A DNA stretch of 12,274 nucleotides, from positions 1-12,274 of the forward strand of contig JBBIJB010000058.1 in assembly GCA_037446215.1 (NCBI GenBank). Reading direction: 5' to 3'. This stretch comes from Armatimonadota bacterium (GTDB taxonomy: Bacteria; Sysuimicrobiota; Sysuimicrobiia; Sysuimicrobiales; Humicultoraceae). The translations under genes were made by a program, and so were the position numbers. The notes below the pieces were generated by a model. It made no database searches, was not told where the DNA came from, and saw only the letters and a list, made by a program, of their open reading frames with translations. Each line of letters opens with the position of its first letter. The stretch's first letter is position 1. Below, piece after piece: positions 1 through 12,274 of this stretch.

Positions 1-70
1 TCTCGTCCACCACCCGCTCAATGGTGGCGATCTTGGGAAGGTAGATGTTGTCGGGCTGCTGCGGGCTCAT
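1..70 (-). CDS. 5' fragment of FAD/NAD(P)-binding oxidoreductase subunit (sulfhydrogenase gamma HydG / AsrB-like); runs off the window edge
   Basis: ATG at 70-68 overlaps the TGA of the upstream gene (ATGA). Manual translation gives MSPQQPDNIYLPKIATIERVVDE; the 'N.YLP..A.I..V.DE' start is typical of HydG/AsrB, which normally follows HydB/AsrA. Not in the ORF track. Confidence 0.7.
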   Translation of the reverse strand, partial: MSPQQPDNIYLPKIATIERVVDE

Positions 71-1167
71 CGCGCCTCATTCCTCGCCGTCATCGCTCTT
101 CGGATGATCTCAACAACGCTCGGCATGCCGACGTCACCATGGCAGACCTCAACGCAGCGTCCGCACCCTACGCATGCCACCGACAGCTCGCGCTGAACGA
201 AGTAGTGCGACAGCTTGCGGAAGAACCGCCTGTTCCGCCGGTCGTGAACCGCCTTCCGAGGATTGTGCCCTCCCGCCATCCGGGTGAAGCCGGTGAGCGC
301 GCACGCATCCCACAGCCGTATGCGCTCTGTGATCTCGTCTGTCGTGCTCCGGTCGGTGACCGTGAAGCATGTGCAGGTCGGGCAGACGTAGCTGCAACCG
401 CCGCACTCGAGGCATCGGTTTCCGATCTCCTCCCAGGTCTTCTCGCTCACCTCGCCGAGACTGATCAGGCGGGACGCGACCGAGTACCAACTCGTCACGT
501 CCTTGAAGCGCTTGCGAACCTCGGAGAGCATCTCCCTGCGCCTGGCCACGTGCTCCTCGGTAGCCCTCCGGCATGCCGGGTGCGAAAGCACGGCCTCTCC
601 CGCCGGGGAGCCCGCAACGATCATGTACTCGTCGGCGAGGCGCATGAGCTGGAGGTCGAAGTGCTCCCTGGCAGCCGGGCCTGTGTCGGCGCAGACGCAG
701 AAGCAGTCGTCGTCGATGTCGAGCTCGGTGTCGGTGCAAACCACGTTGACCAGGAATAGGTTCCTGCGGAGCTTCTCGTAGTAGACGTCCCTGTACTCCC
801 TACCGAGAAAGAACCGGTCGAGGTGGCCGATGGCGGCAAGGTCGCAGGAGCGGATGCCGAAGATGGCCACCCTCGGCTCATCCTGCGGCACGTCTATCCG
901 CAGCTGACCTCCGCCGGTTCTCCTTCCCGCGAGTATGGTCCGCCTCGCCGTCAGCAGCCGGTGGATCTGGGGGAGGACGTACCGCTTGGGCGGGTAGTAG
1001 GGGTTCGGCAGGTGGAGCTGCACGCTGTCGCGGTTCGCGTCGGTGACAACGTCGAAGAGCGTGTCGCGGCCCCTACCGAAGAACGGAGCTACGACCTGGT
1101 AGCCGTCCCTGCGGAGGAGATCTACGATCTGCAGCACGTCCGCTCTGTCTATTACTCTCGCCCGCAT
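67..1167 (-). CDS. 4Fe-4S dicluster protein, sulfhydrogenase beta (HydB) / anaerobic sulfite reductase AsrA / FlxB-like family
   Basis: Motifs FGIRSCD, C-x10-CFC, CLECGGCSYVCPTCTCF, WDAC...FTRMAGGHNPR and CVGCGRCVEVC. ATG at 1167 lies just after the upstream stop (1170-1172), with GAGAGGG upstream as a possible SD. Confidence 0.85.
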   Translation of the reverse strand: MRARVIDRADVLQIVDLLRRDGYQVVAPFFGRGRDTLFDVVTDANRDSVQLHLPNPYYPPKRYVLPQIHRLLTARRTILAGRRTGGGQLRIDVPQDEPRVAIFGIRSCDLAAIGHLDRFFLGREYRDVYYEKLRRNLFLVNVVCTDTELDIDDDCFCVCADTGPAAREHFDLQLMRLADEYMIVAGSPAGEAVLSHPACRRATEEHVARRREMLSEVRKRFKDVTSWYSVASRLISLGEVSEKTWEEIGNRCLECGGCSYVCPTCTCFTVTDRSTTDEITERIRLWDACALTGFTRMAGGHNPRKAVHDRRNRRFFRKLSHYFVQRELSVACVGCGRCVEVCHGDVGMPSVVEIIRRAMTARNEAR

Positions 1168-1169
1168 CT

Positions 1170-3206
1170 CTACACCCTCTCGACCCTGGCGCAAATCGGC
1201 CAGTCCGAGCTGCCCCCGGTGCTGTCCGACTCCCCGAAGATCTGGCCGATGACCTCGTGCAGGAAGAAGGGGATGAAGATCATCCCGCGCTTAACGCTGC
1301 CGGTCACGCGGGCGGTGCTCACGGCCGATCCCTTGGAGGTGGAGATCCTGACCTTGCCCGCATCGCGTACCCCGAGCTCCCGCGCATCGTCGGGGTTGAT
1401 ATCCACGAAGCCCTCCGGGTAGTCGAGCTGGAGGACCCGGTGCTCGCGCTTGAGCGTCTCGCTGTGCTGGACGAGCACGTTGTGGTGCCAGTAGTAGAGC
1501 GACCTGCCAATTATCAGGGCGAACGGGTACTCGGCGACCATGCACAGGCCGGCCATCTCCGGCAACGGGAAGGGCGCCAGCCTGAAGGGCTCGTGGGGTT
1601 CTTCCCCCGCGAACAACTGCGCCGTACCTAGGGGCCTGTCTGCCGTACAGGGCCACTGCCGCCCATACTCGCGCGAGAGGTTGTCGTAGCCGGCCGCCTC
1701 GTAGAACGGCACCGCCCGCCTTATCTCGTCCATCACCTGTGAGGATGAGGCGTACGACCACCGTGCGCCCAGCCTGTTCGCGACGCGAACGATCTGGTCC
1801 CAGGCGGGCAGGGGGCCCGGGGGAGGGTCTATGACCTTCTCGGCAATCTGTATGCGGCGCTCGGTGCTGGTGAAGGTCGCCCTCTCTTCCCCGAAGGCCA
1901 CTACCGGCAGGATCACGTCGGCGTGCCGCGCGGTCTCGGTCATGAACAGGTGCTGAACAACCAGGAACTCCAGCTTGTCGAGGGCCTCGACGATAGAGGC
2001 GCGCGCACCGGCCGTTGCGGGATCGTGGCGGTCGATCCACAGGGCACGAACCGAGCCGCTGGCCGCGGCCTCGATCATGCCTCGGGTGCTCAGGCCGGGC
2101 CTGGAGGGAAGGGGCGCCCCCCAGAGGGACTCGAAGCGCCTGCGGGCCGCCGCGTCGCTCACCGGTACATAGCCGGGCAGCCGATAGGGCTGCACTCCGA
2201 CGTCGCAGGTCCCCTGCAGGTTGTTCTGCTCGGCCAGGGGCATTACGCCCGCGCCCCGTTTCCCGATGTTGCCGGTCAGCAACGCCAGGCTCACTATGCT
2301 CCGAATCGTGTCGGCGCCGCGGGCCTCCGCACCGGTGGAGTACATGATCATGCCGCGTCCCCCGGAGGCGAAGGCTATGGCCGCGCTCTCGAGCAGGTCC
2401 GGGGAGATGTCACAGGCATCCGCCACCCACAGGACGTCGTAGGAGTGCACCGATGCGAGAAACTCCTCGTAGTCCTGACAGCGGCTCTTCAGGAACTTGA
2501 GGTCTGCCAGGCCCCGGTCCACGATCACCTTGGCCATCGCGCCGTAGAGCAGCCGGTCGGTCCCGGGCCTCGTCTGAAGGAAGAAGTCGGCGTGCTCGGC
2601 GATCCTGTGCCGCCTGGGATCGATCACGATCAGCTTCGCCCCGCCCATCTTCGCGCGGATCACCCGCCCGCCGATGGTCGGCAGCTGAAGGGCCAGGTCT
2701 ACGCCGTTCACCATGATTACGTCGCTCTGCTCGATATCGGCTATGGAGCAGGTGGCCGCGGGGGCACCCAGCATCTCCATGAGGACCTCTATGCTCGCGG
2801 AGCGATAGGCGCCCATCCCATGATCGACGTTGTTGGTGCCTACCACGGCCCTAGCCAGCTTCTGGAGCAGATAGGCCTCCTCGTTGGAGCAGCGGGGCGA
2901 GTTGACGAAGCCGATCGCGTCGGGGCCGTGCTCGCCGCGAATGTGCTTGAGGCGGGAGGCGATCAGGGTCGTGGCCTCCTCCCAGGACGACTCCTTGAAC
3001 CCGCCCCCATCGCGTATGAGAGGGTGCCTGAGGCGATCCGGTGAGCTGGCGACCTCGTGGACGTTCCAGCCCCGTACGCAGATCCGGCCCTGGTTGGCGG
3101 GGTGGGACATGCTCGGGTAGCCCCCGGTTATCCTGGAGCCGTCCTCCTCTAAGTAGATCCCGCACCCCACGCCACAGAAGGTGCACGTGGTCAGTATGTG
3201 CGCCAT
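1170..3206 (-). CDS. Formate dehydrogenase alpha (FdhF)-like molybdopterin oxidoreductase family protein with degenerate active site
   Basis: N-terminal 4Fe-4S motif CTFCGVGC...ICVRG, plus DRLRHPL, SWEEA, NEEAYLLQKLARAVVGTNNVD, IDPR, RPGTD, DVILP...TFTSTERRIQ and a C-terminal barrel (FVDINPDDARELG). No Tat signal. ATG at 3206 preferred; TTG at 3215 is possible. Confidence 0.85.
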   Translation of the reverse strand: MAHILTTCTFCGVGCGIYLEEDGSRITGGYPSMSHPANQGRICVRGWNVHEVASSPDRLRHPLIRDGGGFKESSWEEATTLIASRLKHIRGEHGPDAIGFVNSPRCSNEEAYLLQKLARAVVGTNNVDHGMGAYRSASIEVLMEMLGAPAATCSIADIEQSDVIMVNGVDLALQLPTIGGRVIRAKMGGAKLIVIDPRRHRIAEHADFFLQTRPGTDRLLYGAMAKVIVDRGLADLKFLKSRCQDYEEFLASVHSYDVLWVADACDISPDLLESAAIAFASGGRGMIMYSTGAEARGADTIRSIVSLALLTGNIGKRGAGVMPLAEQNNLQGTCDVGVQPYRLPGYVPVSDAAARRRFESLWGAPLPSRPGLSTRGMIEAAASGSVRALWIDRHDPATAGARASIVEALDKLEFLVVQHLFMTETARHADVILPVVAFGEERATFTSTERRIQIAEKVIDPPPGPLPAWDQIVRVANRLGARWSYASSSQVMDEIRRAVPFYEAAGYDNLSREYGRQWPCTADRPLGTAQLFAGEEPHEPFRLAPFPLPEMAGLCMVAEYPFALIIGRSLYYWHHNVLVQHSETLKREHRVLQLDYPEGFVDINPDDARELGVRDAGKVRISTSKGSAVSTARVTGSVKRGMIFIPFFLHEVIGQIFGESDSTGGSSDWPICARVERV

Positions 3207-3257
3207 GCTCGCCAACCTCGCAGGTGTTTGTGTGACATCCTCATCCGCCCGCAGCGG

Positions 3258-3926
3258 TCAGTCTGACTTCCCCAGCGCCTTCCGCTCCGTCTCGATCCAG
3301 GAGATCCACGCGTCCATCCCCTCCCCCGTCCGCGCCGAGAGGGGAAGCAGCGGCGCGTCGGAGACCTCCCGCAGCCCCGCTGCAAAGGCGTCGATCGAGA
3401 ACCCCGTAGCCTGGAGGAGGTCGATCTTGTTTAGGACCACCGCGGAGGCCCTCGCGAATGTGCTGGGGTACTTCAACGGCTTGTCGTCCCCCTCAGGTAC
3501 GCTGGCGATCACCACGCGCAGGTGCTCTCCCAGGTCGTAGGCGGTGGGGCAGACGAGATTCCCAACGTTCTCTATGAACAGCACCCTAATCTCGGCCAGC
3601 GGCAGACGCGGCAGGGCCGTCCGCACCAGGTTGGCGTCCAGGTGACAGGCGTCCCCCACCAGCCGGGTCTCGATCTGCACCACCGGAACCCCGCAGCGCC
3701 CTACGCGCTCGGCGTCCCGGCTAGTGGCCACATCCCCCTCGATTACGCCCATCGCCATCCGCGGCGGCATCACCGGCGCGGTCCTCTCGAGCAGCGCGGT
3801 CTTGCCGCTCCCCGGCGATCCGATCATGTTGATCGCCAGTATCCCCGCGCCGTCCAAGGTGGCCCGGACCTCCTCGGCCAGGGCGTCGTTGGCCTTCAGC
3901 ACACGCTCGACGATCTCGATTCGCAT
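3258..3926 (-). CDS. hypB: Hydrogenase nickel incorporation GTPase HypB
   Basis: GSPGSGKT P-loop, VIEGD, ACHLDA, ENVGNLVCP, EGDDKPLKYP, NKID and SARTGEG. ATG overlaps the hypA stop (TGATG). No His-rich N-terminal extension. Confidence 0.96.
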   Translation of the reverse strand: MRIEIVERVLKANDALAEEVRATLDGAGILAINMIGSPGSGKTALLERTAPVMPPRMAMGVIEGDVATSRDAERVGRCGVPVVQIETRLVGDACHLDANLVRTALPRLPLAEIRVLFIENVGNLVCPTAYDLGEHLRVVIASVPEGDDKPLKYPSTFARASAVVLNKIDLLQATGFSIDAFAAGLREVSDAPLLPLSARTGEGMDAWISWIETERKALGKSD

Positions 3927-4171
3927 CACGGCTCTCCCTGGACCCACTCGAGCTGCAGCTCGCGGCCGTCGGCGCGGCGCACCTCGAGTTCCGCGCTTCC
4001 AACGACCGGCCCCTGACGCAAGACCTCGAACGCAAACGCCAGCGCATCCGGAACCACGCCGCTGTACCGCCCCACGGCTACGCCAACGCTCTGGACGCTC
4101 TTCAGACCGTTGCGCCCCGCCACATCGGCCACCTGCCGGAGCAGCGAGTAGGCAATCGACACTTCGTGCAT
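3926..4171 (-). CDS. hypA: Hydrogenase maturation Ni metallochaperone HypA, short form (81 aa) lacking the Zn-finger domain
   Basis: Starts MHEVSIA (Ni-binding MHE). Also has VG.YSGVVPDALAFAF and C-terminal GRELQL. Directly coupled to hypB. Contains no cysteines. Confidence 0.9.
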   Translation of the reverse strand: MHEVSIAYSLLRQVADVAGRNGLKSVQSVGVAVGRYSGVVPDALAFAFEVLRQGPVVGSAELEVRRADGRELQLEWVQGEP

Positions 4172-4182
4172 CCCGCGCCGGG

Positions 4183-4998
4183 TCAGAACGTCTGGTTCGC
4201 AAGGGCCATCATGCCCAGGGTGTACCGCTCGAGCATGAGGGCCTGCCCCGGGCTGAGACGCACGCAGGCCCACCGCCAGTGGAACGCGAGCAGGTCGCCT
4301 ACCGTGGCGCTCTCCATCTCGGGGTCCGCGTCAAGCGGCCTCAGCACGTGCTCCGGGCGCAGATCGCCGAAGGCCAGGCGCCCGCCGGCGGTGACGATCG
4401 GCCGGTAGGAGACGGTGAATGCCCCCGGGTGAACCGCCGTAATCTCTCCCCAGCTTATCCTGCAGAGGTCGAGCGCGAGATCGCCCTGCGGCAGGCCGGT
4501 CCGACGCGAGACGTCGAAGACGTGGAAGGCGTGGTGTGCACGCGCGCCAGCGGGCGGCTTGCCGACCAGCAGTTCCATGGCGGAGCGGTTCAGTTGACCC
4601 CGGAACCTGTCGCTCAGGTGGCGGGCGTACAGTGCCCAGTCAACTCGCTCCAGGAGGTCGTTGCCTATCCAGTAGGCCTCAACAACGCTGGGGTGAAACG
4701 GGTCCGGTATCCCGCTCGAGTCGGCTATGAGCCGCAGATACGGATAGGCACCTGCGAATGCCCTGAGGTGGCGCCTCAGGGACTCGTCTCCCGATCCCTC
4801 ACGGATGGAGGCCAGCAACTCGGCGTTCGCGTCTCCGCCGCAGTAGCCGAGCCTGTTCGGCATATAGGCGAACCTGGCAAACAGAAGCATGCCCTCCAGC
4901 GGAGAGCCCGAAGGCTCCCCAACGACACCACCAGGTCGTCTTGTTCCCGTGGCGAGGTGTGTACCAGCACGCTTCAAGGATTCGTCTCCGCTTCCCAT
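4183..4998 (-). CDS. DUF6390-like uncharacterised protein (hydrogenase-maturation-associated); start uncertain (4998 or as late as 4890)
   Basis: LFARFAYMPNRLGYCG, FAGAYPYL..IA, DPF...VVEAYWIGN.LL, HHAFHVF, LDLCRISWG and GD....HW.WAC match my recollection of the DUF6390 family. Lies immediately upstream of hypA. Confidence 0.7.
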   Translation of the reverse strand: MGSGDESLKRAGTHLATGTRRPGGVVGEPSGSPLEGMLLFARFAYMPNRLGYCGGDANAELLASIREGSGDESLRRHLRAFAGAYPYLRLIADSSGIPDPFHPSVVEAYWIGNDLLERVDWALYARHLSDRFRGQLNRSAMELLVGKPPAGARAHHAFHVFDVSRRTGLPQGDLALDLCRISWGEITAVHPGAFTVSYRPIVTAGGRLAFGDLRPEHVLRPLDADPEMESATVGDLLAFHWRWACVRLSPGQALMLERYTLGMMALANQTF

Positions 4999-5017
4999 GC
5001 GAGTTGCCGATTACAGA

Positions 5018-5971
5018 CTACATACGGTCGGGGCCCGCCGAGTATCCGTTCATGAGAGGATTCGGGATCGAGGATCGTCCTACGCGAACGGCCGCGGCCT
5101 GCGGCCGCCAGCCCGTCCCGCCGGCATCGGCGGCCGCAGGGTTCAGCCAGATGTCGATGTCCCGGCCCACCGCCATCAGGCCCAGGGTGGTCAGGACGAT
5201 TGCCAGCGCCGGTGGAGCGGCCCACCACAGCCACGCGTCGGTGAGGAACAGCAGCGGATAGCCGAACGCCTGGTGAAGGGTCAGGCCCCAGCTCACGCGC
5301 CCGGGATCTGCCAGGCCCAGCAGCCCCAGCCCGGCCTCCATCACGATCGCCCATCTCAGGGTCAGGAGGAACTTGGTGAAGAGTATGGGCACTATCTCAG
5401 GGAGAATGGCCGTCCTCAATACCCTGGCCTCGGATGCCCCCAGCGCCCGGGCGGCCGCCACGTACTCCTTGGCCGCGGCGGACAGCACCTGGGCGCGAAC
5501 CACGCGCGCATACGCCGCCCAACTGATCACGAGGAGCGCGGCGGCCACCGACCAGATCCCGGGCCCCAGGAACACCACGAGCAGCACTACGAGCGGAACG
5601 CCGGGGATCGCCAGGAAGAGGTCCACCACGGCCAGGACTACCTCGCGCCCTCTAGGGGCCACCGCCGACGCAGCGCCGACCGCGGCGGCAAGGAGCGTGG
5701 AGGAGGCAGCCACCAAGAAACCCACCAGGAGAGAGGTCCTCGCTCCGTGGAGGAGGTGGCTGTAGAGGTCCTGGCCGAGGACATTGGTCCCGAGCAGCAG
5801 GCCGGGCGCCGGCGGCATGACGGGCGAGCCCATCGTGCGATCGGGCGGGTTGTGAGCGAGCAACGGTGCCCCTGCGGCGAGCGCTACCACTGCCAGCAGC
5901 ACGGCCGTCCCTGCTGCCGGCGTAGCGTACCGCCGCCAGAGGCGGGGACCTGTCGATGTCCGATACGTCAC
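5018..5971 (-). CDS. ABC transporter permease, DppC/OppC/NikC type
   Basis: LLGTNVLGQDL...GARTSLLVG, EAA loop YVAAARALGAS, EAGLGLLGL and WLWWAAPP. GTG at 5971 overlaps the upstream TAG. The ORF-track start at 6406 is an over-extension. Confidence 0.9.
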   Translation of the reverse strand: MTYRTSTGPRLWRRYATPAAGTAVLLAVVALAAGAPLLAHNPPDRTMGSPVMPPAPGLLLGTNVLGQDLYSHLLHGARTSLLVGFLVAASSTLLAAAVGAASAVAPRGREVVLAVVDLFLAIPGVPLVVLLVVFLGPGIWSVAAALLVISWAAYARVVRAQVLSAAAKEYVAAARALGASEARVLRTAILPEIVPILFTKFLLTLRWAIVMEAGLGLLGLADPGRVSWGLTLHQAFGYPLLFLTDAWLWWAAPPALAIVLTTLGLMAVGRDIDIWLNPAAADAGGTGWRPQAAAVRVGRSSIPNPLMNGYSAGPDRM

Positions 5972-6933
5972 TACCGTCCCCCTACCCTGGGGTCCAGCCT
6001 CGTGCTTACCAAGTCGAGCAGCGTATTCACCGACAGGACGGCGAGGCTCGAGACAAGGAAGACCCCCTGCATCAGCGGGTAGTCGCGCGCACCTATCGCC
6101 TCGAACAGCAGCGATCCCATGCCGGGGTAGGCGAAGATCCTCTCCACGACGGCCGCGCCGGCCACCGCGGCACCCAACCTCAACCCGAACAGGGTCGCAA
6201 CGGGCGGGAGCGCATTCCTCAAGGCATGCCAAACCACCCGCCCGGCCGGCAGTCCCTTCGCCCGAGCGGTAACCAGGTACCGTTCTCCCATCACGGGGAT
6301 GAGCGCGTTCCGGACCAGCAGGGCAAAGGCAGGGGCGAGCCCGGCCACCAGCGTCAGCCCGGGGAGCGCGGCGTGCCACGCCGCGTCCGCCGCGATGCGC
6401 GCCCACCCGCCGGAATCGATGAAGGGCGTCAACGCGCCACCGGCGGGGAAGATACGGCTCCTCGAGGCAAGCGTCACGATGAGGAGCATGGCGACCAGGA
6501 ACTCGGGCAGGGCTCCCACCCCCACCGATGCGGCCATCGCGGCACGGACGCCGGGGCGGTGGCGGTGCCAGGCCGCGGCCCAGCCCAGCAGACCGCCCAG
6601 GGCTGCGGCGAGGACCACCGCCCCTCCGACGAGGAACAGGGTCCAGGGAAGGCGCTCCGCCACGATCGTGCCGACCGGACGGTGCGATGTTAGAGACCAG
6701 CCCAGGTGGCCTCGAGCCAGCCCGAGGAGGTACCTCTCGAACTGATCGGCAAGGGGAAGATCGAGGTGGTAGGTGTCCACCAGCGCGCGATGCGCCGCTG
6801 CCGGCAGAAGGAGGGCGTCGTCGCCGCCCGGCGTCGCGGGGCTACCGGGCAGCATCCGAGGAACGGCGAAGTTGAGCACCACCACCGTCAACGCGAGCCC
6901 GGCGAAGCGCGCCAGACGCAGCGCCACGGTCAT
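5971..6933 (-). CDS. ABC transporter permease, DppB/OppB/NikB type
   Basis: LNFAVPRMLPGSP, ERLPWTLFL, EAA loop YLVTARAKGL...HALRNAL, VERIFAYPGMG, RDYPLMQG and LDPRV. Confidence 0.93.
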   Translation of the reverse strand: MTVALRLARFAGLALTVVVLNFAVPRMLPGSPATPGGDDALLLPAAAHRALVDTYHLDLPLADQFERYLLGLARGHLGWSLTSHRPVGTIVAERLPWTLFLVGGAVVLAAALGGLLGWAAAWHRHRPGVRAAMAASVGVGALPEFLVAMLLIVTLASRSRIFPAGGALTPFIDSGGWARIAADAAWHAALPGLTLVAGLAPAFALLVRNALIPVMGERYLVTARAKGLPAGRVVWHALRNALPPVATLFGLRLGAAVAGAAVVERIFAYPGMGSLLFEAIGARDYPLMQGVFLVSSLAVLSVNTLLDLVSTRLDPRVGGR

Positions 6934-6941
6934 CGTCCGCC

Positions 6942-8480
6942 CTAGCGGGAGCCTATCAGGGCGAGCTTGTTCTCCACGAGCGGGATCCCGTTCATGATTC
7001 CCCCGGGGACATCCACCGGGCGCAGCCTGCGGCTGTCGTGGACCCAGTAGAACCGGCGATAGTAGAGGGCAAGCGTAGGGAGCTCATCGGCCAGGATCTC
7101 CTGCATCCGCGAGATCAGCGCGCGGCGTGTCCCCGCGTCGACCGATCGCGCCTGCTCGGAGGCCAGCCGCAGGAACTCGGCGTGGTCGAAGCCCGGCGAC
7201 TGCCCGAACAGGTTGGCCTCTCCCCCGGCAAACCACCTTCGGAGGTAGTCGGGATCCCCGCCTGCCCCGATGTGGAAGGTGAGCGCCATCTGGAACTTCC
7301 CCTCCGAGACGAGTGCTGCGCGCGTGCGGGCATCGACGGTCCGGACGGTGACCTCCGTGCCGGCGCGCCTCAGCATCTCTTGTATCGGGACCACCACCGG
7401 AGACGGGCTGGACAGCAATTCCACCTGCGGTGCGCTGTGGCCGGCCGCCATCATGAGGCTCCGTGCCTGAGCCGGGTCGTTGGGATAGCCGCGTACCCGG
7501 GGAGCGTACCACCTGTCGAACGGCGAGACCACGCCGGGATTGCCAGGTATCCCCGGCCCCCGCGTCATCAGGGTGGCGAGCTGAGTCCTGTTGATTGCAT
7601 GTGCGACGGCCCGGCGCGCCTCGCGCCTGTCGAACGGCGGGCGCGAGAGGTTGAAGAGCAGCCGGGCGATCGAGAGCGGCTCGCTCTGCCACACCTTCAA
7701 GAAGGGGTGCGAGGAGAACGCCGGCACCACGTCGTAGGTGTCCGCCATCGCCGCGTCGACCTGACCGTTCTGAGCGGCCAGCACCTGTCGCTCCGTCGGG
7801 ATCATCGTGTACTGAATCTCCGAGAAGAGCGGCCTGCCCCGGAAGTAGCCCGGGTTGGCTCGCAGGCGGTACTCCCCGCTGCCGGGCCGGTATTCGGCCA
7901 GCACATACGGTCCTGTTCCGGCGGCCATCTCAATCGACTGGGCCTTGCGGGGCTCGCGCACCTCCTTCCAGAGGTGCTCAGGCACGATCGGAACCACCCC
8001 GGCGACGTCCTCGATGAAGGGCGCGAACGGGTCCGAGAGGACGAAGGTGACGGTGCGCGCTCCTTCGGCCCTGACAGACTGGACCATGCCCGTGTCTGTC
8101 CAGACGAACGGGTGCTCTCGGTAGTACTCGAATGAGAACTGGACGTCGCGGGCCGTGAAGGGCCTGCCGTCGTGCCACCGTATCCCGGAGCGGAGGACGA
8201 AGGTGTAGCGCCGGCCGTCAGGCGATACCTGCCAGGAGTCGGCCAGCCAGGGGATGGCACCGCCGCGGTCCTTCCACACCAGGGTGTCGTATATGAGCGA
8301 GAGCCGCACGAGTCCTCCGGGACCCAGGGTGGAGGCGGCAAAGGGCGTGGGGAATCCGACATCCGTCCACCATGTCAGGCGGAGCGCACCAGACGGCGTC
8401 TGCCCGGCGGCCACGGAGGCGGCGCACGCGACGGCAAGCAGGATCGAGGCCACGGCGATAAGCGTTCTTGCGCGGGTCAA
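6942..8480 (-). CDS. ABC transporter substrate-binding protein, family 5 (NikA/DppA/OppA-like); nickel uptake inferred from context
   Basis: N-terminal signal peptide, IYDTLV, PWLADSW, LRSGIRWHDGRPFTARDVQFS and GTGPY. TTG start with GGAGGT SD at 8490-8495. Confidence 0.92.
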   Translation of the reverse strand: MTRARTLIAVASILLAVACAASVAAGQTPSGALRLTWWTDVGFPTPFAASTLGPGGLVRLSLIYDTLVWKDRGGAIPWLADSWQVSPDGRRYTFVLRSGIRWHDGRPFTARDVQFSFEYYREHPFVWTDTGMVQSVRAEGARTVTFVLSDPFAPFIEDVAGVVPIVPEHLWKEVREPRKAQSIEMAAGTGPYVLAEYRPGSGEYRLRANPGYFRGRPLFSEIQYTMIPTERQVLAAQNGQVDAAMADTYDVVPAFSSHPFLKVWQSEPLSIARLLFNLSRPPFDRREARRAVAHAINRTQLATLMTRGPGIPGNPGVVSPFDRWYAPRVRGYPNDPAQARSLMMAAGHSAPQVELLSSPSPVVVPIQEMLRRAGTEVTVRTVDARTRAALVSEGKFQMALTFHIGAGGDPDYLRRWFAGGEANLFGQSPGFDHAEFLRLASEQARSVDAGTRRALISRMQEILADELPTLALYYRRFYWVHDSRRLRPVDVPGGIMNGIPLVENKLALIGSR

Positions 8481-8574
8481 GGAACTACCACCTCCACGGC
8501 TGAGTCGGGGGCGGCCGTGCGTGTGTCGCGGGCGCTCTGCCCGGCGCGGACGGATGGCTGCGGGAGCCTCAGGC

Positions 8575-8793
8575 TCAGGCCTGCTGCATCTCCTGCCAGA
8601 TCTCTGCGATCTGGGTGGCCTCTTCCGCGTCGATCTCGCGGATCGCGGCCCCGTACGCCACCAGGACGTGGTCTCCCGGCTTCAGGCCTTCGACGAGGGT
8701 TGTGCTGATCGTACGCACTCCCTCCAAACCCTCGGCCACGGCTCGATCCGAATCGAGTATCTCGGTTATGCGGTACGGCAACGCAAGACACAT
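8575..8793 (-). CDS. hypC: HypC/HybG/HupF family hydrogenase maturation chaperone (72 aa)
   Basis: MCLALP N-terminus (Cys2) and PGDHVLVAYGAAIREIDAEEA. True start is the ATG at 8793, not the ORF-track start at 8943. Confidence 0.88.
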   Translation of the reverse strand: MCLALPYRITEILDSDRAVAEGLEGVRTISTTLVEGLKPGDHVLVAYGAAIREIDAEEATQIAEIWQEMQQA

Positions 8794-8805
8794 GGCTCTC
8801 GGTGA

Positions 8806-8836
8806 AGTATCGCACACCCCACCCGGGGCAAGGCAA
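8806..8836 (-). promoter_or_regulatory. Possible extended -10 promoter for the hypC-ABC-hyp operon
   Basis: Minus strand reads TGTG-C-GATACT, 12 nt upstream of the hypC ATG, with TTGCCT 19 nt further up (suboptimal spacing). hypC has no clear SD. Motif resemblance only. Confidence 0.25.
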
Positions 8837-8859
8837 TACCCTGCCTGTCCGATTGACGC

Positions 8860-9037
8860 GAGAGGGTCCGGGGTGATCTCTGAGCGGATAGCCGGCTCTC
8901 CCGTGAGAACCGCCCTGGCAGGGTGGCGTCGCAGTCTCCGCATCGGTTGTCCGACGGGGGGTGAGGAGGGGCTGCTCCACCACCCTGGCCAGGCACGTCT
9001 ATCTGCCGGCAGCGGCCGCCCGGCGCCGCCGCCTCTC
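8860..9037. ncRNA. Candidate structured intergenic RNA (~180 nt), family unassigned
   Basis: Nested complementarity: 8914-8926 with 8980-8993 (13 bp, one bulge), 8860-8865 with 9032-9037, plus small internal hairpins. Confidence 0.25.
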
Positions 9038-9041
9038 TACC

Positions 9042-9767
9042 TCAGCCGATCCTGCCGGGCACCATCCGGCTCCACGCCCTTGAGTAGGTAGCGTAGGGAC
9101 GCCGGCTACGCCTGACGCCCTTCTGCTGCTCCGGGGCGCCGGCCAGGTGCAGGACCGGGAACCCGCGCTCCATCAACACCTCTACCAGATGCAGCGGGTA
9201 GGGAGCGTCCACGCGCACCACCGCCAAGACGCGTCCGTCCCGCCTGTAGGTTGCCAACGACGTCAGGGCTATGCCGGCGGAGTCCACGACGGAGGCCATC
9301 GCCGCGATGGGGCTGGCCTGACCCGACAGGTCTACCACCAGCCGTGTCCCGCCCTGGCGAAGCCCGGTCAGCTCTATGAACGCCTCGAAGAGGTCGCTCT
9401 CCGTGATGATGCCCACGAGGGAGCGCCCTTCGATCACGGGCAGCGCACCGATCTTGTCCCTTCGCATTATCACCGCGGCGGCCTCGATCGGAGCATCGGG
9501 TCCGATGGTCACCGGATCCGGCGTCATGAGATCGCCCGCGGTGGCCTCCATCAGCGCCTCTGGGACCTCGAACTCAACCGGACCCGAGGCGCCCGGGGGG
9601 TGCGCCCTCATCAGATCCGTCCAGGTCGCGATGCCTGCCAGTCGCTTCCTTCTCATCACTGGAAGCCTTCGAATCCCGTGCCTGCGCATGGCCGCTACCG
9701 CGTCGGCCAGCGTGGCCGTCGATTCGACCGTGACAACCGGATGGGTCATCCGGTCGCGGACAAGCAT
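9042..9767 (-). CDS. CBS-domain pair plus ACT-like domain protein (AcuB-like)
   Basis: MLVRDRMTHPVVTV, IRRLPV, MTPDPVTI, KIGALPV...LVGIITESDLF, followed by GTRLVVDL (ACT-like region). The last ~25 aa look like a non-conserved tail. Confidence 0.88.
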   Translation of the reverse strand: MLVRDRMTHPVVTVESTATLADAVAAMRRHGIRRLPVMRRKRLAGIATWTDLMRAHPPGASGPVEFEVPEALMEATAGDLMTPDPVTIGPDAPIEAAAVIMRRDKIGALPVIEGRSLVGIITESDLFEAFIELTGLRQGGTRLVVDLSGQASPIAAMASVVDSAGIALTSLATYRRDGRVLAVVRVDAPYPLHLVEVLMERGFPVLHLAGAPEQQKGVRRSRRPYATYSRAWSRMVPGRIG

Positions 9768-9786
9768 CGTCAGCGCACCCCGTCTC

Positions 9787-10290
9787 CTAGTCGTGTCCCA
9801 TCTGGTCGCCCAGCGCCAGCGCGTTCAGCGCCTCGCGATCCGACAGGTGGCGATGCAGAAGCGCGCAGTAGATCTCCTCTTCCTTTCGCCAGTGAACCTC
9901 GACCAGGGCCTTGACCTGGTACCCCAGGATCCTGGCGGCATCGATCAGTTCGGGGTCGCGCTCGCCTCCCTCGATCCTGCGGACCAGCCCGGAGAACACC
10001 TCCACACGCGCGACTATCTCGCGGTGATCGGCAAGCATGCACGCGTTCGGATCGCCGTGGCGCCTGAGGAGATCGGCGAGGGCCGGATAGAACGTGAGCT
10101 CCTCCCACTCCGCATGGGGCAGGAGGATCCTCTGGAAGAAGCTGTCGGTCTGTGCGAGTGGGCCTGTCAGCGCCGGGTCCGCGTCACCGCGCAACCTGTC
10201 GAGGAGCTCGGTCAGAGCCGTGAGCCCCGCGTCCAGCTGGGAGTGCTCACGCCTGTATGACTCGAGGAGCTTTTCCTTTGCGCTCTCCAT
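9787..10290 (-). CDS. Hemerythrin-like / HHE cation-binding domain protein
   Basis: H...HxxxE...H...HxxxE pattern: RREH, PHAEWEE.TFYP, MLADH, VHWRKEE. Confidence 0.85.
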   Translation of the reverse strand: MESAKEKLLESYRREHSQLDAGLTALTELLDRLRGDADPALTGPLAQTDSFFQRILLPHAEWEELTFYPALADLLRRHGDPNACMLADHREIVARVEVFSGLVRRIEGGERDPELIDAARILGYQVKALVEVHWRKEEEIYCALLHRHLSDREALNALALGDQMGHD

Positions 10291-10329
10291 CGTTTGCTAC
10301 CCCGCCGCCCGAGGCAGGCCGGCACCCTC

Positions 10330-10358
10330 ATCCTAGATCCGCGAGGAGGGCGTGCCAT
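10330..10358 (-). promoter_or_regulatory. Possible sigma70-type promoter for the hemerythrin-CBS genes
   Basis: Minus strand ATGGCA (10358-10353) - N17 - TAGGAT (10335-10330), in the 101 bp gap upstream of the hemerythrin ATG. Confidence 0.3.
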
Positions 10359-10391
10359 CGGGTAGGGGACCTATTCTGCGCTGCCGCGCAC

Positions 10392-10841
10392 CTACGCTGC
10401 TGAGGTGTGGCGCCGGATCAGCACCCAGGCCATGGGTAGAAGGAGCAGCCAGAGGGCGGCGCTGGCCGCGCACAGGGCGCACACCGCCCGCAGGACCGCG
10501 ACCTGGAGCCAGATCAGGTAGAGGGAGAACGAGGCGCCGAACAGGCAGAGGCCGAACAGCGCCGTCGTGATCCACGGCCTGGGAGCGCCCCGCAAGCCCG
10601 CCGCGAAGAGCGGCGCAACAACCAGGTAGAGGAGCAGACCCCAGGCCGCGGTCGGAAGACCCAGGAATCGCGAGTACCGGCTCGCCGCCACCTCGGCGCA
10701 CGCTCCGACAAGACAGACCGGAGGCAGGGCCTGGTAGGCGGAGACGGTTAGGTAGCCCGACACGCCGATCCCGACCAGTGCCAGCGCCAGCCCAACACCC
10801 CACGGCCCGCCTGCCCCGGCGAGAGACGGTTCCCGTCTCAT
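10392..10841 (-). CDS. Vitamin K epoxide reductase (VKOR) family membrane protein
   Basis: Four hydrophobic segments, loop cysteines CLVGAC, V..S.YS.FLGLP and active-site CALC. ATG at 10841 follows the DsbA-family stop (10843-10845) with a 1 nt gap. Confidence 0.92.
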   Translation of the reverse strand: MRREPSLAGAGGPWGVGLALALVGIGVSGYLTVSAYQALPPVCLVGACAEVAASRYSRFLGLPTAAWGLLLYLVVAPLFAAGLRGAPRPWITTALFGLCLFGASFSLYLIWLQVAVLRAVCALCAASAALWLLLLPMAWVLIRRHTSAA

Positions 10842-10842
10842 G

Positions 10843-11505
10843 CTAGCGGCGGCGCGCGGACTCGATCGCCTCACGGAAGACCTCAACCGGCTGTGCGCCG
10901 ACCAGGTACTGCCCGTCCACGAAGCTCGTCGGGGTTCCCCTCACGCCCAGGCGGACTCCCAGATCGAGGTCTGCCTGTACGCGTTGGCGCGTCTGCCCCG
11001 TGCGCAGGCACTGGGCAAACCGCGCCGTCTCCAAACCGACTTCCTTCGCCGCGGAGTCCAGGTCCCCGGAGCCCCTCAACTCCCCGCGTGACAGCCGGGC
11101 GAAGAGCGCGTCATGATAGGCCCAGAACCGCCTCTGATCCGCGGCGCACTCGCTGGCCTCGGCCGCCTGCTCCGAGACCGGTCCCAGAACCGGGAAGTTC
11201 CTGTAGACTATGCGCACGGTTCCCTTGTCCACGAACTCCGAGACGATCTTCGGCTTTATAAGCAGGGCCAGATCGCCGCAGTACTTGCAGCGGAAGTCCG
11301 AGAAGACCTCGATCGTAACCGGCGCGTCGGGACTCCCAAGCTCCTTCCCACCCGCCTCGGGCTTGGTCTGCACAGGCGCGACCGCTGCGGGAGGCTTGGA
11401 GGTCACCCAGTGGATGGCCACCGCGGCCGCGGCTGTCGCGATGGCAACGAGGGCGACTATCAGGGGAAGCGAAGGCCTGGCGCTTGGCTTTGAGCGCCGC
11501 TTCAC
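10843..11505 (-). CDS. DsbA-family thioredoxin-fold protein with N-terminal membrane anchor
   Basis: GSPDAPVTIEVFSDFRCKYC (CxxC), YRNFP, ASECAADQ..FW.YHD.LF and cis-Pro loop GVRGTPT. GTG overlaps the usp stop (GTGA). Confidence 0.92.
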   Translation of the reverse strand: MKRRSKPSARPSLPLIVALVAIATAAAAVAIHWVTSKPPAAVAPVQTKPEAGGKELGSPDAPVTIEVFSDFRCKYCGDLALLIKPKIVSEFVDKGTVRIVYRNFPVLGPVSEQAAEASECAADQRRFWAYHDALFARLSRGELRGSGDLDSAAKEVGLETARFAQCLRTGQTRQRVQADLDLGVRLGVRGTPTSFVDGQYLVGAQPVEVFREAIESARRR

Positions 11506-11957
11506 TGCGGCCGCACCGACCGGACCGTGAAGACGGGCATGGGCGCATGCCTGATTATGTGCTCGGCGACGCTGCCGAACAGCAGGTGGGCGAGGCCGGT
11601 ACGCCCGTGGGTGCCCATCACGATGAGGCCGGCGCCCAGCTCCTGGGCAACGGCAAGGATCTCCTGGCGCGGTGTGCCCTCACGGACCATGGGGCTAGCC
11701 GCGGGGATCCGGGCGGCGAGCCGGGCCATCTCCGAGCGGGCCTCTCCGCGCATCTCCTCGAGCAGAACCTCGGGCGGCGGCGGCGCGAGCACTCCCCCAG
11801 GCCCCCCGACGATCGCGCTCACCGAGGTGTCCAGCACGTGCAGCAGGTAGATCTTTGCGCCAAACGCCCCGGAGAGAGCCTCAGCCCACTCGGCGGCCGC
11901 CTCGGACCCGGCTGAGAAGTCCACCGGCACGAGGATCGTCTGGATTCGTGGTGGCAT
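11502..11957 (-). CDS. Universal stress protein (UspA family, single domain)
   Basis: ILVPVDFS, LLHV and LIVMGTHGRTGLAHLLFGSVAE (ATP-binding type motif). AGGAGG SD at 11965-11970, 7 nt before the ATG at 11957. Confidence 0.95.
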   Translation of the reverse strand: MPPRIQTILVPVDFSAGSEAAAEWAEALSGAFGAKIYLLHVLDTSVSAIVGGPGGVLAPPPPEVLLEEMRGEARSEMARLAARIPAASPMVREGTPRQEILAVAQELGAGLIVMGTHGRTGLAHLLFGSVAEHIIRHAPMPVFTVRSVRPQ

Positions 11958-12075
11958 GCCTGTGCCTCCTTCGCTGTCACTCTGCACCCCTTCAGACCCA
12001 AGGCAATGATACCCGACAGCGCGCCGCTGGCAAGCCCGCCGATCCGCCCGGGCTGGCCCCGGGAGCGGCGCGGCA

Positions 12076-12274
12076 CTAGGGGATCTCCAGCGCCACCTTC
12101 ACCGCCCTGTGCCGCCGCTTGTCGAGAGCCACACCGACCGCGCGCCGATAGTCGGCCAGCGGGAAGCGGTGCGTGACCATCCGGCCGAGCCCTGCGCTTC
12201 CGTCGGCGATCAACTCCATCGCCAGGTCGACGGACCTGACACGGCGGCCCTCAACAATCTCAGTGGAGTAGGCG
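12076..12274 (-). CDS. 3' end of Zn-binding alcohol dehydrogenase / MDR family protein (partial)
   Basis: Manual translation: AYSTEIVEGRRVRSVDLAMELIADGSAGLGRMVTHRFPLADYRRAVGVALDKRRHRAVKVALEIP*. 'VTHRFPL..Y..A...A......VKV' is the typical MDR C-terminus. Not in the ORF track. Confidence 0.8.
   Translation of the reverse strand, partial: AYSTEIVEGRRVRSVDLAMELIADGSAGLGRMVTHRFPLADYRRAVGVALDKRRHRAVKVALEIP

Follow-up and report, generated by a model that had tools for sequence, protein, structure and literature searches.

A formate dehydrogenase-like subunit without formate-oxidizing residues in a candidate NAD(P)H-linked module of Hyc/Hyf-type [NiFe]-hydrogenase operons

A 12,274-nucleotide stretch of an Armatimonadota contig (JBBIJB010000058.1; hereafter the window) encodes a protein with the fold of a formate dehydrogenase (FDH) alpha subunit in which, by sequence alignment, none of the residues known to be required for oxidizing formate remains. 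Its gene is followed by genes for HydB/AsrA-like and HydG/AsrB-like proteins, and we propose, with a probability of about one half, that this trio serves as the electron-input module of a membrane-bound, NAD(P)H-linked hydrogenase of the Hyc/Hyf type, in which the dead FDH would act as an adaptor or wire. Because the catalytic residues of the FDH are lost and the trio leads, in each related locus surveyed, into a membrane-bound [NiFe]-hydrogenase, formate is probably not what drives such operons. The hydrogenase genes would lie just outside the window, past its low-coordinate end: of the HydG-like gene the window includes just the first 70 nt, and what follows there is read across from relatives.

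Gene content of the window

The genes of interest lie on the minus strand in the order hypA, hypB, FDH-alpha-like, HydB/AsrA-like and the start of HydG/AsrB-like. The FDH-alpha-like gene (1170..3206, minus strand) encodes 678 aa from an ATG at 3206 to a TAG at 1172-1170; we favor this start over a TTG at 3215 because the family consensus N-terminus is MAHxLTTC. A spacer of 2 nt (1169-1168) separates it from the gene for the HydB/AsrA-like iron-sulfur subunit (67..1167, minus strand; ATG 1167, TGA 69-67; 366 aa), which in turn meets the HydG/AsrB-like gene (1..70, minus strand) in an ATGA overlap at 70-67. Only the first 23 codons of the latter, a FAD/NAD(P)H and [2Fe-2S] subunit, fall within the window, and the remainder lies beyond it. 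On the other side, a spacer of 51 nt (3257-3207) precedes the FDH-like gene and follows hypB, the nickel-insertion GTPase gene (3258..3926, minus strand; 222 aa; stop 3260-3258). The start codon of hypB, at 3926, sits within the TGATG string by which it overlaps a short hypA (3926..4171, minus strand; ATG 4171, TGA 3928-3926; 81 aa). Gene order and junctions, from hypA to the HydG/AsrB-like gene, are all as described in the initial annotation, and so is the lack of an export signal: neither a signal nor a twin-arginine sequence is visible on the window's complex proteins, and the FDH-like N-terminus opens directly with its Cys motif.

The upstream genes would provide for maturation of the hydrogenase. 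HypB scores 242.9 bits against TIGR00073, over the cut-off of 121.2, and a hypC/hupF-type chaperone gene (8575..8793, minus strand; 72 aa) scores 66.6 bits against TIGR00074, over the cut-off of 48. Between hypC and hypA, a block of Ni/peptide-type ABC importer genes (5018..8480, minus strand; Pfam SBP_bac_5 and BPD_transp_1) comprises a family-5 solute-binding protein gene (8480-6942; SBP_bac_5) and two permease genes (6933-5971 and 5971-5018; BPD_transp_1), with no ABC importer ATPase gene found within the window. The short HypA covers only positions 1-68 of 112 of the Pfam HypA profile and scores 51.1 bits against TIGR00100, under the cut-off of 88.1; its N-terminal Ni-binding MHE part is present, the protein ends at residue 81, and the Cys-rich C-terminal (Cys4) zinc site is absent from the window's HypA sequence. 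The HypA of one related locus (L020) covers profile positions 1-112 of 112. Also in this region is a DUF6390 gene (4183..4890, minus strand; Pfam PF19927, 4.7e-58; look-alikes in the Atlas), likely starting at ATG 4890 with GGAGG ahead of it, within a longest ORF that reaches 4998.

The HydB-like protein matches Pfam Fer4_22 (1.9e-28), carries two CxxCxxCxxxC motifs, and has further invariant cysteines at C108, C144, C155, C157, C159, C265, C267 and C289 (alignment A2, 30 sequences). Its nearest solved relative is the beta subunit of Pyrococcus furiosus sulfhydrogenase I (9nez_B, 1.7e-33), and that of the HydG-like protein of relatives is the gamma subunit of the same enzyme (9nez_C, 1.4e-59). 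In relatives the HydG-like protein has NAD_binding_1 and DHODB_Fe-S_bind domains; of 33 such proteins, 32 show a GGxGxxP motif and all show the [2Fe-2S] Cys motif. The 23 residues in the window agree at 10-15 of 23 positions with the N-termini of the 18 relatives' proteins that could be set in register. Group 3b beta and gamma subunits are thus the best NCBIfam and PDB relatives of the HydB- and HydG-like proteins, but all NCBIfam scores, among them those of the HydB-like protein against ShyB, HydB and AsrA, fall far under the equivalog cut-offs (e.g. 138 vs 690), and the two proteins may be paralogues rather than members of group 3b.

The formate dehydrogenase-like subunit

Matches to Pfam Molybdop_Fe4S4 (PF04879), Molybdopterin (PF00384) and Molydop_binding (PF01568) place the FDH-like protein among molybdopterin-fold proteins, and its AF2 model (pTM 0.82) retains the four-domain FDH fold whole, with Foldseek TM-scores of 0.83-0.84 to FdhH and ForCE1. 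The best NCBIfam match is TIGR01591 (Fdh-alpha), at 587.8 bits, under the curated equivalog cut-off of 666.25. The ligands of its single [4Fe-4S] site, C8, C11, C15 and C43, are kept, and are invariant or nearly so across the family. In alignments to solved FDHs (9t1s_L, 7qv7_S and 8rqz_C), the position of the Sec/Cys ligand is occupied by Tyr134 and that of the neighboring His by Arg135, while the active-site Arg of the PLRGQNNVQG motif is replaced by Ala325 and the FeS-pterin Lys by Arg45. We take the corresponding residues, in E. coli FdhH numbering, to be SeCys140, His141, Arg333 and Lys44. The earlier description of a "pseudo", catalytically altered FDH is borne out by these replacements.

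The FDH-like proteins form a tight, monophyletic family spanning at least six named phyla. In a tree with real FDHs, rooted at the midpoint only, the family is set apart from the rest by a branch that has SH-aLRT support of 100. The window's protein is its most divergent member there, a point against our main reading. We surveyed 120 listed homologs of 58-100% identity, of which 108 could be parsed at the Sec/Cys position; here Tyr is present in 91, His in 12, Phe in 5 and Cys in none. Among the homologs listed, all 118 read at the Arg position have T, A, S, C or N, and all 117 read at the Lys position have R. A column comparison gave Cys or Sec at the ligand position in 41 of 41 real FDHs versus 0 of 21 family members, with Arg kept by 40 and Lys by all 41 of the real FDHs. 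When FDH-conserved columns were defined as those at least 90% conserved across the 41 real FDHs (n = 159), the 21 family members kept 77 and changed 82. In the family, GxNT..HP becomes GxDL..LP, MGxTQH becomes TG--E with a 2-residue deletion, GENP becomes R(Y/H)DP, QD becomes QH and EKxG becomes EExV. These motifs, which presumably bind the pterin/MGD, are kept by other Cys-less FDH-like lineages. The changes to the FDH-conserved columns hint, indirectly, that the Mo/W-bisPGD cofactor and formate oxidation may have been lost.

Cofactor loss is open to doubt, since the full fold and the Molydop_binding match persist. The FDH-like subunit could instead be a working Mo/W enzyme whose remodeled site accepts another substrate, delivering electrons to H+ via Hyc and/or to NAD(P)+ via HydB/HydG. 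Such an enzyme would account for the intact four domains, the close structural match to FdhH and ForCE1 and the recognizable Molybdopterin and Molydop_binding domains. It would also account for the strict conservation of the replacement residues (E326 in all 118 and R45 in all 117 homologs read there; D170, R393 and E441 in 21 of 21), which may mark a new ligand site instead of an empty pocket, and for a Cys one residue past the canonical ligand position in 49 of 108 homologs, where the window has Arg. However, the ligand position varies between Y, H and F, and its neighbor between C, R, S, T, A and G, in an operon that is otherwise invariant, and this variation counts against catalysis, for which one would expect an unvarying ligand. 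Many of the changed FDH-conserved columns, along with the deletion, fall in the presumed MGD-binding motifs, and no molybdenum-cofactor gene was found among the gene clusters common to at least 3 of 37 family loci, the clusters that the annotation covered. We therefore consider a remodeled enzyme unlikely, although not negligibly so.

Gene neighborhoods of the family and of real FDHs

Each of the 37 family loci carries a contiguous prefix of the gene run FDHL-HydB-HydG-HycI-HycC-HycE-HycD-HycF-HycG. HydB is found in 37 loci, HydG and HycI in 35 each, HycC in 34, HycE in 32, HycD in 31, HycF in 30 and HycG in 28, and every count below 37 coincides with the end of the locus sequence. All 35 related loci that are long enough show the order FDH-like, HydB, HydG, so the arrangement is beyond chance. 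Homolog neighborhoods thus uphold the predicted synteny with sulfhydrogenase beta/gamma and [NiFe]-hydrogenase or maturation genes; neither a continuation into asrC, hdrABC or the like without [NiFe] subunits nor an absence of shared gene order was encountered.

The hydrogenase in relatives is of the Hyc type. Its HycE-like large subunit, a NuoC-NuoD fusion of ~560 aa, has E. coli HycE as its nearest solved relative (7z0s_E, 3.2e-126), and each of the 27 full HycE ORFs carries the NiFe-binding L1 and L2 Cys motifs (RICGICGCVH and DPCFSCTDR). Pfam and NCBIfam profiles name HycC/HyfB-, HycD-, HycF- and HycG-like subunits and a HycI protease in locus L037; a NuoB-type small subunit, a HycF-type 2x[4Fe-4S] subunit and NuoH- and NuoL-type membrane subunits are thereby represented in relatives. 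Because this is a membrane-bound group 4 hydrogenase, the complex would be bound to the membrane with a cytoplasmic arm, and the purely cytoplasmic complex first envisaged finds no support. Directly upstream of the gene run, HdrA/HdrC/HdrB-like genes occur in L007, L008, L010 and L029 and hoxEFU(Y)H genes in L002, L005 and L030, a hint of other redox partners.

The initial annotation had suggested that the pseudo-FDH may be a fifth subunit in a cytoplasmic group 3b (HydBGDA-type) hydrogenase. The similarity of the HydB- and HydG-like proteins is indeed greatest to sulfhydrogenase beta and gamma, and the window's own downstream genes lie beyond its end; but among the 35 family loci extending past HydG, group-3 small or large subunits follow in 0, whereas HycI and then group 4 genes follow in 35. 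Locus L003 does have a group-3-like HydB/HydG/large-subunit set upstream, yet that set includes its own HydB and HydG paralogues, 26% and 38% identical to those of the family. The imagined architecture is seen in a control locus from Theionarchaea (L080), which combines an FDH and a HydB::HydG fusion with a protease and with small and large subunits of group-3 type, but the FDH there is real and the locus lies outside the family. A group 3b enzyme is for these reasons very improbable.

An ordinary formate hydrogenlyase (FHL), in which the FDH-like subunit oxidizes formate and the complex makes H2, would agree with Fdh-alpha as the best NCBIfam match and with HycE of E. coli FHL as the nearest solved hydrogenase subunit. 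In a preprint (10.1101/197269), an acidobacterial "fdhF, hyf operon", possibly one of this family, is annotated as FHL. Against this, none of the Sec/Cys, His, Arg and Lys residues is retained, the Fdh-alpha score falls short of its curated cut-off, and the gene coordinates of relatives leave no room for a HycB-sized gene inside the nine-gene cluster, where HydB and HydG stand instead. We give this possibility little credence.

Control loci with Cys-bearing real FDHs clarify where such a module may have come from. HydB and HydG are neighbors of the FDH in 13 of 43 (L039, L045, L048-L051, L061, L064, L068, L070, L071, L074 and L080), with the family's gene order in 9 of the 13; 12 of these 13 trios fall in the three lineages nearest the family stem, in a tree rooted at the midpoint only. 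Unlike the family, the FDHs of these trios still have their Cys ligand and the residues conserved among FDHs, and no HycI or Hyc genes follow behind; across all 43 control loci, HycI and same-strand Hyc genes are each found beside the FDH in 0. Their HydB proteins are 27-33%, and their HydG proteins 34-46%, identical to those of the family. The existence of real FDHs with HydB/HydG neighbors supports descent from a formate:NAD(P) module and makes plausible the earlier idea that the window holds a relic of one.

In 12 of the 43 real-FDH loci, FDH-HydB-HydG (or HydG-FDH-HydB) trios have no adjacent hydrogenase, so the module can stand alone, and in the family too the trio might be a separate soluble oxidoreductase, co-transcribed with the hydrogenase but not bound to it. 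This would leave the Hyc-type hydrogenase with no electron-input subunit in the cluster, and it is hard to see what reaction a trio whose catalytic subunit is dead would carry out by itself. Nor are the nine genes ever found apart in the 37 family loci, across their six or more phyla, and a separate trio is accordingly improbable.

Proposed electron path and known relatives

In the NAD(P)H-linked hydrogenase that we favor, the HydG-like subunit would exchange electrons with NAD(P)H, in either direction, through its FAD and [2Fe-2S] cluster, and the HydB-like subunit would pass them along its iron-sulfur clusters. The dead FDH would be a docking adaptor to HycF, possibly also a wire link through its own [4Fe-4S] cluster, and the onward path would run from HycF through HycG to the NiFe site of HycE. 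The dead FDH with its HydB/HydG module would thus replace the FdhF-HycB pair of E. coli FHL, and the enzyme would interconvert NAD(P)H and H2 on a membrane scaffold resembling that of complex I. For the module, the most likely ancestor is a real FDH-HydB-HydG formate:NAD(P)+ enzyme, much as NuoG of complex I, a degenerate FDH, is descended from an FDH. Energetically, going by textbook potentials, production of H2 from NAD(P)H costs about +18 kJ/mol under standard conditions, such that outward ion pumping would be feasible only at very low H2; the opposite direction, from H2 to NAD(P)H, would need no coupling membrane arm, an observation that runs against our main reading. A low-potential substrate for a working FDH-like enzyme, as in the alternative weighed above, would lift the energetic awkwardness of a model with NAD(P)H only.

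Several known systems share parts of this architecture. E. coli FHL-1 (FdhF-HycBCDEFG; 7z0s, 7z0t) resembles it in the HycE-, HycC/HyfB-, HycD-, HycF- and HycG-like subunits and HycI of relatives and in an FDH-fold subunit that is FdhF-sized (TM 0.83 to 7z0t_A). The family differs from FHL-1 in that this subunit is without catalytic residues, HydB-like and HydG-like proteins of flavin/NAD(P)H type take the place of HycB, the input module comes first in the gene order, and some loci have two HycC paralogues. P. furiosus sulfhydrogenase I (group 3b, alpha-delta-beta-gamma; 9nez, 9nf0) shares the Fer4_22, NAD_binding_1 and DHODB_Fe-S_bind domains, but no group-3 alpha/delta pair stands beside the family's trio, whose partner is the group 4 membrane-bound enzyme. 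NuoG/Nqo3 offers a likeness in the proposed way of working: an FDH fold without formate chemistry, joined to a flavin/NAD(P)H module on a membrane machine related to group 4 hydrogenases. Complex I differs in that the family's flavoprotein is of PyrK/HydG type, not NuoF, and the NiFe site is still present in the family's hydrogenase. Identity of the FDH-like protein with NuoG itself was rejected: its score against TIGR01973 (131.8 bits, under the cut-off of 470.05) indicates weak homology, and the N-terminal NuoG domains (Fer2_4 2Fe-2S and NADH-G_4Fe-4S_3) have no Pfam match on the window's protein.

A further likeness, by description only, is the region around an "enigmatic" group 4 hydrogenase of Saganbacteria, where the [NiFe]-hydrogenase adjoins an unclassifiable molybdopterin oxidoreductase, cooF, asrA and asrB (Matheus Carnevali et al. 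2019, PMC6349859). In the account given there, the molybdopterin protein is FDH-like and could not be placed among FDHs by phylogeny, and the authors propose an "oxidoreductase module" to which they assign no function; as described, that region differs from the family's Hyc/Hyf-type set, which is without cooF. In the HydDB table, 4a is FHL and 4f is "formate-coupled (putative)", and none of the group 4 classes in that table has NAD(P)H as partner (PMC5037454).

With Fdh-alpha as the best NCBIfam match and a Hyc/Hyf-like neighbor, genome-based models would ascribe formate-driven H2 production to the soil, peat and groundwater bacteria that carry such operons; the missing catalytic residues argue otherwise. 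We tentatively suggest, as a possibility about which considerable doubt is warranted, that the operons represent an uncharacterized, widespread class of energy-converting [NiFe]-hydrogenases coupling NAD(P)H, in place of formate, CO or ferredoxin, to H2; operons at present auto-annotated as FHL in Acidobacteriota, Verrucomicrobiota, NC10 and Nitrospirota of soil and peat would then not use formate. Their input module of dead FDH, iron-sulfur subunit and flavoprotein may be an independent replay of the step in which complex I gained NuoG and an NADH module from an FHL-like ancestor. If true, a hydrogenase tied to both NAD(P)H and the membrane would connect the pyridine-nucleotide pool with H2 and membrane potential in a physiologically new way, and the origin of complex I's NADH-input module may have a living parallel in the family, for which the real FDH-HydB-HydG relatives and the partly degenerate FDH-like lineages offer possible stages for comparison.

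Gene order in the window and residues of the FDH-like protein

All convincing genes of the window, whose G+C content is 64-70%, lie on the minus strand. In the direction of reading they are hypC (8793-8575), a family-5 solute-binding protein gene (8480-6942), two ABC permease genes (6933-5971 and 5971-5018), a DUF6390 gene (about 4890-4183, with the longest ORF reaching 4998), a short hypA (4171-3926), hypB (3926-3258), the FDH-alpha-like gene (3206-1170), a HydB/AsrA-like gene (1167-67) and the first 23 codons of a HydG/AsrB-like gene (70-1). Pfam and NCBIfam matches uphold the gene names of the initial annotation, and the junctions are as it recorded them: TGATG between hypA and hypB, gaps of 51 nt before and 2 nt after the FDH-like gene, and an ATGA overlap into the HydG-like gene. 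The last gene is recognized by its N-terminus, whose 23 residues agree at 10-15 of 23 positions with the HydG-like N-termini of relatives (18 proteins in register). A promoter and terminator scan of the window returned two and three sites, respectively, against 1.0 and 3.3 by chance, which is no excess; between hypB and the FDH-like gene it found no promoter-like or terminator-like site.

The surrounding genes have features of their own. HypA, the end of whose gene shares one base with hypB, has 81 aa and comprises the N-terminal MHE nickel-binding part, the Cys-rich zinc domain being absent; it matches positions 1-68 of the 112 in the Pfam profile, whereas the full-length HypA of one family locus, L020, matches 1-112 of 112. 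The DUF6390 gene (4183-4890, minus strand) sits between an ABC permease gene and hypA. Its atlas look-alikes are DUF6390 clusters (score 0.96-0.97); since two weaker archaeal look-alike clusters combine HupF_HypC and DUF6390 domains, a role as a hydrogenase-maturation accessory is a possible lead. The nickel/peptide-type ABC importer (5018-8480, minus strand) consists of the binding protein and two permeases, whose genes overlap by one base (TAGTG), with no ATPase genes within the window. Upstream of hypC, a redox- or stress-flavored region (9042-11987, minus strand) encodes CBS-pair, hemerythrin-like, VKOR-family, DsbA-like thioredoxin and universal stress proteins, the VKOR-family gene overlapping that of the DsbA-like thioredoxin.

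The FDH-like protein contains the three Pfam domains of Mo/W-bisPGD enzymes, and its best NCBIfam match is Fdh-alpha at 587.8 bits, below the curated cut-off of 666.25. Alignment to three solved FDHs (9t1s_L, which carries Sec; 7qv7_S, which carries Cys; and 8rqz_C) places Tyr134 at the Sec/Cys ligand position, Arg135 at the His that follows it and Ala325 at the Arg of PLRGQNNVQG. In E. coli FdhH numbering these positions are 140 (ligand), 141 (His) and 333 (Arg), and the Lys position considered below is Lys44. All four cysteines of the [4Fe-4S] motif are retained, and an AlphaFold model (37 aligned sequences as input, mean pLDDT 77.3, pTM 0.82) superposes on FdhH, ForCE1 and FdhF of the E. 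coli FHL with TM-scores of 0.83-0.84.

The same positions are substituted in the relatives of the protein, here called the family. The homologs listed by a word-indexed search number 120, share 58-100% identity and come from Armatimonadota, Omnitrophica, Verrucomicrobia, NC10 and other groups. Among the 108 that could be parsed, the ligand position is Tyr in 91, His in 12 and Phe in 5, never Cys, and the remaining 12 look alike by eye; the position after it is Cys in 49, Arg in 40, Ser in 9, Thr in 4, Ala in 3 and Gly in 3. The Arg position lacks Arg in 118 of 118 homologs and is followed by Glu in every one of them, while the Lys position is Arg in 117 of 117. NNVDHGxGxY...LxE[HQ]NNLQG serves as a signature of these FDH-like proteins. 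By comparison, all 41 real FDHs taken from control loci (within the best 80 of at least 602 stretches, see below) carry Cys or Sec, the latter as an in-frame TGA in seven. Real enzymes share 159 columns with conservation of 90% or more, of which 21 family members keep 77. The claim that the protein is a pseudo-FDH is upheld. Altered motifs include GxNT..HP to GxDL..LP, GENP to R(Y/H)DP, MGxTQH to TG--E with a two-residue deletion, QD to QH, EKxG to EExV and DW to AW, all of which we take to be pterin/MGD-binding.

In a rapid IQ-TREE maximum-likelihood analysis, with midpoint rooting and SH-aLRT as the sole support measure, the family forms one side of a branch with SH-aLRT 100, and the protein of the window branches first inside it. 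A profile search of 1.84 billion representatives (50% clustering) reduced the family to essentially one cluster, comprising P0003, P0186 and fragments, and is thus too coarse for a census of it. The same search uncovered further FDH-like lineages that lack the Cys yet retain the majority of the motifs conserved in FDHs; eight without the Cys/Sec ligand are P0187, P0189, P0190, P0191, P0195, P0202, P0214 and P0221. Catalytic residues have therefore been lost in more than one lineage. These eight may represent intermediate stages of FDH degeneration, and by its sequence the family of the window is the most degenerate of the Cys-less lineages seen. Fused forms were sought among proteins of 1188-3390 aa, where 64 matches, all at 27-39% identity, included no family member, a weak negative. 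A 1046-aa FDH-like::HydB ORF in the family locus L006 was discarded as a gene fusion, the same locus having frame breaks in HydG, HycC and HycE.

A group 4 hydrogenase cluster in the loci of relatives

A species-representative genome collection yielded at least 602 candidate stretches, 599 of them encoding a relative, and the best 80 were retained: 37 family loci (L001-L037, 50-63% identity) and 43 control loci with ordinary FDHs (L038-L080, 35-40%). Within these best 80, the family loci come from Verrucomicrobiota (18), Acidobacteriota (9), NC10/Methylomirabilales (2), Nitrospirota (2), Lentisphaerota (2), Thermodesulfobacteriota (1), Chthonomonadales (1) and unclassified sources (2). Longest-ORF calling yielded many spurious ORFs in high-GC loci, so GC3-weighted calls and tblastn maps were used instead. 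Clustered calls and tblastn with reference proteins concur that all 37 loci contain a contiguous prefix, on one strand, of the order FDH-like, HydB-like, HydG-like, HycI, HycC/HyfB, HycE, HycD, HycF and HycG. HydB is present in 37 of these 37 loci, HydG and HycI in 35 each, HycC in 34, HycE in 32, HycD in 31, HycF in 30 and HycG in 28, genes being missing where the fetched sequence ends; a second HycC paralog is present in four loci. By gene coordinates, the nine-gene cluster leaves no room for a HycB-sized gene in the family loci.

The fully annotated locus L037 encodes a HycI protease, a NuoL/HyfB-like antiporter subunit, a 560-aa NuoC-NuoD fused large subunit, a NuoH-like subunit, a 2x[4Fe-4S] HycF-like subunit and a NuoB-like small subunit. 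The best solved relative of the large subunit is E. coli HycE (7z0s_E, 3.2e-126), and the NiFe motifs RICGICGCVH and DPCFSCTDR occur in 27 of 27 full-length large-subunit ORFs of the family loci. The expectation that the FDH-like, HydB-like and HydG-like genes lead into [NiFe]-hydrogenase genes holds in relatives, but not the class or place assigned to the complex. By the gene content of these loci the family's hydrogenase is of the group 4 formate-hydrogenlyase type rather than group 3b, and the same is predicted for the window, which ends before the corresponding genes; the cytoplasmic location first proposed does not hold either. A protein database places the FDH-like protein of the window on a 15,472-nt contig, longer than the 12,274-nt window.

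Individual loci show further features. In L010 a small unrelated ORF (21560-21971), which we take to resemble a GxxExxY-type protein, lies between hycF and the expected position of hycG, ahead of the sequence end. The HydB-like gene of L003 (12033-13106) has an in-frame TAG at codon 232, where the near-identical L004 and L036 have a sense codon; the gene is a pseudogene unless the stop is an error of sequencing. Four verrucomicrobial loci (L007, L008, L010 and L029) have several gene types immediately upstream of the FDH-like gene and in its orientation, before position 10001 (before 5635-5674 in L007 and L029); their products are an HdrA-like flavoprotein, a histidine kinase, a response regulator, a 186-aa HdrC-like ferredoxin and a 296-aa HdrB-like CCG-domain protein. 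In three NC10-like loci a group-3d-type hoxEFU(Y)H operon occupies the position immediately upstream, also on the same strand (L002, 4508-9458; L005, 1285-6202; L030, 4497-9451), so that two different [NiFe]-hydrogenases are adjacent there.

Putative electron-transfer subunits and possible origin of the module

The HydB-like protein of the window, which carries eight invariant cysteines in addition to two CxxCxxCxxxC motifs, has one strong relative among solved structures, namely the beta subunit of P. furiosus sulfhydrogenase I (9nez_B, 1.7e-33). The HydG-like protein of relatives is nearest to the gamma subunit (9nez_C, 1.4e-59), with GGxGxxP in 32 of 33 proteins and a [2Fe-2S] Cys motif in all 33. 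Together, these motifs and likenesses suggest a pair of electron-transfer proteins of the flavin/NAD(P)H type, with putative nucleotide use and specificity.

HydB-like and HydG-like neighbors also accompany real FDHs, in 13 of the 43 control loci among the best 80 of at least 602; the order is FDH-HydB-HydG in nine and HydG-FDH-HydB in four. These four (L049, L051, L064 and L070; Geobacter/Desulfuromonadales-type) have a Cys-bearing FDH and no hydrogenase nearby, and may constitute an NAD(P)-linked type of FDH, of which full-text literature searches found no characterization. HycI and same-strand Hyc genes are each found in 0 of these 43 control loci. Twelve of the 13 flanked FDHs fall in the three lineages nearest the family stem, under a midpoint root that is unproven. 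The theionarchaeal control locus L080 (172-7538) appears to specify a soluble hydrogenase linked to an FDH: besides a real 902-aa FDH and a 672-aa HydB::HydG fusion, it encodes a small subunit of group-3 type, a large NiFe subunit and a protease for maturation. This is the architecture that the initial annotation had imagined, but its FDH is real and the locus is not one of the family.

In the simplest history, the ancestor would be a soluble formate:NAD(P)+ module of FDH, HydB and HydG which, in the family of the window, was tied permanently to a Hyc/Hyf-type hydrogenase and gave up its formate chemistry. Such a history backs the earlier description of a "relic ... repurposed as an electron port", and the 13 flanked control FDHs, 12 of them near the family stem, agree with a relic origin.

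Proposed electron path and relation to described hydrogenases

We propose that NAD(P)H would exchange electrons with the FAD and [2Fe-2S] cluster of the HydG-like subunit, which would communicate through the FeS clusters of the HydB-like subunit with HycF, and onward through HycG with the NiFe site of HycE. The dead FDH would serve as a docking adaptor, possibly lending its [4Fe-4S] cluster, and can be compared with NuoG in complex I. We assign a probability of about one half to this reading of an NAD(P)H-linked Hyc/Hyf-type hydrogenase with a dead-FDH adaptor, whose Hyc genes are known from the loci of relatives. By textbook potentials, production of H2 from NAD(P)H costs about +18 kJ/mol under standard conditions, and pumping by the membrane arm is therefore hard to rationalize except at very low H2. 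The reading has other weak points: the invariance of the substituted residues could indicate a new ligand site, a near-canonical Cys occurs in 49 of 108 homologs, and the upstream HdrA/C/B-like or hoxEFU(Y)H genes of the seven loci carrying them suggest further partners. These weak points leave the reading at even odds, and we retain as an unlikely alternative that the FDH-like protein is still a catalytic molybdoenzyme with an unspecified substrate.

Full-text searches found no characterization of the family's arrangement, although the operon may appear in supplementary figures of the following papers. In Saganbacteria, Matheus Carnevali et al. (10.1101/328856, PMC6349859) report a group 4 hydrogenase region termed "enigmatic", where cooF, asrA, asrB and Mrp-like subunits accompany a molybdopterin oxidoreductase that defies classification and to which no function is assigned; nor is one given by Méheust et al. 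(10.1101/765248) for a "Mbh-Mrp-oxidoreductase type". HydDB (PMC5037454) equates 4a with FHL and lists 4f as "formate-coupled (putative)", and a Methylocystis preprint (10.1101/2025.08.29.672306) calls group 4f uncharacterized. An acidobacterial "fdhF, hyf operon", which may or may not belong to this family, is labeled FHL by Hausmann et al. (10.1101/197269). The family's enzyme is a hydrogenase of the formate-hydrogenlyase type whose input module differs and is partly dead, an apparently uncharacterized variant that is widespread.

Follow-up and report, generated by a model that had tools for sequence, protein, structure and literature searches.

A formate dehydrogenase-like protein without the catalytic residues of its family, a probable iron-sulfur subunit of a group 4 [NiFe] hydrogenase in an Armatimonadota bacterium

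Formate dehydrogenase (Fdh) subunits lacking the cysteine or selenocysteine ligand of the metal have been noted in silico in gene clusters of 'Group 4b' [NiFe]-hydrogenases by Takano et al. (2026, Front Microbiol, PMC13582414). The hosts named in that paper include Armatimonadota and Methylomirabilota, and the Fdh-like protein is described there as terminating a third redox branch, whose substrate the authors leave unidentified. An 'enigmatic' group 4 hydrogenase region, the function of which was left undetermined by the authors, was described for Saganbacteria RX5A by Matheus Carnevali et al. (bioRxiv 10.1101/328856, PMC6349859).

Three better known systems are of use for comparison. FdhF of the E. 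coli formate hydrogenlyase (PDB 1FDO/1AA6, 7Z0T) is joined to a group 4 hydrogenase via a ferredoxin-type subunit. The C-terminal domain of NuoG/Nqo3 is derived from an Fdh, lacks the catalytic residues, keeps a 4Fe-4S cluster and, in a complex akin to the group 4 hydrogenases, is located on the arm that oxidises NAD(P)H. ActB of the alternative complex III and QrcB belong to the same superfamily and are named as cofactor-less electron-transfer subunits, but they are periplasmic, distant in sequence from the protein described here and part of quinone-linked complexes.

The DNA analysed in our study (the window) comprises 12,274 nucleotides of contig JBBIJB010000058.1 from the Armatimonadota assembly GCA_037446215.1. 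It carries the following genes:

1..70, minus strand: 5' end of a gene for a HydG/AsrB-like FAD/NAD(P)H-binding subunit, running off the contig start
67..1167, minus strand: gene for a 366-aa iron-sulfur subunit of the HydB/AsrA type, homologous to the beta subunit of sulfhydrogenase and the predicted docking partner of FdhL
1170..3206, minus strand: fdhL, encoding an FdhF-like protein of 678 aa with the domains Molybdop_Fe4S4, Molybdopterin and Molydop_binding, without the Sec/Cys-His-Arg catalytic set
3258..3926, minus strand: hypB, encoding the GTPase for insertion of nickel into hydrogenase, immediately upstream of fdhL (TIGR00073, 241.8 bits, above the cut-off)

The ATG of the hydG-like gene overlaps the stop codon of the hydB-like gene, and the remaining genes of the operon are found on another contig (C80) of the same assembly. 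The complete order is fdh-like, hydB/asrA-like, hydG/asrB-like, hycI, hyfB-like, NiFe large subunit, nuoH-like, hycF-like and nuoB-like. The hycI protease gene lies between the hydG-like and hyfB-like genes, and contig C80 ends in an open frame that encodes such a HycI-type maturation protease. In the large subunit, which is a NuoC/NuoD-like fusion protein, both NiFe CxxC motifs are kept (RICGICGSVH and DPCFSCTDR). The HydB-like protein scored 138 and 133 bits against the ShyB/HydB models and the HydG-like protein 214 and 208 bits against the HydG/ShyC models, in all cases below the equivalog cut-offs. No Moco or NiCo riboswitch was matched in the window by an Rfam scan at gathering thresholds.

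This order of nine genes, with fdhL in first place, was kept in nearly all of 80 related loci. In all 77 loci where the DNA reached far enough, the HydB-like gene came immediately after fdhL, and the HydG-like gene was next in 76 of 76; further down, we counted the HyfB-like gene in 70/75, the large subunit in 63/73, and the NuoH-like (67/69), HycF-like (66/67) and NuoB-like (59/67) genes. In one related locus the large subunit and fdhL were encoded on a single contig. At least 234 species-level genomes of bacteria from soil, peat, groundwater and hot springs contain operons of the FdhL type, and the hosts include Verrucomicrobiota, Acidobacteriota, Methylomirabilota and Armatimonadota.

The clusters described by Takano et al. 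have in common with this operon an Fdh-like gene without the Cys/Sec ligand of molybdenum, homologues of the beta and gamma subunits of P. furiosus sulfhydrogenase I and a group 4 large subunit; very probably, they are the same kind of cluster, the label 'Group 4b' being that of these authors. The paragraph devoted to the loss of Cys/Sec in their paper favours a third substrate, whereas we favour a cofactor-free subunit. The other lost residues, the conservation across the family and the hosts without cofactor biosynthesis go beyond that paragraph. The Saganbacteria region, judged by its described gene content, also combines a molybdopterin oxidoreductase that escaped classification with asrA, asrB and a group 4 hydrogenase, but contains a cooF gene besides. 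In contrast to the FdhF system, the FdhL operon is devoid of HycB, whose place is taken by the HydB/HydG-like NAD(P)H module.

The reading frame of FdhL itself is intact, as had been proposed from the sequence. The frame 1170..3215 on the minus strand contains no internal stop codon, and a start at the ATG at 3206 is indicated by homologues of 678 aa, one of which is 100% identical. All three Pfam domains scored above their cut-offs (Molybdop_Fe4S4 51, Molybdopterin 200 and Molydop_binding 52.7 bits). E. coli FdhF was matched by phmmer against the PDB with an E-value of 1e-108 and by Foldseek with TM 0.82-0.83 at about 31% identity; a Foldseek TM of 0.82 to FDH structures confirms the FDH fold. 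The AlphaFold2 model, based on an alignment of 28 rows, had a mean pLDDT of 74.8; its low-confidence parts are the FeS domain (1-57) and the former active-site loops (135-137 and 329-336). Over the whole protein, the Fdh-alpha model TIGR01591 gave 587.7 bits, which is below the cut-off of 666.25. The NuoG model TIGR01973 aligned with its C-terminal part only (132 bits, cut-off 470). FdhL resembles FdhF in size, fold and N-terminal 4Fe-4S cluster. Unlike the NuoG domain it is a polypeptide of its own, and it lacks the 2Fe-2S/4Fe-4S domains (N1b, N4, N5) that NuoG has at its N-terminus.

The residues considered in the following are located as given here, counted from the start of the open reading frame at 3215 and not from the ATG at 3206:

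3078..3185, minus strand: N-terminal [4Fe-4S] motif with C11, C14, C18 and C46
3072..3074, minus strand: Arg48, at the position of FdhF Lys44
2802..2807, minus strand: Tyr137-Arg138 (TAT CGC), aligned with FdhF Sec140-His141
2211..2240, minus strand: PLAEQNNLQG loop, with Ala328 for FdhF Arg333 and the invariant Glu329 for Gly334

The preliminary description had read the catalytic set as replaced, with Tyr for Cys/Sec, Arg for His and the Arg lost, and both alignments agree with it. In the phmmer comparison to the PDB, GTNNVDHGMGAYRSAS pairs with the NNVDHCARL(U/C)H motif and PLAEQNNLQG with the PLRGQNNVQG motif of solved FDHs. In a MAFFT alignment with E. coli FdhF (from NC_000913.3), U140 corresponds to Tyr137, H141 to Arg138, R333 to Ala328, G334 to Glu329 and K44 to Arg48, so that all four of the residues Sec140, His141, Arg333 and Lys44 of FdhF are replaced. 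The codon of Tyr137 is TAT (2807-2805), again as described. The altered motifs listed there (GVDL, STGAEA, RHDP, QHLF and PFF) were all found when FdhL was compared to a consensus built from 74 FDH representatives with the full catalytic set: G.N..e.HP reads GVDLALQLP, gmGiTqH reads STGAE with three residues deleted, Genp reads RHDP, VQDiF reads VQHLF and pfH reads PFF. The four cysteines of the N-terminal cluster had been reported as retained; C11, C14, C18 and C46 are indeed present and are kept in 198-199 of 200 family sequences.

None of the 200 family members carries Cys or Sec at the ligand position, which is occupied by Tyr in 171, His in 17 and Phe in 12. The following position is far more variable (Cys in 94, Arg in 57, Ser in 25 and others in 24; the residues found are C, R, S, G, A, T, H and V). 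His is present at the H141 position in two members and Arg at the R333 position in none. At the K44 position, where FDHs have a conserved Lys between the FeS cluster and the pterin, all 200 members have Arg, whereas the 74 FDH representatives with the full catalytic set all have Lys and never Arg. Of 55 Cys-less representatives, 20 show the same Arg, as does E. coli NuoG. NuoG and FdhL also have in common a GxN motif containing Asp and a GMGxTQH loop shortened by a deletion. The substitute residues of the pocket, R48, G133, E329, N331, N332 and R396, are invariant or nearly so. Of the two substitutions for which the preliminary description asked about conservation, the EQNN loop has E329, N331 and N332 in 200/200 members, and the Tyr-Arg pair has Tyr in 171/200 and Arg in 57/200.

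The family is monophyletic (support 1.0) and enclosed in a clade of 59 tips, all without the Cys (support 0.968). FdhL groups with the FDHs, apart from NuoG. dN/dS values of 0.09-0.17 were obtained for seven pairs with dS below 0.6, and the pairs from genomes without cofactor genes gave 0.088 and 0.108; the family is under purifying selection. Members carrying at least seven different phylum-level labels are 55-62% identical and have the same substitutions fixed. That close homologues might all possess the Cys-His pair, which would have marked the gene as decaying in one lineage, is not what we found: they are devoid of it. Many residues invariant in FDHs are gone, but with an intact frame, low dN/dS, substitutions fixed across these phyla and a conserved place at the head of the operon we reject the idea of a lineage-specific relic on its way to a pseudogene, which we give next to no weight.

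We further compared 65 columns in which true FDHs are conserved to 90% or more. The FdhL family keeps 46 and has changed 19 of them, while NuoG keeps 24; by this measure FdhL is much closer to true FDHs than NuoG is. Of the 19 changed columns E. coli NapA keeps 12 and E. coli NuoG one. The pattern may hint at a loss of Mo/W cofactor binding, but divergence is a confounder here: two presumably genuine molybdoenzymes of the source genome, both of them distant, keep only four and five of the same columns, and the NuoG of this genome keeps eight.

MoaA, MoaC, MoaE and MoeA (MoeA_N) were all absent from 22 of 80 host genomes, a count that depends on the completeness of metagenome-assembled genomes; RecA was present in all ten of the tested genomes without cofactor genes. 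Apart from FdhL, PF00384 matched nothing but NuoG and ActB/QrcB-like proteins in 19 of these 22 genomes, the ActB/QrcB-like proteins thus persisting there alongside FdhL. The other three carry apparently real molybdoenzymes (NarG; TtrA-like or DMSO-II-like), so the absence call is fallible, and the 19 clean cases are not independent events since 17 of them are Verrucomicrobiota. PF12804 (MobA) proved too generic to be used, because each of ten genomes gave 6-14 matches, with strong MobA-like matches in two of them (G035, 109.7 bits; G050, 99.2 bits). The source genome cannot discriminate in this respect, because it encodes MoaC, other molybdopterin proteins and, on contig C61, a canonical Sec-His FDH alpha subunit with CARLUH and CTKG motifs. 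A separate NuoG is encoded on contig C37.

These data support well the earlier statement that FdhL is not a formate dehydrogenase: the ligand Cys/Sec and the Arg of position 333 are missing from all 200 members, and a canonical FDH is encoded elsewhere in the same genome. FdhL most likely contains no Mo/W-bis-pyranopterin cofactor. Two options had been offered for its role, a cofactor-less subunit comparable to NuoG and an enzyme with an unusual ligand set. We favour the first because of the operon context, the missing cofactor genes (22/80 hosts) and the exchange of Lys44 for Arg shared with E. coli NuoG; the second has become less probable but still stands, because the substitute pocket residues are invariant. 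With a probability of about 0.6, FdhL is a Mo-free iron-sulfur subunit, analogous to the C-terminal domain of NuoG, in an NAD(P)H-linked group 4 hydrogenase.

A complex prediction is consistent with such a role. FdhL and the HydB-like protein reached a score of 0.84, compared to 0.00 for the best of three controls; 116 of 157 solved complexes attain this mark, as do 2 of 215 mismatched pairs. At least 96% of the contacts agreed between runs and the pLDDT of the partner was at least 80. In the model, residues 43-47 and 50 of FdhL, beside the ligand Cys46, face residues 250-261 and 340-345 of the HydB-like protein, which comprise its Cys motifs, and the [4Fe-4S] loop is thereby predicted to dock on the ferredoxin domain of this subunit. 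The high score may be owed to the likeness with solved complexes of FDH alpha and ferredoxin-type beta subunits.

The NuoG molybdopterin-like domain carries the cluster N7, which lies off the electron pathway and may serve as a model for FdhL. We infer that FdhL would be a stoichiometric subunit of the membrane-bound group 4 [NiFe] hydrogenase which has kept the FDH fold and a single [4Fe-4S] cluster but would not oxidise formate. The complex would more likely use NAD(P)H than formate as its partner. Electrons would pass from NAD(P)H to FAD and a [2Fe-2S] cluster in the HydG-like subunit, from there to the clusters of the HydB-like subunit and onward via the HycF-like and NuoB-like subunits to the NiFe site. 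The HyfB-like and NuoH-like membrane subunits would link this electron flow to ion translocation. With its cluster loop seated on the HydB-like ferredoxin domain, FdhL would contribute a side branch by its cluster and a structural cap by the protein.

Alternatively, it might be that FdhL is still catalytic or ligand-binding and forms a third redox branch, so that H+/H2, NAD(P)+/NAD(P)H and a third substrate are connected by confurcation or bifurcation in a remodelled pocket that might lack a cofactor or hold a different one. This was proposed by Takano et al. (2026, PMC13582414) from AlphaFold models of such clusters, and the invariance of the substitute pocket residues across phyla (E329, N331, N332 and R48 in 200/200), dN/dS values of about 0.1 and the TERRIQ motif, common to FdhL and FDHs, are in line with it. 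However, no candidate substrate is at hand, the ligand position varies between Tyr, His and Phe and the next one widely, and strong conservation is equally expected of a structural subunit. Furthermore, 22 of 80 hosts lack the four cofactor genes, and any chemistry of FdhL there is therefore not Mo/W-pterin chemistry. We consider this explanation unlikely, if still a serious one. A specific form of it, to which we assign a somewhat lower probability still, is that R48, H132, Y/H/F137, E329, N331, N332 and R396 constitute a new Mo-independent site and that the complex is an ion-translocating, confurcating NAD(P)H/X:H+ oxidoreductase with a third redox partner. The invariant substitute residues would be equally compatible with a binding site that has been preserved and with a filled pocket. 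Such a site in an FDH scaffold, if real, would represent an oxidoreductase of a kind not yet described.

FdhL might also be mainly an assembly or regulatory module rather than a permanent electron-transfer subunit, gating or sensing redox changes via its cluster. No catalytic residues are left, and the cluster would be a terminal branch if the model given by Takano et al. is right. Translational coupling and the fixed order with structural genes suggest a stoichiometric subunit instead, as does the confidently predicted interface with the HydB-like protein, and a Pfam domain search found no regulatory domain in FdhL. This makes a purely auxiliary role improbable.

A working Mo/W enzyme, possibly even an FDH, with Tyr or the following Cys as ligand appears very improbable. 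The fold and all three Pfam domains are kept, 94 of 200 members have Cys one position past the canonical ligand, and the source genome makes the cofactor. In the FdhL of the window, however, this position is Arg, it is not conserved in the family, and 15 of the 22 genomes devoid of cofactor genes have the Tyr-Cys variant. Arg333 and Lys44 are replaced throughout the family and His141 in all but two members, 12 columns common to FDHs and NapA are changed, and the score against TIGR01591 stays below the Fdh-alpha cut-off.

If FdhL is inert, as the Mo-free subunit favoured here would be, its hosts would not form H2 from formate with this complex; at the membrane, electrons would instead be passed between NAD(P)H and H2, and the inference of H2 and formate fluxes from metagenomes would change. 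The family would then be a living parallel to the acquisition of the FDH-derived, cofactor-less NuoG domain by complex I. The names given to FdhL homologues in records are formate dehydrogenase, F420-FDH alpha and YjgC, and in one study of peat Acidobacteria an fdhF-hyf operon, possibly a case of the FdhL family, was labelled formate hydrogenlyase.

The reading frame 1170..3215 of the minus strand contains no interruption, and the start of fdhL was placed at the ATG at 3206 by comparison with homologues that measure 678 aa, one of which matches with 100% identity. The gene is thus intact and starts as claimed in the preliminary description. The window, in which it lies, makes up bases 1 to 12,274 of contig C58, part of an assembly of 2.16 Mb in 149 contigs. 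FdhL carries all three Pfam molybdopterin oxidoreductase domains, and its best NCBIfam model is that of the formate dehydrogenase (FDH) alpha subunit (587.7 bits, under the cut-off of 666.25). Among solved structures, phmmer aligned it end-to-end with the alpha subunit of F420-dependent FDH, FdhF of HDCR, ForCE/YjgC, FdsA and E. coli FdhF. In these alignments NNVDHGMGAYRSAS stands opposite NNVDHCARL(U/C)H, and PLAEQNNLQG opposite PLRGQNNVQG. A multiple alignment including E. coli FdhF (read from NC_000913.3) gave the following correspondences, with FdhL residues numbered from position 3215.

Catalytic and pocket residues of E. coli FdhF and their FdhL counterparts
U140: Tyr137 (codon TAT, 2807-2805)
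H141: Arg138
R333: Ala328
G334: Glu329
K44: Arg48

The altered FDH-like catalytic set noticed earlier is hereby confirmed, and every other motif change described with it was seen in the alignment as well. The AlphaFold2 model of FdhL (mean pLDDT 74.8, pTM 0.78) has the FDH fold, with Foldseek TM values of 0.82-0.83 against FdhF, ForCE and FdsA; its confidence is low at the former active-site loops.

These substitutions are not restricted to the window. A word-indexed search with 8,000 scored candidates yielded 5,658 proteins with E <= 1e-50 against FdhL. The best 120 of these are all full length with at least 58% identity, and the organisms named among them are Armatimonadota, Omnitrophica, Verrucomicrobia, Methylomirabilis and NC10. 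A scan of one genome per species detected 234 stretches encoding a relative; the 80 loci retained add Acidobacteriota, Thermodesulfobacteriota, Planctomycetota and Lentisphaerota. The closest locus, L011 (89% identity), belongs to an Armatimonadota MAG and has the same flanking genes as the window, making that phylum the probable origin of the window too. In a family alignment of 200 sequences (the query, 80 from the loci and 119 proteins, with duplicates left in) 198-199 retain the four cysteines of the cluster. The ligand position is occupied by Y (171), H (17) or F (12) and never by Cys, which upholds the main proposal of the preliminary description that FdhL is not a formate dehydrogenase. 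The following position holds C in 94 sequences, R in 57, S in 25, G in 8, A in 7, T in 6, H in 2 and V in 1, and the R333 position T in 140, A in 38, S in 14, N in 6 and C in 2. Glu329, Asn331, Asn332 and Arg48 are each present in 200/200. A decaying gene was rejected on account of the open frame, the dN/dS of 0.09-0.17 in the seven pairs with dS < 0.6 and the substitutions shared across the family; fdhL is not decaying.

According to an exhaustive cluster-representative search the family corresponds to about one 50% cluster, followed by relatives with 46% and 39% identity and then by ordinary FDHs (31-42%). A FastTree phylogeny built from 185 sequences recovers the family as monophyletic (support 1.0) and places it within a clade of 59 tips, none of which has the Cys (0.968). 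This clade adjoins catalytically complete FDHs including E. coli FdhF through weak joining nodes (0.50 and 0.62). Among 142 FDH-like cluster representatives near the family, 55 lack the ligand Cys (e.g. P0125, P0129, P0134, P0137, P0138, P0141, P0143 and P0178), many of them 870-940 aa forms with N-terminal extensions, so Cys-less FDH-like proteins form a broad, mostly unstudied radiation beyond the FdhL family.

The preliminary description had considered either a NuoG-like scaffold or an enzyme with an unusual ligand set. The pocket residues, together with the cofactor genes of the hosts, bear indirectly on whether FdhL would bind the cofactor. Lys occupies the K44 position in all 74 representatives with the full Cys/Sec-His-Arg set (142 representatives of at least 600 aa compared), whereas the 55 Cys-less ones have K in 29, R in 20 and other residues in 6; E. 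coli NuoG has Arg here, as does FdhL (Arg48). Conservation of at least 90% among the 74 complete FDHs defines 65 columns, of which the family retains 46 and alters 19 (FdhF numbering 44, 136, 138, 140, 141, 181, 331, 333, 334, 335, 338, 402, 453, 478, 581, 655, 662, 670 and 679), the replacement residues usually being conserved within the family too. E. coli NapA, a bis-MGD enzyme for another substrate, keeps 12 of the 19, in contrast to one kept by E. coli NuoG. Only 4 and 5 of the 19 are kept by two distant molybdoenzymes encoded in the window's genome, and 8 by the NuoG of that genome, so that the column test is suggestive rather than decisive.

None of MoaA, MoaC, MoaE and MoeA_N was found in 22 of the 80 host genomes. 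Among the first 50 genomes MoaC was present in 35, MoeA_N in 38, MoaE in 36 and MoaA (E < 1e-40) in 36, with a bimodal distribution: all four genes in 33, one to three in 7 and none in 10. As only 15 of 160 slots (9%) are empty in the 40 genomes with at least one of the genes, random incompleteness would not be expected to leave ten genomes entirely blank; furthermore, RecA is present in all ten. Of the remaining 30 genomes, 15 possess MoaC and 12 of the other 15 also lack MoeA_N, MoaE and MoaA, which were sought here in the MoaC-negative genomes only. In 19 of the 22 pathway-less genomes the PF00384 matches other than FdhL are only NuoG (48-78% identical to a protein whose best NCBIfam model is NuoG, 433 bits, cut-off 470) and weak ActB/QrcB-like proteins. 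The exceptions are G035 with a NarG (1,520 bits), G045 with TtrA-like and DMSO-II-like proteins carrying twin-arginine leaders, and its close relative G060 with the same match pattern; these molybdoenzymes indicate that the three bins are incomplete or mixed and that the absence call is fallible. The 19 clean genomes (by their labels 17 Verrucomicrobiota, one Chthonomonadaceae, one Lentisphaerota) represent few independent events. FdhL is under purifying selection in genomes without the cofactor genes, with dN/dS of 0.088 (L033/L043) and 0.108 (L074/L078), and this evidence is new here. Among the 22 pathway-less genomes, 15 carry the Tyr-Cys variant, which counts against the adjacent Cys as a molybdenum ligand. 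Strong MobA-like NTP_transf_3 matches were detected at G050:C3:60076-60561 (99.2 bits) and G035:C76:6119-6520 (109.7 bits), both in genomes lacking MoaA, MoaC, MoaE and MoeA.

From fdhL onward, the genes belong to a membrane-bound group 4 [NiFe] hydrogenase operon. Its remaining genes are found on contig C80 of this assembly; L011 has them together with fdhL on a single contig. Gene order is nearly invariant across the 80 related loci.

hypB and the operon genes, with the loci in which each follows fdhL (denominators: loci with enough DNA, out of 80; misses are partly due to the distance windows chosen and a 40% coverage filter)
Directly upstream of fdhL: hypB
1170-3206, minus strand: fdhL
67-1167, minus strand, directly downstream of fdhL: HydB-like, sulfhydrogenase-beta/AsrA-like iron-sulfur protein, 77/77
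Next gene, its ATG overlapped by the hydB-like stop codon, running off C58 at the contig start: HydG-like, in L011 a sulfhydrogenase-gamma/AsrB-like FAD/NAD(P)-binding protein, 76/76
C80 and L011, first: HycI-type maturation protease
Second: HyfB/NuoL-like antiporter subunit, 70/75
Third: fused NuoC/NuoD-like [NiFe] large subunit with both Ni-binding motifs (RICGICGSVH and DPCFSCTDR), 63/73
Fourth: NuoH-like subunit, 67/69
Fifth: HycF/NuoI-like subunit, 66/67
Sixth: NuoB/HycG-like subunit, 59/67

The operon sequences of L011 and C80 contain no HycB-type gene. Two HydB-like genes, L014:9373-10452 and L032:12042-13112, contain one in-frame stop each (codons 170 and 232).

A complex of FdhL (residues 4-681) and HydB-like (trimmed to 50-366), each supplied as alignment, was predicted with a score of 0.84 compared to 0.00 for the best of three controls. 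Of 157 solved complexes 116 reach this mark, and of 215 mismatched pairs 2 do, counts that apply only roughly here as our own alignments were used. At least 96% of contacts are shared by the three runs, with partner pLDDT of at least 80. The predicted interface joins FdhL 43-47 and 50, flanking the cluster ligand Cys46, to HydB-like 250-261 and 340-345, stretches including C252/C255/C258 and C342. We infer that this arrangement would suit electron transfer from cluster to cluster. The binding of ferredoxin-type partners by FDH alpha subunits is similar in solved structures, so the docking result may partly mirror that likeness.

The HydG-like subunit, judged by its homology to sulfhydrogenase gamma and AsrB, would exchange electrons with NAD(P)H via FAD and a 2Fe-2S cluster. 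HydB-like, in the place of HycB in E. coli formate hydrogenlyase, would wire it to the HycF-like and NuoB-like subunits and hence to the NiFe site, and HyfB-like and NuoH-like would provide coupling to ion translocation. FdhL would probably be a cofactor-free cap with its cluster as a side branch, resembling the N7 cluster in the molybdopterin-like domain of NuoG. Judging from standard redox potentials, H2 evolution from NAD(P)H would be exergonic at the trace H2 of aerated soils, so that the complex could dispose of reductant and conserve energy; at high H2 it could operate in reverse.

The window's gene thus represents, probably for Armatimonadota, a family previously noticed in silico. Takano et al. 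2026 (PMC13582414) describe about half of the Fdh sequences in group 4b clusters as lacking Cys/Sec, such clusters having SHI-beta/gamma homologues. In their AlphaFold models the iron-sulfur network has branches that lead to the large subunit, SHI-gamma and the Fdh-like protein, and confurcation with an unidentified substrate is suggested. An "enigmatic" group 4 hydrogenase region with an unclassifiable molybdopterin oxidoreductase and asrA/asrB appears, its function left undetermined, in Matheus Carnevali et al. (bioRxiv 10.1101/328856). A Methylocystis preprint terms group 4f "uncharacterised" and formate-coupled. The full-text literature searches turned up no biochemical study.

The window's genome also encodes a canonical NAD-type FDH alpha subunit on contig C61 (L009:631-1983, plus strand) with CARLUH and CTKG motifs and an in-frame TGA (selenocysteine) at the former; a NuoF-like gene precedes it and the contig end truncates it. 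The operon is followed or preceded (C80, L091:1-3245, minus strand; L011:20694-21818; L012:5296-9401) by genes for a cNMP-binding protein and for another HydB-like protein of 374 aa. Both are probably parts of a cytosolic group 3b hydrogenase, which would place two HydB paralogues side by side. On contig C144 (1393-3915, minus strand) another [NiFe] large subunit adjoins an HdrB-like CCG-domain protein and a maturation protease, which suggests a group 3c-like hydrogenase.

Upstream of hypB, a family-5 solute-binding protein and two DppB/DppC-like permeases (5018-8480, minus strand), a cluster in which no ATPase genes were found, could serve as a nickel importer of the NikABC type; for the second permease the ORF call of 462 aa is too long, its L011 counterpart having 288 aa. 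Between the permease genes and hypB lies a DUF6390 protein (4183-4998, minus strand, 197 bits), which might be connected with hydrogenase maturation or the handling of nickel; in L012 (3078-3878) a similar N-terminal sequence also precedes hypB. Small genes at 9042-11987 (minus strand) encode a CBS-pair protein, a hemerythrin-domain protein, a VKOR overlapping a DsbA-like thioredoxin and a universal stress protein. In L011 the CBS, VKOR and stress-protein genes keep this order, and the ORF list made there contains neither the hemerythrin gene nor the DsbA-like one.
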